Origin: an uncultured Pseudomonadota bacterium
GTDB taxonomy: Bacteria; Myxococcota_A; Polyangia; Fen-1088
Direction of reading: 5' to 3'
NCBI GenBank assembly: GCA_963847705.1
Contig: CAWKBC010000027.1
Span: 672,001 to 736,000, forward strand
Length of the DNA stretch: 64,000 bases
Shown here: positions 1 to 64,000 of the stretch, one piece after another
Layout: each line of letters opens with the position of its first letter
Numbering within the stretch: position 1 is the stretch's first letter
The notes under the pieces: generated by a model
Seen by the model: the letters and a program-made list of their open reading frames with translations, nothing else
The model's database searches: none
What the model was told of the DNA's origin: nothing
Translations under genes and position numbers: made by a program

Positions 1-1399
<1,399 letters not shown>

Positions 1400-1429
1400 C
1401 GCTCGAGGCTGACCCCTCGTCCGAGTCGG

Positions 1430-2251
1430 TTGGCCAAAGTGACCACGGCAACTGACCGCTGTCTGATCGTCGCGGTTCTGAACTGCACGCCGGACTCATT
1501 TTCGGATGGGGGACGGTTTGCCGCGGCGGAGACGGCGATCGAGGCCGGGGTGCGGATGGCGCGGGAGGGGGCAGACTGGATCGACGTTGGTGGCGAGTCG
1601 ACGCGCCCGGGGGCGGCCGTGGTGGGCGAGGCGGAGGAGCGGGCGCGGGTGTTGCCGGTGATTGTGGGGCTGAGGGCGCGGCTGCCCGACAAGACGCGCA
1701 TCTCGATCGACACGTACAAGGCAGGGACGGCGCGGGCGGCAGTGGCGGCGGGGGCGACGGTGGTCAATGACGTGTCGGGCGGTCAGCTCGATCCGGCGAT
1801 CCTGGGGGTGGCGGCCGAGACCGGCGCGGCGATCGTGCTCGGTCATCTGCGTGGCGCGCCGGCCTCGATGATGGAGGGGATCGCGTTCGCGGACGTCGTT
1901 GCCGAGGTCGGGGGAGAGCTTGCGCAGCGGGTCGATGCGGCGCGCCGAGCCGGGTGCCGGGAGGTGTGGGCCGATCCCGGCATCGGATTCGGCAAACGGA
2001 TCGAGCACAACCTGGCGCTGTTGCGGGCGCTCCCGGAGCTGCGGGCGCGGGTCGGCGTTCCACTCATGGTGGGTGTCTCGCGCAAGGCGTTCATCGGCCA
2101 GCTCACGGGCAAACCGGCGGAGGAGCGCCAGTTCGGGACCGCGGCCGCGGTGACGGCGGCGGTCCTCGGCGGAGCCGCGGCGGTGCGCGTGCACGACGTC
2201 GGTCCGACGCGGGACGTCTTGGCTGTCGCCGAGGCTCTCCTCCGTGATTAA
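1430..2251 (+). CDS. folP: dihydropteroate synthase
   Basis: LNCTPDSFSDGG, IDVGGESTRPGA, DPGIGFGK, SRKAFIG, RVHDV motifs; usual position after ftsH. Confidence 0.96.
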   Translation: MAKVTTATDRCLIVAVLNCTPDSFSDGGRFAAAETAIEAGVRMAREGADWIDVGGESTRPGAAVVGEAEERARVLPVIVGLRARLPDKTRISIDTYKAGTARAAVAAGATVVNDVSGGQLDPAILGVAAETGAAIVLGHLRGAPASMMEGIAFADVVAEVGGELAQRVDAARRAGCREVWADPGIGFGKRIEHNLALLRALPELRARVGVPLMVGVSRKAFIGQLTGKPAEERQFGTAAAVTAAVLGGAAAVRVHDVGPTRDVLAVAEALLRD

Positions 2252-2268
2252 ACTTCGCGTAACCCCCC

Positions 2269-3638
<1,370 letters not shown>

Positions 3639-3639
<1 letters not shown>

Positions 3640-4367
3640 TGATCCGCCTCTACGTCAACGTCGACCACGTGGCGACCCTGCGCCAGCAACGCGGCACCCG
3701 CTACCCCGATCCGGTCGCCGCGGCGACGTTGTGCGAGCTGGCCGGCGCCGACGGCATCACCGTGCACCTGCGCGAGGATCGCCGCCACATTCAGGACCGC
3801 GACGTGCGGGTCCTGAAGGAGACGGTGCGCGGCGTCCTCAACCTGGAGATGGCCGCCACCGACGAGATGCTGCGGATCGCGCGCGAGGTGAAGCCCGACT
3901 TCTGCACGCTGGTCCCGGAGAAGCGCGAGGAGCGGACGACAGAAGGAGGACTCTCCGTGGGGCCAGGTGGGCAGGTGGAGAAGGTCACGCGAGGTCTGGC
4001 GGAGGCGGGGATCGGCGTCAGCTTGTTCATCGATCCGGAGCCACGCGTGGTCGAAGCATCGGCGCGTCTCGGCGTGGGCACCGTCGAGCTGCACACGGGG
4101 GACTATTGCCTGGCGCCGGCCCGCAGCGCGGCAGCGGCGAAGCAGCTGCAGCGGCTGGAGCTGGCGGCGCGGGCGGCGGCGGACGCCGGGGTGCGGCTGG
4201 GGGCGGGCCACGGGCTCGACTACGCGAACCTCGCGCCGGTGGTGGCGCTGCCGGGGCTCGAGGAGCTCAACATCGGGCACGGCCTCGTCGCGCGGGCGGT
4301 GCTGCTGGGGATGCGCGCGGCGGTCGAGGAGCTGCGGGCGGTGATCGCCGGCGGCGCAGGAGCGTAG
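3639..4367 (+). CDS. pdxJ: pyridoxine 5'-phosphate synthase
   Basis: VNVDHVATLRQ, HLREDRRHIQ, ELHTG, AGHGL, ELNIGH. Confidence 0.97.
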
Positions 4368-4368
4368 C

Positions 4369-5976
4369 GTGGACTTTCCGCTGGTCCTCACGGCAGCGGA
4401 GATGCGGGAGGCCGACCTCGCGGTGGCGCGCGCGCTCGGCGTTCCGACCTTGCGGTTGATGGAGAGGGCCGGGCGGGGGGTCGCCGAAGTCGTGCAGCGC
4501 GAGCTGGGCGCCGCGCGGGGCCGCGTGGCGATTGTCTGCGGCAGTGGCTCGAATGGTGGTGATGGATTCGTGGCGGCGCGGCAGCTGGCGCTGGCCGGTC
4601 TCTCGGTGCGCGTCCTGCTGGCGGCGCCCAAAGAAAAGATCCAGGGTGACGCCGCGGCGGCGCTGGCGGCGCTCGAGCAGCTGGGGAGCGTGTTGGTGGA
4701 GGAGGGGAGCGCCTGGACGGACGAGACGACCTGGCGCACGCGCATCGAGGGGACGGCCGACGGCGGTGATGCCGGGGTCGACGCCGTCGTCGACGCCATC
4801 GTCGACGCCATCTTCGGCACCGGGTTTCGCGGTCCGGTGCGCGACGTGCCGGCGGCGGCGCTGGCGGCGATGAACGCCGCCGGTGGACGCAAGATCGCCG
4901 TCGACATCCCCTCGGGGCTGGACGCCGACAGCGGCCGCGCGGCGGGCGTGGTCTTTCGGGCCGACGTGACCGCCACGATGGGCGCCCGCAAGCTCGGCCT
5001 GGTCGTCGACGCTTCGGCTCCCGTGGGGCGGCTCGAGATCGTCGACCTGGGCGCGCCGGTCGACGCACGGATCGCCCCCTCTGCCCGCTGCCGTCTGCTC
5101 GACGGGCCCGGGATCGCCGAACGCCTCCCGCGCCGGAGCGCCGACGCGCACAAGGGGAGCTCCGGGCACTTGCTGGTGGTGGCGGGCTCGGCCGGCAAGA
5201 CCGGGGCCGCGGTTCTGGTGGGGACCGCCGCGCTTCGCAGCGGCGCAGGCCTGGTGACGATCGCCTCGACCGCCGCCGGGCAGATCGCGCTCGACGCCAA
5301 GGCGATCGAGCTCATGACCGCCCGTTACACCGAGGGCGAGGACGCGGTCCCGGCGGCCGCGCTCGCCGCGCTGGAGAGCCTCGCCGGCCGCGCGCAGGCG
5401 GTGGCCCTCGGCCCTGGGATCCCGACCGGCGCGGGAATGCGGGCAGTGGTGCACGCGCTGGCGTCGCGGCTGAAGGCTCCGATGGTGATCGACGCCGATG
5501 CGCTCAACGCGCTCGGCACCGAGGCGCCGAGGATCCTGAGCGGGGCGCCCGCCCCGCGCGTGCTCACGCCGCATCCGGGAGAGATGGGACGCCTGCTCGG
5601 GATCTCCATCGCAGAGGTGCAGTCGGAGCGGATCGTCCATGCGCGCGCTCTGGCCGCCGCGACGGGGGCGATCGTCGTCCTCAAGGGGGCGCGCACGATC
5701 GTGGCGGCCCCCGACGGCCAGGCGTTCATCAATCCGATCGCCTGCAGTTCGCTCGCCACCGCCGGGAGCGGCGACGTTCTCACCGGGGTCACCGGCGCGC
5801 TGCTGGCGCGTGGGGTCGAGGCGTTGACGGCGGCGCAGGTGGCCGTCTACCTGCACGGCGCGGCGGGCGAAGCGCTGGCACCCGAGCTGGGCGATGGGGT
5901 GATGGCCGGCGATCTGCCGCGGGCGATCGCCGGCGTCATGGTCCGATTGGCCCAGCTGGCGCGGCCTGCCGGCTGA
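4369..5976 (+). CDS. nnr: bifunctional NAD(P)H-hydrate epimerase/dehydratase (YjeF family)
   Basis: LMERAG, GSGSNGGDG, DAIFGTG, DIPSG, HKGSSG, DADALN, TPHPGE, AGSGDVL. Confidence 0.95.
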   Translation: MDFPLVLTAAEMREADLAVARALGVPTLRLMERAGRGVAEVVQRELGAARGRVAIVCGSGSNGGDGFVAARQLALAGLSVRVLLAAPKEKIQGDAAAALAALEQLGSVLVEEGSAWTDETTWRTRIEGTADGGDAGVDAVVDAIVDAIFGTGFRGPVRDVPAAALAAMNAAGGRKIAVDIPSGLDADSGRAAGVVFRADVTATMGARKLGLVVDASAPVGRLEIVDLGAPVDARIAPSARCRLLDGPGIAERLPRRSADAHKGSSGHLLVVAGSAGKTGAAVLVGTAALRSGAGLVTIASTAAGQIALDAKAIELMTARYTEGEDAVPAAALAALESLAGRAQAVALGPGIPTGAGMRAVVHALASRLKAPMVIDADALNALGTEAPRILSGAPAPRVLTPHPGEMGRLLGISIAEVQSERIVHARALAAATGAIVVLKGARTIVAAPDGQAFINPIACSSLATAGSGDVLTGVTGALLARGVEALTAAQVAVYLHGAAGEALAPELGDGVMAGDLPRAIAGVMVRLAQLARPAG

Positions 5977-8308
5977 GCCCCTCGAGGTGCCAGGCGACGA
6001 CCGTCGCGTCTGGCGGACCGTCGACCCGCGCGACGCCCGTCTCGTCGCTCATCGCCGCGACCGTGACACCGCCCCCCTCCAGCGTGACCCAGCGGCCGAC
6101 GAGCGGTGCACCGTCGGGCGCGCGCAGCCGGATCGCGCTGCCGCCGACCACCGGCCGGGCGCGCGCGGCCAGCGCGGCCCGCGCGTTGAGCGCCAGCGGT
6201 CCTTCCGGGCCGCGCGCCGCGACCTCGAGCGCGGCGCGCGCGTCGGCGAGCCCGCGCGCGCTCCAGGCCGCGGCCGCCCGCACCTGCAACGCCTCGAACG
6301 GGGAGGCCAGGAGCGAGGCCAGCCAGCCTCCGCCGCGTGGCGCCCGGGCGATCGCGGCACACAGGCGGGCGCGGACGGCAGGCTCGGCGTCGGCGAAGGC
6401 GCGCGCGAGCGCGGCCAGCTCAGCGTCGGAGAGTCGGGCCGTCGCCAGGAGATCGGCCGCCGCGAGGGCGGTCGCTCCGTCGGTGGCGAGGAGCGCCGTC
6501 GCGCGATCGACGACGGCGCTGTTGTTGGCGAGCCGCTCGGTACCGTCCGCGACGGCCAGCGCGCGCGCCAGCGGGCCTTGCAGGTCCGGCGCGGCGGTCA
6601 AGAATGCTTCGGCGAGAGCCGGGCCGTCGGCGGCGGTCACGTTGGCCGCGAGCGCGTCACCGAGCGCCTCCAGCTCGGCCGCGTCGCGCGTCAAGCGCGT
6701 CGCCGGCGCGGTCGTCTTCACTGCGTGCTCTGGGTTCGCTGGGTTCGCTGCGTGCGCAGGGTTCGCCGGGTTCGCCGGGTTCGCTGGGTTCGCTGGGTTC
6801 GCTGGGTTCGCTGGGTTCGCTGCGCTCGCTGCGAGCGCAGCCAAGAGCCGGGGGAGCGGCGCGCCGCCGGTGCGGGCCAGCGCGCGGGCGGCCGCGGACC
6901 GCACCGCGGAGTCGACGTCGCCGAGCCGGTCGGCCAGCGTCGGGGCGGCAGCGCGGACGGCGAGCCGGCCGGCGAGCCGCGCGGCGCTGGCGCGGACCCG
7001 AGGATCGCGATTGGCGAGCCCTCCGTCGAGTACGGCGACACTGCGGGGATCGGCCAGCACGTTCAGCGCCTCGAAGGCTTCCAGGCGGACGTCCGCTGGC
7101 GGCGCCTGGGCTGGCCGCGCCTGGGCCGGCGGCGCCTCGGCGGCGCGCGCGAGCGCCGGAACCGCCGCCGGGTCCTCGAGACGTGCGAGCGCCTGGATGG
7201 CCACCCGAACCACGGTGGCGCTGGTCTCGGGCGCCGCGATGGCCGCCGTGAGCGCGTCGGTGGCCCGGCGATCGCCGATCTCACCGAGCAGCGCGGCGGC
7301 CAGCGCGGCGCTCGACGGCCTGCCGCGGGACACCTCGACCGCCAGCGCCTCCACCGCTGACCGACCCGCCTGAAGCAGGCCCAGCTTGGCCTCGGGAACC
7401 GGGGGAGCGCCGAGCGCCGCGACCAGCGCGGCGACGGCGGCCGGCGTGGCGATCTGGCCGAGCGCGAGGTCGGCGTGGCGGGTGAGCTCGTCGGCCGGCC
7501 GACGCCGTGAAAGCCTGACCAGCGTCGGCAGCGCCGCGCCCCCGCCCATGGCCGGCGAGCCGAGCGCGTCGACGGCCGCCGCGCGGAGCTCTCCCGTCGG
7601 CTCGGAGGCGATCCGGATCAGCGCCGGGATGGCCCGGGGATCGCGAAGAGCGCCCAGCGCCCGGAGCGCCGACAGCCGGATCGAACGGTCGGCGTCGTCC
7701 AGCCGCTCGAGCAGCGGCAGCGTCGCCAGCCAGGCCGCCTCCGGAGCGTCGGCGTGCTGTCGGGTCACCCCCTCGACCACGAGCGCGGCCGCCAGGCGCA
7801 CCTCGCGGCTGTCGTCGTCGAGCGCGCCCAGAACGACCGGCAGCGAGGGGAGGGGGTCGTGGCGCCCGAGCACCGCCAGCGCGCGTATCCGCACCGGAGC
7901 ATCCCGGTCGTGGACCGCCTGCGCGATCGCCCGCCCGGCCGCTGGTGTCAGGGTGGCCGCCTGCGCGAGGATGTCCAGGCCCAGGGCGCGGTCGGCGGGG
8001 GGCCGCCCGGGCGTGGTCAGCCAGTCGACGGCCGCGGCCAGCGCGTCCGGATCGCCGGCACGTCCCAGCAGGCGCCCGACGTAGGTCCGGACCCCGGGCT
8101 CGGAGTCGGAGAGCAGCGGCCGGAGGTAGGGCCCGGCGGCCTCGACCCCCTCCCGCGCCACCAGCCGCTCCACGGCGGCGGGACGATCCTGCTCGGGGAG
8201 CGTGCTGAGCGCGCGCCCGTCGGTCTCCAGCGCGCCAGGCCAGCTGAAGTCGCCGGCGACGAGACCGAGGAGGGCGACCATGAGAGCGACGGTGTGCGCC
8301 GCGATCAT
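5936..8308 (-). CDS. exported HEAT-repeat protein
   Basis: Likely start MIAAHTVALMVALLGLVAG (hydrophobic leader) at 8308; many HEAT-like units (LDDDSREVRLAAA, DRDAPVRIRAL, NRDPRVRASAA); the upstream extension of the track ORF is antisense to the 8360 gene. Confidence 0.75.
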   Translation of the reverse strand: MIAAHTVALMVALLGLVAGDFSWPGALETDGRALSTLPEQDRPAAVERLVAREGVEAAGPYLRPLLSDSEPGVRTYVGRLLGRAGDPDALAAAVDWLTTPGRPPADRALGLDILAQAATLTPAAGRAIAQAVHDRDAPVRIRALAVLGRHDPLPSLPVVLGALDDDSREVRLAAALVVEGVTRQHADAPEAAWLATLPLLERLDDADRSIRLSALRALGALRDPRAIPALIRIASEPTGELRAAAVDALGSPAMGGGAALPTLVRLSRRRPADELTRHADLALGQIATPAAVAALVAALGAPPVPEAKLGLLQAGRSAVEALAVEVSRGRPSSAALAAALLGEIGDRRATDALTAAIAAPETSATVVRVAIQALARLEDPAAVPALARAAEAPPAQARPAQAPPADVRLEAFEALNVLADPRSVAVLDGGLANRDPRVRASAARLAGRLAVRAAAPTLADRLGDVDSAVRSAAARALARTGGAPLPRLLAALAASAANPANPANPANPANPANPANPAHAANPANPEHAVKTTAPATRLTRDAAELEALGDALAANVTAADGPALAEAFLTAAPDLQGPLARALAVADGTERLANNSAVVDRATALLATDGATALAAADLLATARLSDAELAALARAFADAEPAVRARLCAAIARAPRGGGWLASLLASPFEALQVRAAAAWSARGLADARAALEVAARGPEGPLALNARAALAARARPVVGGSAIRLRAPDGAPLVGRWVTLEGGGVTVAAMSDETGVARVDGPPDATVVAWHLEGLSRQAAPAGPIGP
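6722..6820. repeat. in-frame 9-bp tandem repeat, 11 units (Ala-Asn-Pro repeat)
   Basis: Nine (t/c/a)gggttcgc units plus two tgcgtgc(g/t)c units; encodes (ANP)7-AHA-(ANP)2-EHA on the minus strand. Confidence 0.95.
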
Positions 8309-8359
8309 CCGCGCAGTATAGCGGCGTGTGTTGTCGCCCGGATCGATTACACTCCCGGC

Positions 8360-8641
8360 ATGACGCGAGAGATCATCGTCAACATCCTGGAAGGCGAAGG
8401 GGCGGAAGGAAAAGGGGGCACGTTCAAGATCCCCGAGGCGCGCGAGGCGACCTGCTTCATCTCGAACCCGGGCGAGCTGCTGGCGATCGCGCGCGTCGTG
8501 AAGATCGAGCTGAAGGATCAGTACTTGACGCTCGCCACGGCGAAGGACGAGCGGTTCGTGTTCGCCTACAGCGACGTGCTCGGCTTCAAGCTGGCCGTCG
8601 CAGCACAATCAAAAGATCGCTCCGCCGGCTTCGGCCGCTAG
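8360..8641 (+). CDS. small hypothetical protein (93 aa)
   Basis: MTREIIVNILEGEG...SAGFGR; strong GC3 codon bias and protein-like composition; divergent from the HEAT gene. Confidence 0.75.
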   Translation: MTREIIVNILEGEGAEGKGGTFKIPEAREATCFISNPGELLAIARVVKIELKDQYLTLATAKDERFVFAYSDVLGFKLAVAAQSKDRSAGFGR

Positions 8642-8762
8642 GAGGGCGTCGCCGAAGGCGACGGTGAGCGGCGCGAACCATGCCCGACGACGTGCCGCCC
8701 GATAGGCGGCCCAAGGAGCCCGCTAGGAGGGCGTCGCCGGAGGCGACGGTGGGCCGGCGCGA
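8635..8762. repeat. two-copy REP-like palindromic direct repeat
   Basis: ccgctaggagggcgtcgccg(a/g)aggcgacggtg...ggcgcga at 8635-8676 and 8720-8762, each with a cgtcgcc-gaa/gga-ggcgacg hairpin, between convergent genes. Confidence 0.8.
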
Positions 8763-8779
8763 GGGCTGGCCCTCCCGCC

Positions 8780-10612
8780 TCAGCGCATCGACATCGACCA
8801 GCTGGCGATCGTCTTGCTGCCGTTGAACTTGGGGAAGGTCGGCATGCGCGACAGGACGCAGCTGGCGAAGCCGCCCTTCTGCCCGTTCACCTTCACGGCG
8901 GAGACCTTGCCGTTGCCGCGCACCACGAAGTCGAGGCTCATCTCGGAGAGCCCCGGGTTGTGCTTGCGCTCGCTCATCAGGCAGGGGACCAGGCCCCGGT
9001 AGTGGTGCATCATCGTCTCTTCGATCACGCCGTCGTCGAGCGTCTCGTCGCCGGCGCTGGCGTACTTCGAGGCGTCCCCGAAGTTCGAGTCGTTGCTGAA
9101 CTCGCCGTCGTCGGCCTTGGAGCCGCCGGCGTGGTGGCCGCCGCTGCCGCGCTTGGCGACCTGGGCCTTCTGAAAGCTGACCTTGACGTCCTTGAGGAAG
9201 GCGTCGACCTCCGCGTCCTCGCTGCGTGAGGCGAGCTTGGTCCCCTCGTCGGCCTTGCGCGTCCAGACGAAGAAGCCCACCAGGCCCACCGCCGCCGCCA
9301 GCAAGACCAGCGTGAAGAGGACGGTGACCGTCTTCTTCTTCTTGTCGACGCTCTCCTGCCGCTGCTCGGCGGCGGCACGCCGGTTCTGCTCGCGGTGCCG
9401 CTCGGAGGTCTTGGTGAACTCGCGCAGCGCCGGGAAGTCCTTCACCTTCTTGCGGGCGCCGGTGTCGCTGTCGACGATCATGTGCTCGCCGATGATCTCG
9501 CCGCGCTGAATCTGCGCCCGCACCTGGGCCAGCGAGAACGGACCGAAGTCCAGGCGGTCCTTCTGGATGAGCCACCGCTCCTGCGCCTCGTCAATCGCGG
9601 CTCCCGCCGCCTCGGCGACGTTGAAGGAACGGCCGAGCGAGCTGCGCGGCGGCGGGGCGGAAGGAGGTTCCAGCGACGGCTCCACCTGGGCCTGCCGCAC
9701 GGCGGCCTGGCGGGGCGCCGAAACCGACTGAGCCGGCAGGCCGCCGGCCTGGGGCGGACCGGCCGGCCCGAGGTTGGGCGTTCCGCCGGCCAGCGCGGCG
9801 GCCAGGGCGTCCCGCAGATCCATCGGCGAGGCGAACCGCGCCGCGGGGTCTCGCGCGAAGGTCTTGGCCAGGATGGCGTCGGCCACCGGTGGGACGTCAG
9901 CCGCGGCCTGGGTCACCGGCTTGAACGGCGATGACGGCAGTCGCCCGGTGACCACCTCGTACAGCAGGACGCCGAGCGAGTAGACGTCCGAGGCCGAGCT
10001 CGGCGGCGCGCCGGCCAGCACCTCGGGGGCGACGTAGACGGTGTCGGGGGCGCCGTCAGGAGCCCCGCGCCGCGCCAAGGCCGGCACGGTCCGCCCGAGG
10101 CCGAGCTCGCCCACCTTGACCCGGCCCGCCTTGTTCACCCAGATGGCCGTCGGGTTCAGCCCGCCGTGGGGCATGAAGCCGGCGGCGCGCTCGAGGCCGT
10201 TGGCCACGTGCGTGATGAGGTTGCAGGCCCCCTTGAAGGAGATGTTGCGCCCCTCGTTCCGCTTGTTGTCGATGAACTCGCGCAGGGTCTGCCCGTCGAG
10301 CAGCTCGGTGGCGATGAAGAACGAATCGGCCTCGCGTCCGGCGCTCAGGACCTCGATCAGGTTCTTGTGAACGAGGGCGCTGGCGTTCTCGACGTCGGTG
10401 ACCAGCTGCGCCGCCGAGGGGCCGAGCGCGCGCATCGAGATGATGCGGACCGCGGCTGGCCCCCGCCGGTTGGAGTCGGTGGCGCGGTAGGTCTGACTGA
10501 CCGCGTCCTGACTGAGGAGACCGTCGAGGCGAAAGCGCCCCCCGACGACGGCACCGGTTTGAAACTGGCCTGGGGGGGCCGAGACGGCAAGCGAATCACG
10601 TCCGGGGGCCAT
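8780..10612 (-). CDS. membrane-anchored Ser/Thr kinase-like protein (probable pseudokinase) with AgmX/PglI-like C-terminal domain
   Basis: Kinase scaffold (YVAPE, SDVYSLG, RDPAARF) with catalytic motifs lost; GYF-like WLIQKDRLDFGPFS; TM VLFTLVLLAAAVGLVGFFVW; C-terminal CLMSE...FVVRGNGKV...CV...FPKF. Confidence 0.8.
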   Translation of the reverse strand: MAPGRDSLAVSAPPGQFQTGAVVGGRFRLDGLLSQDAVSQTYRATDSNRRGPAAVRIISMRALGPSAAQLVTDVENASALVHKNLIEVLSAGREADSFFIATELLDGQTLREFIDNKRNEGRNISFKGACNLITHVANGLERAAGFMPHGGLNPTAIWVNKAGRVKVGELGLGRTVPALARRGAPDGAPDTVYVAPEVLAGAPPSSASDVYSLGVLLYEVVTGRLPSSPFKPVTQAAADVPPVADAILAKTFARDPAARFASPMDLRDALAAALAGGTPNLGPAGPPQAGGLPAQSVSAPRQAAVRQAQVEPSLEPPSAPPPRSSLGRSFNVAEAAGAAIDEAQERWLIQKDRLDFGPFSLAQVRAQIQRGEIIGEHMIVDSDTGARKKVKDFPALREFTKTSERHREQNRRAAAEQRQESVDKKKKTVTVLFTLVLLAAAVGLVGFFVWTRKADEGTKLASRSEDAEVDAFLKDVKVSFQKAQVAKRGSGGHHAGGSKADDGEFSNDSNFGDASKYASAGDETLDDGVIEETMMHHYRGLVPCLMSERKHNPGLSEMSLDFVVRGNGKVSAVKVNGQKGGFASCVLSRMPTFPKFNGSKTIASWSMSMR

Positions 10613-10674
10613 GGGTGGTCGCCGACTTTAACAAAAGTTGGGGGCAAACCGAAGCCGGGGTGTGGGGGACCACA

Positions 10675-11244
10675 TTATTTGCTCTCCACCACTTGCGGCA
10701 GCTTCTTGGCCTGGCCGATCCAGTCGGAGATCTGCGGCTCTGTGGGGGGCTTTTCCGAGATCTTGGCCGTCTTGTTGGCGGCGTCCATTGCGGCGGTCAA
10801 GGCCGCGGGATCCTTGGTGATCAGGTCGGCCGTGCTCTTCACCCCGGCCGCCTCGAACAGCAACACCATCTCCGGGCCGACGCCCTTGATCCGCAACAGG
10901 TCGCAGCGGTGGACCAGCACGAGAAGCTCGGGTCCCGGCATGCCGGTCGCCTTGCCGAGCGCCTTGCGCTCCTTGGCCGTGGCCCCCTTGGTCAGGAGCT
11001 CTTCGGTGGTCTCGACCTTCCCCTTGTGGAGCTTCTCGACCTGCGCCGGCGTGATGAGGCGCGGAACATCCGCCACCGCATAGTGGCTGGCGTTTGCCGC
11101 ACCGGCCCAGGCCATGAGCCCGAGCGACAACGCGATTCGCGTGAGCGCCGACGGGCTGCGCCTGGCGGCGCCTGTCCGCGGGGGATTCAAAGGACCTGTC
11201 GCCCGCTGGGGTCCTTTGCTCGAAAGGGGGAGCGTCTTTCGCAT
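10675..11244 (-). CDS. DUF4332 family helix-hairpin-helix protein
   Basis: CDLLRIKGVGPEMVLLFEAAGVKST...WIGQAKKLP resembles DUF4332; signal-like segment ending ANA; start uncertain. Confidence 0.75.
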   Translation of the reverse strand: MRKTLPLSSKGPQRATGPLNPPRTGAARRSPSALTRIALSLGLMAWAGAANASHYAVADVPRLITPAQVEKLHKGKVETTEELLTKGATAKERKALGKATGMPGPELLVLVHRCDLLRIKGVGPEMVLLFEAAGVKSTADLITKDPAALTAAMDAANKTAKISEKPPTEPQISDWIGQAKKLPQVVESK

Positions 11245-11255
11245 GTCAGCCTCCG

Positions 11256-11876
11256 TCAGAGCGTCTTGAAGCGGCGGACCAGCTCGCGCAACCGGCGCGA
11301 GCCGCCGCCTTCCCGGTAGATGAATCGCACGCCGGTCTGATTCGCGCCCGCATGGTAGACGACGCGGCCGGAAAGGTCGAATGACGCTTCGCTGCCGGGC
11401 GGGGTGATGTCCAGGACCACGTCGGTGCCGATGGGCGGCTGGACGGGCCCGAAGACGAGGCCTCCGCTGACGCTGATCTCGCGCAGCTCGGCGTCGACCA
11501 TGTCGAGCCCGGCGGCCACCCGGATGCGGCAGGGGATCCCGATCGGGATTCGCGTGTGCTTGCGGCGGCGGGTGGCGGGACGCTCGCCCCGCAGCGTCTC
11601 GAGCATGAAGTCGCGCTTGGCGCTCTCGTCCGGTTGAAAGGCCACGGTGGCCCCGGCCCGCACGCGCATCCGCGGCAACGCGGGCCGCCAGGCGGTCACG
11701 GTGCCGCGGATCAGCACCTTGTTGGGCAGGCCGTCGCAGGCCATCTCGACCACCACGGCCGTGCCAGGCGCGAGCTCGGTGGTCGTGGGGCAGAAAACGC
11801 CCCCGGTGGGGAGATCAAGCCGGTAGTGCTCTTCGAACTCTTCGAGGTTCCGGCAGCGGACGCGCAGAATGTTCAC
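11256..11876 (-). CDS. tandem PilZ-domain protein (myxobacterial paired-domain type)
   Basis: N-terminal DLPTGGVFCPT; C-terminal RRKHTR (RxxxR) and EISVSGG; GTG start inferred at 11876. Confidence 0.8.
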   Translation of the reverse strand: MNILRVRCRNLEEFEEHYRLDLPTGGVFCPTTTELAPGTAVVVEMACDGLPNKVLIRGTVTAWRPALPRMRVRAGATVAFQPDESAKRDFMLETLRGERPATRRRKHTRIPIGIPCRIRVAAGLDMVDAELREISVSGGLVFGPVQPPIGTDVVLDITPPGSEASFDLSGRVVYHAGANQTGVRFIYREGGGSRRLRELVRRFKTL

Positions 11877-11942
11877 GAGGGGGGCTCTCCAGGAAGACCA
11901 AAATAGCCGAGGCGCTTCGGATGTACTAGGGTTCTGCCCCCA

Positions 11943-12809
11943 ATGCCCATCCGCGTCCACATTGGTGGCTCCGTCTGCCCCCCCGAAGAAGCGAAGGTAT
12001 CGGTGTTTGACCGAGGGTTTCTCTATGGTGACAGCGTCTACGAGACCATCGGAACGGCCTATGGTCGGCTCTTCGCCGCCCGCGATCATCTTTACCGCCT
12101 GGAGCGCTCGGCGGAGCGGATCGGCCTGCGGGCCCCGCCCCGGGCCACCATCGAGCGCGCCATCGCCGACACGATGGCCGCGGCGGGCTTCCCCGAGTCG
12201 CGCGTGCGCGTCATCTTGACTCGCGGGGCCGGCAAGCTGGATCTCGACCCGGCGTCGGTCGACGACACGCAGCTCATCGTCATCGTGTTCCCACTCGGCG
12301 CGCCGACCCCCGAGATGTACGACAAAGGGGTGGCGGTGGCGATCGTCTCGATCACGCGCAACAGCCCGCTGGCCATGGACCCGATGGTCAAATCGGGCAA
12401 CTACCTGAACAACGTGCTGGCGCTCGGCGAGGCCCGCCGGCGCAACAAGGCCTACGAGGCGATCCTCTGCGGCGGCGACGGGAGCATCGCCGAGGGGTCG
12501 ACCAGCAACATCTTCATCGTCAGCGGTGGCGAGGTGCGGACGCCGCCGCCCGAGGCCGGGATCCTGGACGGAATCACCCGCGGCAAGGTCATGGAGCTCT
12601 GCCGCACGAACGGGATCCCGCTCGTCGAGCGGCGCATCTCCCCGGACGAGCTGCGCGGGGCCGACGAGGCCTTCATCACCAGCGCCACGCGCGGCGTCCT
12701 GCCCGTCACCACCGTCGACGAAAAGCCGGTGGCCGCCGGGCGCCCCGGACCGGTCACCCGCAAGTTGATCGGTCTTTACGACGCGCTCGCCCGGCGCGGC
12801 GTAGACTAG
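11943..12809 (+). CDS. class IV PLP aminotransferase (IlvE/Dat/PabC family)
   Basis: DRGFLYGDSVYET, HLYRL, KSGNY, EGSTSNIF, ILDGITR, DEAFITS. Confidence 0.93.
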   Translation: MPIRVHIGGSVCPPEEAKVSVFDRGFLYGDSVYETIGTAYGRLFAARDHLYRLERSAERIGLRAPPRATIERAIADTMAAAGFPESRVRVILTRGAGKLDLDPASVDDTQLIVIVFPLGAPTPEMYDKGVAVAIVSITRNSPLAMDPMVKSGNYLNNVLALGEARRRNKAYEAILCGGDGSIAEGSTSNIFIVSGGEVRTPPPEAGILDGITRGKVMELCRTNGIPLVERRISPDELRGADEAFITSATRGVLPVTTVDEKPVAAGRPGPVTRKLIGLYDALARRGVD

Positions 12810-12826
12810 ACGGCGAGGGTGATGAG

Positions 12827-13051
12827 GTGAACGGTGCCGCCACGCTGCTCCCGAAGTTCTTCGTCATCTGCAGTGTCATCCTGATCCTGACCGGCGTGGC
12901 CCAGTACCTGGTCCGGCCCCGCAAGCCGAAGGAGTCGCTGCCCGAGAAGGTGGCCAACCGGGCCACCATCACGGCGCTGCTGTCGATCGCGGTCGGCGTC
13001 GCCGGTCTGCTGATCGGCCTCGGCGTGGTGCCGATGCCGCACTTTCACTAG
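12827..13051 (+). CDS. small two-TM membrane protein
   Basis: 74 aa, two hydrophobic helices, purine-rich sequence before GTG, high GC3. Confidence 0.7.
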   Translation: MNGAATLLPKFFVICSVILILTGVAQYLVRPRKPKESLPEKVANRATITALLSIAVGVAGLLIGLGVVPMPHFH

Positions 13052-13078
13052 CGTCCCGACGGCGATCTGCACGCCGGA

Positions 13079-13192
13079 GGGCGCGAAGCGCCCGGGTCCC
13101 AGCACCGGGAGGCTCGGCTTTGCCGAGCCGGCGTCGACGGCCGACGGGGGGAGCTCGCGAGGGGGGATACCCCCTCACGGCGCCGAAGGCGC
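13079..13192. repeat. cluster of short palindromes (REP/BIME-like or bidirectional terminator)
   Basis: gggcgc-gaa-gcgccc 13079-13093; ggctcggc-ttt-gccgagcc 13111-13129; gaggggg-gata-ccccctc 13159-13176; gcgcc-gaa-ggcgc 13180-13192; between convergent genes. Confidence 0.7.
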
Positions 13193-13193
13193 G

Positions 13194-14225
13194 CTAGCCC
13201 TTCTTGCTCTTGCCGCCCTTGCCGCCGCCGCCCGTGGCCTTGGTCAGCTTGGGGGAGACCATCACCCGATCCTTGGGCAGGGACGACAGCGCCGCCGTGT
13301 ACGTCTTGGTCTTCTGCTGCTCCTGATCCTTCATGGCGCCCTTGTCGTCGGTCTTGTGCATCCCGAGCTTGGCGAAGGTGATCGCCGCGTAGGAGGCGAT
13401 GGTCTCCTGCACGTTCGACAGGTGCTGGTCGAACTCCTGACGGGTGACGGTGATCTTCAGGACCGGCTGATCGTCGAGGACGCCGATGTAGGTCACCTGC
13501 TGCAGCTCGGGCGCCTTCAGGAACATGGCGGTCAGGAACTCCGCCCAGTAGGTCATCGCGCTGTTGAACGTGAGCGACTGCACGTACTCGTCCTTGCCGC
13601 TCTCGAGGTAGGGGTAGGTCACCTCGACGGCCTTGTGGGGCTCGTCGATCTTCATGGTCGGCTTGTGCTTGAAGTTGTCGTCGACGCGCACGACCTTCTT
13701 CTTCTCGTTCAGGCGGCAGGTGTCCTCGAGATCCTCGGGCGCCGCGCGGTTCAAGCTGTACTCGAACGACTTCTCCACCTCCTCGGGGAACCCCAGGCGG
13801 ATGGCGTTCTCGCACTTGGGACCCTTGTCGCCGTGCTCGCGCCAGATCTTGGCCACCGGGTTTCCACCGGTCTGGGCGTCGCCCTCGGTGTCGTAGAACG
13901 CGCCGAGGAACGTGGTCGGCTCGAAGGTGTTGCGGGTCATCGCGTATCTATAAAGAAACTGCAGGGCGGGGTAGATGTCGTCGCGCTTGGTCTTCTGCTT
14001 CAAGGCGACGTGCATCTTCACGTCCTGGCCGTCGGTCGGTCCGGAGACCTCGTCGCGGACGACCGTGAAGGCCGGGATGCCCGCGGGGATCTTGGGCTGA
14101 TCGCAGCAGGTCGTCGGGGCCGCGGGCTTGTCGGTCTGGCACGACGAGAGCGAGAGCAGGGCGGCGACCGCCGCACCTCCAACCAGTGAGTGGGCCACAA
14201 CGCTACGCGACAGCTGGTGACGCAT
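13194..14225 (-). CDS. hypothetical lipoprotein
   Basis: Lipobox LSSC; strongly biased codons; Lys-rich tail; no family recognised. Confidence 0.8.
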   Translation of the reverse strand: MRHQLSRSVVAHSLVGGAAVAALLSLSSCQTDKPAAPTTCCDQPKIPAGIPAFTVVRDEVSGPTDGQDVKMHVALKQKTKRDDIYPALQFLYRYAMTRNTFEPTTFLGAFYDTEGDAQTGGNPVAKIWREHGDKGPKCENAIRLGFPEEVEKSFEYSLNRAAPEDLEDTCRLNEKKKVVRVDDNFKHKPTMKIDEPHKAVEVTYPYLESGKDEYVQSLTFNSAMTYWAEFLTAMFLKAPELQQVTYIGVLDDQPVLKITVTRQEFDQHLSNVQETIASYAAITFAKLGMHKTDDKGAMKDQEQQKTKTYTAALSSLPKDRVMVSPKLTKATGGGGKGGKSKKG

Positions 14226-14400
14226 CCGGAGCCTCCGAGACGAGGGGGGGAACAGCGGGAAGTGAGTGAGAACAGCGACGCGAGGCGCACGCTACATCAA
14301 CCCGTCGCTGCGAGGGGTCTTTCTTTCAATCGGCGCCGAGGTAGGGTATTGTACGTGCGTCGGAGCTGAACCAGCTTTCAGCTTCGCGCTAAACCATAAA

Positions 14401-15306
14401 ATGGCATCGATTGTCATGACGCGGCGACCTTGGGTGCTCGCGCTGGTTTTCTCGATGATGCTGCTGGCGCTCGGCACCAAAGAGGCGCGCGCGCAGCTCA
14501 CGCCGCAGCAAAAACAGGATATCCACGTCCACTACCAGCAGGCGACGCGGGCCTACGATCTCGGCAAGTACCAAGAGGCCGTCGACGAGTATCAGAAGGT
14601 CTACGAGATCGACGGCGATCCGGTGATGCTCTACAACATCGCCCAGGCCTACCGGCTCAACGATCAGCCGCAGGAGTCGATCCACTTCTACCGGCGTTAC
14701 CTCCAGCGCTCGCCCGAGGCGCGCAACAAGGAAGACGTCGAGCGCAAGATCACCGCGATGGAGAAGCTGATCGAGGAGCGGCGCAAGGCGGCCGCCCTGG
14801 TCGCGCCACCGCCGCCCAGGACGGACGTGAAGCCGGTGGCGGTCCCCGAACCGGTGGTGCCGCCGCCGGTGTCACCGCCCGTGGTCGTCGCCCCGCCGCC
14901 ACCGCCACCGCCGCCGCCGCCCTCGACGACCCGCCGGGTCCTCGGATGGTCGATGGTCGGGGTGGGGGCCGCCTCGATCGCGGTGGCGATTGTCGAAGGG
15001 ATCAGGGCGAAGAACCGCGGCGATGAGCTGACCAAGGATCAGGGCACCGTTGCGATGCCGAATCCCTGGACTCCCGAGCTGGAATCAATTCAGTCGGAAG
15101 GCAAGACCGCCAACATCGTCGCCATCGTCTGCGGCATCGCCGGCACCGCGGTCGGCGTTGGCGGTGCGATCGTGCTCATCACCAACGGTTCGTCATCGTC
15201 GGCCAACGACAACGGCGCACCGTCGGCCGCGACGACCAACACCGTCAGCTTCGCCCCGTGGGTCGGCCCTGGGCTGGTGGGTGGCGGCATGGGGCTGAGG
15301 TTCTAA
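14401..15306 (+). CDS. exported TPR protein with Pro-rich linker and hydrophobic C-terminal segments
   Basis: Signal peptide ending ARA; TPRs (YDLGKYQEAVDEYQKVY, LYNIAQAYRL); poly-Pro; two hydrophobic stretches; ends GGGMGLRF. Confidence 0.85.
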   Translation: MASIVMTRRPWVLALVFSMMLLALGTKEARAQLTPQQKQDIHVHYQQATRAYDLGKYQEAVDEYQKVYEIDGDPVMLYNIAQAYRLNDQPQESIHFYRRYLQRSPEARNKEDVERKITAMEKLIEERRKAAALVAPPPPRTDVKPVAVPEPVVPPPVSPPVVVAPPPPPPPPPPSTTRRVLGWSMVGVGAASIAVAIVEGIRAKNRGDELTKDQGTVAMPNPWTPELESIQSEGKTANIVAIVCGIAGTAVGVGGAIVLITNGSSSSANDNGAPSAATTNTVSFAPWVGPGLVGGGMGLRF

Positions 15307-15309
15307 GCC

Positions 15310-16296
15310 GTGCGGTCGGCGCAGGTCCTGGCCGTCCGCGCGCTGTTGGTGGGCACGCTCCTGGCAAGCTTTAGCGTTGGCTGCTTCCGCCCGGCCAACC
15401 TCTCCGGCCGCTACTCCTGCGGCGCCAAAGGCGCCTGCCCTGACGGCCTGCAATGCAACTCCAGCAACATCTGCGTCTCGTCTCTCGGGGGCGCCAATGG
15501 AACCGGCGGCAAAGGCGGCACGGGTGGAGCAGCCGGCACGGACGGCGGTCCGATGGATGTGCCACCAGATCGCCCCTGCACGGGGGCCATCGCCAGTTGC
15601 CCGCCAAGCGACGCGGGGTTGTGCGATCCCGTCTGCAACCTCGGCTGCCGCGACTGCTTCGACAAGTGCTCGGTCAACACCGCCGGGGAACTGACGTGCA
15701 ACGCTCCGACTCCTGGCGCTCCGGTTGGGATCTTTGGCCAGTGTGCCCAGGTGAACTCGGGCTCGGGGCAGACGGACAATTGTGCGCCGGGCGAGTTCTG
15801 CTTCACCAACGGGGAGTGCGGAAGCCGCTGCTACCAGTTCTGCAGAGTAAATTCAGATTGTGCGAACGGCGCAAGCTGCTCGCGCGATGCAGGTGGCGGC
15901 AACAAATTCTGTGACTCGCCTCCTGCCGACTGCAACCCGGTCAAGAGCGCCGCCGGCAACCGGACGTACAATGGATGCGTGGGGTTACCGAGCTCTCTCG
16001 GTTGTTACCTTTCGTCGACCTCAGGTCATACGATCTGCGACTGCGAGTTCGCGGGTGGAAGGTTTGGCGAAAGCTGCACCCACTCCCGGGACTGCTTGGC
16101 CGGCCTTGTTTGCTACGATCCGACTGGCGGCACGGCGCCGAGCGCGCTGTGCTTTCCGGTCTGTCGGCTTCCTGTGGATGGGGGCGTTGACCCCACGAAC
16201 CCCGACGCCGGCGAGTCGGGATGCAACGGCGGGGTGCAAAATTGCCTGCCGTTCAGTTCAGGGGGCACGGTGTACGGTTACTGCCTAAACGGTTGA
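15310..16296 (+). CDS. cysteine-rich lipoprotein
   Basis: Lipobox SVGC; dense Cys pattern; Gly-rich linker; 3 bp downstream of the TPR gene. Confidence 0.8.
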   Translation: MRSAQVLAVRALLVGTLLASFSVGCFRPANLSGRYSCGAKGACPDGLQCNSSNICVSSLGGANGTGGKGGTGGAAGTDGGPMDVPPDRPCTGAIASCPPSDAGLCDPVCNLGCRDCFDKCSVNTAGELTCNAPTPGAPVGIFGQCAQVNSGSGQTDNCAPGEFCFTNGECGSRCYQFCRVNSDCANGASCSRDAGGGNKFCDSPPADCNPVKSAAGNRTYNGCVGLPSSLGCYLSSTSGHTICDCEFAGGRFGESCTHSRDCLAGLVCYDPTGGTAPSALCFPVCRLPVDGGVDPTNPDAGESGCNGGVQNCLPFSSGGTVYGYCLNG

Positions 16297-16308
16297 GGAC
16301 CTGCCCGC

Positions 16309-17127
16309 TTGCCCACCTTTGGTCGGAACGCCACTTTCGGAATCGGCGTGGTTCTGCTCGTCCTAGGTTGCTACAGCCCGAATATCGGTCCAGCTACCTA
16401 CGCCTGCGGGTCTGATGGCGGCTGTCCGGACAAGTTTCACTGCGCCTCGAACCACCTCTGCTATCCGGAGGGCGACGCGGGCGTGCCGCCGGCCTGCGAG
16501 TCGGACGCGTCGGTGCAGCAGGTCTGTTCGACCGTCCCTGCCAGCGGTCAGGCCTGCGATCCTGGCTGCCAGAATGGGTGCAGTGGCTGTGGCTGGTGCG
16601 CCGTCCTCGCCAATGGTGTAACGAAGTGTCTGACGGAGAGTCCGGGCACCAAGAAGATTGGCGATATTTGCGATCCTTCGCTGACGTCGACCTGCTTGCC
16701 CGGTTTGTACTGCCAACCCGAGTGCAACAGCGGTCGCTGTTACAGGTTCTGTGACGTCCTCGACAAGAACGCCTGTGGGACCGGATCCACGTGCAGCATC
16801 GCGGGCAAGGTGTATGGGGACGGCGGAACCCTCTCCTTCGAGCTCTGCAGCCTCGTGTCGACTTGTAACGCCGTCACTCAGGAGGGCTGCGATCTCCCCT
16901 TCGCCTGTTACCCGACGGGGCTGACCCCTCCGACCGAGTGCGACTGTCCTCAAACGGTAACCACCGGCCAACCGTGTGGCTTCCGAGCCCAGTGCGTCCG
17001 TGGCGACAGCTGCATTGGCCCCGCGAACATGTCGGCGATCTGCCTGCAGACCTGCCTGGCCAGCTCGGACTGTACGTCGGGCACCTGTATGAACCCCGCG
17101 AATACGGCCTACGGCTACTGCATGTGA
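16309..17127 (+). CDS. cysteine-rich lipoprotein, paralog of the upstream gene
   Basis: Lipobox VLGC; same Cys spacing (CDPGCQNGC, RCYRFC, ECDC, YGYC). Confidence 0.8.
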   Translation: MPTFGRNATFGIGVVLLVLGCYSPNIGPATYACGSDGGCPDKFHCASNHLCYPEGDAGVPPACESDASVQQVCSTVPASGQACDPGCQNGCSGCGWCAVLANGVTKCLTESPGTKKIGDICDPSLTSTCLPGLYCQPECNSGRCYRFCDVLDKNACGTGSTCSIAGKVYGDGGTLSFELCSLVSTCNAVTQEGCDLPFACYPTGLTPPTECDCPQTVTTGQPCGFRAQCVRGDSCIGPANMSAICLQTCLASSDCTSGTCMNPANTAYGYCM

Positions 17128-17169
17128 CGTCGTCCGGCCCGTCGCGGACAACGGTGGGCTCAGGTCGCG

Positions 17170-17658
17170 CTAGTGACCGAGGACGTATCCGAGACGACCG
17201 TTGAGGCTTCGTGATTCGCTGACGCGACGCCAGAGCAGGTAGCCGAGGATGGCGAGGTTCAATGCGAGAGCGACGACCTTCCCCGGGCCGAAGTGCTCCA
17301 CGCCTTCGTAGATTTCGATCGGAATGAAAGATGCGGTCACCACGACGGTCAGCCACTCGGCCCAGCGCCGGCGGGTGAGGAGGCCGATGCCCTCGACCAA
17401 GAACACCGCCGCGTAGCAGAGCGAGGCGACGGCGAGCTTGCGGGCCGTGTGGTCGTCGAACGCGCTGAGCTTGCCGAGGAAGTGGGCGAACGCGTGGCGT
17501 CCGGGCGAGATACCCAGCCAACCGGCGATGTGCCGGACGTGACGGGCCAGGTCGCTCGGAACGGCCGCCAATCCGGCGATGCCGAGGGTTATGAGCAGAG
17601 CCGCCTTGATCAGCTTGAACACGCCGATTGCGGTGATGACCCGATTGCGCTTTGCCAC
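17170..17658 (-). CDS. DUF2127 family membrane protein
   Basis: IGVFKLIKA, YAAVFLVEGIGL, WAEWLTVVVTASFIPIEIYE; GTG start inferred. Confidence 0.88.
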   Translation of the reverse strand: MAKRNRVITAIGVFKLIKAALLITLGIAGLAAVPSDLARHVRHIAGWLGISPGRHAFAHFLGKLSAFDDHTARKLAVASLCYAAVFLVEGIGLLTRRRWAEWLTVVVTASFIPIEIYEGVEHFGPGKVVALALNLAILGYLLWRRVSESRSLNGRLGYVLGH

Positions 17659-17700
17659 TTCGGTGAAGTGTGGGCACGAGACGGTTGGTTGAATAGGCCT

Positions 17701-17756
17701 ATCTCGCGGGAGAATGGGGCCATCCCGCGGGAGCTGAGGGGGCCATCTCGCGGGAG
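17701..17756. promoter_or_regulatory. three near-palindromic direct repeats atc(t/c)cgcgggag in a divergent intergenic region
   Basis: Copies start at 17701, 17722 and 17745. Confidence 0.45.
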
Positions 17757-17833
17757 AAGGCGGCACGGCGACGGACCGTTCGGCGCAGAAGCGTCGCGGG
17801 CGCGGCGGCGAAAGTCGAGTAGTCTTGGCCGCC

Positions 17834-18757
17834 ATGCCGTCGTCCCCCTCCGTCACGTTGCCGCGGTTTGCGTTCCTGACGCCGCGGGTGCTGCCGCCGG
17901 CGTCGAAGATCGAGGGGCGGGTGGCGGTGCTCGATGTGGCGTTCGCCAGCGAGGGGGGCGGGGCGTCGTTCGAGAAGACGACGCTGCCGTTCATTCGCGG
18001 GTTGGGCGGGCGGCTGGCGGCCTGGGTCGATCACCACGATCACGACCGCCACGCCGACTACGTGGGGGATCCGCGCTTCGTCCTCACCACCAAGGCGGAG
18101 CACGGCGCCTGTCCCGAGTTGGTGACCCCCGAGGTGGTGGGCGCGGCCGGGCCGGTCGACACGGTGGCGATGCACCTCGATCTCGACGGCCTCTATTCGG
18201 GCGCCAAGTGGGTCCTCGGCGGCGTCGAGCCGTACGAGGGGGCCGACGCCGACGCGCGCGCCATCGACACCCGCCGCGGCGAGCCGGGGCCGATCGCCAA
18301 TCGCATCGATCGCGCGCTGCGGGCGCGCTTTCGCGACGAGACGCTGAAGCACCGGGTGATCCAGTACCTGCTGTCGCGCGCGAAGGATCAGGTGCTGTGG
18401 GGCGAGATTGAGGAGGCGGCGCGCGAGATCGACCCGCTGCTCGACGAGAGCAAACGGCTGGCCGACAAGTACGAGCTCATCGACGGCGTCGCCTTCGTCG
18501 AGGCGGCCGGGCGCCCCTACGACAAGACCGAGCTGTTGCTGATCGGCCAGGAGAAGTCGCCGGTGGCCGTGGTGCGCGACTCGGGCTCGCTGACCATCGC
18601 CGCCGACTTCGAGTCGGGGCTCGACTTCGTGAAGATGTTCGACCTCGGGGGCGGCATGCCGACGCGCGTGACCGTGCCGGAGGCGCGCCGGGCGGAGGCC
18701 ATGGCGAAGCTGGCGGCCGCGGTTGCCGCGCGCGCCCGGCCGGCCGGCGTGTTGTAA
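17834..18757 (+). CDS. DHH-like phosphoesterase family protein
   Basis: VAVLD, WVDHHDH, HLDLDG, AIDTR and C-terminal GGG motifs. Confidence 0.7.
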   Translation: MPSSPSVTLPRFAFLTPRVLPPASKIEGRVAVLDVAFASEGGGASFEKTTLPFIRGLGGRLAAWVDHHDHDRHADYVGDPRFVLTTKAEHGACPELVTPEVVGAAGPVDTVAMHLDLDGLYSGAKWVLGGVEPYEGADADARAIDTRRGEPGPIANRIDRALRARFRDETLKHRVIQYLLSRAKDQVLWGEIEEAAREIDPLLDESKRLADKYELIDGVAFVEAAGRPYDKTELLLIGQEKSPVAVVRDSGSLTIAADFESGLDFVKMFDLGGGMPTRVTVPEARRAEAMAKLAAAVAARARPAGVL

Positions 18758-18768
18758 GATCTGGGAAA

Positions 18769-19665
18769 ATGGCCACCCGCCGGCAGCCCAGGAGTCTTCC
18801 CACCCGAACCCACGTGGCGCTGGCGTCGCGGGTGCTGGCGGCGGCGAGCGGGCTGCGCGCCGGGCTGGCCTCCGAGGGGCCGCTGCCCTCGCGCACCGAC
18901 ATCCGGGTGCTGGTCGAGGAGCTGCTGGAGGTGCTGTTCCCCGAATCGCACCGCCTGGGGACCAACGGCGGCAGCCTGCGCGACCACGTGGCCGCCACGA
19001 TCGGCACCCTGGAGGCGCACCTGGAGACCGCGATCTTCCTGGGCCTGCACCGCCTCTGCGCTGGCAAGGATCGCGGCGGCGGCAAGTGCGCGCGGCGGGC
19101 GCGCGCGATGACGGGGCAGCTGCTGGAGAGCCTGCCCGAGGTGCGGGCGGCGCTGGCCAAGGATGTCCTGGTCGCCTACGAGTGCGATCCGGCCGCCAGC
19201 GGCGTCGACGAGATCGTCGCCTGTTACCCGGGCCTGTTCGCCATCGCCATCTACCGGGTGGCGCACCTGCTGCTCGCCTGCGGGGCGCAGGTGGTGCCGC
19301 GCATGCTCACCGAGCACGCGCACTCCCGCACCGGCATCGACATTCACCCCGGCGCCACCATCGGTGAGTCGTTCTTCATCGACCACGGGACAGGGATCGT
19401 GGTGGGCGAGACCAGCCGGATCGGCGATCGCGTCCGCATCTACCAGGGGGTGACCCTCGGCGCGCTGTCGGTGAAGGATCGCGGCAAGAATGATGGCGCG
19501 CCCAGCAAGCAACGACACCCGACCATCGAGGACGAGGTGACGATCTATGCGAACGCGACGATCCTGGGGGGGAGCACGGTGATTGGGCGGGGGGCGACCG
19601 TCGGCGGCAACGCCTGGATCACCTATTCGGTGCCGCCCGGGATCCGTGTCGGCGTGGGGACGTAG
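18769..19665 (+). CDS. cysE: serine O-acetyltransferase
   Basis: DPAA, YPGLFAIAIYRVAH, GIDIHPGATIG, FFIDHGTG, YQGVTLG, RHPTI. Confidence 0.93.
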   Translation: MATRRQPRSLPTRTHVALASRVLAAASGLRAGLASEGPLPSRTDIRVLVEELLEVLFPESHRLGTNGGSLRDHVAATIGTLEAHLETAIFLGLHRLCAGKDRGGGKCARRARAMTGQLLESLPEVRAALAKDVLVAYECDPAASGVDEIVACYPGLFAIAIYRVAHLLLACGAQVVPRMLTEHAHSRTGIDIHPGATIGESFFIDHGTGIVVGETSRIGDRVRIYQGVTLGALSVKDRGKNDGAPSKQRHPTIEDEVTIYANATILGGSTVIGRGATVGGNAWITYSVPPGIRVGVGT

Positions 19666-19745
19666 CGACGCTCTCGCCGCGGGTTTCCCAGCTTCTTCGC
19701 GACGTCTCGGCGCAGATCCTAGACGCCCAGCGGCCGATCCGGGTC

Positions 19746-20948
19746 TTGCGCCTGCTCAGCTGGAGCGAGGAGGTCGAGCGCGACTTCTTCGCCTCGGCCG
19801 GCCGCGAGCTGCCGCGCCCCGCGTATCGCGTCTCGCCCGAGGTGGCGGAGGCGGGGGTCCGGTTCAAGGCGTTGAAGGCGCTCTGCCCGGGCGACGGCGC
19901 GATCGAGATCTTCCTGCGCGACACCTGCGACGCCTTCGCCACCGCCGCCCGCATGCTGGCCGCCGCGGGGACGCGCGATTTTTACCACCACTCCGTCGAG
20001 CTCTACGGACGGCCCGCCAGCCTGACCGCTGACCGGCGCACCACCAACCTGGGCCTGGCCCAGCACTTTCGCGGCGTGGTCGACGGCGTGGCCGGACGCG
20101 CCCCCATCCCCAGCCCTCAGGACGAGCTCTGCTACAGCGCGGAGGAGGTGGTGCCGCTCCTGGCTGCCCGCTTCGCGGCGTTCTTCCCGGGGCAGGGGAT
20201 CGGCGTCGAGCTCACCGACGGCATCCCGGCCAAGGCGGTGGCCGGCGTCGACGGCGTGCGGATCAAACGCGGCGTGCGGTTTTCTCGGCGGGATCTGGCG
20301 CAGCTGGAGTTTCACGAGGGGCAGGTCCACGTGGCCACGGCGCTCAACGGGCGCGCGCAGCCGGTGATGCCCTTCATCGGTTACCCCTCGCCCCGCACGA
20401 CGGCGACCCAGGAGGGGCTGGCGGTCCTCACCGAGTTTCTGACCCAGTCGACCAGCATCGATCGGCTGCGGCGGCTCGCCGATCGAACGCTGGCCATCAA
20501 GATCGCGGAGGAGGGGGCCGACTTCTGCGAGCTCTACCGGTTCTTCCTGGAGCGCGGCAACGACGAGATGGCGGCGTTCGACGGCGCGCGGCGGGTCTGC
20601 CGGGGCGGTCTCTGCGGCGGCGGCGCGCCCTTCACCAAGGACGTCTGCTACCTCGACGGCCTCCTGCGGGTCACCAACTTCCTGCGCGTGGCGCTGGTGA
20701 AGGGGCATCTGGCCGACGTGTCGCTCTTCTTCGCCGGCAAGATCGCGGTCGAGGACGTGCCTCTCTTCGGACGCCTCCAGCGCGAGGGGCTGGTGCGGGC
20801 GCCCGACCACCTGCCCGAGTGGGCCCGCGACCTGTCGTACCTGACCGCCTTCATGAGCTACTCGGCCTTTCTGGGCGAGTGCGATCTCGGCGCCGAGCGG
20901 CGGCGCTACGAAGACCTGATCACGCGTGCCGAGGACGAGATGGAATGA
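19746..20948 (+). CDS. QEGLA-motif (DUF1704) gluzincin-like metallo-carboxypeptidase
   Basis: HEGQVH (HExxxH), TTATQEGLA, FTKDVCYLDG; true start may lie further upstream. Confidence 0.88.
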   Translation: MRLLSWSEEVERDFFASAGRELPRPAYRVSPEVAEAGVRFKALKALCPGDGAIEIFLRDTCDAFATAARMLAAAGTRDFYHHSVELYGRPASLTADRRTTNLGLAQHFRGVVDGVAGRAPIPSPQDELCYSAEEVVPLLAARFAAFFPGQGIGVELTDGIPAKAVAGVDGVRIKRGVRFSRRDLAQLEFHEGQVHVATALNGRAQPVMPFIGYPSPRTTATQEGLAVLTEFLTQSTSIDRLRRLADRTLAIKIAEEGADFCELYRFFLERGNDEMAAFDGARRVCRGGLCGGGAPFTKDVCYLDGLLRVTNFLRVALVKGHLADVSLFFAGKIAVEDVPLFGRLQREGLVRAPDHLPEWARDLSYLTAFMSYSAFLGECDLGAERRRYEDLITRAEDEME

Positions 20949-21681
20949 GGCCCATCAGCCGCGCACCGAGCAGCATCGTGACCAGGCAGGCCCACTGCGC
21001 CGGCGTCAACCCGGCGTAACGCTGGTCGGGCAGGGCGACGTCGGTCGCGCGCAGGAAGTCGAGGCCGAACCGCACCGGCGCGTACATCAGGGCGGCCAGG
21101 CCGATGATGTGGCCGGGGGGGCGCGGCTTCCTGGCGTAGCGGAACAGCACCAGGGTCATGACGATGGTGAACAGCAGCTCGTCGAGGCCGAGGTCGTGGC
21201 GCGGGCCGTCGGGATAGTTCACCGAGAGGAAGAAGGAGGTGTGGCGCCCGGGGTGGTCGTGCGCGGTGAAGCAGCCGGTACGGCCGAAGATCCAGCCGAC
21301 CGAGAGGCCGAGCGCGACCGAGTCGGCGTAGGGGAGGCGGGGGATCTTCTCTTTCTTGGTGTAGTAGAAGAACGCCAGGAAGGCGCCCAGGAAGCCGCCG
21401 AACGACGACAGGCCCGACCAGACGTTGAGCAAGACCAGCGGGTTCTCTTTGATTCGCTCGGGGAAATAGAAGATGACCGAGACCAGGTGGGCCATGATGA
21501 AGCCCCCGATCACGATCCGCGCGTTCAGGAAGCGGACGTCCTGCTCCTCGAGCCCGCGCTTCTTCCCCTCGGCCACGACGATCCGGTCGCCCACGATCAC
21601 CCCGCAGGCGACCAGCACGCCGAACAGGTGGATCGGGATCGACCCGATGTTGAACAGGTGCCCGCTGAAGTAGGGAATCAT
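20920..21681 (-). CDS. lgt: prolipoprotein diacylglyceryl transferase
   Basis: MIPY...IHLFGVLV, GLSSFGGFLG, IFGRTGCF, RFGLDFLR; ATGA overlap with the lipA stop. Confidence 0.88.
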   Translation of the reverse strand: MIPYFSGHLFNIGSIPIHLFGVLVACGVIVGDRIVVAEGKKRGLEEQDVRFLNARIVIGGFIMAHLVSVIFYFPERIKENPLVLLNVWSGLSSFGGFLGAFLAFFYYTKKEKIPRLPYADSVALGLSVGWIFGRTGCFTAHDHPGRHTSFFLSVNYPDGPRHDLGLDELLFTIVMTLVLFRYARKPRPPGHIIGLAALMYAPVRFGLDFLRATDVALPDQRYAGLTPAQWACLVTMLLGARLMGLIPSRPRHA

Positions 21682-22676
21682 CCTTGCGCCGCGCGCAGAG
21701 CCAGGACGATGTCGCGCTGGCCGTCGGCGTGGTAGCTGGAGCGGACCATCGGACCCGACTCGACGTGCGGGAAGCCCAGCGCCAGCGCCTCGGCCTTGAG
21801 CAGGTCGAACTCGGCGGGCGGCACGAAGCGCGCGACGGCCAGGTGCCTGGGGGACGGGCGCAGGTACTGCCCCAGCGTCAGGATGTCGACGCCGATCTCG
21901 CGCAGCTCGCGGAGCACGGCGCGGACCTCGTCGAGCTCCTCGCCGAGGCCGAGCATGAGCCCCGTCTTGGTGATCGCCCCGCGCGCCTTGGCGTGACGGA
22001 GGATGGCGTACGAGCGGGCGTAGCTGGCCTGAACGCGCACCTGCCGCGACAGGCGCGGCACCGTCTCCAGGTTGTGCGCGAAGACGTCGGGGCCGGCGTC
22101 GAGCACCGTGTCGACGTCGCCGGTCTCCCCCTTGAAGTCGCCGGTCAAGACCTCCAGCACCAGCTCGGGGCTGCGCCGCTTCACCGCGCGGATGGTCGCA
22201 GCCCAGTGCGCCGCGCCGCCGTCGGGCAGATCGTCGCGGTCGACGCAGGTGATCACCGTGTGCCGCAGGCCCAGCTCGCCCAGCATGGTGGCCACGTGCT
22301 CGGGCTCCTCCGGATCGGGCGGGAGCGGGCGACCGGTGGGGACGTCGCAGAACTGACAGGAGCGGGTGCAGATCGCGCCCAGGATCATGATGGTGAGCGA
22401 CTGGCGGTTCCAGCACTCGCCGATGTTCGGGCACGACGCGCTCTCGCAGACGGTGTGCAGCCCCAGCTCGGCGACGCGCTGCTTGAGATCGAAGAAGACC
22501 TCCCCCTGCGGCATCTTCATCCGGATCCAGTCGGGCTTCCGCTCGGATCGGGGGCGCGCGGCCGCGGCGCCGTCGGCTTGCGAGGCCTGGCCGGAGGTCT
22601 CTCGCGATTTGCCCTCCAGCTCGGCCTGAAGGACGCGCAGCTTGCGCGAGCGGGTCTCGACGATCCTCTCCGGCAT
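21678..22676 (-). CDS. lipA: lipoyl synthase
   Basis: CESASCPNIGEC, CTRSCQFC radical-SAM motif, RSSYHA. Confidence 0.97.
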   Translation of the reverse strand: MPERIVETRSRKLRVLQAELEGKSRETSGQASQADGAAAARPRSERKPDWIRMKMPQGEVFFDLKQRVAELGLHTVCESASCPNIGECWNRQSLTIMILGAICTRSCQFCDVPTGRPLPPDPEEPEHVATMLGELGLRHTVITCVDRDDLPDGGAAHWAATIRAVKRRSPELVLEVLTGDFKGETGDVDTVLDAGPDVFAHNLETVPRLSRQVRVQASYARSYAILRHAKARGAITKTGLMLGLGEELDEVRAVLRELREIGVDILTLGQYLRPSPRHLAVARFVPPAEFDLLKAEALALGFPHVESGPMVRSSYHADGQRDIVLALRAAQG

Positions 22677-22741
22677 TTCGCCCTGAATCTACCCGATCAT
22701 CGCGGGGCTGTCCGCGACGGGCGCTGGTATTCTCGGACGGC

Positions 22742-24577
22742 ATGAGGCGTGCGCGGATCGGCTGGAGCGGGTTCGCGGGCGACCTGCCTCCGTGGGCCCT
22801 CCTGGGCCTCCTGGCCCTGGTCGCAAGTGCCGTCGGATGCGGGGCGGCGCCGGCGGCCGGCGGCCGGGGGCTCGACGCCGGAGCCGGCGGCGATGGGCCC
22901 ACGGTCGATGGGGCTGGGCGCCTCGACGGCGGCGCTCTGGAGGTCGGCATCGGGGCCTGGACCGCGAAGCCGGATGCCGCGGCCCCGGTCCCGCTCGACG
23001 ACGTGACGGTCTACGCCTTCAGCCAGACCGGAAACAACCAGAGCGATCCTCAGATCGCCACGCTGGCCCCGGACATGAACATCCGCGCCTGGCAGCGCTG
23101 GCACAGCTACGGCGTCAATCCTGGCGACTACGACTTCGGCTACGTGACCAGCTCGCACGCGGCGGGCGTGAAGTTCATCGGCGGCACCACCGCGACTGCG
23201 CTCTTCGCCGACGAGTTCCCCAACCCGCAGTTTCCCAACACGCCGTACACCGCCGTCGCCACCTGCGACGGGACCGGCGCCGTCGTGGCGCACCCGCTCA
23301 TCATGCCGAGCTTCTACCGCGGCTCGCTGGCCAATCCGGTCTACCGCGACTACCTCATTCGCATCGCCGAGATTCAGATCGACGGCGGCGTCGACGGCCT
23401 CTTCTTCGACGAGCTCAACCAGGGCTACGAAGGGGCGAGCTACGACGGCGACGAGGGGTTCGACGGGTACCACCTGGCGGACTTCAACGCCTACCTGCTG
23501 TGGCGCTTTCCGGGGGTCGACTACGGAGCGATGTTCGGGATGACGCCCGACAACCTGCTGAAGGCCGACGTCCCGACCGGCGATCTGACCCGCAACTTCG
23601 ACTATCAGAAGTACCTGGTGAGCCACGGCTGGGGGCAGAGCCCGTTCGCGGCCGCCAATCCGCTGGCGGCGATCTGGGGCCAGACGGTGCAGAACCGCCC
23701 CGCGCCCGGGGCGAACGACTTCGTCGACAGCGCGGAGCCGTACCGCTACTGGCGAGCGATCGCCGGCGCGCTGCGGGCCTACGCGCAGCAGAAGTACGGC
23801 CGATCGATCTACCTCACGTCGAATGGGGTCTGGCCGCTGGTCGACTTCCAGTCGGTCGGCCTCTACGAGTTCAATCAGGACGCCGACGGCGGCGCCGAGG
23901 CGGAGTACGTGCCGGTGACGTCCGGCTCCACGACGAGCGCGGCGCACCTCGACGGGACGCGCAGCCTGCAGCGGCCGTTCCTCAACCTGAAGGCCCGCTC
24001 GGCCGCGCTGGCGCCGGGCGCGCCGGTGGTCCTGTTCATCGACTGGCCCACCAACTTCATGTCGTACTACCTCCACCTGCCGACGAGCGAGCAGCAGGAC
24101 TACTGGCGCATCTACGCCGCCGAGGCCTACGCCAACGGGCTCTCCTACGCCTTCTTCCTGCTCGACACCGTCGGCGATCCGAGCGCGACGCAACTGGGCC
24201 TGATGCCGCTCTTCCAGAGCCTGACCGCGTTCTATCGGGCGCACGCCGCGCTCTATCACGGCGTGACGGCGTCGCCGGCCGCGGTGGCCTCGGCGGTGAC
24301 GACGGCGCTCACCACCCCGGTCATGATCGCCGTCAGCGATCAGGCGCAGCCCCGGCGCCGGCTGGTCCACCTGGTCAACCACGATTACAGCGGCGCGCTG
24401 GTCGAGCACGACGGCGTCACCGTCACCGTTCCGCTCGAGAGCGCGCCGACGTCGGTGACCCTGGCGTCACCCGACGCCGCGACCGACACGACGCTCACCG
24501 CGACCTACGCCAACGGTGCCGTGACTGTGACCCTGCCGTCGCTCGTCGCCTATGACGTCGTGGCGATCGCCTACTGA
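22742..24577 (+). CDS. putative glycoside-hydrolase-like lipoprotein
   Basis: Lipobox AVGC; ANPVYRDYL...GVDGLFFDE as in TIM-barrel glycosidases; aromatic-rich; C-terminal beta-sandwich starting LVHLVNHDY. Confidence 0.6.
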   Translation: MRRARIGWSGFAGDLPPWALLGLLALVASAVGCGAAPAAGGRGLDAGAGGDGPTVDGAGRLDGGALEVGIGAWTAKPDAAAPVPLDDVTVYAFSQTGNNQSDPQIATLAPDMNIRAWQRWHSYGVNPGDYDFGYVTSSHAAGVKFIGGTTATALFADEFPNPQFPNTPYTAVATCDGTGAVVAHPLIMPSFYRGSLANPVYRDYLIRIAEIQIDGGVDGLFFDELNQGYEGASYDGDEGFDGYHLADFNAYLLWRFPGVDYGAMFGMTPDNLLKADVPTGDLTRNFDYQKYLVSHGWGQSPFAAANPLAAIWGQTVQNRPAPGANDFVDSAEPYRYWRAIAGALRAYAQQKYGRSIYLTSNGVWPLVDFQSVGLYEFNQDADGGAEAEYVPVTSGSTTSAAHLDGTRSLQRPFLNLKARSAALAPGAPVVLFIDWPTNFMSYYLHLPTSEQQDYWRIYAAEAYANGLSYAFFLLDTVGDPSATQLGLMPLFQSLTAFYRAHAALYHGVTASPAAVASAVTTALTTPVMIAVSDQAQPRRRLVHLVNHDYSGALVEHDGVTVTVPLESAPTSVTLASPDAATDTTLTATYANGAVTVTLPSLVAYDVVAIAY

Positions 24578-24630
24578 GGAAGACGTCAAGTTCGGCGGCG
24601 CGGTGTCCGATGTTATTCTGTTGGGAACGA

Positions 24631-25323
24631 ATGCGTAGAGGGTCGCGCTGTCTCGCCGTGACGCTGGTGGCGCTCGCGGTGGCCGGCCGGCCGGCGCTCG
24701 CGGCCGAGCCGAGCCCGGCGCGCAGGGCGTATGACGAGGCGACCGCCGCCTTCGGGCTCGGTCACTATCAAGAGGCCGCGGAGAAGTACGAGACGGCGTT
24801 CAGCCTGCGCCCCGATCCGGCCCTGCTGTACGATGCGGCGCAGGCCTATCGCCTGGCCGGCAATCGCCCGCGCGCGCTGGAGCTCTATCGAAACTACCTG
24901 CGCCTCTATCCCGACCGGCAGAACGCCGGTGAAGCGCGCAACCACGTCGCGGCCCTCACGAAGGCGATCGAAGACGACAAGGCCCTCGAGCCCCCGCCGC
25001 CGATGGCGGTGGCTCCCGCGCCAATCGAGCCGATCGTGACGCCGTCGCCCGTTTCTCCCTCCGTTCCTTCGCCCGTTCCTTCGTCTGTCTCTCCGCCCGT
25101 CTCTCCGCCCGCGCTGACGCCGTCGCCCTCGGTCACGCCGGCCGCGATGGTCACCGAGACGCCGCCTGCCGCGGCGTCGCCATCCTCGGGTGGCGGCTCG
25201 CGGACCTGGCTCTGGATCGCGGTCGGGGCCGCGGTCGTGGTGGGCGGCGCCGTGGCGCTCTTGCTCGCGACCCGCAGCGACAAGTTCCCCGACGCCTCCT
25301 TCGGGACCGTGGCGGGCAATTGA
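24631..25323 (+). CDS. exported TPR protein with Pro/Ser-rich linker and C-terminal TM
   Basis: Signal ending ALA; FGLGHYQEAAEKYETAF, LYDAAQAYRL; WLWIAVGAAVVVGG. Confidence 0.85.
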   Translation: MRRGSRCLAVTLVALAVAGRPALAAEPSPARRAYDEATAAFGLGHYQEAAEKYETAFSLRPDPALLYDAAQAYRLAGNRPRALELYRNYLRLYPDRQNAGEARNHVAALTKAIEDDKALEPPPPMAVAPAPIEPIVTPSPVSPSVPSPVPSSVSPPVSPPALTPSPSVTPAAMVTETPPAAASPSSGGGSRTWLWIAVGAAVVVGGAVALLLATRSDKFPDASFGTVAGN

Positions 25324-25325
25324 GC

Positions 25326-26894
25326 ATGCGCGGCGGTTCAGCCAGATTCGCGACGGTCTTTGGCCTGGCGGTGACCGCGCTGGCCGTTGGCGCCTGCAGC
25401 AACAGCGAGAGCTGCCGGCCGGGCACGCTGTTCATGACCGTGGGGCTTGGACCCTACACCACCGCCGACCGGCTCGACATCGAGGTGACGCTGGCGGCGA
25501 GCGGAGACGCCGCTGCCTCCGCGCCCAAGCCGGCGCAGCTGGCGCTGAAGCCGGGCGTTCGCTCCGGGGGGGTGGAGGTGCAGTTCCCGGACGGCTATGA
25601 GGCCGGTCGAACGGCGACGCTCACGCTGACATTGCTCTCGGGCGGGTCGCCGCTCGCCACGCTGGTGAAGACGCCGGTGCTGTCCCCCGGCTGCAGCACT
25701 CTGACGGTCGACTTCGGAGCGAGCGACGCCGGCAATGACGGGGGCGCGGGCGCCGCGGGCGGTGAGCAAGGGGGCGGCGGCGCGGCTGCGGGGCAGGGTG
25801 GCACTGCGACCGGCGGTGGCGGTGGTGCGGCCAGGGGGGGAAGCGGTGGTGGAGCGACCGGCGGAAGCGGCGGAGCGGCAGGGAGCCGCGGCACGGGTGG
25901 AAGCGGCGGCGCGGCAGGCACCCGCGGCACGGGCGGGGCGGCCGGCGCGGGCGGCGCGGCCTGCAAGAAGACCAGCAGCACGGAGAACTGTTTCGACGGC
26001 ATCGACAACGACTGCAACGGCCTCGTCGACTGCGCTGACCCGGCCTGCGGGTCGGCGGTCGCTCAGTGTGTCGCGCTCGATGCGACGGCGGCTCCAATCG
26101 GATTGCTGACCGGGGTCGGGGCCGGTGCCTGCGGGACCGCGGGCTATGACCAGCCGACCGCCATCTTCGCCAACCCCAACCAGCTCAGCTGCACGACCGT
26201 GATTGCCGGCAAGGGGTGCAGCTGCGCGGCGGGTCCGGTGAGCTGCTCGACGACCCTCTCCGGGTTCAAGACCTTGGCCGAGTGCACCGACGACACGTCG
26301 AGCGGAGAGTCGGCCGGCTCCTTCGTCACCGGGCAGGACAAGAACTGCACCGCCGCCGGCGTCCCACCCTGGACGTTGGACGCCAACGGCGACATTTTTG
26401 GGATCGGGGCCACGACGTTCGTCGCCACGCCGGCCGACTGCACGCCCTCCGGTACGCCCAACACCCCGACGTACACGTTCGGTACCAACGCGACGTTCTG
26501 CGGGACGCAGAAGGTGGGCGCCGGTTGCGGCGCCGGCCAGGTCTGCGTCCCCGCCGCCGGGGCGGGGGGGCTCTGCCAGCTGTTCGACGGCAAGAAGACG
26601 ACCTGCCCTGGGGGCGCCCCGGCCCAGCCCTACTACACGGGTGTCTCAGGGACCGTCACCTGCGGCGCCTGCACCTGCGGAGCACCGGTCGGCGCCAGCT
26701 GCGACGCCGTGACGCTGCAGACCTGCTCGGGAGGCGTCGACGTACAGAGCAACGGCCGCACCTGCGTCGGCACCGGCGTCTCCAGGCCGGCCATCGAGTT
26801 CTCGGGGACGCCGACGCCCGGGGCCTGCTCGCCCATGAGCGCCGTCGGCGGCACGGCAGCCCCGACCGGCCCCAAGACGCTCTGCTGTCCCTAG
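25326..26894 (+). CDS. cysteine-rich lipoprotein with Gly-rich linker
   Basis: Lipobox VGAC; GGSGGAAG repeats; ENCFDGIDNDCNGLVDCADPAC myxobacterial Cys/Asp motif. Confidence 0.82.
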   Translation: MRGGSARFATVFGLAVTALAVGACSNSESCRPGTLFMTVGLGPYTTADRLDIEVTLAASGDAAASAPKPAQLALKPGVRSGGVEVQFPDGYEAGRTATLTLTLLSGGSPLATLVKTPVLSPGCSTLTVDFGASDAGNDGGAGAAGGEQGGGGAAAGQGGTATGGGGGAARGGSGGGATGGSGGAAGSRGTGGSGGAAGTRGTGGAAGAGGAACKKTSSTENCFDGIDNDCNGLVDCADPACGSAVAQCVALDATAAPIGLLTGVGAGACGTAGYDQPTAIFANPNQLSCTTVIAGKGCSCAAGPVSCSTTLSGFKTLAECTDDTSSGESAGSFVTGQDKNCTAAGVPPWTLDANGDIFGIGATTFVATPADCTPSGTPNTPTYTFGTNATFCGTQKVGAGCGAGQVCVPAAGAGGLCQLFDGKKTTCPGGAPAQPYYTGVSGTVTCGACTCGAPVGASCDAVTLQTCSGGVDVQSNGRTCVGTGVSRPAIEFSGTPTPGACSPMSAVGGTAAPTGPKTLCCP

Positions 26895-26898
26895 GCGC

Positions 26899-27933
26899 TC
26901 AAGACGCCAGCGAGCCCGGCTTCTCGAGGATGCCGACGATCGCCTGCAAGACCTTGGCGCCGAGGGCGCCGTCGATGACCCGGTGGTCGCACGACAGCGT
27001 GAGCGCCATGCGCTGGCCGATCCCGATCTTGCCCTCCTTCACCACCGGCTCCCGGCGGACGTTGCCGACGGCCAGGATGGCTCCCTCGGGCGGGTTGATG
27101 ATCGCCGCGAATTCACGGATCCCGAACATGCCCAGGTTCGAGACGGAGAAGGTCGCGCCGGTGTACTCATCGGGGCGCAGCTTGCGCTCGCGGGCGCGGC
27201 CGGCCATCTCGTGCGCCTCGCTGGCGACCTGAGCGAGGGTCTTCTTGTCGGCGTCGCGGATGACCGGCGTGATGAGGCCGTCCTCGATGGCGACCGCCAT
27301 GCCGATGTCGACGCGGGCGTGCTGGATGATCGCCTCTTCGCTGAACGAAGCGTTGGCCTGGGGGATGCGCCGCATGGCGAGCGCGCAGGCCTTGAGAACC
27401 AGATCGTTGACCGAGACCCGCGCGCCGTGTACCCGGGCCATCTGCTCGCGAAACTCCATCGCCGCGTCCATGTCGACCTCCGCGGTGAGATAGAAGTGCG
27501 GAACGGTCGTCTTCGCCTCGAGCAGGCGCGCGGCGATCGTCCGCCGCATCAGCGAGAGCGGCTTGACCAGGTCGTCCGCCGGCGACGCTGTGGCCGGTCG
27601 GGCCTCGCTGCCGCGCGCGGGGGCCAGCGGCGCGGGGCGGGGGGCGGCACCGGCGCGCGCCTGGGCTTCTTCGACCAGCCCGCTGATGTCTTCGCCGGCC
27701 TTGCCGATGATGGCGATCGGCGTCCCGACCGGAACGCCGGCTCCCTCGCCGAGCAGGCGCTTCAGGAGCAGGCCCTGATGGACCGCCTCGACCTCCATCA
27801 CCGCCTTGTCGAGCTCCACCTCGGCGAGGATCTCGCCGGGCGCCACGGTGTCACCCTCGTTCTTGCGCCACCGTTGCAGCACGCCGACCTGCACGGTGTC
27901 GGAGAGCTGCGGCATGTCGAGGATCTGGGCCAT
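26899..27933 (-). CDS. dihydrolipoamide acyltransferase (E2) family protein lacking the subunit-binding domain
   Basis: Lipoyl domain MPQLSD...ELDKA; catalytic domain PHFY, SNLGMFG, DHRVIDG. Confidence 0.9.
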   Translation of the reverse strand: MAQILDMPQLSDTVQVGVLQRWRKNEGDTVAPGEILAEVELDKAVMEVEAVHQGLLLKRLLGEGAGVPVGTPIAIIGKAGEDISGLVEEAQARAGAAPRPAPLAPARGSEARPATASPADDLVKPLSLMRRTIAARLLEAKTTVPHFYLTAEVDMDAAMEFREQMARVHGARVSVNDLVLKACALAMRRIPQANASFSEEAIIQHARVDIGMAVAIEDGLITPVIRDADKKTLAQVASEAHEMAGRARERKLRPDEYTGATFSVSNLGMFGIREFAAIINPPEGAILAVGNVRREPVVKEGKIGIGQRMALTLSCDHRVIDGALGAKVLQAIVGILEKPGSLAS

Positions 27934-28109
27934 GGGTCGCGTCCTACGCCAGCAGCCCGCGGAGTTTGCGCAGTGCGTAGGCCGGAACCAGCGAAAAGAT
28001 AGCAAGCTGCGGCAGAGCGCGCGGGAGATTTCGCCAGCTGTGACGTGGCGCGCAGCCCGATGGGAGCTCCTCAATCTCGAGCGCGTTCTGCCGATAGCTC
28101 TGTGAACAA

Positions 28110-29321
28110 ATGGGCGCGCCTGGTGCATCCGGAGCAGTGGCCAAGCAGGGGCCCGAGGCCGACGTGGCAGCACGCGGTCTGGTCCTTCTGGTCGACGATG
28201 AACAGTCAATCGCTCGCGCCTACGCCCGAACGCTGGGCGCCGCCGGTTTCGCGGTCGAGATCGCTTTCGACGGCAAGGCGGCCGCCGCGGCGGCGCGGGA
28301 GCGAAACTTCGACGTGGTCGTCAGCGACATCGCGATGCCCGAGATGAATGGGCTCGAGCTCTTGCGCGCGGTTCGGGAGCACGACCTCGACGTGCCGTTC
28401 GTGCTGATGACCGGCGGCCCGGCGGTCGAGAGCGCCGTCCGCGCCGTGGAGTACGGCGCGCTTCGTTACCTCATCAAGCCGGTCTCGGCGGCGGAGCTGG
28501 AAGAGGTGGTGGCGCGCGCCGTCCGCTTGCATCAGATGGCGCGCATCAAGCGCGAGGCGCTGGAGATGTTCCGCCTCGACGGCAAGCATCTGGGCGACAG
28601 AGCCGGTCTCGAGGCGCGGTTCGCCTCGGCCCTGAGCACGCTCTGGATCGCCTATCAGCCGATCGTGTCCTGGTCGAAGCGCAACACGTTCGCCCACGAG
28701 GCGCTGGTCCGCAACGAGGAGCCGACGCTGCGCTCGCCCCCCGATCTGTTCGAGGCGGCCGAGCGGCTGGGGCGACTCGAGGAGCTGGGGCGCACGGTGC
28801 GCGATCGCGTGGCGCAGACGCTGGACGTGAACCCCGTCTCCGGTCTGCTCTTCATCAACCTGCACGCGATGGAGCTGGCCGATGACCGGCTGATCGCCTC
28901 CGACGCGCCCCTGTCGCGCCACGCCGAGCGTGTCGTCCTGGAGGTCACCGAACGGGCGCCGCTGGAGCAGATCCGCGACGCCACCAGCCGGGTGGCCCAG
29001 CTGCGCTCGCTGGGTTACCGGATCGCCGTCGACGATCTGGGCGCCGGCTACGCCGGGCTGACCAGCTTCGCCCACCTCGAGCCCGACGTGGTCAAGGTCG
29101 ACATGTCGCTGATCCGGGGGATCGACCTCTCGCCGATGAAGCAGAAGCTCCTGGGATCGATCGTCGGGCTCTGCCGCGATCTCGGCATCGAGATCATCGC
29201 GGAAGGGGTGGAGACGCCGGCCGAGCGCGATGCGCTGGTCCGCGTCGGCGGCGATCTCTGTCAGGGCTACCTCTTCGCCCGCCCGGAAAAGCCCTGGGCC
29301 GCGATCGACTTCAGCAAGTAA
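28110..29321 (+). CDS. response regulator with EAL (c-di-GMP phosphodiesterase) domain
   Basis: REC (LVDD, SDIAMP, KP); EAL (YQPI, EALVR, DDLGAG, KVD, EGVE, QGY). Confidence 0.93.
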   Translation: MGAPGASGAVAKQGPEADVAARGLVLLVDDEQSIARAYARTLGAAGFAVEIAFDGKAAAAAARERNFDVVVSDIAMPEMNGLELLRAVREHDLDVPFVLMTGGPAVESAVRAVEYGALRYLIKPVSAAELEEVVARAVRLHQMARIKREALEMFRLDGKHLGDRAGLEARFASALSTLWIAYQPIVSWSKRNTFAHEALVRNEEPTLRSPPDLFEAAERLGRLEELGRTVRDRVAQTLDVNPVSGLLFINLHAMELADDRLIASDAPLSRHAERVVLEVTERAPLEQIRDATSRVAQLRSLGYRIAVDDLGAGYAGLTSFAHLEPDVVKVDMSLIRGIDLSPMKQKLLGSIVGLCRDLGIEIIAEGVETPAERDALVRVGGDLCQGYLFARPEKPWAAIDFSK

Positions 29322-29333
29322 GAGGGGAGGCCT

Positions 29334-29355
29334 GGGAGGGTTCCCCAACCCTCCC
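29334..29355. terminator. 9-bp stem hairpin downstream of the REC-EAL gene
   Basis: gggagggtt-cccc-aaccctccc; no U-tract, so it could instead be a REP-like element. Confidence 0.45.
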
Positions 29356-29432
29356 GCGACGGGCTGCGGGCGGCGAGGCCGCACTTCGTCCAGGCGATCG
29401 TCCGGCGATCACCGTCGGGTATACTGCCTCCG

Positions 29433-29795
29433 GTGAACGTAGAGCTGACCAAGGAGTACCGTTTCGAGGCGGCGCATCACCTGCCGCGTGTCCCCGCCGG
29501 GCACAAGTGCGCGCGCGTCCACGGCCACAGCTACAAGGTCGACGTCGCCATCGAGGGGCCGGTGAATCCGGAGACCGGCTGGCTGATCGACTTCGGCGTG
29601 ATCGACGACGCCTGGGCGGTCCTCTTCGCCCGCTTCGATCACCACAACCTGAACGAGGTGCCGGGGCTGGAGAACTCGACCTGCGAGAACATCGCCATCT
29701 ATGTGTGGCGTGAGCTTCGGGCGCAGATCAAAGAAATCTCGGCGGTGACGGTCTGGGAGACCTACGACAGCAAGTGCACCTACCGGGGTGGCTGA
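29433..29795 (+). CDS. queD: 6-carboxy-5,6,7,8-tetrahydropterin synthase
   Basis: FEAAHHLP, CARVHGHSY, DHHNLN, STCENIA, WET. Confidence 0.95.
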   Translation: MNVELTKEYRFEAAHHLPRVPAGHKCARVHGHSYKVDVAIEGPVNPETGWLIDFGVIDDAWAVLFARFDHHNLNEVPGLENSTCENIAIYVWRELRAQIKEISAVTVWETYDSKCTYRGG

Positions 29796-29844
29796 GCGCG
29801 GTGTGCGAAGTGTCCCCAGTCTGCGAAGGGTGTGAAGGGCGCCA

Positions 29845-30675
29845 ATGACGGGCGGCGTGGCGCGGTTCCTGACGCTGAACCTCTGGGGCGAAAACGGCCC
29901 CTGGGAGGCGCGGCTCGCGCTCGTCGCCAGGCGACTCGAGGCGCTCGCGCCCGACGTGATCGGGCTGCAGGAGGTGCGTGAGGTGCCCGGGCGGGTGCCG
30001 AATCAGGCCGCGCTGCTGGCGGGGGCGCGCGGCTGGCATCACGCCTTCGCGCCGACCTCCGACTGGGGGGGCGGCCACGAGGGGCTGGCGATCGTCTCGC
30101 GCTTCCCCATCGGCGCCCAGGAGTTCCGCCCGCTGCCGCACAGCACGGAGGCAGAGGGGCGGGGGATCCTGTCGGCGCGGCTCGACGGTGAGGCGGGGGG
30201 GCTCTGGGTCCACACCACGCATCTTTCGTATCGCGAGCACGAAGGCCTCTGGCGTGAAGCGCAGGTGCAGTTCGTCGACGAGGTGCTGACCAGGCACGAC
30301 AACGGCAATCCGCGCGTCGTCATGGGCGACTTCAACACCGTCCCCGAGAGCGACGAGCTGCGCTGGCTCATCGGACAGCACACGCTCGGCGGCCGCCGCG
30401 TCGCCTATCAGGATGCCTGGGCCGCCGTCCGTCAGGATCACCCCGGGTACACCTGGGCGCGCGCCAACGACTACACCGAGAAGATGCACTGGCTGCGTCG
30501 TGACCGCCGGCTCGACTACATCTTCGTGACGCCGGTGCGGCGCGATCGCCGGGCCACCGTCCGCGCCGCCGCGCTGGCCTTCGACGAGCCCGAGGTGCGG
30601 CCCGACGGCGAGCGGATCTTTGCCTCCGATCACTTCGGTGTCACCGCTGACGTGCAGCTTCTGGCAGAGTCGTAG
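29845..30675 (+). CDS. endonuclease/exonuclease/phosphatase family protein
   Basis: TLNLW, LQEV, TTHL, GDFN, RLDYIF, SDHFGV. Confidence 0.92.
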   Translation: MTGGVARFLTLNLWGENGPWEARLALVARRLEALAPDVIGLQEVREVPGRVPNQAALLAGARGWHHAFAPTSDWGGGHEGLAIVSRFPIGAQEFRPLPHSTEAEGRGILSARLDGEAGGLWVHTTHLSYREHEGLWREAQVQFVDEVLTRHDNGNPRVVMGDFNTVPESDELRWLIGQHTLGGRRVAYQDAWAAVRQDHPGYTWARANDYTEKMHWLRRDRRLDYIFVTPVRRDRRATVRAAALAFDEPEVRPDGERIFASDHFGVTADVQLLAES

Positions 30676-30678
30676 CGC

Positions 30679-31591
30679 ATGTTCCGCCTGGCCCACGTCA
30701 CCGATCCTCACTTCCGCAGCGCGCGCGGTGGGCAGGGCATCCGGGCCGGCGAGCTCTGGGGCAAGCGGGCCGTCGGCTACGTGAACCTGGTGGTGAACCG
30801 GGTCCGCAAGCACAAGATGGACCTGCTGGAAGACATGCGCGTCGATCTGCGCGCCCAGGCCCCCGATCACCTGGCGGTGACCGGCGATCTGTCGAACATC
30901 GCGGTCACGGCGGAGTGGCGCTCGGCGCTGGCCTGGCTCGACCTGTCGGGCGTGGCGCCCGAGGCCATCTCCGTCATCCCGGGCAACCACGACGCCTACG
31001 TGCCCGAGGTGCTGGCCACGCGCGAGTTCGAGCGGCTGTTCGCCCCGTACCAGACGAGCGATCTCGATCGCCAAGGGGACGCCGAGAGCGCCCACTACCC
31101 GTTCGTGCAGATCCGCGAGCCGCTGGCCCTGATCGGCGTCTCGAGCGCCGTCGCCACCGGCGACCTCGGCGCCTGGGGAGAGGTCGGCCAGGCGCAGCTC
31201 GCGCGCCTGGAGGCGATCTCTGAAGGCCCCCGAGCTCGCGGCGTTGACGCGTGTCGTGCTGGTGCACCACCCGCCCGTCCTCCACAAGGATGGCGAGCAC
31301 CGCAACCTGCGCGACCGCGATGCCTTCGCGCAGGTCCTGGCCCGCGCCGGCGCCGAGCTGGTCCTGCACGGTCATGACCACGAGGATCAGCGCGCCGAGC
31401 TGCCCGGGCCCGACGGCCGGGCGATCCCGGTGATCGGCGCCGGCTCGGCGTCGTACGCGGGCGGGCCGGAGCGCCGGGCCCGCTACAGCGTCTACGAGTT
31501 CGAGGGCCGAGCGATCACCTGGGTGAGCCGCGTCCACGACGAGGCGACCAGCTTCTTCCGCGAAGCCCGCCGCGAGCTCCTCGCGCCGTAG
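30679..31591 (+). pseudogene. calcineurin-like metallophosphoesterase with a +1 frameshift near 31219
   Basis: DPH, TGDL and GNHD in one frame; HHPP and HGHDH in the next; deleting one base in atctctgaag restores EAILKAPELAALTRVVLVHHPP. Confidence 0.8.
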
Positions 31592-31691
31592 GCGGGACCG
31601 GTCGATGGTTCGTGAGCGAGCCAGGTAGAGCAGAGCCTGAAATGCGCGCGGACCATTGCCTCGATTGGGGCGTCGATCCAGGTTAGCGGCG

Positions 31692-32585
31692 ATGCCGCCA
31701 ATCCGGGTGCTCCTGCAAACGACGATTCCCCGGACGAACGACGACTGGCACGTGGGCCGGTTTTCCTTGCTGCGCGACCACCTTGCCGCCTGGCGGGACG
31801 CCGACGGGCGCCCCGTCTGTGAAGTGATCGCGCGCGATCGCGAGAGCGCCGAGGACGACCCGGTGCTGAGCCGCCTCGGGGATCGAGCGTTCGACGAGCT
31901 GTGGCTGTTCGCCGTGGACACGGGGCAGGGGCTCACCGCGCGCGAGCAAGAGGCGCTGTTCGAGTTCCACGCGCGCGGCGGCGGCATCTTGGCCGCGCGC
32001 GACCATCAGGATCTGGGCACCTCGTTGTCCGGGATCCCCTGCCTCGGCGTCCTCGAACACTTTCACCGGCTTCAGCCCGAGAGCGAGGAGGCGCGGCGCC
32101 AGCCGGACGACGAGAACGCGCAGATCTCCTGGCCCAACTACCACTCCGGCTGGAATGGCGATCTTCAGTCCATCGTCGCCACCGACCCCCTCCACCCGCT
32201 CCTGTTCCGCGACGGCCGCTCTTCCGAGGGGGGCGTCCTGGCCCGTTTCCCGGCGCACCCGCACGAGGGGGCGGTGGGACCGTTGCCGGACGATCCCAGC
32301 GCTCGCGTGGTGGCGACGGGGCACAGCACGCGCACCGGCCGCGCCTTCAACCTGGTCGTCGCCGCCGAGCGGAAGCCCGGCGACGATGGCCGGCAGCACG
32401 GCCGCCTGGTCGCTCACTCGAGCTTCCACCACCTCTGCGACTACAACTGGGATCTCACCCAAGGAGCGCCGTCGTTTGTCGACGATCCGCCGGGGTCGCA
32501 GGTGGCGGCCGATCCCCACGCGCTCGACGACATCAAGGCGTACGTCCGGAACGCCGTGCGCTGGCTGGCGCCCGGCCCGGACTGA
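31692..32585 (+). CDS. hypothetical protein, possible class I glutamine-amidotransferase/ThuA-like fold
   Basis: FDELWLF, GGGILAARDHQDLG and terminal YVRNAVRWL suggest this fold. Confidence 0.65.
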   Translation: MPPIRVLLQTTIPRTNDDWHVGRFSLLRDHLAAWRDADGRPVCEVIARDRESAEDDPVLSRLGDRAFDELWLFAVDTGQGLTAREQEALFEFHARGGGILAARDHQDLGTSLSGIPCLGVLEHFHRLQPESEEARRQPDDENAQISWPNYHSGWNGDLQSIVATDPLHPLLFRDGRSSEGGVLARFPAHPHEGAVGPLPDDPSARVVATGHSTRTGRAFNLVVAAERKPGDDGRQHGRLVAHSSFHHLCDYNWDLTQGAPSFVDDPPGSQVAADPHALDDIKAYVRNAVRWLAPGPD

Positions 32586-32741
32586 GGCGCCGGCGGATGC
32601 AGGCGGCTTCTTTTTCGGGCGATCCCGGTCGCTGTCACCGGCCCGCGACTTGACCGTTGCGAACCCGTCGTCTGGCGGCTACGGAGTTTTCGCGCGCCGG
32701 AAACGACGCGTTGACCAAATTTCTGTGATCCTGCCGACTGC

Positions 32742-33692
32742 GTGCAAGCACGAGGTCGAAACGAGGGGCGAGAGGGTGTTGGTGGTGCGGCCGTCGGTGG
32801 CGCACCGGCCTCGCGGGGTTTCTCGGCGCAGCTGCGCGGCGCGAGCCTCTGGGATCTGATCCAGATGGAGTGTCTGGCGCGCTCGCACCGGGTGGTGCAG
32901 GTGATCGGCGAAGGGGGCGTCGGATACCTCTACTTCGATCGCGGACAGGTGGTGCATGCGACCACGGCGCAACGGACAGGTGAGGCCGCGGCGCTGGAGA
33001 TCCTCGACTGGACCAACGGATCGTTCCAGAGCTGTGAGCGTGGCTGGCCGGCCCAAGCGACCATCCGCACCTCGCACGAGGGCCTGATTCTGCAGGCCGC
33101 CCAGCTGCGGGATGAACGCAGCGCCTCGAATCTGGTGGCCTTCCCGGCGCGCGGCGTGGCGGGCGACGACGTCGACCGCTACGAAGAGCTGGAGTTGAGC
33201 GAGCTCGAAGACGAGGACCACGACGAAGAGGAGACCGAGGCGTACGCGGAGGCAGCGCAAGAGGCGCAAAAGGCGCGAGAGGCGAGACAGGCGAGACAGG
33301 AAGGAGCAGCCGAGATGAGGAGCCCTGGGAGCGATGAAGCGGCGCTGACCCCCAAACCGGTGGCGAGCACCGCGAATGGTGCGGGGAGCGCGAACAGTGG
33401 TCGCTCCGAGCTGGGTCTGCTGGGCGACTTCTCGGTCATGATGCGGCTCGGGCCCAACGGCGCGGTGGTGAGCAACCGGGGCGGCAACGAAGAGCTGGCC
33501 GAGACGGTGGCCTACTCGCACCGCCTCTTGCAGTTGACCGGGGAGCTTCTGGGATTCGACAAGTTCTCGGCGGTCGAGTGCGGGTTCGTCGAAGGGCGCT
33601 GCATCGTCTTCTCCGACGGCGACGAGGTCGTGACGCTCCGGCCGCGCCCGGAGGTCAACCTGCAGACCCTGCGCGAGAGGCTGGGGTTGTGA
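32742..33692 (+). CDS. DUF4388 (PatA-N-like) domain protein
   Basis: GFSAQLRGASLWDLIQM...GYLYFDRGQVVHA...ILDWTNGSF; acidic linker. Confidence 0.85.
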   Translation: MQARGRNEGREGVGGAAVGGAPASRGFSAQLRGASLWDLIQMECLARSHRVVQVIGEGGVGYLYFDRGQVVHATTAQRTGEAAALEILDWTNGSFQSCERGWPAQATIRTSHEGLILQAAQLRDERSASNLVAFPARGVAGDDVDRYEELELSELEDEDHDEEETEAYAEAAQEAQKAREARQARQEGAAEMRSPGSDEAALTPKPVASTANGAGSANSGRSELGLLGDFSVMMRLGPNGAVVSNRGGNEELAETVAYSHRLLQLTGELLGFDKFSAVECGFVEGRCIVFSDGDEVVTLRPRPEVNLQTLRERLGL

Positions 33693-34207
33693 CCGGGCAG
33701 GAGGCGGTGGCCCTCGGTGAGGGGGTTCGCACGAGCCTGGCCACGCTCAAGGACGTGGCCGGCATCGCCGGCAGCTTCGTCTGCACGACCAGCGGCCGCT
33801 TGATCGCCCGGGAGATCCCGGCGCTGTTCGAGGATGCCGTCCTGGCCGAGGCCGGAAGCCGCCTGCTGCGCATTGGTGAGACCTTCGCCGCCAGCGGCGA
33901 CACGCTGGAGTTCGCGGTGGTCCGCTATGGAGAGAACCGTCTCTACCTGAAGGCGGTCGCAGGCGGAATGCTCTGCATCGTGGTGGCCGGCGAGGTCAAC
34001 ATGCCGGCGCTCCGCATGGCGGCCAACCTGGTCGGGCGGCGGATCGCGCCCGCGGTGTCCCGGGCCGAGACGGAGCTGCCGCCGCCGGCCTTCGAGGCGC
34101 CGCCGCAACGTCCGACGCCGACGGCGCTGGCGGTGCCGACGAGCGTGCCGCCGCCGGCGTCGCCGGTCGTGCCGGGGCGCCGGTTTCGCGGACGGACAGT
34201 CGACTAG
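33689..34207 (+). CDS. Roadblock/LC7 (MglB-like) domain protein
   Basis: GTGA overlap with the DUF4388 stop; LKDVAGIAGSFV...GRLIA...VNMPALRMAAN; Pro-rich tail. Confidence 0.75.
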   Translation: MTGQEAVALGEGVRTSLATLKDVAGIAGSFVCTTSGRLIAREIPALFEDAVLAEAGSRLLRIGETFAASGDTLEFAVVRYGENRLYLKAVAGGMLCIVVAGEVNMPALRMAANLVGRRIAPAVSRAETELPPPAFEAPPQRPTPTALAVPTSVPPPASPVVPGRRFRGRTVD

Positions 34208-34275
34208 GCAGCACGGCCGACGAGACAACCAGGACGGTGGCGCGCGAGCGCCCGCGACGAGGAGAAAGCGACGAC

Positions 34276-35796
34276 ATGGTGGCGAGGTTCAAGACGTTGT
34301 GGCGCAGCCCGGAATCGCGAAAGGTTCTCTACGCCATCCTGGGCGGCAAGGCGATCGGGCTGGGGATCATCCTGGCTGTTCTCTGGGGATTGCCGAGCTA
34401 CTTCGGGCACCCGGCCCAGGCGGCCGACGCCGCCGGCGCGCACTCCGAGTGTGTGAACCCGCTCAACACGGCCTGGACGCTGAGCGCCGCGTTCCTCGTC
34501 TTCTTCATGCAGGCGGGCTTTCTCTTCCTCGAGGCCGGCTTCGCGCGCACGCGCGAGACGGTCAACGTGCTCCTCGAGGGGATCGTCGACACCTGCCTGT
34601 GCGGCGCCCTCTTCTGGGCCTTCGGGTTCGCCTTCATGTTCGGCGCCGGCAACGGCTTCATCGGCCTGCAGTACTTCTTCCTGCACGGCGCGCCCGAGAC
34701 CTACGGCTCGACCGGCGTTCCCATCGAGGCCTTCTGGCTGTTCCAGTTCGCCTTCGCCGACACCTGCAGCACCATCACTTCGGGGGCGATGGTGGGGCGG
34801 ACGTCGTTCGCCGGGGATCTCTGGTACAGCATCGGCGTCAGCGGGTTCATCTATCCGATCTTCGGCCACTGGGCCTGGGGCCCGGACGGCTGGCTGAACA
34901 ACATCCACCCGGTGGCGTTCCACGACTTTGCCGGATCGACGGTGGTGCACACCATCGGCGGCTTCATCGCGCTGGCCGGGGCCATGGCGCTGGGACCGCG
35001 GCTGGGACGCAAGTTTGCGCGCGACGGCGGCGGCATCATGGCGGGGCACAACATGACCCTGGCTGCGGTCGGCGGCGTCATCCTCTGGTTCGGCTGGTAC
35101 GGCTTCAACCCCGGCAGCACGCTGTCGGCGATGGATCTGCGCGGCATCGGGCGCGTGGCCACCAACACGACGCTGGCCGCCTGCGCCGGCGGCCTGTCGG
35201 CCCTGGCGTTCATCTATGTGCGCGGCAAGTACTGGGACTGCGGCATCACGGTGAATGGCTTTCTCTCGGGGCTGGTCGCCATCACCTGCCCCTGCTACTG
35301 GGTCTCGCCGACCGGGGCGTTCATTCTGGGCGCCATCGCCGGCGTGGTCTGCTGCCTGTCGGTCGACCTCTTCGAGTACCTGCGGATCGACGATCCGGTG
35401 GGCGCCGTTTCGGTGCACGGGGTTTGTGGGATCTGGGGGACGCTGAGCCTGGGGCTGTTCGCCACCGGCCAGTACGGGGCGCCGGGCCAGTACGGCGCCG
35501 ACACGTCGACGACGGTGCGCGGGCTGTTTTACGGCGGCGGGACCAACCAGCTGGTCGCGCAGGTGACCGGGAGCTTCTGCATCTGCGGCGCGACCTTCGT
35601 CGCCTCGCTCATCATGATGTACGGCCTCAAGGCGCTGGGCGTGCTGCGGCTCTCGGCCGAGCGGGAGCTGGCAGGGATGGACATCACCGAGCACGGTGGG
35701 CCGGCCTACCCGGAGCTGGTCCCGATCGACGCCGCCGATCCCCGGCGCGACCTGCTGCGCGAGCCGTCGACCGCGCTTCTGCCCCTGCCGCGCTGA
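34276..35796 (+). CDS. amtB: ammonium transporter
   Basis: FMQAGF, FQFAFA, DFAGSTVVH, WFGWYGFN, DDPVGAVSVHG (both pore histidines present). Confidence 0.95.
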   Translation: MVARFKTLWRSPESRKVLYAILGGKAIGLGIILAVLWGLPSYFGHPAQAADAAGAHSECVNPLNTAWTLSAAFLVFFMQAGFLFLEAGFARTRETVNVLLEGIVDTCLCGALFWAFGFAFMFGAGNGFIGLQYFFLHGAPETYGSTGVPIEAFWLFQFAFADTCSTITSGAMVGRTSFAGDLWYSIGVSGFIYPIFGHWAWGPDGWLNNIHPVAFHDFAGSTVVHTIGGFIALAGAMALGPRLGRKFARDGGGIMAGHNMTLAAVGGVILWFGWYGFNPGSTLSAMDLRGIGRVATNTTLAACAGGLSALAFIYVRGKYWDCGITVNGFLSGLVAITCPCYWVSPTGAFILGAIAGVVCCLSVDLFEYLRIDDPVGAVSVHGVCGIWGTLSLGLFATGQYGAPGQYGADTSTTVRGLFYGGGTNQLVAQVTGSFCICGATFVASLIMMYGLKALGVLRLSAERELAGMDITEHGGPAYPELVPIDAADPRRDLLREPSTALLPLPR

Positions 35797-35815
35797 GAGG
35801 GGGCGCGGCCCGCGG

Positions 35816-37192
35816 TTACTCGCCGGGCCCGTCTTTGACGATCGCCAGCGGGGCGCTGCTGTCGCGCGCCTGGCGCGGCTCGAGGGAGGCCGGACCCGAC
35901 TCGGCCAGCAGCCCGGCGGCGGGCATCAGATCGGCGATGGTCAGCCCGGCGATCCGGCGCTTGCGCTCCTCGTCGAGCTCGACCACCAGCTCTCGCAAGG
36001 CAGGCGAGGTCGCGCCGTGGGCGATCTCGACGTCGGTCGAGCGAAACGCCGCCAGCACCTCCTCGAGCCGGATCGCCGTCGCCGCCCGCCCCGGGACGTA
36101 GCCGTTGAGATCGCCGCGCACCTCGGCGATGAGGCCGCGCGCCTTCAGCCGGGCCACGACCCGTTCGATGTTGTGCGGGGTCAGGCCAAACTCGGTCACC
36201 AGGCGCTCCTTGGAGTGACCGGCGCCGCCCGCCTCGTGGGTCGCCGCCACGGCCGCCAGGATCTGGGCCGCCACCAGGCCATTGATCGGCTCGTCGTCGC
36301 GCTGCCGCCGGTCTTCCGCCTCGAGCAGCCGCAGGTTCTGCAGGGCGTGGGTGATCTCGGCGCCCAGCAGGATCAGCACCCAGGCGGCGTAGATCCAGAC
36401 CAGCACCAGCGGCACCAGGCCCAGCGGCCCGTACACGCTGTTGTAGCTCTTGAGCATGATCCGCTCGGCGAAATGCACGAAGAGGTACTTGGTCGCCTCC
36501 AGCAGCCAGGCCGTCGCCAGCGCCCCCGCGGCCGCTGCCGACCACTCCACGTTGGTGCGCGGCAGGAGCTTGTTCATGAGGACCAGGCCCAGAAGCTCGA
36601 TCATGAAGGGCGCGAAGAAGCGCGTCATGCCGTCCGCGGAGATGAGCCGCCCCGACCAGTAGAGCGAGAACCCCGCCAGCGTCGGCAGCAGCGTGACCAT
36701 CGCGTAGAAGGTGAGGAATTTTCCGATCAGCGTGCGCCGCTGGCCCACCCGCCAGATGTCGTTGAAGATCCGCTCGACGTAGCTGTAAAGCGAGTAGCAG
36801 GTGACGATGGTGAAGATGAGACCGCCGCCCCCGAGCGCGCCGATGCTGACCTTGCCGGCGAACGACTGGATCCGCTCGCTGACGTCGGACATCCGTGGGA
36901 AGACGTGCTCGGAGAAGAACTGCAGGAGCCGCGACTCGGCGTCGAGCGAGCCGACGCCCCGCAGGATCGAGAAGGCGATCGCCGTGACCGGCACCAGCGA
37001 GAGCGCCGTCTGGAACGCCAGCGCCGCCGCCTGCTGGGGGCACTTGTCGCGCGCCCACTGCGCCAGGATCCGGATCGACAGCCGGTAGACGAAGATGGCC
37101 GCCCGCGCCCGGCGCGACAGCCGCAGGGTCGCGCCGGCGGTGTAGGGGTTGGTCTCCAGGAAGACCCGGAACTGGTTGAACGTCCGCCGCAT
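35816..37192 (-). CDS. YihY/BrkB family membrane protein with C-terminal winged HTH
   Basis: AAALAFQTALSLVP, YGPLGLVPLVLVWIY...LGAE; C-terminal LKARGLI...GYVP. Confidence 0.88.
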   Translation of the reverse strand: MRRTFNQFRVFLETNPYTAGATLRLSRRARAAIFVYRLSIRILAQWARDKCPQQAAALAFQTALSLVPVTAIAFSILRGVGSLDAESRLLQFFSEHVFPRMSDVSERIQSFAGKVSIGALGGGGLIFTIVTCYSLYSYVERIFNDIWRVGQRRTLIGKFLTFYAMVTLLPTLAGFSLYWSGRLISADGMTRFFAPFMIELLGLVLMNKLLPRTNVEWSAAAAGALATAWLLEATKYLFVHFAERIMLKSYNSVYGPLGLVPLVLVWIYAAWVLILLGAEITHALQNLRLLEAEDRRQRDDEPINGLVAAQILAAVAATHEAGGAGHSKERLVTEFGLTPHNIERVVARLKARGLIAEVRGDLNGYVPGRAATAIRLEEVLAAFRSTDVEIAHGATSPALRELVVELDEERKRRIAGLTIADLMPAAGLLAESGPASLEPRQARDSSAPLAIVKDGPGE

Positions 37193-37267
37193 CCCTGGGA
37201 TCAGTAGAAACCCTGGCGGGGCATCCCGGCAAGAGAAGTCCGCGCGGGGAGCCACATTGGCGGTGCC

Positions 37268-38287
37268 TCAGCGCAGTGCGGCCAGAATCGCGGCGAAGGC
37301 GTGCGGTGTCCGGATCATGTCGCGGTGGCGGGTGACCGGAATCTTGACCACCTCGGGCTCGGCGCCCGCCCAGGCGTGCGCCGCCTCCACGGCGATGGTG
37401 CCGTCCCCGTCGGTCAGCGCGGCCTGGGACAACCCCGCCAGCCGCCCTTCGCCCGGGAGGCGGGCGCGCCCCTTCTCCACGACAATCCGAACCTGCGTCG
37501 GCAGTCCGGTGCCGCAGATGCAGATCAGCCGGCGCGGCGCCGCCGCCCCGTCGAGGACACGGTAGAGCTCCCGCACGCCGGCCAGCCGCTTGGCCACCGC
37601 CGCGATCCAGACGGGATCGTCCGGGTGGCGCCGGAACACCGACATGTGCAGCCGCCGCCAGGTCTCGACGTCGTAGAGGTCATGGCCGGCGTCGTCGGGC
37701 AGGAACTGCGCGCTGCCCGGTTCGGGGATCGAATCGAGCCCTCCCGGGCAGGACATGAACTCCTCGGGCGTCACCCGCCGACCGAGCGGCGCGAAGCGAA
37801 ACCCGGCGTCCAGACAGGCGACCGTCTCGACGGTGCCGGCGTGCGCTCCTCCCGAGGTGACCACCCGCTCGACCGGGAGCGTCCGGTCGGCCGCGTAGGC
37901 GGCGCGGACGATCGGACCGCCGTTCGAGAGCCCCAGGATATCGATCGCCTCCCCGGAGGTCGTGGCCAGGCGCCGCACCTCGGCCGCCAGGGTGACGCCG
38001 AGATCGACCACCGGTCGCCGCCAGTCGTAGGCGAAGTAGTGCAGGGTCTCGCCGCGTCGGTAACCCCCGTCGCAGAGCGCCTTTTCGAGCGCGCCGACCA
38101 GGTCGTACTTGAAGCCGAACAGCAGCGGGAGGCCGCGCAGGATCTCCTTGGGCCCGCCGCGCAGCCCGGCCAAGGTTCCGATCGGCGGCCCACCGTAGAG
38201 CTGCTTGAACTGCCCCCAGATGTAGCCGAGCTCAGCGTCGTAGATCTCGGTGCAGAAAAGCCCCGGGACCACCAGCAGCGGGCGCAA
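37268..38287 (-). CDS. alpha/beta-hydrolase (LCAT/lipase-like)
   Basis: VVPGL, FAYDWRR, nucleophile elbow GLSNGG, GDGTI, terminal HRDMI. Confidence 0.85.
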   Translation of the reverse strand: MRPLLVVPGLFCTEIYDAELGYIWGQFKQLYGGPPIGTLAGLRGGPKEILRGLPLLFGFKYDLVGALEKALCDGGYRRGETLHYFAYDWRRPVVDLGVTLAAEVRRLATTSGEAIDILGLSNGGPIVRAAYAADRTLPVERVVTSGGAHAGTVETVACLDAGFRFAPLGRRVTPEEFMSCPGGLDSIPEPGSAQFLPDDAGHDLYDVETWRRLHMSVFRRHPDDPVWIAAVAKRLAGVRELYRVLDGAAAPRRLICICGTGLPTQVRIVVEKGRARLPGEGRLAGLSQAALTDGDGTIAVEAAHAWAGAEPEVVKIPVTRHRDMIRTPHAFAAILAALR

Positions 38288-38388
38288 GGTCGTGACACGG
38301 TAGCAGAGGCCGGCCTCAGGCTCGAATTCTTCGCTGCCGCCCGGAACGTTTTGAGGATTTGAGTGACTGTTGTATCCACAGAAGGCGG

Positions 38389-39717
38389 ATGCCCCCAGTC
38401 GACCAAACCAACACGGAGACCGAGGAGTCTCCGTCCGGCAACTCTCCGCAAAAGCACGCGGTTCTGCTGATCTCGGCGTTCGGCGCGCGACGCGAGATCC
38501 GCTTGCCGCTGGAGGGCGCGGTGACCATCGGCCGTGGGCCGGCGACCTCGGGTTCGGCGTCCTTCGAGGATCGGCTGCTGTCGCGTGAGCACCTGCGGAT
38601 CACCCGCAAGGCTCGCGGATACGAGATCGAAGACCTGGGGAGCCGGAACGGGACGTTCCTGGACGGCCCGAGGCTCGAGCGGCCGACCCGTCTGTCGGAT
38701 GGGGCCCTGGTCCTGTTCGGACATCATGTCGGCGTCTTCCGGTGGGCCTCCGATGCCGAGCTGGCGGCCCTGCAGCAGGACGCCGCCGCCCCGTTCGGAC
38801 CTCTGCCGACGTTCTCACCCGCGCTGGCGCTGACCTACGCGCGGCTTCGCAAGCTGGCCCGCACCGACGCGGAGCTCTTGCTGGTTGGCGAGACCGGCGT
38901 GGGCAAGAAGGTCTGCGCGCGCGCCCTTCACCGGGCCTCCGGACGCAAGGGGCGGTTCGTGGCCATCAACTGCGCTGCGTTGCCAGCCGCGCTGGTGGAG
39001 AGGGAGCTGTTCGGCGCCTCGGCGGGCGCCGAGGCGACAGCCAAGGGCGCCAGCGTCGGGCTCGTCGAGGCAGCGGAAGGGGGGACGCTGCTGCTGGACG
39101 AGATCGGCGAATTGGTGCCCGCGCTCCAGGCGAAGGTCTTCCGCTTCCTGCAGGATCGCACCTACAGCCCGCTCGGCTCGACCAGACGTCGCCGGGCCGA
39201 CGTCCGGGTGATCGCCTCGACCGCGCGCCAGGGGATCGGCCTGGGAGCCGGCGCGATGCACGGCGACCTGGTCGCGCGGCTGGGGGCCGATCCGATCGCC
39301 ATTTCACCGCTGCGGAAACGGGCGGAGGAGATCCTCTCCCTGGTGGCGCACTTCGGCGAGGGGACCCTTCGCGAGATCGAGCCTGCCGCGGTCCGGGCGT
39401 TGTGCCTCTACGGTTGGCCCCTCAACGTCCGGGAGCTGGAAAAGACCGTGGCCAACGCGCTCGCCCTGACCGTCGGCGTCCGCCTCCGCCTCGACCACCT
39501 GCCGGCCGTCATCCGGGGCGCCCTGCAGCGAGGCGCCCCCATCGAAGCCCACCGCCGCGACCCGCGCCCCGCTCCCAACAGCGCCGAGCTGGAGCAGCTC
39601 TTGAAGCAACATGACGGCAACGTCGCCAGCGTGGCGCGAGCACTCGACCGGAAATGGAACGTGGTCTGGCGGTGGGTCGTGAAGTACAAGCTGCGGCCGG
39701 AGACCTTCCGTGACTGA
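38389..39717 (+). CDS. FHA-domain sigma54-type enhancer-binding protein with degenerate GAFTGA
   Basis: FHA (IGRG, SREH, GSRNGT); AAA+ (GETGVGK, NCAAL, LDEIGE, WPLNVREL); Fis-like HTH. Confidence 0.9.
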   Translation: MPPVDQTNTETEESPSGNSPQKHAVLLISAFGARREIRLPLEGAVTIGRGPATSGSASFEDRLLSREHLRITRKARGYEIEDLGSRNGTFLDGPRLERPTRLSDGALVLFGHHVGVFRWASDAELAALQQDAAAPFGPLPTFSPALALTYARLRKLARTDAELLLVGETGVGKKVCARALHRASGRKGRFVAINCAALPAALVERELFGASAGAEATAKGASVGLVEAAEGGTLLLDEIGELVPALQAKVFRFLQDRTYSPLGSTRRRRADVRVIASTARQGIGLGAGAMHGDLVARLGADPIAISPLRKRAEEILSLVAHFGEGTLREIEPAAVRALCLYGWPLNVRELEKTVANALALTVGVRLRLDHLPAVIRGALQRGAPIEAHRRDPRPAPNSAELEQLLKQHDGNVASVARALDRKWNVVWRWVVKYKLRPETFRD

Positions 39718-42217
39718 GGATGGGAACGATCCGAGGTCGCCTCTCAGTGGAACCGACCTCGAACGACCGTTGCCGACCCCGGGGTCGCCGGCCGTCCCGT
39801 TGCGATCGGGAACGGTCCTGGCTGGTCGATACGAGATCGGCAAGACGATCGGACAGGGAGGCATGGGGGTGGTGGTCCAGGCCTTCGACAGGACACTGGG
39901 CGTCGAGATCGCCATCAAGATCGTCCGCGCGCAGTACGCCGGCGAGCGAGAGTGGAGCGAAAGGCTGGCCCGCGAAGTGAAGCTGGCGCGGCAGATCCAG
40001 CACCCGAACGTCTGCCGCGTCTTCGATTACGCGCAGGCGGACGGCAGGGCCTTCTTGAGCATGGAGCTGGCCGTCGGCGGCACGCTTCGTGACGAGCTTC
40101 GAGCCGACACGACCGCGGCGCGGCCGCTGGCGGCGCGAATCGCCGACGCGCGCGCGCTCGCCGCCGGTCTCGAGGCCATTCATGCGGCCGGGATCGTTCA
40201 CCGCGACATCTCCCCGCAGAACGCGTTGCGGATGAGCGACGGGCGTCTGGTGCTGTCCGACTTCGGCCTGGCCACCGATTCATTCGACGGCACGACCAGC
40301 ATCCGCGGCGGCACCGTGGCGTACATGGCGCCCGAGGTGGCCCGCGGCGGTCGGGCCAGCTTCGCGGCGGATATCTGGGCGCTGGGGGCCGTCATCCACG
40401 AGGCGGTCTTCGGGCAGCGCCTGCAGTGGGATCCGGAGAGCGGAGAGCTGCGCAGCGCGGTCACCAGCCGGCGGTTGACCCGGACGGAGCGCAGCGTCCT
40501 CGAGATCTGCCGCGCCTGCCTGGCGCCGAATCCGGCCCGCCGGCCGCGCGGCGCGGGCGAGGTCGCGGCGCAGCTGACCGAGCAGGGGCTGGCGCGGTCA
40601 GCCGGCCGCTGGCGGCGCCGGCGGGCCGCAACGCTCGCGACCGCCGCGATGTTCGCGGCCGCTGTCATCGTCGCCGAACAGCGGCTCAAGAGCGCGCGTC
40701 AGAGCGCAGCCCAGGTGGTTTCGGCCTCGGTCGATCCGCTCATGATCGTCCCCACCGGCGAGCCGGACGACTGGACCGACGAGTCGAGGGTCCTGGCCGA
40801 GGTGTCCGATCGGATTCGCTGCCTGGTGCCGCTTCCCGACCACCACACCGTCCGGTTCGTGTGGGGCTACCCCGCGCGCGCCGAGGACGTCGATACCCGC
40901 ACGGGGAGAGGCACCCCCTCGCCGCTGGTCCCCAACGCCTACGCCGAGGGATGCCCCGATCTGTCCCCCGACGGCAAACGCCTGGTCTACGCAGGCCATA
41001 CCCCTGACGATCGGGCCTACGCCTTCGTCTCGACGCATGCTGACGGCCGCGACGCGGTCCCGGTGGTGCCGACGGCCGAACCGTCCATGAATTCAGATCC
41101 CGTCTGGCTGAGCAGCGTGGACAGCTTCGTGTACGACGCCGACGCCAACCACGTGGGCGTGTTTTCGCTGGATGCGAAACGGAGCATGGTTCTTCCGACG
41201 ACCAAAGAGCCGTTCTTCTCGGCCTTTCACGGGGTTGTTGGCGATACGATGCTCATCGGCTGGTTGTTGCAAACCGGAGCCGTGGACTTCGATGGGTTTT
41301 CGTATCCGCGATTGGATGAAACGCTCCACTTTCGTTTGCCGCAAATGGTCTTTGATTTGACCCCCGCCGAGGGATCGACCTACTACGGTGCGATCTCCGG
41401 CCAGAGCGGCTTCACGATCGTGCGGATCGAACCGCAGAAGCGTCAGGCGCGCCTCGTCGGGAAGGTCGACCGTCAAGGCGTTCGGTACCCGCTGCTCGTC
41501 GAGGGGGGATTGGTGTTCGTCAGCGTGAGCAGGACCGCGTCGATGGTCTTGCGCACGGGAGCTGGGACGAGGCGCCTTCCTCTGCCGGCCGACGTCCGGG
41601 CGCCGTCCCTTTGTGGAGATCGACTCGTCGCCAAGAGGGTCGTCAATCTCGCGGCAGGCATCGTCTGGCTGGATATGGAGGGCAAGGAGATCGGTCGCGT
41701 CGCGGGCGACGAGAGAACAATGAACCCCAAGTGTTCGGGTGATGGACGGTTGCTCTTCTATGCGGTGTTCGGAGAGGGGCTGAAGCGGTGCCGAGGAACC
41801 GATTGCGAAATGATATTCCGGGGCGATCTCAATGGGTTTGTCCTGTCGCCTGACGACAGCCGGATCGCCTTCGAGTCGTCTGACAGCGGAGGGCATGCTG
41901 TGCGTTGGATTTACGCCGACGGGCGCGCAGGGGTTCATGAGCTGATCGAAACCGACACGCAGTGTCCGCTCCACTGGTCAAATACGAAGGACGTCTGGGT
42001 CGCCTTGCGCAAAGGCCGGAGGGTGACCTGGACGGAGTTCGATACGAACACCAGCCGACCGACCGGCAGGACCTTCCCTGGTACGCGGGACTGTACGGAC
42101 GGGGAAGAAGATCCGGCGTCGCCGGTCAAGGAAGCCGTGGAAGAGCAAGACATCTACCGGGCCCAGCTCCGCTTCCTTCCCGAGAAACACCTACCGGGCC
42201 GAGAGCGATCCCGATAA
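39710..42217 (+). CDS. membrane Ser/Thr kinase with extracytoplasmic TolB-like beta-propeller
   Basis: GQGGMG, IAIK, HRDISPQN, DFG, YMAPE; TM after RRRR; PD40-like PDLSPDGKRLVY and LSPDDSRIAF; overlaps the activator stop. Confidence 0.9.
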   Translation: MTEDGNDPRSPLSGTDLERPLPTPGSPAVPLRSGTVLAGRYEIGKTIGQGGMGVVVQAFDRTLGVEIAIKIVRAQYAGEREWSERLAREVKLARQIQHPNVCRVFDYAQADGRAFLSMELAVGGTLRDELRADTTAARPLAARIADARALAAGLEAIHAAGIVHRDISPQNALRMSDGRLVLSDFGLATDSFDGTTSIRGGTVAYMAPEVARGGRASFAADIWALGAVIHEAVFGQRLQWDPESGELRSAVTSRRLTRTERSVLEICRACLAPNPARRPRGAGEVAAQLTEQGLARSAGRWRRRRAATLATAAMFAAAVIVAEQRLKSARQSAAQVVSASVDPLMIVPTGEPDDWTDESRVLAEVSDRIRCLVPLPDHHTVRFVWGYPARAEDVDTRTGRGTPSPLVPNAYAEGCPDLSPDGKRLVYAGHTPDDRAYAFVSTHADGRDAVPVVPTAEPSMNSDPVWLSSVDSFVYDADANHVGVFSLDAKRSMVLPTTKEPFFSAFHGVVGDTMLIGWLLQTGAVDFDGFSYPRLDETLHFRLPQMVFDLTPAEGSTYYGAISGQSGFTIVRIEPQKRQARLVGKVDRQGVRYPLLVEGGLVFVSVSRTASMVLRTGAGTRRLPLPADVRAPSLCGDRLVAKRVVNLAAGIVWLDMEGKEIGRVAGDERTMNPKCSGDGRLLFYAVFGEGLKRCRGTDCEMIFRGDLNGFVLSPDDSRIAFESSDSGGHAVRWIYADGRAGVHELIETDTQCPLHWSNTKDVWVALRKGRRVTWTEFDTNTSRPTGRTFPGTRDCTDGEEDPASPVKEAVEEQDIYRAQLRFLPEKHLPGRERSR

Positions 42218-42233
42218 TCTATCGCGCGGCTTC

Positions 42234-44750
42234 ATGAGCGGCTCGGGGTCAGGCTCGAAGGACAGCATCACCGAGGTCGCCGAGGAGTCCTTCGTCCGAG
42301 AGCGGCCGCCCGACATCGAGCGGGGGACGGTGCTGGCGGGCCGATACCAGATCGAGGACATCATCGGGAAGGGGGGGAGCGGGATCGTCCTGCGCGTGTT
42401 CGATCGGACGGCGCAGAATGTCGTGGCGCTGAAGGTCCTCAAGACCGAGCTCGCGCGCGACGCCAAGTGGGAGAAGCGATTTTCGCGCGAGCTGCGGCTG
42501 GGCCGGCCGATCCAGCACCCGAATGTCTGTCGTATCTTCGACATCGGAGAGGCCGACGGCCACCGCTTCCTGACGATGGAGATCGCGCAGGGTGGCTCGC
42601 TCCGCGATGAGCTGAAGCGCGGCGGCGCGCCGGAGCGATCCCTGGAAGCAAAGATGGCCGACGCGAGGGGCGTGATCGCCGGCCTGGCCGCTCTGCACGC
42701 CGCGGGCATCGTTCACCGCGACTTCAAGCCCGACAACCTCCTCCGGATGGGAGACGGCCGCCTGGTGCTGTCCGACTTCGGTCTCGCGACCGATGCAGCG
42801 ACCGCGCCCGGCGCGACGGTGTTGATCGGAACTCCGCACTACATGGCTCCGGAGGTCCTCGCGGGCGAGCCCGCGACGAGCCGCTCGGACGTCTGGGCGC
42901 TCGCGGTGGTCCTTCACGAGATCTTCTTCGGCCAGCGACCCGAGCGCCGGTCCGTGAGCTTCGACGGCTCCTCGAGAGGGCCGATTCGACCCAACTCGTC
43001 GACGGAGCGCAGAGTGATGGCCCTGTGCGAACAATGCCTCACAGAGTCGCCTTTGAATCGGCCCGCTGATGCTCGAGAGGTGGCGCGCCTGTTCGATTCC
43101 GAGCGACGTTCGCCCCCCAAGGGTGGGACGGCGGGCAAAAGGGCGGTGCTGGCCGTCTCTGGTCTGGCGGCAGCGGCGGTGCTTTCGATCGCCGTCCGTG
43201 CCTGGAGACCTCATCGGCGAGAGGTGTCGGCCGCACCGACTTCGGCGACGGCCACCGCCCTGCCCACCTCGGCGATAAGATTGGAACCCGGAGGTGACCC
43301 GGTCGATTGGAGCCGGTCGACGCGCGTCATTGGTGAAATCCCGGGGCGGGTGCATTGCTTTTCCGTGATTGACGAGAAGACGGTCAGAATCGTCTGGGGT
43401 TCTCCTCGAAGAGCGGAGGACGTGGAGGTGGAGTCTGGCAGGCGCCGAGTTGCCCGGTTGGCGCCGGAGACCTTCCGTGTCGGCTGTCCCGAGCTGTCGC
43501 CAAATCGAAAGGCGCTGCTCTTTACCGCCCAGACACAGGCGGGCGCTTCGGAGATTCGTCTTTCGATGTCAGACGGGCGAGAGGCGACGTCGGTGACCTC
43601 GGGCGCGGATCCGCTGTGGCTCGGCGGGAACGATGAATTCCTCTACAGCGTCGACCCGGCTCACGCCGCCGTGTTCTCGCTGCCGACCATGAGCTTTGCC
43701 CTGCTCGCCGGGTCGAAGCTCGGGCAACGGCAGGTGATCCTGGACAAAGCGGTGAGCCAGACTGGGAAGGCAGTCGCGTTGTTGGTGATGGCCGACAACT
43801 CGGAGCTCGGGCTCGCCGTTTATGATCAGCCGCCGTTCGAGCAGGCAAAGGTCTTTTCGATTCCTGAGCAGTATCCGATTCAATTTGAACCGCGAAACGA
43901 AGCGATTGTCTTCGCTTACGGCGCCGGTCAATCGGGCTCTGCCTTGATGGAGCTCGATTGGCGTCACGAGACGCTGCGGAGCATCGCCAGGTATCCGGGC
44001 TTCGAGTTGACGCGCGCCGCGCTTTCGGTCGACCAGGCCGCGACCAAGCTTCTGGTGGCGCGCCATTCGTCGAGCGACGTGTGGCTCTACGACGGAACGA
44101 AGAGAAAGAGGCTCACCAATGACGGCGCGGACTATTCCGCGGACCTGTCGCCCTCCGGCGAGCTCCTGGTGAGCAGGCTGGGCTCCGAGGGGTCATTTTC
44201 CATCTGGCGAATAGACGCCGATGGAACCGAGACAAAGCTGACCTCCGGACCGCGCGACGTCGGGCCGGCGTTTTCCCCCGACGGACGGCTCTGGACCTAT
44301 TCCGACTACTCGACCAGGAGCGTCATGCTTTGTTCGAGGACCTCGGGAGAGTGCCACGTCTTGCACCAGGACGAGCTCCTTCCCATCTGGCCGCGGATCT
44401 CTCCTGATGGAACCCGCGTTGCGTACGTGAGTGGGATGGGCTCACCCAAGGTCACGATCATTTCTGCGGCAGACGGGCGGATGCGCAACGCCTGGGACGG
44501 CCAGTATCAATGCGCGCCAATCTGGTCGACAGCGACGACGATCTGGTTTCTCGAGGCCGGCGCCGGGCGTTACTACTGGTCGGAACGCAATGTCGTCTCG
44601 GGTGAGAAGACGGGAAAGCGGGTGGAGGTGTTGACGGAGAACATGGCCCTTGGCGAGATCCAGTGCGGTTCGACGTCGCCCGACTCTCCGGTCTTTCAGC
44701 CCGTGCGCATCGAGAAGGAAGAGATCTCGAAGCTCCTCGTGTCGAGGTAG
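42234..44750 (+). CDS. membrane Ser/Thr kinase with extracytoplasmic TolB-like beta-propeller (paralog)
   Basis: GKGGSG, VALK, HRDFKPDN, DFG, YMAPE; TM AVLAVSGLAAAAVLSIAV; PAFSPDGR, PRISPDGTRVAY. Confidence 0.9.
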   Translation: MSGSGSGSKDSITEVAEESFVRERPPDIERGTVLAGRYQIEDIIGKGGSGIVLRVFDRTAQNVVALKVLKTELARDAKWEKRFSRELRLGRPIQHPNVCRIFDIGEADGHRFLTMEIAQGGSLRDELKRGGAPERSLEAKMADARGVIAGLAALHAAGIVHRDFKPDNLLRMGDGRLVLSDFGLATDAATAPGATVLIGTPHYMAPEVLAGEPATSRSDVWALAVVLHEIFFGQRPERRSVSFDGSSRGPIRPNSSTERRVMALCEQCLTESPLNRPADAREVARLFDSERRSPPKGGTAGKRAVLAVSGLAAAAVLSIAVRAWRPHRREVSAAPTSATATALPTSAIRLEPGGDPVDWSRSTRVIGEIPGRVHCFSVIDEKTVRIVWGSPRRAEDVEVESGRRRVARLAPETFRVGCPELSPNRKALLFTAQTQAGASEIRLSMSDGREATSVTSGADPLWLGGNDEFLYSVDPAHAAVFSLPTMSFALLAGSKLGQRQVILDKAVSQTGKAVALLVMADNSELGLAVYDQPPFEQAKVFSIPEQYPIQFEPRNEAIVFAYGAGQSGSALMELDWRHETLRSIARYPGFELTRAALSVDQAATKLLVARHSSSDVWLYDGTKRKRLTNDGADYSADLSPSGELLVSRLGSEGSFSIWRIDADGTETKLTSGPRDVGPAFSPDGRLWTYSDYSTRSVMLCSRTSGECHVLHQDELLPIWPRISPDGTRVAYVSGMGSPKVTIISAADGRMRNAWDGQYQCAPIWSTATTIWFLEAGAGRYYWSERNVVSGEKTGKRVEVLTENMALGEIQCGSTSPDSPVFQPVRIEKEEISKLLVSR

Positions 44751-44802
44751 ATGCCCGCCCGACGCTTCAAGTCGGGCGGACATCGCGTCTGAGAGGCGCT
44801 GT

Positions 44803-44946
44803 TCAGCAGGGCAGTCCGGGACGGCAAAGCCCCTGCGGCGCCACCGGCAACGGCACCCTCCGGGTCGGGTGAGCCGACACCGTACCCGTGGCAGCAATGG
44901 TGGCGGACGCGGCGAATAACGCGACGAGCATGATCTTCTTCAGCAT
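44803..44946 (-). CDS. 47-aa secreted peptide precursor with C-terminal Cys-X5-Cys
   Basis: MLKKIMLVALFAASATIAATGTVSA|HPTRRVPLPVAPQGLCRPGLPC; RBS cacAAGGAGacgccATG; Sec signal with KK, hydrophobic core and VSA. Confidence 0.8.
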   Translation of the reverse strand: MLKKIMLVALFAASATIAATGTVSAHPTRRVPLPVAPQGLCRPGLPC

Positions 44947-45023
44947 GGCGTCTCCTTGTGGTCTGGTGCTTGCGGAGTCGGAAAACCGCGTCAGAGATCG
45001 ACGCGGCCTTTCGGACTTCCATG

Positions 45024-45039
45024 AGCAACCGACGGACCA
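45024..45039 (-). promoter_or_regulatory. sigma54 -24/-12 promoter of the peptide gene
   Basis: Minus strand TGGTCCGTCGGTTGCT: GG-N10-GC with TTGCT, about 78 nt upstream of the peptide ATG. Confidence 0.65.
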
Positions 45040-45135
45040 ATACGGAGAGCCCAAAACTCCGGGCTTTGCCGGGGAAAAACGGACGTTTTCGGGGCGCGGT
45101 TTTATATCCGTTTACGCAAGCGGAGTTACGTTTTA

Positions 45136-46536
45136 ATGTTCGGCGGATCTGCTGTGATCACGCCCAACGAAAGCACCACCTTCGTTCCGCGCCACGAGGC
45201 GTCAGACGACCCCGTGAAGGTTCCTCTGTTGTTGGTTGTGGGGGACAACCGAGGGAATGTTCCGCTGGGGGCTGACAGAGTTGTCACGTTCACCGGGTCA
45301 CTGGTCGTCGGCCGCCGCGAGCCAACGCAGGGGGAGCCGGGGCAGTCGTCCCTGGTCCTGCCGGACCGGATGATCTCGTCGCAGCACATGGCGATCACCC
45401 CTGCGCCGGACGACGGGGTCTACGAGCTCACCGACCTGTCGAGCACCAACGGCACGATCGTCGACGGAGAGCCGGTCGAGACGACCGTCCGCTTGCGGGA
45501 CGGCTCGGTCATCTTCGTGGGGAGCCACGTGCTCGTGTTTCGGGTCACGACGGTCGCTCAGCGGACGGCGATCGAAGCCGAGCTCGCGAATCCCCTGGGA
45601 CCCGTGGCCACGGCCAACCCGGCCTTTGCCATGGTCTGTCAGAAGCTGCGCAAGCTGGCGGCGGCGGGCGAGGAGCTGCTGCTGACAGGCGAGACCGGCG
45701 TCGGCAAGGAGGTCTATGCCGAGGCGGTCCACCGGGCCAGCGGTCGGACGGGACGGTTCGTGGCCATCAACTGCGCCGCCATCCCCCGCGAGCTGGTGGA
45801 GACCGAGCTCTTCGGTTACGCGCGGGGCGCGCACTCGCAGGCGGCGATGGCCAAGGGCGGGATCATCGAGGAGGCGGAGAACGGGACGCTGTTCCTCGAC
45901 GAGATCGGCGAGATGGCGCCCGAGCTTCAGACCAAGCTGCTTCGCTTCACCCAGGACCGAATGTTGTCGCCGGTCGGCGGGCTGCGCGCGCGGAGGATCG
46001 AGACGCGCATCGTCGCCGCCACCAGCCGCACCGCCGCGCCGTCACAGTCGGGAAGCCTGGGGCTGCGCGTCGATCTGGCGGCGCGGCTCGGCGCCGAGCC
46101 GATCCGGATCCCGCCGCTGCGCGAGCGGGTCGAGGATCTGGGCGCGCTGGCCAGCTATCTTCTGGGCGCGCGGAAGAAGCCGATCGAGCTGACCGCGTTC
46201 CAGGCGCTCTGTCTTTACTCCTGGCCGGGCAACGTCCGCGAGCTCGGCAAGGTCGTGACCTCGGCCGAGGCGCTGGCGCGCGACAGCGATCGGATCGCCA
46301 CCGAGCATCTGCCAGGGACGATCTCGGCGGCGCCGCGGCTGAAGGGCTCGGCGGGGGGGCGCCGAAAATCGCGTCCGCCCCCGGACGCAGCCGAGCTGGA
46401 GGCGTTGATCCGCCGATTTCAGGGCAACATGATGCGCGTCTCGCGCGAGCTCGACCGCAAGCCGGCGCTGGTCTACCGCTGGGCCAAGCGGTTCGGCCTG
46501 AAAGCGGACGACTTTCGCGCTAAAAAAGAGGCCTGA
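45136..46536 (+). CDS. FHA-domain sigma54-type enhancer-binding protein (GAHSQA loop)
   Basis: FHA (VGRR, SSQH, SSTNGT); GETGVGKE, ETELFG, FLDEIGE, WPGNVREL; HTH; divergent from the peptide gene. Confidence 0.92.
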   Translation: MFGGSAVITPNESTTFVPRHEASDDPVKVPLLLVVGDNRGNVPLGADRVVTFTGSLVVGRREPTQGEPGQSSLVLPDRMISSQHMAITPAPDDGVYELTDLSSTNGTIVDGEPVETTVRLRDGSVIFVGSHVLVFRVTTVAQRTAIEAELANPLGPVATANPAFAMVCQKLRKLAAAGEELLLTGETGVGKEVYAEAVHRASGRTGRFVAINCAAIPRELVETELFGYARGAHSQAAMAKGGIIEEAENGTLFLDEIGEMAPELQTKLLRFTQDRMLSPVGGLRARRIETRIVAATSRTAAPSQSGSLGLRVDLAARLGAEPIRIPPLRERVEDLGALASYLLGARKKPIELTAFQALCLYSWPGNVRELGKVVTSAEALARDSDRIATEHLPGTISAAPRLKGSAGGRRKSRPPPDAAELEALIRRFQGNMMRVSRELDRKPALVYRWAKRFGLKADDFRAKKEA

Positions 46537-46606
46537 AGCGCGCGCCGGCAGTTTCGGTGGGCGGTCACGAAACCCGAACAGGTCTTGCGCGCCGTGCTGT
46601 AACCAA

Positions 46607-47713
46607 ATGGACGACCTCTCGCAATTTCTGCGTCCCGCCGGTGGCGGAATTCACACCGTGAGCACGGGCCGCGCCGCGCGCGAATCGTTGCAGAAGGCGC
46701 TCTATGACGCGCGCGACGACGTTGAGGTGCAGGCCAAGTGGCGCACTGCGCTGGCGTCCATCGGCATGGCGCGCGTGGCCATCCTGGGCATCCCCTCCGA
46801 CTGCGGCGCGGGGCTGACGCGCGGCGCTGCATTCGGACCCGAGGCCGTGCGGGCGGCGCTGCTCCGGCAGGTGCCGGACTTCCCCGCCCGTGCTGCCCGC
46901 GCGGGGATCGTCGACGTCGGCGATCTCTTCGTGGTGCCGCAGCTCCTGACCGACGACATGCTGAGCGAGGAGCAACGTCGCCGGACCCGCGCGGTGCTCT
47001 ACGGCCCGTCCGCCGCAAACGGCGATTGGCCCGTGGCGCCGCTGACCATTGCCGAACGGGTGGTCGATCAATTGCTGCGTGCGCGTCCCGGATTGCGAAT
47101 CTTCATGCTGGGGGGCGATCACTCGGTGGCCTGGCCCGTGGTGGCGGCGCTGGCCCGGCATCTCTCCGAGCCATGGGCGATCGTTCACGCTGACGCCCAC
47201 ACCGATCTCTTGCCCGAGCGTCTCGGCGTCCGGATCTGCTTCGCCACCTGGGCCTACCACGCCAACGAGCTCCTGGGCCGGGGCGGACGGCTGGTGCAGA
47301 TCGGCGTGCGGACGTCGTCGCGCACCAAGGAACATTGGGAGTCGACGCTGGGGGTCCGGCAGTTCTGGGCCGACGAGGTGGGCGCCCGCGGCGCCGCGGT
47401 GATCGACGAGGTGATCCGACATCTGCAAGCGATGGGCATCCGGCGCGTCTATCTGTCGAACGACATCGACGCCACCGACAGCGAGGCCGCTCCTTCCACC
47501 GGCGCGCCCGAGCCGAACGGCCTGACACCCGACTTCGTGCGGGCGTTGATCGCCCGGATCGGCGCGGCGTTCGCGCTCCTCGGCGCCGACGTGGTCGAAG
47601 TGGCCCCCTCGATCGGCAGCGCCGACGACGCGCGCCGGACCAGCGACGTCGCGGCCTCGTACATGCGCGCCTCGCTGGCGGTGCTGGCGGACGCGCCCGA
47701 GTTGATCCCGTAG
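46607..47713 (+). CDS. agmatinase/arginase family ureohydrolase
   Basis: GAAFGPEAVR, GGDHS, HADAHTD, SNDID, DVVEVAP. Confidence 0.92.
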   Translation: MDDLSQFLRPAGGGIHTVSTGRAARESLQKALYDARDDVEVQAKWRTALASIGMARVAILGIPSDCGAGLTRGAAFGPEAVRAALLRQVPDFPARAARAGIVDVGDLFVVPQLLTDDMLSEEQRRRTRAVLYGPSAANGDWPVAPLTIAERVVDQLLRARPGLRIFMLGGDHSVAWPVVAALARHLSEPWAIVHADAHTDLLPERLGVRICFATWAYHANELLGRGGRLVQIGVRTSSRTKEHWESTLGVRQFWADEVGARGAAVIDEVIRHLQAMGIRRVYLSNDIDATDSEAAPSTGAPEPNGLTPDFVRALIARIGAAFALLGADVVEVAPSIGSADDARRTSDVAASYMRASLAVLADAPELIP

Positions 47714-47722
47714 GATAGGGCC

Positions 47723-48781
47723 ATGGCGCGCGAACCGGACGACGATGGCGAAGGCGAGGGGGGCGATCCCCGGGTCGAAGCGGCCTGGCAGGCGCTCGAG
47801 AGCGGCGACGTCGCGGAGGCGCGGCGGCTGGCCGAGGCGCTCGACGCGAAGTCGCCGGAGACGTTGCTGTTGCTCGGCGCCTGCTGCCGCGAAGAGGAGG
47901 ACGACGCCCAGGCGATCGCGATCCTGAAACGGGCCGCCGCGGCCGATCCCGAGTGGGCGACGCCGGAGCTCTGGCTCGGTGAGATCCTGGCCGGCGATCC
48001 GGAGGCGACGGCGGAGGCGCTCCGGCATGCCACGCGCGCGCTCGATCTGACGGACGACGAGACGGAGTTCCTGTCGGCGGTCGCGCTCAAGGCCGGTCTC
48101 GAGACCGAGATGGGCGAGACCGAGGAGGCGAAGCGGACCCTGGCGGAGCTGCCGCCGCCCGAGGTCCGGCTGGAGGATCTGGACCTGGCGCTGGAGATCG
48201 CGGACCTGCAGCTGGCGCTGGGCGATCCCGAGGCGGCGCGCGAACGCCTGCTCCTTTTGTGCGAGGCGAGCCCGACGATGGCGGACGCCTGGTACGCGCT
48301 TGGCTGCGCGGCCGAGCAGCTGGAGGACGAGACCGAGATGCGGGCCGCCTGGAAGCGCACCTGGGCGCTCGATGCCGCGCCGACCGGTGGCGATGTCGCG
48401 GCGGGGGAGGCCGAGCGGCTGCCCGAGGCGGAGGTCGCGGCGGTCGCCGAATCGGCGCTGGAGGAGCTCCCCGAGCGGGCGCGCGCGCTTCTGCAGGGGA
48501 TCCCCATCGTCATCGCCGAGCTGCCGGCCGAGGCCGACGTGGCCACCGGGCTCGATCCGCGGGTGCTGGGTCTGTTCAGCGGGACGGCGCACGGCGATGG
48601 CGCCACCGGGCTGGGCGGTCAGCCCGGGCTCACTCAGATCGTGCTCTTCCGGCGGAACCTCGAGCGGGCGGCCCGCGACGAGGATGAGCTTCGCGAGGAG
48701 ATCCGGACCACCTTGCTGCACGAGACCGGACATTTTTTCGGTCTCGACGACGCGGCGCTGGAGGAGATCGGGCTCGGGTAA
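47723..48781 (+). CDS. TPR protein fused to a Zincin_1-type metallopeptidase
   Basis: TPR-like helices; LGLFSG, IVLFRRN, TTLLHETGHFFG. Confidence 0.85.
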   Translation: MAREPDDDGEGEGGDPRVEAAWQALESGDVAEARRLAEALDAKSPETLLLLGACCREEEDDAQAIAILKRAAAADPEWATPELWLGEILAGDPEATAEALRHATRALDLTDDETEFLSAVALKAGLETEMGETEEAKRTLAELPPPEVRLEDLDLALEIADLQLALGDPEAARERLLLLCEASPTMADAWYALGCAAEQLEDETEMRAAWKRTWALDAAPTGGDVAAGEAERLPEAEVAAVAESALEELPERARALLQGIPIVIAELPAEADVATGLDPRVLGLFSGTAHGDGATGLGGQPGLTQIVLFRRNLERAARDEDELREEIRTTLLHETGHFFGLDDAALEEIGLG

Positions 48782-48794
48782 TCGGCCGCCAGCC

Positions 48795-48823
48795 TTGACA
48801 ATCCGCGGGGTGGTCAGCATGAT
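48795..48823 (+). promoter_or_regulatory. sigma70-type promoter of rpsT
   Basis: TTGACA (48795-48800), 17-nt spacer, CATGAT (48818-48823); AAGGA RBS before the GTG. Confidence 0.7.
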
Positions 48824-48850
48824 GCGCGCCCAAACGAGCGAAGGAATAAC

Positions 48851-49132
48851 GTGGCGAACATCAAGTCATCAGAGAAGGCGAACCGCCAGCGGGTCACGCG
48901 AACGGCGCGCAACGTGGCGCAGACGACGGCGATGCGGACGGCGATCAAAAAGCTCCGCGCGGCGCTCGGCGCCCAGAGCAAGGGGGGGGCCAAGAACCTC
49001 GCCCCGCTGCTGAAGAGCGCGGTCCAGGCCATCGACAAGGCGGCCTCCAAAGGGGTCATCAAGAAGGGGACGGCCTCGCGGTCGGTCTCTCGCCTGACGG
49101 TCGCGGTCAGCGGCGCCAGCGCCGGCAAGTAG
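48851..49132 (+). CDS. rpsT: 30S ribosomal protein S20
   Basis: MANIKSSEK...IDKAASKGVIKKGTASR. Confidence 0.96.
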   Translation: MANIKSSEKANRQRVTRTARNVAQTTAMRTAIKKLRAALGAQSKGGAKNLAPLLKSAVQAIDKAASKGVIKKGTASRSVSRLTVAVSGASAGK

Positions 49133-49192
49133 CGCCGTCGCGCGCTCGAGTCGCGCGAGAGGCATCACCGCCAACGTTCTGGCTTCGTGGAC

Positions 49193-50218
49193 CTAGCTTC
49201 GTGGACGCTCGGCCGAGCTTTCGGCGAGCGTCTGGACCAGACGCGACAGGGCGATCTCCGGGTCGAGCTTGGAGCTCTTGAGCTCGACGTCGGCGGTGTA
49301 GAGGCGCTCGAAGGCGCGCTCCAGCGAGGCGCGTGACATGCGGCGCGCCGGGACGAGCACATCGTCCAGGAAGAAGGGGTTGATCCCCACGCCGGCGGCG
49401 ATGTCGTTCCGCCCGGCGCCCGAGGCGAAGAGCTCCTTGGCGCGCCAGACCTGCCGCAGGTGGCGGGCCAGCATGAACTGGATGCGCAGCGCCGGCTCCC
49501 GGTTGCGGAGCATGTTGGTGAGGAGCGCCAGCGCGCGCCCGACGTTGCCGGCGCCGATCGCCTTGGTCAGCTCGAAGATCCCGCGCTCCCGCGTCTCGGC
49601 GATCAGATCCTCGACGTCGTCGACGCCGATCCCCTTGTCCCCGGCGTAGAGCGCCAGCAGATCGAGCGCCTGCGACAGCCGCCCGAGATCGGGGCCGGCA
49701 GAGGTGGCCAGCGCCTCGGCGGCGTCCGGCGCCAGCGTCAGCTTGCGCGCGCGCGCCTCCGTCCGCAGCCAGCCCGCCAGCGCCTGCTCGCGCAGCGGAG
49801 CGAAGACGTGCAGGTAGCCGCGCTTCTTGAGCATCTGAAAGGCCTTGAAGCGGACGTCGACCTTGTCGGCGATGAGCAGGAGGCAGGTCGACGGGTTGGG
49901 ATCCTCGGCGTAGCCGGCGAGCGGCTCGAGCTCGGCTGCCTTGACCTCGTCGATCGCCTTGCCCACCACCAGCCGCCGCTCGGCCAGCATCGGCAGCGTG
50001 CGCGCCGTGGCCAGCGCCGCGCCGAGCCCCTTCTCCTTGAGGTCGAAGACGTCCTGGTTGAAGGCGGCCGCGGCGCCCTGCTCGGCCACGACCGCGGCGC
50101 GGATGGCGGCGGCGGTGGCGTCGACCAGGTAGCGCTCGCCCGACAGACAGTAGATCGGCTCGATCTCGCCGCGGGCCACGGCGGCGGCGATGTCGGGCGG
50201 CGGAGAGGGCGGGGCCAC
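49193..50218 (-). CDS. holA: DNA polymerase III subunit delta
   Basis: PIYCLSGE, TLPMLAERRLVV, IFELTKAI, DVELKS; usual neighbour of rpsT; start inferred. Confidence 0.9.
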   Translation of the reverse strand: MAPPSPPPDIAAAVARGEIEPIYCLSGERYLVDATAAAIRAAVVAEQGAAAAFNQDVFDLKEKGLGAALATARTLPMLAERRLVVGKAIDEVKAAELEPLAGYAEDPNPSTCLLLIADKVDVRFKAFQMLKKRGYLHVFAPLREQALAGWLRTEARARKLTLAPDAAEALATSAGPDLGRLSQALDLLALYAGDKGIGVDDVEDLIAETRERGIFELTKAIGAGNVGRALALLTNMLRNREPALRIQFMLARHLRQVWRAKELFASGAGRNDIAAGVGINPFFLDDVLVPARRMSRASLERAFERLYTADVELKSSKLDPEIALSRLVQTLAESSAERPRS

Positions 50219-50247
50219 GCCCCGTTGTACTACAATGCCGCCGGGCG

Positions 50248-51324
50248 ATGGCAATCGCGCGTGCGCTGCTCCGCTGGTACGACCGGACCAAACGCGATCT
50301 GCCGTGGCGTCGCGACCCGACGCCGTACAAGACGCTCGTCTCCGAGCTGATGCTGCAGCAGACCACCGTGGCGGCGGTCATCCCGTACTTCGAACGCTTC
50401 CTCGGCCGGTTCCCCACGCTGGCCTCGCTGGCGGCCGCCAGCGAGGACCAGGTGACGGCGCTCTGGTCGGGGCTCGGCTACTACGCGCGGGCCCGCAACC
50501 TGCGGCGCGCGGCGGTGGCCGCCGTCGAGCAGCATGGCGGTGCGCTTCCCTCCAGCGAGGCGGCGCTCGGCGAGCTGCCCGGCCTCGGGCCCTACACGGC
50601 GGCGGCGGTGGCGGCCATCGCCTTCGGCGCGCGGACGTTCGCGCTCGACGGCAACGGCGCGCGGGTGATGGCCCGGCTCGGCGGCGTCTCCGATTCGATC
50701 GACCTGCCTGCCACCCGCCTGCGCCTGCGGGCGGCCGGCGCGCGCGAGGTGCCGCGCGGGCGCCCCGGCGACTTCACCCAGGCCGTCATGGAGCTGGGCG
50801 CCACCGTCTGCACCCCGCGCAACCCCCGCTGCGCCGACTGCCCGGTGCGCGCCGCCTGCGCCGCGCGCGCGGCCGGAGCGGTCGACGAGATCCCGCGCCG
50901 CACGAAGCGGGTGGCCCGGCCGGTGGTGCGCGTCGCCTGCGCCTGCGTGACCGACGGCGCGCGCGTCCTGCTGGTCAGGCGGGGGCGGGGCCTCCTGGCC
51001 GGGACCTGGTCGTTGCCCGAGGCAGCCGTCCTGTCGGCCGTGGGGGCGGCCGCCGCGCGCGACGTGGCGCGCCGGGTGGCCGCCGAGGTCGGCGTCCGCG
51101 CCGCGACCCTGGCGCACCACGGCGCGGTCCGCCACGTCTTCACCCACCGCGACGTCACGGCGGAGGTGTTTCGCATCGAGGTGAGCAGCGCCGGTCGCTC
51201 GCGCGAGGATCGCCGCTGGGTGGCCCCGGCCGAGATGCGAGAGCTGGGCGTCTCCAGCTTCACGCGCAAGACCGTGGCGCTGGGGCTGGGAGCAAAACGC
51301 GACAACGTGGCGCGACGGTCGTAA
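50248..51324 (+). CDS. mutY: A/G-specific adenine glycosylase
   Basis: RDLPWR, SELMLQQT, WSGLGYYARARN, HhH LPGLGPYTA, CTPRNPRCADCPVRAAC Fe-S motif, NUDIX-like tail. Confidence 0.95.
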   Translation: MAIARALLRWYDRTKRDLPWRRDPTPYKTLVSELMLQQTTVAAVIPYFERFLGRFPTLASLAAASEDQVTALWSGLGYYARARNLRRAAVAAVEQHGGALPSSEAALGELPGLGPYTAAAVAAIAFGARTFALDGNGARVMARLGGVSDSIDLPATRLRLRAAGAREVPRGRPGDFTQAVMELGATVCTPRNPRCADCPVRAACAARAAGAVDEIPRRTKRVARPVVRVACACVTDGARVLLVRRGRGLLAGTWSLPEAAVLSAVGAAAARDVARRVAAEVGVRAATLAHHGAVRHVFTHRDVTAEVFRIEVSSAGRSREDRRWVAPAEMRELGVSSFTRKTVALGLGAKRDNVARRS

Positions 51325-51335
51325 AAGGAGACGTG

Positions 51336-53309
51336 GTGCGGCTCGGGATCTACCTCGTTCTCTTGTTCGCCGCCTGTGCGGCCTCGGGGCAGGTCGCGCC
51401 CAGCCTGCCGGGGACGTTCGGCTCGGGCGAGCCGCTGCCGGCGCCGGTGGTGCCGGAGCCAGGGAAACCGTCGACGACAGCGCTCAACGGGGCGGAGCTG
51501 CCGGGTGGCCTCGGCAACGACCCCGGCGGCGACGCCGACTTCGCGGAGGCCAAGGCGCGCTTCGACGCCGGCGACGCGGTGGCCGCGCGGCCGCTCCTGG
51601 AGGCGTTCCACGAGCACCACGCGCAGCACCCGGCCCGGCCGGCAGCCGATCTCATGCTGGCGCGGCTGGCGCTCGCGCGCGGCGACGCCGAGACGGCGAA
51701 GGGGCTGCTCTCCCCGCTGACCTCGCCGCCGCCCGACGAGGGGACGGGGTCGAGCGCCCGCTATTACCTGGGCCTGGCGGAGACGCGGCTGGGGAATTTC
51801 GCGCGGGCGCGCGAGCTGCTGTTGCCCTTCCTGCCGCCCGCCGGTGCTGCCGGCCCGGGCGACGATTCCCTGGTCGAGCTGCGCGGCGCTCTGGCCGAGG
51901 CCACCGCCGGCGCCGGCGACGTCCCCGCGGCGATCGAGCTGTGGGACGCCTACGCGCGCGGCGGCCACGCGTCGGAGAAGGCTTATGCGCGCGAGCGGAT
52001 CACGGCGCTCGCGGGCCAGCTCGCTCCCGACGCGACCGTCCAGACCTACCGCGCGGCCCCCGAGAAGGGGCTGGCGCGCGCGCTGCTCGGCGACGCGGCG
52101 GCGTCGGCGTTGCGCAGCCGCGGCGACAGCGCGGGCGCGGCGGAGATCATGTCGGAGACAGCGTCGGCGCGCACGGCCGCCGGGTTCGACCCGCCGGGAG
52201 CGCGCTCCGCGTCCCCGGGCGATCCGGGCCGCCTCGGCCTCGAGCTGGCGCTGTCGGGCCGATTTCAACCCGTCGGTGAGGCGGCCCTGCGCGCGGCCAT
52301 GCTGGCCACGGGCGCTCCCGCCGCCGCGGGTCTGCAGCTCATCGTGCGCGACGCGGGCGGCAACCCCGAGCGCGCGGGCGACGGCGTGGAGGACCTGGCG
52401 CGGGGCGAGTCGGTGATCGGTGTCCTGGCCGCGCTCGATCCCAAGGCCCTGGCTTTCGAAGCGGATGGTTCGGCCGCGCCGGCAGGACGAAGCGGCTTGC
52501 CCCTCCTGGTGCTCGACAGCGGGCCGGGCAAATCGGCCGGCTCGACGGTCGGCTCGACGTTCTACCTGGTCCACAACGCCTCGGCGCGCGCGCGTGCGCT
52601 GGCCGAGACCGCCTTGCGGGTCGGGGCACGCGACTTCGCGCTCATCGGGCCCGACACGGCCGCCGGCAAGGCGTTGCGGAGCGCGTTCAGGGGCGATGTC
52701 GTGGGGGGAGGCGGCCGGGTGGTGGCGGACGTGAGCTATCCGCCGGGCGCCACCTCGTTCACGGCGGCGGTCGCCACCATCAAGAAGTCGTCACCGCAAG
52801 TGCTGTTCGTGGCGGACGGCGCGGACCGACTGGAGCTGATCGCGCCGGCGCTGGCGGCAGCGGATCTGTGGGGTGCGCCCTGGGGCGCGCCGCGGCCGTC
52901 GGGCGCGCCAGGCAAGCCGCGCCCGCGCAACATCTTGTTGCTCTCGACCGCCTCCGATCTGTCGCCGCGCCTCTTGCAGAGCGCGGGGCGCTACGTTCAG
53001 GGGACGCTGCTGGCGCCCGGGTTCTACGCGGGCGCGGCCGATCCCCAGGCGCGCGGTTTCGTCGATGCCTACCACGCTGCCTACGAGCAGGATCCGCACG
53101 CCACCGAGGCGTACGCCTACGATGGGGTCAACGCCATCCGGGCCGCGGTGGCGGCAGGGGCGCGGACCCGCGTCGAGCTGACGAATGCGCTTTCGACCGG
53201 CACGTTCGAGGGGCTGACGGGCGCGCTCCACTTCGGCGCCGATCACGGCCGGGTCGATTCGACGCGCCTCTACGTCGTCGACGGGGACGAGATCAAGACC
53301 TACCGCTGA
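51336..53309 (+). CDS. LpoA-like lipoprotein (TPR plus periplasmic-binding-protein fold)
   Basis: AAGGAG RBS, lipobox FAAC, TPR N-terminus, LSGRFQPVG and AYAYDG type I PBP motifs. Confidence 0.75.
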   Translation: MRLGIYLVLLFAACAASGQVAPSLPGTFGSGEPLPAPVVPEPGKPSTTALNGAELPGGLGNDPGGDADFAEAKARFDAGDAVAARPLLEAFHEHHAQHPARPAADLMLARLALARGDAETAKGLLSPLTSPPPDEGTGSSARYYLGLAETRLGNFARARELLLPFLPPAGAAGPGDDSLVELRGALAEATAGAGDVPAAIELWDAYARGGHASEKAYARERITALAGQLAPDATVQTYRAAPEKGLARALLGDAAASALRSRGDSAGAAEIMSETASARTAAGFDPPGARSASPGDPGRLGLELALSGRFQPVGEAALRAAMLATGAPAAAGLQLIVRDAGGNPERAGDGVEDLARGESVIGVLAALDPKALAFEADGSAAPAGRSGLPLLVLDSGPGKSAGSTVGSTFYLVHNASARARALAETALRVGARDFALIGPDTAAGKALRSAFRGDVVGGGGRVVADVSYPPGATSFTAAVATIKKSSPQVLFVADGADRLELIAPALAAADLWGAPWGAPRPSGAPGKPRPRNILLLSTASDLSPRLLQSAGRYVQGTLLAPGFYAGAADPQARGFVDAYHAAYEQDPHATEAYAYDGVNAIRAAVAAGARTRVELTNALSTGTFEGLTGALHFGADHGRVDSTRLYVVDGDEIKTYR

Positions 53310-54609
53310 CCGTCTTGCGGGGGCGCGCCCTGGCCGGCGGTGCGGCGCAGGCGACGGAGAGCCAACCGGCGCGCGCGTCGTAGCCGGAATCGGCGGCGCG
53401 CGAGATCATTCCCGGGATGCCGAGCCGACAGGCCTCGCGGAAGAAGGCGGCGCCGTCGCCTTCTACCTGGTCGAGGTAACGCAGGCAGGTGCGCTCGGCG
53501 ACCTTGCGAATCAGGGCCTCGAGCAGCGCCTTCCGCCGGGCCAGCGGGACGGCCCGCAGATCGTGACCGTCGAGGTAGGGGAGATCGAAGAGGTAGTAGG
53601 TCAGGACGGCGGGCCCTTCGCCGGCCAGCGTGCGCGGCAGCGCCTTCGGATCGGTGTGGCCGTCGGGCGCGACCGCGGCCAGCACGCCGTCGACGAGCAG
53701 GCTCGCCGCCGGCAACAGGCGGACGGCGTCGGCGACCGCCTGGCGCTTGCGCGCGGCCGCCGGTGGCAGCGCGGCGCCGGTGGGACCGAAGAGCCGCACC
53801 TGGCCGCTCTCGGCACGGGCCAGCAGCCGCTCGCCCGGGATCGCCATCTCGTGCAGCCAGCCGTCGCCCGCCGGAGGCGCTCGCCTGGCTTTCGCCTGGG
53901 GCGGACGGAGCGGCGCGGGGAAGGGGGCCTGCTTGGCCCCCGCCAGACCGGTCAGATCGACCTGTCCGCGGTTCGAGTGCCAGACGTGCGCGCGATCGGC
54001 GGCGATCTCCTCCAGCGTCCGCTGCGTGGCCACGCTCTCGGGGTGCGCCTCGGTCACGATGCCGGCTGCCTCGGGGCGGGTCTCGGCGTCCTTCTCCTTG
54101 ATGAGCAGCCAGCTCCGCTCGTCGTCGGCGCCGCCACGCGGGCCGCGCGGCTTGATCCGAACCAGCGCGAATCCGCCGCGCAGCTTGGTCCCCTTCAACA
54201 AAAACTTCAAGTTCCCGGCGGCGAAGGCCTGGTGCGGATCGGCGTCCTGCGGCTCCCAGGTCCCGCGATCCCAGAGCAGCACCGTCCCGCCGCCATACTC
54301 TCCTTTTGGGATGATCCCTTCGAAGTCGGCGTAGGCCATCGGGTGGTCCTCCGTCCGCATGGCCAGCCGTTTGACCGTCGGGTCGAGGCTGGGCCCCTTG
54401 GGGACCGACCAGCTCTTGAGGACCCCCTCCAGCTCGAGGCGAAAATCGTAGTGCAGCCGGGTGGCGGCGTGCTTCTGGATCACGAACGCCCGGGCACCGC
54501 CGGCGCGCCTCTCGGCCGCGGACGCCTGGCCGACCCGGTCAACTTCGTCACCGGGCGGCTCGCGCGTGACCTTGAAGTTCCGCTTGCGGTTGTATTCGGC
54601 GAGGCCCAT
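53293..54609 (-). CDS. LigD 3'-phosphoesterase domain fused to a degenerate ligase domain
   Basis: FVIQKHAATRLHYDFRLE, SWSVPKGPS, EDHP intact; ligase motif I reads EMAIPGER. Confidence 0.85.
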   Translation of the reverse strand: MGLAEYNRKRNFKVTREPPGDEVDRVGQASAAERRAGGARAFVIQKHAATRLHYDFRLELEGVLKSWSVPKGPSLDPTVKRLAMRTEDHPMAYADFEGIIPKGEYGGGTVLLWDRGTWEPQDADPHQAFAAGNLKFLLKGTKLRGGFALVRIKPRGPRGGADDERSWLLIKEKDAETRPEAAGIVTEAHPESVATQRTLEEIAADRAHVWHSNRGQVDLTGLAGAKQAPFPAPLRPPQAKARRAPPAGDGWLHEMAIPGERLLARAESGQVRLFGPTGAALPPAAARKRQAVADAVRLLPAASLLVDGVLAAVAPDGHTDPKALPRTLAGEGPAVLTYYLFDLPYLDGHDLRAVPLARRKALLEALIRKVAERTCLRYLDQVEGDGAAFFREACRLGIPGMISRAADSGYDARAGWLSVACAAPPARARPRKTVSGRS

Positions 54610-54645
54610 CTCGTCGCGCCCGTCCTATGTTAATAACGTCTCCCC

Positions 54646-56364
54646 ATGCGGATGTCCCAGACTCTCATTCCCACGCTCAAAGAGGCCCCCTCCGAAGCGG
54701 AGGTCCCCTCGCACATCTTGATGGTGCGCGGCGGCTACCTGCGCAAGGTGGCGGCGGGTATCTACTCGTTCCTGCCGCTCGGCTGGCGCGTCGTCAAGAA
54801 GGTCGAAAAGATCATCCGCGAGGAGCTGGACCGCGCCGGCTGCTCGGAGGTCTTCCTGCCGGCCGTCATCCCCGCGGAGCTCTGGCAGGAGTCCGGCCGC
54901 TGGGAGAAGTACGGCGCGCAGTTGCTGCGCTTCAAGGACCGCAAGGGCGGCGACTTCGTCATCGGGCCGACCCACGAAGAGGTGATCTGCGCGCTGGTGC
55001 GGGACGATGTCCGGAGCTGGCGCCAGCTGCCGCTCAACCTCTATCAGATCCAGACCAAGTTCCGCGACGAGCTGCGCCCCCGCGCCGGCCTCATGCGCGG
55101 GCGCGAGTTCATCATGAAGGACGGCTACTCGTTCCACGTCAACGGGACCGACGCCGACCGCGAGTACAAGAACATGTACGACACGTACACGCGCATCTTC
55201 ACCCGCTGCGGCCTGGCGTTCCGGGCAGTCGAAGCCGACACCGGCAACATCGGCGGCTCGTCGTCGCACGAGTTCCAGGTCCTGACCGAGACGGGTGAGG
55301 ACGCGCTGGTCGCCTGCGACACCTGCGACTACGCGGCCAACGTCGAGCAGGCGGTGGCGAAGCCGGTCGCCGGCACGCCGAATCCGACGCAGCCCGTGAA
55401 AAAGGTGGCCACCCCCGGCAAGCACACGATCGCCGAGGTCTCCGGCTTCTTCGGGGTTCCGCCCGAGAAGCTGGTCAAGACGCTCATCTACCTGGTGGAC
55501 GGGAAACCTGCCGCCGTGATGGTCCGTGGCGACCGCGAGGTGAACGAGATCAAGCTGGCCAAGGCGCTGGGCGCCGACACGCTGGCGCTGGCCGGCGAGG
55601 CGGCGGTCAAGGAGGTCACCGGCGCGGGCGTCGGTTTCGCTGGCCCCGTCGGTCTGAAGACGCCGGTGCCCGTCTACGTCGATCTCGAGGTCGCGGTGCT
55701 CTCGGACTTCATCGTCGGCGCCAACGAGGACGACGCGCATCTGACCGGGGTCAACCTCGAGCGCGACTTCAGGCCGGCCGCCGTCGCTGACTATCGGACC
55801 GCCGCGGCCGGCGACGCCTGCGCGCGCTGCGAGACGGGGCACCTCAAGGCCTACCGGGGGATCGAGGTCGGCCAGGTCTTCGCCCTCGGCACCAAGTATT
55901 CGAAGCCGATGGGGGTGACCTTCCTCGACGTCGACGGGCAGGAGAAGCCGGCGGTGATGGGGACCTATGGCATCGGCGTCACCCGCATCGTCGCCTCGGC
56001 CATCGAACAGAGCCACGACAAGGACGGCATCATCTGGCCGGTGCCGCTGGCGCCCTACGAGGTGACGGTCCTCGAGCTGCAGCAGGACGACGACAAGGTC
56101 CTCGCCACCGCCAAGAAGCTTTACGAAGACCTGACCGCGGCCGGCATCGACGTGCTCTTCGACGACCGCGACGAGCGGCCCGGGGTCAAGTTCAAGGACG
56201 CCGACCTGATCGGGATCCCGTTCCGGCTCGCCGTCGGCAAGAAGGGGGTCGCCGAGGGGATCGTCGAGCTCAAGCGCCGCAACGGCAGCGAGGTTCGGAA
56301 GCTGAAGATCGACGAGGCGGTCAAGCTCGTCGTGGCGGAAGTCCAGGCGGAGCGAAAGTCATGA
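54646..56364 (+). CDS. proS: proline--tRNA ligase (bacterial type with editing insertion)
   Basis: GPTHEE, FRDELRPRAGLMRGREF, GIEVGQVF, YGIGVTR. Confidence 0.98.
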   Translation: MRMSQTLIPTLKEAPSEAEVPSHILMVRGGYLRKVAAGIYSFLPLGWRVVKKVEKIIREELDRAGCSEVFLPAVIPAELWQESGRWEKYGAQLLRFKDRKGGDFVIGPTHEEVICALVRDDVRSWRQLPLNLYQIQTKFRDELRPRAGLMRGREFIMKDGYSFHVNGTDADREYKNMYDTYTRIFTRCGLAFRAVEADTGNIGGSSSHEFQVLTETGEDALVACDTCDYAANVEQAVAKPVAGTPNPTQPVKKVATPGKHTIAEVSGFFGVPPEKLVKTLIYLVDGKPAAVMVRGDREVNEIKLAKALGADTLALAGEAAVKEVTGAGVGFAGPVGLKTPVPVYVDLEVAVLSDFIVGANEDDAHLTGVNLERDFRPAAVADYRTAAAGDACARCETGHLKAYRGIEVGQVFALGTKYSKPMGVTFLDVDGQEKPAVMGTYGIGVTRIVASAIEQSHDKDGIIWPVPLAPYEVTVLELQQDDDKVLATAKKLYEDLTAAGIDVLFDDRDERPGVKFKDADLIGIPFRLAVGKKGVAEGIVELKRRNGSEVRKLKIDEAVKLVVAEVQAERKS

Positions 56365-57092
56365 CCCCGACCAAGCCTCCCCTGCACATCCCCTCGCGCG
56401 AGCGGGTGATCGTCGCGCTCGACGTCCCCGATTGCACTGCGCTGACCACGCTCCTCGATCGCCTCGATGGGCGGCCGGTGTTCTACAAGGTCGGCCTCGA
56501 GCTGTTCGTCGCCGAGGGGGAGCGGGCGGTGGAGATGGTGCGGGCCCGCGGCGGGAAGGTGTTCCTCGACCTCAAGCTGCACGACATCCCGGAGACGGTG
56601 GCCCGCGCGGTCACCTCCGCGGCGCGGGTGCAGGCCGACCTGCTGACGCTGCACACCTCGGGCGGCTACGAGATGCTGGCGCGCGCGGCCGAGGCCGCGG
56701 CGGGGCGGGTCAAGCTGCTCGGCGTGACCGTGCTGACCAGCCTGGCCGAGGACGATCTGCGCGCCGAGGGGGTCGAGCAGACCATCCCGGAGATGGTGCG
56801 CGCCCGGGCCCGCATCGCGGCGCGCGCGGGGATCGCCGGCCTGGTCTGCTCGCCGCACGAGATCGAGGCGGCCCACGGCGCGGCCCCCGGGCTGCTCATC
56901 GTCGTCCCCGGAATCCGGCCGACGGCCGTGCCCGGCGCCGCAAAAAAGGACGATCAGAAGCGGGTCGCCACTGCGGGACAGGCGATCACCAACGGAGCGG
57001 ACTACCTGGTCGTCGGGCGGCCGGTGCGCGACGCGCCGGATCCGGCCGCGGCGTTCGAGGAGCTGGTCCGAGAAGTCGAAGCCGGCGTGTGA
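56361..57092 (+). CDS. pyrF: orotidine-5'-phosphate decarboxylase
   Basis: VALD, KVG, DLKLHDIPETV, VPGIR, DQKR, VVGR. Confidence 0.96.
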   Translation: MTPTKPPLHIPSRERVIVALDVPDCTALTTLLDRLDGRPVFYKVGLELFVAEGERAVEMVRARGGKVFLDLKLHDIPETVARAVTSAARVQADLLTLHTSGGYEMLARAAEAAAGRVKLLGVTVLTSLAEDDLRAEGVEQTIPEMVRARARIAARAGIAGLVCSPHEIEAAHGAAPGLLIVVPGIRPTAVPGAAKKDDQKRVATAGQAITNGADYLVVGRPVRDAPDPAAAFEELVREVEAGV

Positions 57093-57850
57093 GCGACGAG
57101 CCTGAGCCGTCCACCCGCATCGTCTTCGGCGTCCGCCCGGTCGACGAGCTGGTGCGGGCGCGCCCGCGCGAGGTGAGCGTCATCTACGTCGCCGAGGGGA
57201 CCCGCTCGCCCGAGGTCGAGCGGGTGGTCCAGGCCGCCAAGGAGCGCGGCGTCACCGTCGAGATCCGGGCCCGGCGCCTGGTGGCCGAGATGGCGGGCGA
57301 CGCCGTCCACCAGGGGCTGGTGGCGGTGACGGGGCGGTTTCGTTACGTCACCATCGACGACATCCTGGGCGCGGCGACCCAGGTGAACGAGCCGCCGCTG
57401 GTGGTGCTGCTCGATGGAATCACCGACCCGCACAACCTGGGGGCCATCATCCGCAGCGCCGAGGTGCTGGGCGCTCATGGCGTGGTGATTCCGGCCAAGG
57501 GCGCGGCGCCGGTGACGGCCGGCGCGGTCAAGGCCTCGGCCGGCGCCACCGAGCGGGTGCGCATCGCCGAGGTCAACAACCTGATGCGCATCATCGACTA
57601 CCTCCGCGAGCGCGGCCTCACCGTCCTCGCCGCCGGCGCGGGCGACGGCGAGCGTCTCGATCGCCTCGACCTGGCCGGTCCGGTTGGGCTGGTCGTCGGC
57701 TCCGAAGGGAAGGGGACCCGCGAGGCGGTGGCGCGCCGGTGCAACGGCCGCTTCCACATTCCGCAGCGCGGGACGGTCTCGTCGCTCAACGCCTCGGTCG
57801 CCGCCGCCATCGCTCTTTACGAAGTCGCGCGCCAGCGGCAGCGCGGCTAA
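57089..57850 (+). CDS. rlmB: 23S rRNA (Gm2251) 2'-O-methyltransferase
   Basis: GTGA overlap with pyrF; HQG, DPHNLGAIIRSA, GSEGKG, SLNASVA SPOUT motifs. Confidence 0.93.
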   Translation: MSDEPEPSTRIVFGVRPVDELVRARPREVSVIYVAEGTRSPEVERVVQAAKERGVTVEIRARRLVAEMAGDAVHQGLVAVTGRFRYVTIDDILGAATQVNEPPLVVLLDGITDPHNLGAIIRSAEVLGAHGVVIPAKGAAPVTAGAVKASAGATERVRIAEVNNLMRIIDYLRERGLTVLAAGAGDGERLDRLDLAGPVGLVVGSEGKGTREAVARRCNGRFHIPQRGTVSSLNASVAAAIALYEVARQRQRG

Positions 57851-57946
57851 CCGCGTCGAGAAAAGCTCGACCCTGGCGCACGCGAGCTCTGCGCCGAGGC
57901 CGCTCATCTGATAGTGTTCGCGCCCCGGAGGCTCAGAAAAAAGCAG

Positions 57947-59032
57947 ATGTCGTCACGTATCCCTGTTGCCGTGGTGGGTGCGACCGGTCTTGCCGGACAG
58001 CAGTTCCTGGCGTCCCTGGCTGGTCACCCGATGTTCGAGATTCGCAAGCTGGCGGCGTCGAGCCGCTCGGCCGGCAAGAAGTTCGCCGACGCCGTGAAGG
58101 ATGACAAGGGGGCCTCGAAGTGGTTCTGCTCGGAGCCGCTCTCGGCCGAGCACGCCGGGATCACCGTCGAGGACTCGGCCCACATGACCAACGACGGCAT
58201 CCGGCTGGTGTTCTCGGCCGTCGAGGCCGACGTGGCCAAGGTGATCGAGCCCAAGTGCGCGGCCGACATCCCGGTCATCTCGACCGCCAGCGCCTTCCGC
58301 TACGAGCCCGACGTGCCGGTGTTTCTCCCCGGCGTGAACTGGGACCACGCGGCGCTCATCGACATTCAGCGCAAGAAGCGCGGCTGGAAGGGGTTCGTCT
58401 CCCCCGGTCCGAACTGCACCACCGTCGGCCTGGCGATGACGCTCAAGCCGCTCGACGATCTGTTCGGCGTCTCGCGGGTGATCATGACGTCGATGCAGGC
58501 CCTCTCGGGCGCCGGCCGCTCGCCGGGGGTCTCGGCGATGGACATCCTCGACAACATCATCCCCTACATCCCCAAGGAAGAGGAGAAGGTCGAGACCGAG
58601 ACCCACAAGATCCTGGGCAAGCTGGTGGGCGGCGAGATTGTCCCGGCGCCGGTGACGGTGTCGTGCACCTGCACGCGCGTCAACGTCATGGAGGGGCACA
58701 CCGAGTCGGTGTTCGTCGAGCTCAAGAAGAAGGCGGGGCTCGACGAGGTCAAGGCGGCCTGGCGCGAGTTCGGCGCCGAGATGGCCGGCCTCAAGCTGCC
58801 GTCGGCGCCCAAGCACCTCATCTCGGTGAGCGACGATCCGTTTCGCCCGCAGGTCCGTCTCGATCGCGACGCCGAAGGCGGCATGTCGACCGTCGTCGGC
58901 CGCCTGCGCTCGGACCCGGTGCTGGCGAACGGCATCAAGTACCTGCTCGTCTCGCACAACACCCGCATGGGCGCGGCACGCGGCGCCATCCTGGTCGCCG
59001 AGTACCTGACGACCAAGGGCTACATCAAGTAG
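57947..59032 (+). CDS. asd: aspartate-semialdehyde dehydrogenase (archaeal/fungal-type subfamily)
   Basis: GATGLAGQ, PNCTT, QALSGAG, NIIPYIPKEEEK, HNTRMGAA. Confidence 0.93.
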   Translation: MSSRIPVAVVGATGLAGQQFLASLAGHPMFEIRKLAASSRSAGKKFADAVKDDKGASKWFCSEPLSAEHAGITVEDSAHMTNDGIRLVFSAVEADVAKVIEPKCAADIPVISTASAFRYEPDVPVFLPGVNWDHAALIDIQRKKRGWKGFVSPGPNCTTVGLAMTLKPLDDLFGVSRVIMTSMQALSGAGRSPGVSAMDILDNIIPYIPKEEEKVETETHKILGKLVGGEIVPAPVTVSCTCTRVNVMEGHTESVFVELKKKAGLDEVKAAWREFGAEMAGLKLPSAPKHLISVSDDPFRPQVRLDRDAEGGMSTVVGRLRSDPVLANGIKYLLVSHNTRMGAARGAILVAEYLTTKGYIK

Positions 59033-59057
59033 GCGACCTCAGGCGGCGCGCCCCCGG

Positions 59058-61824
59058 TCAGGGCGCGTCGCCCTGCGCGGCCTGGCCGGCTTTCTCGCGG
59101 GCCAGGTCGCGTCGCTTGCGGGCCGAGGTGTCGGTGGGGTCGCGCGCCACGGCGGCGTTGTATTCGCGCAACGCCTCCCGGTAGCGCTCGAGGTAAAAGT
59201 AGACGTCGCCGACCAGCAGGCGGCCGTTGATCTCGGCGCCGGCGGCGATCGCCTGGCGCCCCTGGCGGATGGCCTCCTGGTAGTCGCCGCGATCGAACGC
59301 CGTCTGCCCCCGGGTCAGGATGGCCGTCGTGTCGCCCAGCGTCGCGCGCGGCAGCGGCGAGGTGGCTGGCGCGGTCTTGACGGCGCGCGCCTCGCCCGGG
59401 GGCTCGGGAGCCGAGGCCTCGGGGGCTGGCGAGGTCGGCTGGGCCGCGGGCGTCCGGCCGACCGATGCTGGCGAATCGGGCGTCACCAGATGGCGCCCGG
59501 ACGCGGCCACCACCTTGCGCGGCTCGATGTCCACCGGGGCGTGCGTCGGCGCGACGACGACGGCGGACGCCAGGGCCGGCGGCGTCGGGAGAGGCGGTGT
59601 CGCGGGCGGCGGTGTTGCCGGCTGGGCCGACGGCGCGGCGCGCGTCGCGGTGGTCTCGGCGGGGGCGCGGGGCGCCTCCTCCTCCCGCAAGAGGCGCAGC
59701 CCAACCAGCGCGAACGCCGCAAGCAACACCCCCGCCACCACGGCCGGGCCGCGCAGGCGGACGCGGCGACCGCCGATCGGAACGGAGGCCGACGGCGTGA
59801 TGACCGTGTCGGCGCTCCCCATCGGCATCCTCGGCGTCGCCAGCGAGCCACTCGGCATTCGAGCCGGCGAAGGCGCCCCCTCGGCGGTCATGAGGCAGGC
59901 CAGGACCTGTTCCTTGAGCGCGGCCATCGAGAATCTGACGATCGCTCGGCGTGCGGGCGAGCGCGCGCATGACCAGCTTCTGCACCCCGCGTGGCAGGTC
60001 GGGGCGGAGCTCGCCGATGGGCCGGGGATCCTCGCTCGCCTTCCGCTGCAGCACCTCGATCGCGTCGTCGCCCGTGCAGGGCTGGGTGGCGGTCAGCATC
60101 TCGTAGAGCAGCCCACCCACGGCGTAGACGTCGGTCAGGGCGTCCGCGGTCTTGCCGGCCGCCTGCTCGGGGGCCATGTAGGCGGGCGTGCCGATCGCGA
60201 TGTCGGGGCGGGTGAGGGCGGCGCCGACGGCCAGATCGAGATCCTTGGAGATCCCGAAGTCGAGGACCTTCACGAAGTCGGCCTCGTCGTTCCGGTTCAC
60301 CAGCATGACGTTGGCCGGCTTCAGATCGCGATGGATGACCTCGGCGGCGTGCGCGGCCTCGAGCGCGCGGGCGATCTGCGCGGTCACCAGCAGGGCCCGC
60401 TCGACCGGCAGCGGCCCGGTCCGCAGGATCAAATCCTCCAGGTTGACCCCGTCGAGGAACTCCATGACGAAGTAGAAGGCGCCGTCTGGCGTGGTCCCTG
60501 AATCGGTGACGTCGACGATGTTCGGGTGGCCGATCTTCGAGGCGGCGCGCGCCTCGCGCCTGAATCTCTCGACCAGATCGGCGCTGTGGTGAAAGCGGGC
60601 GTGCAGGACCTTGATGGCCACGCGCCGGCCGATGTCGATGTGCTGGGCCTCGTAGACCCGCCCCATGGCCCCTTCGCCGCAGAGGCGCCGGATGTGGTAG
60701 CGCCCGCCCAGGGTGGTCCCGATCCGGGGATCCAGGCCCTCCTGTCGCTGCGAGTCGCTGAGCGGCGACACCGGCGGGACGCCGTCTCCCGCCGAGGGGA
60801 CGCGGTGTCTTGCCGAAGGGATGCCGTGCCCCCCCGAGAGCATCGCCCGCGAGCCGGCAATCAACCGCTCGCGCTCCCGCTTCTCCTCGCGGGCGTCGTC
60901 GGCGAACAGCGGTCGCAGGAAGCCGGCCAGGCGATCGGCGTCGGTCTTGGGCGCCGTCTCGGCCAGGAACGCCGCCAGATCGGCGCGCAGGAGCTCGGCG
61001 CTCGGGTAGCGCGCCTCGCGCTCGACGGCCAGCGCCCGCATGACGATGCGGTCGAGCTCGGGCGGGACGCGGCCGCTGATCGTCGAGGGGGGGACCACCT
61101 CGGGGTTGCGGGCCCGGGCCATCGCGTCGGGGTTTGGCTGGTCGGCGGGGCTGGCGATCGGAAAGAGCTGGCGCCCGGTCAGGAGCTCCCAGAGCAGGAT
61201 CCCGGCCGCGTAGATGTCGACCCGGCCGTCGAGCGACTGCCGGCGCGCCTGCTCCGGCGACAGGTAGGAGAGCTTGCCGTAGACGATCCCCGGCGTGGTC
61301 CGCTCCATCTTGAGGATCGACATCGCCAGCCCGAAGTCGGTCAGCTTCACCTCGCCGCTGTAAGAGAGGAGAACGTTGGCCGGCGAGACGTCGCGGTGGA
61401 CCAGCTTGAGATCTTCGAAGGCGTGCGCGTAGACCAGCGCCCGCGTGACCTCCTTGACGATGTAGACCGAGATGTCGACGGGGAAGGGGACCCGCCTGTC
61501 GGCGCAGCGGTTCCAGGTCGCCAGCAGATCCTTGCCGTCGACGTACTCCATCGCCAGGAAGATCTGTCCCCCCTGCATGCCGGCGTCGAACACGCTGACC
61601 AGGTTCCCGTGCGCCAGGCGCATGGCGACCAGCGCCTCGTCGTGAAATCGTCGCGAGTTCTCCGAGGCGCCGAGGTCGGGAATCACCTGCTTGATCACGC
61701 AGAGCTTCTCGAGGCCCGGCGTCCCGGTCAGCGCGAGGTGAAGCTGCCCCATCCCCCCGCGGGCAAGCGGCTTCAGGAGCACGTAGTTGTCAAACCGTCG
61801 CGGAAACCCGCCCTGTCCCGTCAC
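59058..61824 (-). pseudogene. tandem two-domain Ser/Thr kinase with TM and C-terminal TPR, +1 frameshift near 59931
   Basis: Two complete kinase domains (HRDVSPAN/DFG and HRDLKPAN/DFG); deleting one base in cagattctcgatg joins them to MAALKEQ...TM...TPR. Confidence 0.8.
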
Positions 61825-61879
61825 GGCCGGGATTTTACATTGCGCCGCGTGCGAATGAGACGTGACATATTCGAGGGGT

Positions 61880-63271
61880 ATGGACGATTTTCGGTCAACG
61901 GGTGTCGAGGCCCCGGCTTCGACGACGGCAGTGCCTGCCCCCACGCTTCCCTCGTCGTTGGCGGGCCGGCGCATCGTCCTCGGGATCAGCGGGGGGATCG
62001 CGGCCTACAAGGCGGCCGAGCTCTGCCGGCTGCTGGTCAAGGCCGGCGCGACCGTGCGGGTGGTGATGACCGACGCCGCGACCCAGTTCATCACCCCGTT
62101 GACCATGCAGACACTGTCGGGCGCCCCGGTGTCGCGTGAGCTGTTCGACCTCGGCAGCGAGGCCGAGATCGGGCACATCCAGCTGGCGGACGAGGCCGAT
62201 CTCTTGATCGTTGCCCCGGCGACGGCCGACGCCATCGCGCGCCTGGCGGCCGGGATGGCCAACGATCTGCTGACGGCGGTCGTGCTGGCCTCGAAGGCGC
62301 CGCTTCTGCTGGCGCCCGCGATGAACGTGAACATGTGGGAGAACCCGCTGACCCAGGCAAACCTCGGCCGGCTGCTGAGCCCCGCCGGCGGTGGCCGTGT
62401 CTCGACCGTCGGTCCCGACAGCGGGGAGCTGGCCTGTGGATGGATCGGTGCCGGCCGGCTGATCGAGCCGGCGGAGATCGTGGCTGCGGCGGCGCGCCTC
62501 CTGGCGCCGGCGGATCTGGCCGGCCGGCGCCTGGTCGTGACGGCCGGACCGACGCGCGAGCCGGTCGACGACGTCCGATTTCTCGGCAACCGGTCGTCGG
62601 GGAAGATGGGCGCCGCGCTGGCGGCTGCGGCGGCGGCGCGTGGCGCCGAGGTGACATTGCTGGCCGGGCCGGGGACCCCGCACGTCCAGGCCAGCGGCGG
62701 GGCCGGTGGCGGTGGTGGCGGTGGATCGATCGCCCGCATCGAGATCGAGACCGCCGCCGATCTGGAGCGCGCGCTGGCCTCGGTCACCCCGGACGCCGAC
62801 GCAGTCGTGATGGCCGCAGCGGTGGCCGACTTCCGTCCGCGCACGCGGGCAGCGGGCAAGCTCTCGCGGCGCGACGCCGGCGGCGACCTGACACTGGAGC
62901 TCACCGCCGTCCCCGATCTCCTGGCCGGGCTGGCCCAGGCCCGCAAAAACGGCCGTCCGTTCTTGATCGGGTTCGCAGCCGAGCTCGGGGGCGGCGGGGC
63001 GCTGGAGGCACGGGCCAGCGGTAAGCTGCGCGAAAAGGGGTGCGACGCGATCGTGGCCAACGACGTGAGCGCCCCCGGCATCGGCTTCGACGCCGACGAC
63101 AACGCGGTGACGGTGCTGTTCGCCGACGGCAGCCGCGTCGACATCCCACGCGCCTCGAAGCGGGCGGTGGCCGATCGGCTGTGGGGGCTGTTCGCCTCCC
63201 GGCTGCCGCCCAAGGGCGAGGGGAAGGGCAACGCCAAGGAGAAGGAGGCGCGCCAGAGCCCGCATGCCTGA
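61880..63271 (+). CDS. coaBC: phosphopantothenoylcysteine decarboxylase/ligase
   Basis: GGIAAYK, PATAD, PAMNVNMW, GELACG, TAGPTRE, NRSSGKMG, AAVADF, GFAAE. Confidence 0.96.
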   Translation: MDDFRSTGVEAPASTTAVPAPTLPSSLAGRRIVLGISGGIAAYKAAELCRLLVKAGATVRVVMTDAATQFITPLTMQTLSGAPVSRELFDLGSEAEIGHIQLADEADLLIVAPATADAIARLAAGMANDLLTAVVLASKAPLLLAPAMNVNMWENPLTQANLGRLLSPAGGGRVSTVGPDSGELACGWIGAGRLIEPAEIVAAAARLLAPADLAGRRLVVTAGPTREPVDDVRFLGNRSSGKMGAALAAAAAARGAEVTLLAGPGTPHVQASGGAGGGGGGGSIARIEIETAADLERALASVTPDADAVVMAAAVADFRPRTRAAGKLSRRDAGGDLTLELTAVPDLLAGLAQARKNGRPFLIGFAAELGGGGALEARASGKLREKGCDAIVANDVSAPGIGFDADDNAVTVLFADGSRVDIPRASKRAVADRLWGLFASRLPPKGEGKGNAKEKEARQSPHA

Positions 63272-64000
63272 CCCGCGCCTCAAGAGCTACGCGCCGCAAG
63301 CGGTGCGCCACCTGGCGGCAGCAGGCAGCGTGATGGTCGCGCGCCAGGCGACCGCCGGCAGATACCAGGGCCACGTCCCGCCCTGGCCCGGGGCGCCCGA
63401 TCCCGACTTTCACGCCACCTTGGCGGCGGTCTGGATCTGGGCGCGCCACCAGCGCCTCTCGGGGGTCGAGAAGTTCACCGTCGCCCGGACCGCCGCCTGG
63501 GGTTTTCTCCATGGGGCGGCGCCGCGCTTCGTCCCGGACGCCATCGACAGCGCCACCGATGACGAGGCGGCCTTCGACTGCGCCATGGTGCTCTGGGCCG
63601 TGGCCGCGGAGCAGGCGCTCGGGCGAATCGATGCGCGCCGGCAGGCGATCGCCGATCGCGCCGCCCGCGTGCTGTCGACGCACCTGGGGGTGCTCCACGA
63701 TCTCTCGGGGCGCGAGTTCCGGGATCCCGGGTTCCTCGCGCTGGCGCTGCTCGAGTACGCGCGGGCGTTCGATGATCGCGGGCTCCTGGCCAGCGGGCGA
63801 AGGTTCGTGGAGCGGGCGTTCGGGATGAAGGCGCCGGCGCCCTTCGCGGCCGAGCCGGCGCCGCTCGGCGGCCTCTTCGACTTCTCCTCCACCACCGCCA
63901 CCCGGATGCTGGCCGTGATCGCCGCCGAGGGGAACACGCCGTTCGTCGGGGCCTGGCTGCGCGAACGGATCGCCTCCGGCACTCCGCGGGCCTTCACCCC
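63264..64000 (+). CDS. hypothetical protein (3' end outside the window)
   Basis: ATG at 63264 overlaps the coaBC stop; frame MPDPRLKSYAPQAVRHL... stays open to the window end with high GC3. Confidence 0.7.
   Translation, partial: MPDPRLKSYAPQAVRHLAAAGSVMVARQATAGRYQGHVPPWPGAPDPDFHATLAAVWIWARHQRLSGVEKFTVARTAAWGFLHGAAPRFVPDAIDSATDDEAAFDCAMVLWAVAAEQALGRIDARRQAIADRAARVLSTHLGVLHDLSGREFRDPGFLALALLEYARAFDDRGLLASGRRFVERAFGMKAPAPFAAEPAPLGGLFDFSSTTATRMLAVIAAEGNTPFVGAWLRERIASGTPRAFT

Follow-up and report, generated by a model that had tools for sequence, protein, structure and literature searches.

The window, a stretch of 64,000 nucleotides, contains a cluster of five genes that a re-reading of its open reading frames recovered at the coordinates given in a preliminary description of this DNA (Table 1). 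The gene order described there was likewise in place, with an 8-bp overlap between activator 1 and kinase 1, a 16-bp gap between the two kinase genes and a convergent peptide gene behind them. Comparison of related loci indicates that the core unit is kinase 2, the peptide and activator 2, with kinase 1 and activator 1 as accessory, variable members. Within 4.3 kb the cassette brings together a receptor kinase, its candidate ligand and candidate phospho-site, an FHA activator and the promoter to be targeted.

Table 1. Genes and sequence features of the kinase–peptide–activator locus (positions in the window)
Feature	Position	Strand	Remarks
FHA activator 1	38389..39717	+	FHA-AAA+-HTH; Pfam FHA and Sigma54_activat; accessory
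Kinase 1	39710..42217	+	Hanks-type; Pfam Pkinase and PD40; accessory receptor
Kinase 1 TM segment	40625-40675	+	predicted; propeller ectodomain from about 40745, 8 Cys
Kinase 2	42234..44750	+	Pfam Pkinase and PD40; core receptor kinase
Kinase 2 N-terminal S-I-T-E-V (Thr13)	42264..42278	+	predicted autophosphorylation and FHA docking site
Kinase 2 TM segment	43143-43196	+	predicted
Kinase 2 ectodomain	43269-44747	+	predicted tandem double beta-propeller; 6 Cys; polymorphic
Peptide precursor gene	44803..44946	-	47 aa
Peptide C-terminal loop	44806-44826	-	G-L-C-x5-C
Peptide Sec signal	44872-44946	-	predicted; codons 1-25, Pro-rich spacer next
Peptide-gene ribosome-binding site	44952-44957		AAGGAG
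Peptide-gene sigma54 -24/-12 site	45024..45039	-	TGGTCCGTCGGTTGCT
Conserved 17-bp element	45092..45108	-	70 bp upstream of -24 GG; putative site for activator binding
Candidate sigma70-type promoter of activator 2	45111..45139	+	TTTACG-17-TAATGT
Activator 2	45154..46536	+	FHA-AAA+-HTH; Pfam FHA and Sigma54_activat; core; probable GTG start

The two kinases match PF00069 in Pfam (E = 5e-43 and 2e-47), and the hallmarks of a Hanks-type receptor kinase are present: the Gly loop, Lys, HRD, DFG and APE motifs, one transmembrane (TM) segment and a C-terminal ectodomain. Both had been described as catalytically intact; this holds for kinase 2, with its catalytic loop HRDFKPDN, but not for the catalytic-loop Lys of kinase 1, which is Ser in HRDISPQN. 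Each protein is predicted to have the one TM helix attributed to it, a single Arg-flanked hydrophobic segment between kinase domain and ectodomain, with a hydropathy of 1.1–2.8 across the 37 kinase–ectodomain reading frames examined. In place of the single large beta-propeller proposed earlier, the structural model gives two propellers in tandem, and both the topology and this double-propeller fold of the kinase 2 ectodomain are predictions. The best structural match of the ectodomain is periplasmic TolB (Z 19.8, rmsd 3.0, 234 aligned), and the ESM Atlas led from it to PD40/TolB-like clusters, mostly of Acidobacteriota. Assignment as TolB itself was rejected, given a TIGR02800 score of 54 bits against a cut-off of 343, the fusion to a kinase and the lack of adjacent tol-pal genes. 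More than 100 proteins of the ectodomain family, some of them fragments, lie within the best 150 representatives at 50% identity. Kinase 1-type receptors adjoin kinase 2 in zero to two copies in relatives, and others lie elsewhere without a peptide gene.

The reading frame of activator 2 probably begins at the GTG at 45154, since in-frame stops lie just upstream in several orthologs; an ATG at 45136 is in frame with it. The N-terminal tail of the protein carries E-S-T-T-F-V. The motif S-x-T-x-V is present in 42/45 activator 2 tails and in 32 of the 34 kinase 2-type N-terminal tails, and this shared motif is likely the FHA docking site; the tails of kinase 1 and activator 1 bear Thr motifs of other kinds. 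The activator 2 FHA domain has the signature of a phosphothreonine reader (G-R, S-x-x-H and N-G), with G59, R60, S81, H84, N105 and G106 invariant in 12 activator 2 sequences. The rest of the protein has the parts of a sigma54 enhancer-binding protein, namely a PF00158 AAA+ domain, Walker A and B motifs and a C-terminal HTH; its model has a helical C-terminal domain and a low-confidence AAA+ domain (mean pLDDT 65). The canonical GAFTGA loop, which is important for contact with sigma54, is absent from both activators. In activator 2 the L1 loop is GAHSQA; nearly all orthologs read share it, and the three remotest carry GAHSEA or GSHSQA instead. In activator 1 it is GAEATA, most activator 1 orthologs having GAH-x-TA; because this loop and the Walker A sequence GKKV depart from the orthologs, activator 1 may be degenerate or impaired in this genome. 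The genome, which is 85% complete, has one normal-looking copy of rpoN, and a second sigma54 paralog to fit GAHSQA was discarded as an explanation. A generic-pattern contig scan with the activator alignment returned 80 activators, which were unrelated and left out.

The small open reading frame between kinase 2 and activator 2 shows the codon-position pattern typical of a coding gene, and its product is predicted to be a secreted peptide with two cysteines. A filtered search of the whole genome left 30 short signal-peptide-like open reading frames; since the window peptide is the sole one with two C-terminal Cys or a sigma54 site, the gene stands beyond chance. None of the reading frames elsewhere in the genome or beside orphan kinases passed the filters as a further peptide gene. 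The conserved stretch is short (about 9–12 residues). Pfam gave no match for the window peptide, NCBIfam gave no meaningful match for 36 peptides, and a search of the ESM Atlas with the peptide returned unnamed leads alone (0.80–0.81). A hairpin in the 5ʹ untranslated region of the peptide mRNA is weak overall, with a median z of -1.0 and z below -2 in 12/45 loci.

The promoter of this gene had been described as facing the second FHA activator, and all 45 loci whose upstream DNA was long enough carry a conserved sigma54 -24/-12 site there; the control counts were a mean of 1.3 in shuffled sequence and 2 on the opposite strand. The 17-bp element lies 67–71 bp upstream in 38/45 loci and 58–59 bp upstream in 4/45, so that a -24/-12 promoter is linked to an upstream conserved site at a fixed distance in 42/45. 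This arrangement agrees with the sigma54 consensus and upstream activator sites given in the consulted part of PMC7910581. A consensus scan for a sigma70-type promoter of activator 2 found 0 sites, and the candidate in Table 1 was picked by eye in an alignment of close relatives. Of 2146 loose sigma54-like sites in the genome, none matches the peptide promoter in score; the top rank of that promoter is partly by construction because the scoring profile contained the window's own site. Neither a wider regulon nor a downstream output was identified, as there is no second promoter of comparable score in the genome.

The cassette is conserved across a family of bacteria related to the myxobacteria. 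The peptide gene is found in 47 of 89 family genomes, in one copy each, and lies tail-to-tail with the kinase ectodomain in 45/47 and head-to-head with activator 2 in 46/47; the exceptions are contig ends. Orthologs of activator 2 occur in 49 genomes, in three of which the peptide is missing and the contig stops at the activator's 5ʹ end; among these 49 genomes there is no complete kinase 2–activator 2 locus without the peptide. Distant genera keep the triad amid unrelated neighbourhoods, and it is also present in three of three metagenome matches (the activator being visible in two). Neither the ectodomain family nor the peptide family had a match beyond this bacterial family. The expected co-occurrence of peptide and kinase in other genomes was thus confirmed, and of the circuit first proposed, the part made of kinase 2, the peptide and activator 2 stands; kinase 1 and activator 1 are not fixed members. 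Arginase and TPR-zincin genes sit downstream in most loci.

Variation is concentrated in one part of the locus. Across the same 16 loci, mean identity is 68% in the kinase domain versus 38% in the ectodomain, and in most close pairs ectodomain dS is far above activator dS (e.g. 1.86 vs 0.35). In one pair, L189 and L191, DNA identity is high in the flanks (91% over the activator 5ʹ end and promoter, 97% in the signal, 92% in the kinase) and low in between (spacer 62%, core 56%, ectodomain 44–48%, TM 41%), which places the exchange boundary within the peptide gene, where the signal gives way to the core. In these alignments, the peptide core and the ectodomain make up a single hypervariable block with conserved sequence on either side. 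Linkage by itself makes adjacent genes travel together. The three loci whose loops have 3 residues group as a single clade in the ectodomain tree (SH-aLRT 97), but on the activator tree they require three changes. Across 13 disjoint close pairs, core similarity follows ectodomain identity (rho 0.79; partial 0.70, p=0.005). With 34 loci, the partial Mantel test of core against ectodomain given activator is not significant (r=0.12, p=0.13), so that the correlation in a smaller set of 18 loci (r=0.31, p=0.035) was not sustained, and the signal peptide follows the ectodomain no less closely than the core does (r=0.18, p=0.014, 34 loci). Additionally, some pairs, such as L031 and L033, have near-identical cores and an ectodomain identity of just 50%. 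In AU tests, for groups picked after viewing the tree, keeping L189 with its genus was not rejected (p=0.144), and grouping the window with L035 was rejected (p=0.029).

Because the peptide gene lies between the kinase and activator genes, and the peptide tip appears to vary jointly with the predicted outer domain of the kinase, a strain-specific signalling loop is likely. Kinase 2, the peptide and activator 2 probably constitute an allele-specific peptide autoinduction or self-recognition loop with a Hanks-type receptor kinase. The precursor would be exported by Sec, cleaved after Ala25 and closed as a disulfide loop, which the cognate kinase 2 allele would bind through its double-propeller ectodomain. 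Kinase 2 would then autophosphorylate the Thr of its N-terminal S-x-T-x-V, recruit the activator 2 FHA domain and phosphorylate the same motif in the activator tail, much as in PknG-GarA/OdhI. Acting from the site 70 bp upstream, activator 2 would switch on the sigma54 promoter of the peptide gene. New specificities would likely arise by the swap of one block of about 1.8 kb, from peptide spacer to kinase TM, and receptors of the kinase 1 type, which come without a peptide gene, would respond to other alleles. The steps from peptide binding through phosphorylation and activation to an action between cells are inferred. The fullest version, a bacterial peptide-hormone system in which a secreted disulfide-loop peptide acts between cells through a single-pass receptor Ser/Thr kinase and FHA-sigma54 autoinduction, with dozens of exchangeable self alleles and additional orphan receptors eavesdropping on other strains, is advanced tentatively, as falling a little short of probable.

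Sec export in a two-membrane host would place the peptide first in the producer's own periplasm, the predicted compartment of the ectodomain, and the peptide could act there as part of a cell-autonomous sentinel. It would hold its own kinase 2 off (or on) until envelope damage, redox change or attack removed it and switched the kinase, whereupon activator 2 would make more; conflict with mimics or antagonists, and not kin signalling, would drive the polymorphism. The likeness of the ectodomain to a periplasmic protein and the peptide promoter as sole high-scoring target in the genome agree with this, as does the lack of a conserved exporter, outer-membrane channel or dedicated peptidase among 26 neighbours from nine distant loci, which are mutually unrelated. 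However, the size of the ectodomain family, with its more than 100 members among the 150 best representatives, the block exchange and the extra peptide-less receptors better fit an interaction between strains, and a sentinel is considered unlikely.

It is very unlikely that linkage is all that joins peptide and receptor, the kinase sensing another variable ligand (phage, prey or a surface molecule) and the peptide being an output under sigma54 control that makes no contact with the receptor and co-varies with it as a neighbour. The non-significant full Mantel test and the mismatched pairs would be expected under this reading, and kinase 1 ectodomains are equally variable though they lack a peptide gene; it is opposed by the L189/L191 boundary at the signal/core junction within the peptide gene and by the absence of a complete peptide-less locus among the 49 genomes. 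That the peptide is instead an antimicrobial or competition effector that induces itself, kinase 2 serving as its sensor or sink, suits a small, Pro-rich, Cys-looped, polymorphic product whose gene has a strong ribosome-binding site and a sigma54 promoter to itself. This reading has little probability: the precursor gene lies directly between kinase 2 and activator 2, the neighbours scanned include no conserved modifying enzyme, exporter of the ABC type or small gene for immunity such as a RiPP or bacteriocin cluster would have, the conserved part is short, and neither a Pfam match for the window peptide nor a meaningful NCBIfam match for 36 peptides was found.

In its logic, the allele-specific loop proposed here resembles staphylococcal agr (AgrBDCA), in which, according to the part of PMC8768832 consulted, a polymorphic cyclic peptide and its cognate receptor are encoded in one locus with autoinduction, divergent promoters and specificity groups. 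The likeness lies in the linked polymorphic peptide and receptor, in the divergent promoters and in the proposed autoinduction and specificity groups. The receptor of agr is a histidine kinase and its transducer a response regulator, whereas the cassette has a Hanks-type Ser/Thr kinase (Pkinase domain) and an activator with FHA and Sigma54_activat domains. The AgrD-type ring is a thiolactone, in contrast to a predicted disulfide behind a Sec signal with no family match, and no AgrB-type family was found in nine window proteins or 26 neighbours scanned. The alleles number four groups in agr and dozens in the cassette, whose host, unlike that of agr, has two membranes (inferred from its class).

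A link between FHA activators and Ser/Thr kinases has been proposed before. FHA-AAA+-HTH activators are reportedly part of the sigma54 regulon of Myxococcus xanthus (Jelsbak 2005); we know of no linked peptide input to them. The cassette activator shares their layout and differs by GAHSQA. The putatively phosphorylatable Thr motifs in the kinase tail and ahead of the FHA domain recall PknG-GarA/OdhI of Actinobacteria, where autophosphorylation sites in the kinase N-tail dock the FHA substrate and an ETTS Thr motif precedes the FHA domain (consulted part of PMC8546545). In PknD, also from Actinobacteria, the extracellular sensor is a propeller with six blades (PMC2877116, in part), unlike the predicted tandem TolB-like propeller of the cassette. 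These systems, as the consulted parts of both sources present them, serve metabolic control or have no known peptide ligand, whereas the cassette FHA protein is a transcription activator. TraA/TraB, which serves kin recognition in myxobacteria, comprises a highly polymorphic cell-envelope receptor that sets recognition groups (PMC12288465, in part); TraA is a homophilic outer-membrane adhesin, whereas the receptor of the cassette is a predicted inner-membrane kinase whose small partner is a separate molecule and whose output is transcriptional.

Neither the agr-like logic nor the kinase-FHA-sigma54 half, the latter proposed before, is new. No description of the cassette was found in the literature searched, which took in few subscription papers; within that literature the receptor type has no bacterial precedent for peptide signalling, and nothing described there or in the databases searched matches the peptide family, the ectodomain family or their pairing. 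To our knowledge, bacteria read their peptide signals with histidine kinases or cytoplasmic RRNPP proteins, and most myxobacterial Ser/Thr kinases have no known ligand. The cassette makes two questions directly testable, namely by what the Hanks-type receptor kinases of Myxococcota are activated and whether FHA activators relay Ser/Thr kinases to sigma54. Dozens of natural allele pairs come with it as specificity controls, and an activator with the non-canonical GAHSQA loop stands beside a conserved sigma54 site. If specificity holds, the allele pairs would amount to a set of orthogonal peptide–receptor pairs. In plants, SCR-SRK consists of a polymorphic Cys peptide and a single-pass receptor Ser/Thr kinase that are linked and co-inherited. 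The comparison is an analogy that implies no homology, and ectodomain fold and downstream pathway differ; if the proposed loop is real, bacteria would have their own counterpart to the self-recognition of plants by peptides and receptor kinases.

Re-reading the window sequence placed five genes, including their 8-bp overlap and 16-bp gap, where the preliminary description had put them: activator 1, kinase 1 and kinase 2 on the plus strand, a peptide gene on the minus strand, and activator 2 on the plus strand. By Pfam scan, each activator contains an FHA domain and a sigma54 AAA+ domain, and each kinase contains Pkinase and PD40. The small secreted Cys-loop peptide proposed there was recovered as an ORF with the expected features (Table). 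Differences among its homologs number 2040, 1292 and 3327 at codon positions 1, 2 and 3 (codons 2-12); because most fall at third positions, the ORF behaves like a coding gene. The window peptide matches no Pfam or NCBIfam family, and 36 homologs scanned against NCBIfam gave no meaningful match. Among 30 small signal-peptide-like ORFs of the source genome, it alone has two terminal cysteines or a sigma54 site. The same genome encodes no further paralog of the two window ectodomains. One ectodomain homolog is recorded as a protein kinase from a bacterium of the Polyangia, an indication that the host belongs to this class of Myxococcota.

Table. Location of the peptide ORF and of associated features in the window, in other contigs of the source genome (C) and in loci of related genomes (L).
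Feature	Location	Strand	Observation
Peptide ORF, 47 aa	window 44803-44946	minus	ribosome-binding site, signal-like N-terminus, C-terminal C-x5-C
Hairpin in 5ʹ leader of peptide mRNA	window 44965-45012	minus	z -2.3; in many relatives with altered sequence; weak overall
Both ectodomains and peptide region	window 41200-45400		G+C 0.62-0.65, versus about 0.70 in flanks; 0.69 over the kinase 2 domain inside it
Arginase-family gene and TPR + zincin metallopeptidase gene	window 46607-48781		downstream of activator 2 at most loci; the most distant genera lack this arrangement
Two small genes	window 32742-34207		upstream of ammonium transporter; presumably resemble a DUF4388-type and a roadblock-like protein
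GAHSTA-loop activator (L067)	C14:152380-153582		preceded by divergent TM kinase with TPR-like C-terminal part and similar kinase domain
GAHSTA-loop activator (L068)	C30:34434-35879
Peptide regions of most distant loci	L052:7108-7227; L200:7619-7801; L205:3467-3646		signal peptide and layout kept; cores unrelated, 2-6 Cys, other spacings
Altered accessory modules	L043:8649-9425; L054:9637-10644; L221:8158-11572		kinase 1 shortened or absent, or activator 1 duplicated

The ectodomain profile matched 51 of the 89 family genomes; outside the family, 400 genomes of the same phylum, with three candidates scored per genome, yielded just two matches, both short and weak. For the peptide profile the figures were 46 of the 89 and, in the class outside the family, none of 254 genomes. 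One match (G453) was rejected as an ammonium transporter, and divergent peptides of G453 and G500 were found by local inspection, bringing the total to 47 genomes with one gene each, two of which (G001 and G019) have a frameshifted appearance. Peptide and ectodomain are both absent from two genera (0/13 and 0/11 genomes). Activator 2 has orthologs (E below 1e-195) in 49 genomes, three of them without the peptide, where the contig is cut at the activator's 5ʹ end. All three metagenome matches carried the peptide, sigma54 site and ectodomain. In two loci of genomes without the cassette (L214 and L215), a kinase ORF is followed by a separate ORF of ~350 aa matching only the ectodomain start.

The expected co-occurrence of peptide, kinases and FHA activators was upheld in part. 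A kinase ectodomain is tail-to-tail with the peptide gene in 45/47 genomes and activator 2 head-to-head in 46/47, the exceptions being due to contig ends; as related genomes are not independent, these counts denote conservation, not many separate events. In distant genera the triad of kinase 2, peptide gene and activator 2 is surrounded by unrelated neighbours. Kinase 1 and activator 1 are variable and did not follow the expectation. They are accessory: zero to two kinase 1 copies adjoin kinase 2 across loci, and similar kinases also occur elsewhere in genomes, without a peptide gene. Changes at three loci (Table) fit a module that is often gained and lost.

The peptide gene is preceded by a sigma54 -24/-12 site. 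All 45/45 loci with enough upstream DNA have GG-N8-TTGC at a distance of 44-147 bp from the peptide start (G472 was omitted because of a contig end, and G001 is outside the set), versus 1.3 in shuffles and 2 on the opposite strand. It agrees with the consensus TGGCACG-N4-TTGC(T/A) given in the accessible part of PMC7910581. A 17-bp element, a candidate activator site, is found upstream of the -24 GG; the distance is 67-71 bp in 38 loci and shorter by one helical turn in another four. The source genome has one normal-looking rpoN, and its sigma54-like sites revealed no regulatory output other than the peptide gene. Against action of activator 2 at this promoter, its L1 loop reads GAHSQA, replacing the GAFTGA that most other activators of the genome retain; that this unusual loop and the -24/-12 site are conserved together suggests that the loop may work. 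Window activator 1 has lost the GAH motif that its orthologs carry, and is possibly impaired. Together with two further activators (Table), GAHS-type proteins appear to form a subfamily that spans the lineage and is paired with cassette-like kinases.

Between kinase and ectodomain is a single Arg-flanked hydrophobic segment. Ectodomains contain 4-10 cysteines, mostly 6 or 8, and six Cys columns of the alignment are invariant or nearly so, which fits an oxidising compartment. The all-beta model (mean pLDDT 91.7) bears out the proposed beta-propeller as a predicted fold, though not as a single propeller: single propellers cover roughly one half of the model (for TolB, Z 19.8, rmsd 3.0, 234 residues) and the Foldseek list is dominated, at low TM-scores, by tandem-propeller proteins such as LRP6, so the ectodomain is taken as two propellers. 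Likeness to TolB or LRP6 is no indication of function.

Mean identity across the same 16 loci is 68% for kinase domains and 38% for ectodomains. Against close relatives, DNA identity is low over the mature peptide and the two ectodomains but high again over the promoter, the activator and the kinase domains. In the relative nearest by activator (96%), the peptide terminates in another core, QGFCPRAFC. For most close pairs, dS of the ectodomain is several-fold that of the activator, an excess that suggests allele exchange rather than relaxed selection alone; in genus g8, dS is near background and cores are nearly identical. L189 and L191 share 82/84 bases at the peptide gene start and 92% in the kinase, with 41-62% between, placing one boundary inside the peptide gene. 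In the tree, the L189 ectodomain clusters with two from another genus having the same 3-residue loop.

Co-variation of core and ectodomain given the activator, seen in a partial Mantel test on 18 loci (p=0.035), was not significant on 34 (p=0.13), and linkage alone can account for co-transfer; 13 disjoint close pairs do show it (partial rho 0.70, p=0.005). Of two vertical groupings, the AU test rejected one (window with L035, p=0.029) and not the other (L189 with its own genus, 0.144), and the ectodomain tree saves little in loop-length changes, requiring 11 where the activator tree requires 13. The most distant loci (Table) suggest that further peptide classes exist.

The motif S-[VIF]-T-x-V is present in the tail of kinase 2 in 32/34 cases and its counterpart S-[TVI]-T-x-V in that of activator 2 in 42/45, a pattern set post hoc after inspection of the tails; kinase 1 and activator 1 have their own, separate Thr motifs. 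The activator 2 tail, ahead of an FHA domain with canonical residues, has low model confidence, in agreement with disorder. In PknG, N-tail autophosphorylation sites dock FHA substrates bearing an ETTS motif (PMC8546545, in the portion available). The cassette may resemble PknG in this, with the kinase 2 N-tail autophosphorylating and docking the FHA domain of activator 2.

The cassette is read, with somewhat better than even confidence, as a system for autoinduction or self-recognition that is allele-specific and runs via kinase 2 and activator 2. Sec export would deliver the peptide to its own cell's periplasm, and the neighbour genes of distant loci include no conserved exit or entry route, which keeps alive a cell-autonomous model, itself unlikely, in which the peptide acts on kinase 2 there; peptide-receptor binding is common to both. 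Less weight falls on the peptide as a self-inducing antimicrobial or competition agent and on co-variation of mere neighbours whose products never touch, each quite improbable.

The kinase-FHA-sigma54 half of the cassette resembles the FHA activators of M. xanthus. Identity with a RiPP cluster, with TolB or, on the part of PMC12288465 available, with TraA was rejected. A literature search, mostly without subscription papers, found no loop in bacteria that joins a peptide ligand to a receptor Ser/Thr kinase, and the available part of PMC2875238 contained nothing pertinent; the cassette is real, conserved and undescribed in the literature searched. A propeller sensor, known for PknD from the accessible text of PMC2877116, is a trait that the cassette kinases are predicted to share. 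Compared with agr, as far as the available part of PMC8768832 describes it, the cassette falls outside the group on receptor, transducer and processing, all of which differ, whereas its logic would be alike if allele-specific autoinduction holds.

Follow-up and report, generated by a model that had tools for sequence, protein, structure and literature searches.

Introduction

Bacterial peptide signals that are encoded by genes are known to work through histidine kinases or through receptors in the cytoplasm, mainly in Gram-positives; to our knowledge, few ligands of Ser/Thr kinases have been identified in myxobacteria. Jelsbak et al. in 2005 reportedly described FHA-sigma54 activators in Myxococcus that are linked with Ser/Thr kinases; we know of no peptide ligand or hypervariable sensor for them. 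The locus described here has FHA-AAA-HTH activators next to Hanks kinases as well, with the difference that a GAHSQA loop occupies the place of GAFTGA.

Four other described systems invite comparison. In staphylococcal Agr, a precursor of about 47 residues yields a small cysteine-containing cyclic peptide (in our locus the ring is predicted), and a linked receptor combines a conserved kinase with a divergent sensor, in AgrD/AgrC allele groups (PMC5007282, in the portion available). No part of our locus is homologous to Agr, however: a Hanks kinase stands in place of a histidine kinase, an FHA-sigma54 activator in place of a response regulator, and a Sec leader with a predicted disulfide, in a diderm host, in place of AgrB and a thiolactone. 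The Agr peptide has a single cysteine five residues from its end, whereas the peptides considered here have two, with a loop of 2-9 residues, and no AgrB-type processing protease was found linked to the locus by Pfam searches of the neighbours in the window and of 32 flanking proteins from relatives. In Brassica SCR/SP11-SRK, a polymorphic secreted cysteine peptide is tightly linked to a single-pass receptor Ser/Thr kinase with a hypervariable ectodomain (PMC13033167, in the portion available). This likeness is one of analogy only, since SCR is a 9-kDa defensin with eight cysteines and the SRK ectodomain is of the lectin/EGF type; here we find two cysteines, a double propeller and a direct transcriptional output. 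The locus would work like Agr or SCR-SRK, but it belongs to Agr by none of its components, and it is no RiPP cluster.

MgrB-PhoQ and ZraP-ZraSR each place a small extracytoplasmic product under the control of the sensor on which it acts; MgrB shares two cysteines with our peptide, and ZraP a divergent sigma54 promoter (10.1101/2022.12.22.521624 and PMC4987338, both in part). Those systems use histidine kinases, MgrB is anchored and there is no sequence family match, whereas the ring found here is hypervariable and can be duplicated. Finally, PknD and PASTA kinases share the order of kinase, transmembrane segment and extracytoplasmic sensor, which in PknD is a six-bladed propeller; the ligand named in the available portion of the source is peptidoglycan, and that portion gives no gene-encoded peptide ligand (PMC6213207).

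Here we report a well-conserved module of three genes, undescribed so far, in which peptide and sensor form a hypervariable block. In literature searches of mostly open-access full texts, no paper listed described this peptide family or a bacterial Ser/Thr kinase whose ligand is a gene-encoded peptide.

Results

A three-gene module of fixed layout

The window (the whole stretch of 64,000 nucleotides that was analysed) is part of contig C27 of a 6.1-Mb, 69% GC, 85%-complete genome (G000); homologous peptides carry the source label 'Polyangia bacterium'. The peptide gene is flanked by the stop codon of K2 and the start codon of EBP2, so that its end faces the end of a membrane Hanks kinase gene (tail-to-tail) and its start faces that of an FHA-sigma54 activator gene (head-to-head). 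Upstream of K2 are another kinase, K1, and another FHA activator, EBP1. The features are as follows.

38359..39717, plus strand: EBP1, accessory FHA-AAA activator with a degenerate GAFTGA loop (GAEATA), absent from several relatives
39710..42217, plus strand: K1, accessory paralogous receptor kinase, 0-2 copies in relatives
42234..44750, plus strand: K2, receptor-type Ser/Thr kinase (kinase domain 38-278, predicted transmembrane segment about 303-323, double beta-propeller 350-838)
43281..44871: hypervariable block of propeller and mature peptide, between the conserved kinase domain and the conserved leader and promoter
44750..44784: GC-rich hairpin of 14 bp that separates the convergent stop codons and resembles a terminator, sequence not conserved
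44803..44946, minus strand: peptide precursor gene, 47 residues, identified by orthologues and codon statistics
44806..44871, minus strand: residues 26-47, with Pro-rich linker, P-[QKH]-G-[FL] motif and variable Cys ring
44806..44826, minus strand: Cys41-x5-Cys47, predicted disulfide ring by the two-Cys rule of the family
44872..44946, minus strand: predicted Sec signal peptide, residues 1-25 (Ala25, [AVST]-x-A site, helix)
44952..44957, minus strand: ribosome-binding site AAGGAG, with a purine-rich equivalent in orthologues
45024..45039, minus strand: sigma54 -24/-12 promoter box, TGG-N10-GC, start site predicted near 45013
45097..45110: conserved dyad with GTT-N4-AAC at its core, candidate site for activator binding
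45111..45135: AT-rich block whose conservation stops at the genus, a second site or the activator-gene promoter
45157..46536, plus strand: EBP2, FHA-AAA-HTH sigma54-type activator; likely GTG start at 45157, ORF-finder ATG at 45136

Orthologous loci came first from 21 congeners and later from eight further genera of the same family. The order kinase-peptide-activator is kept in 45/45 loci examined, as far as contigs reach, and K1 and EBP1 are optional among relatives. Two further loci (G044 and G042) were reached from the propeller alone, and both have a cysteine peptide in place, which brings the genomes from 45 to 47. The preliminary description, made from the sequence alone, had seen the peptide gene and its promoter but had missed the convergent kinase as part of the unit.

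The peptide gene has one copy per genome, at a fixed position beside an arginase-family gene across genera; arginase and citrate synthase flank the locus, together with a lysine-aminomutase-like radical SAM gene in some genera only. In the window, positions 46607-48781 hold the arginase-family gene and a TPR-zincin protein, the latter not adjoining the locus in all relatives. A paralogue search of the 85%-complete genome gave no second peptide copy. By Pfam, the neighbours in the window and 32 flanking proteins from relatives include no co-conserved transporter, protease or immunity gene and no dedicated modifying enzyme, in agreement with the early judgement that this is not a typical RiPP cluster.

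A conserved peptide with a predicted Sec leader

The 47-codon gene is genuine, judging from its conservation. An in-frame peptide of 39-61 residues is present in 43/45 orthologous loci; in the other two (G001 and G019) it reads out of frame, and the kinase genes are shifted too in both assemblies. Codon position 3 is the most variable, and pN is below pS in the leader as well as in the mature part. Longer overlapping frames on the same strand were rejected as candidates, the open frame upstream of the ATG varying between 51 and 166 codons.

The precursor begins with a basic start and a hydrophobic helix and has a V-S-A site, followed by His, after residue 25. Ala25 is invariant in 24/24 sequences, and under a loose rule an [AVST]-x-A cleavage-type site occurs in 43/43 peptides. 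Structure prediction with AF2 gave a helix over residues 2-19 at low confidence (pLDDT 69, pTM 0.27). The proposed Sec leader with a 22-residue remainder is therefore upheld as a prediction, and the AAGGAG ribosome-binding site lies at the place described. In the oxidised state, the calculated mass is 2363 Da for residues 26-47 and 1138 Da for residues 37-47. Lipoprotein or Tat export was considered and rejected, with no lipobox or Tat motif among 43 peptides. In the 5' leader of about 67 nt (44947-45013), between the predicted start site and the gene, a GCGCG element is conserved, an A/C-rich run precedes the ribosome site, and positions 44979-45013 form a weak hairpin.

In protein searches, 157 of 999 candidates were hits (120 of them listed), and 146 clusters were obtained at 50% identity; together these yield 251 distinct sequences as a minimum family size. 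Exactly two cysteines follow the leader in 220/251 members listed. Among these 220 listed two-cysteine members, the loop has 4-6 residues in 188 (whole range 2-9), the last cysteine ends the peptide in 175, and at least 186 different Cys-to-Cys rings occur. The residues ahead of the ring mostly read A-P-x-P-[QKH]-G-[FL] among the sequences listed. The dibasic RR, first read as a processing site, is private to G000 among genome-derived peptides shorter than 70 residues and occurs in 3/251 listed database sequences, and was rejected as a processing site of the family.

Nine of the ten listed four-cysteine precursors repeat motif plus ring behind one leader (P0125, P0262, P0265, P0270, P0320, P0337, P0343, P0358 and P0370). 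Typically, a precursor with repeated cores is one from which diffusible units are released by cleavage, and these nine suggest that the core is cut out; an uncleaved bivalent ligand is an alternative reading. Judged by the repeats, the functional unit would begin no further than about 8-11 residues ahead of the first cysteine. The two rings are identical in some of these precursors and different in others, and different rings could address two receptors. As a matter of speculation, a dipeptidyl peptidase could trim the X-Pro-rich linker.

Searched against Pfam, the window peptide matched no family, and 41 members gave only noise in NCBIfam (E 0.016-0.08). Among 401 genomes of the class, a peptide scan matched 35/71 other members of the family, and outside the family it gave 14 weak and partial hits in 329 genomes (E 4.7e-4 or worse). 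The propeller model matched 50/88 family genomes, weakly 2/329 outside the family, and none of 13 genomes of g27 or 11 of g28. Peptide and propeller share their distribution, both being present in nine genera of family f1, and the peptide family is confined to one subclade of this Polyangia family. Collection scans with the activator returned no orthologous locus with a peptide and were swamped by a generic AAA word, so that the range outside GTDB rests on protein searches. An atlas search with a homologue gave hypothetical proteins at best (score 0.81), a lead at most. No RNA run was among the 21 runs listed; contigs of four DNA runs held short pieces of relatives only and were left out of the evidence. 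In the genome itself, DsbA-like domains were found, DsbB and VKOR were not found at 85% completeness, and TraA was not found in a search whose control also matched nowhere.

A promoter box and an upstream dyad

Comparison of the loci gives good support for a conserved two-cysteine peptide, predicted to be exported, whose gene has a conserved sigma54 promoter and a dyad upstream of it. The TGG-N10-GC element noticed at the outset, at 45025-45039, is a promoter box: GG-N8-TTGC is kept in 46/46 orthologous loci with upstream DNA, 43 of them with TGG, at 86-95 nt before the start codon within the genus. Taken alone the pattern is weak, with 2 matches in the window against 0.47 expected. Boxes of this type number 715 in the 12 Mb of both strands of the genome, so that one within a 330-nt stretch is an event of about 2%. 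An rpoN gene is present in the genome.

As first noticed, the upstream region is unusually AT-rich (45040-45135 has 52% GC, against 70% for the window). Enhancer control had been proposed from two imperfect inverted repeats, which were rejected as enhancer because their symmetry is not conserved and is at chance level. The repeat at 45074-45090 has 5/7 complementary positions, such repeats arise in 42% of shuffles, and its symmetry ranges from 1 to 6 of 7 in 22 genus loci; the repeat at 45107-45124 has 6/7 here but 2-6/7 across the same genus loci. An upstream dyad, overlooked in the preliminary description, exists at 45097-45110 between the two repeats and is likely the enhancer. It starts 70-72 nt before the box in 33/46 loci, 68-69 nt in 6 and 59-60 nt, one helical turn closer, in 4, and is thus positionally conserved in 43/46; part of the agreement among the genus rows is built in, because the alignment of the genus served to seed the dyad search. 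At sigma54 promoters, activators bind to dyads that lie over 50 bp upstream (PMC12754779, in the portion available).

Among the 715 boxes no further target promoter is clear, and only the peptide promoter stands clearly above background. Two boxes elsewhere in the genome, near 78765 on contig C7 (minus strand) and near 40975 on contig C30 (plus strand), have a GTT-N4-AAC dyad at exactly -71. Both are divergent from other FHA-activator loci and score near background; an ECF-sigma-like ORF lies downstream of the former and a lipoprotein-like ORF downstream of the latter.

The activator and the receptor kinases

Walker A and B motifs, a C-terminal HTH and an intact FHA motif are present in EBP2, and the Walker motifs, the HTH and the variant loop are all near-invariant. 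GAHSQA replaces GAFTGA in 40/43 rows, the remainder being two single variants and one row that was not extracted; EBP1 is degenerate at this loop. With this loop, EBP2 may not activate sigma54; changes at the Phe of GAFTGA usually abolish activation. The GAFTGA loop mediates sigma54 contact (PMC4987338, in the portion available). FHA activators with GAHSQA or GAHSTA form a subfamily (window 45136-46536; contig C30, 34434-35825), and the genome holds 31 activator-type AAA motifs.

K2 has intact catalytic motifs and one predicted transmembrane segment. Its ectodomain is modelled as two tandem beta-propellers (pLDDT 92), the best solved match being TolB (Z 19.0, rmsd 3.3 over 242 residues). Of 37 rows, 36-37 retain its six cysteines, which fits a domain outside the cytoplasm. 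The GC content of both kinase genes (39710-44750) falls to 55-65% over the propellers in this 70% GC window. K1 is duplicated in tandem in two genomes, with kinase domains 98% and propellers 51% identical in G018 (L032), and 85% and 34% in G010 (L017), which suggests, at the level of sequence, sensor diversification on one output.

Ring and propeller vary between conserved flanks

The convergence of the peptide and kinase genes places the propeller next to the mature peptide, with the kinase domain on one side of the pair and the peptide leader on the other. Mean identity within the genus is 83% for the AAA domain, 75% for the kinase domain and 41% for the propeller. In DNA, G000 and G001 are 84% identical over the kinase, 66% over the propeller, 67% over the mature part and 83-94% from leader to HTH. 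Database kinases whose kinase domains are 90-96% identical have propellers that split into 75-83% and 51% identity: those of P0003-P0015 are 75-83% like the propeller of K2, and P0022-P0023 combine 90-92% in the kinase with 51% in the propeller.

Do ring and propeller vary together? Correlation tests left out G001 and G019 (frameshifted), truncated loci and G041 and G100 (divergent peptides), with 32/45 loci intact for the first analysis. Within the genus, and with the flanks removed, ring distance followed propeller distance (r 0.54, p 0.0004, n 12), and a second analysis gave r 0.56 (p 0.002, n 14), with r -0.03 between ring distance and activator; leader distance follows the activator (r 0.45). 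The partial correlation weakens when genera are compared, to r 0.17 (p 0.04) and r 0.08 (p 0.23) with n 30, and in the second analysis to r 0.11 (p 0.11) with n 33. Trees group G000 with G021 by activator and kinase, and with G020 by propeller, and the ring of G000 is more like that of G020. AU tests of this conflict gave p 0.010 and 0.004, and p 0.059 for the kinase, for groups that were named after the trees had been seen. Close comparisons include G047, G048 and G050, with identical rings, propellers 78-84% identical and synonymous divergence like that of the flanks, without excess, and G020 and G003, with near-identical rings and propellers 50% identical. Variation like that seen within the genus has been reported for AgrD with the AgrC sensor (PMC5007282, in part) and for SCR with SRK (PMC13033167, in part).

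The propeller of K1, which has no peptide at its own end, serves as a control. It is as variable as that of K2 (40% against 42%), and it tracks the ring almost as well (rho 0.53, p 0.03 for K1; rho 0.65, p 0.02 for K2; K1-K2 rho 0.89; n 8). The correlation of ring and propeller is therefore not specific to K2: peptide and sensor vary together between conserved flanks within the genus, weakly across genera, and without distinction from K1. Tight linkage alone gives co-variation, which counts against this correlation as evidence of binding. Rate-matching or whole-locus inheritance may explain much of it; the ligand may be common to K1 and K2, or a history shared by linked, rapidly evolving sequence may be all that is seen.

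Discussion

Some action of the peptide on the kinase seems to us highly probable. How might the peptide act? We lean towards a scenario whereby the precursor, a predicted Sec substrate, would be exported, closed by a disulfide and likely trimmed to a short peptide, which would then probably bind the propeller of the tail-to-tail kinase in cells with the matching allele. Binding would promote kinase dimerisation and autophosphorylation, the phosphorylated kinase would recruit the FHA activator through FHA docking, and the activator would fire the sigma54 promoter of the peptide gene through the dyad, giving more peptide. The outcome would be an allele-specific signal of self, or of density (quorum), for the strain. 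The sequences themselves show the gene and its layout with kinase and activator, the kept box and dyad, the domains, the variable block and the two-core precursors; export, disulfide, trimming, binding, the phospho-FHA coupling, the positive sign of the feedback and the action between cells are what we infer here. For a signal loop of this kind we count the co-variation of ring and propeller within the genus, the conflict of the trees, the genomes with identical rings, the shared distribution, the fixed layout, the two-core precursors, the confident double propeller and the intact kinase, FHA and Walker motifs. Against it count the K1 control, the weak signal across genera, the pair of G020 and G003, the non-canonical loop of the activator, the lack of a second clear target promoter among the 715 boxes, and the diderm host, in which peptide and sensor would both be periplasmic, with no linked transporter; a signal between cells would need the peptide to be moved across outer membranes. 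The early suggestion of a pheromone-like peptide gains from the linked variable receptor kinase and the two-core precursors, although its details, the dibasic site and the two repeats, did not stand.

The main rival is a same-cell feedback peptide, a reading that we consider rather unlikely. Here the peptide would bind the kinase only in the periplasm of its producer, either cleaved, like ZraP or CpxP, or anchored, like MgrB, and would set or damp the loop, reporting envelope leakage or, via its disulfide, redox state. Such a modulator would cross no outer membrane and could co-drift with its sensor; its topology would be that of MgrB, which is regulated by the system it inhibits and has two essential periplasmic cysteines (10.1101/2022.12.22.521624, in part), and zraP, too, has a sigma54 promoter divergent from its sensor-activator operon (PMC4987338, in part). 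Yet the wealth of rings and the two-core precursors are not expected of a private feedback part, the conserved Ala at the cleavage position argues against an anchor, and the K1 duplicates with near-identical kinase domains and dissimilar sensors suggest selection to read several outside signals.

Alternatively, the peptide might be an output only (antimicrobial, metal-binding or surface-acting), with a kinase that senses something else and co-variation produced by linkage and arms-race selection. The K1 control, the weak signal across genera and the kinase propellers without an adjacent peptide elsewhere in these genomes would fit, but we hold this to be improbable: the gene is single-copy and fixed beside the arginase-family gene across genera, no immunity or export gene goes with it, it is strictly tied tail-to-tail to one kinase type in nine genera, and in the closest pairs propeller conservation follows ring identity. 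More improbable still, in our estimate, is a peptide-kinase pair without autoinduction, in which the FHA protein would be a repressor or a sigmaA-type regulator and another activator would drive the sigma54 promoter. Activators can repress (PMC12754779, in part), the loop that in its GAFTGA form mediates sigma54 contact (PMC4987338, in part) is non-canonical, and the many activator-type AAA motifs of the genome offer other candidates; against this, the Walker motifs, HTH and variant loop hardly vary, and box and dyad travel with the EBP2 gene in 46 loci.

If the peptide is the ligand of the kinase, then the signal loop that we favour would be an undescribed, plant-like peptide-to-kinase 'self' signalling loop in bacteria. 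We tentatively envision, with more doubt than belief, a whole plant-style circuit in a Gram-negative lineage: a polymorphic disulfide peptide, an allele-specific Ser/Thr receptor kinase and a phosphothreonine-FHA relay that ends at a sigma54 activator. Sensor and peptide would be exchanged together as a cassette, in more than a hundred 'dialects', and additional kinases would listen to the peptides of other strains. Should the signal loop prove true, cell-cell signalling in bacteria would gain a new class, and its orthogonal pairs of peptide and receptor would form a library. A single 4.3-kb unit here offers candidates for ligand, receptor, effector, promoter and binding site, and it occurs as many natural allele pairs, so that what these kinases sense becomes testable with synthetic peptides of 11-22 residues in a heterologous host.

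Related genes occur elsewhere. Stand-alone propeller kinases away from the locus (L308, L309 and L310 in G054, G056 and G008), without an adjacent peptide by the filter used, are possible orphan receptors. At the same position in deeper genera there are unrelated-looking peptides with two to five cysteines and a similar leader (L289:3467-3646, L293:9619-9801, L297:3608-3730 and L296:5163-5327), and in G041 a small gene with leader and Cys-x6-Cys (L300:1633-1890) shares its strand with another propeller-kinase locus, at a distance of 1.3 kb.
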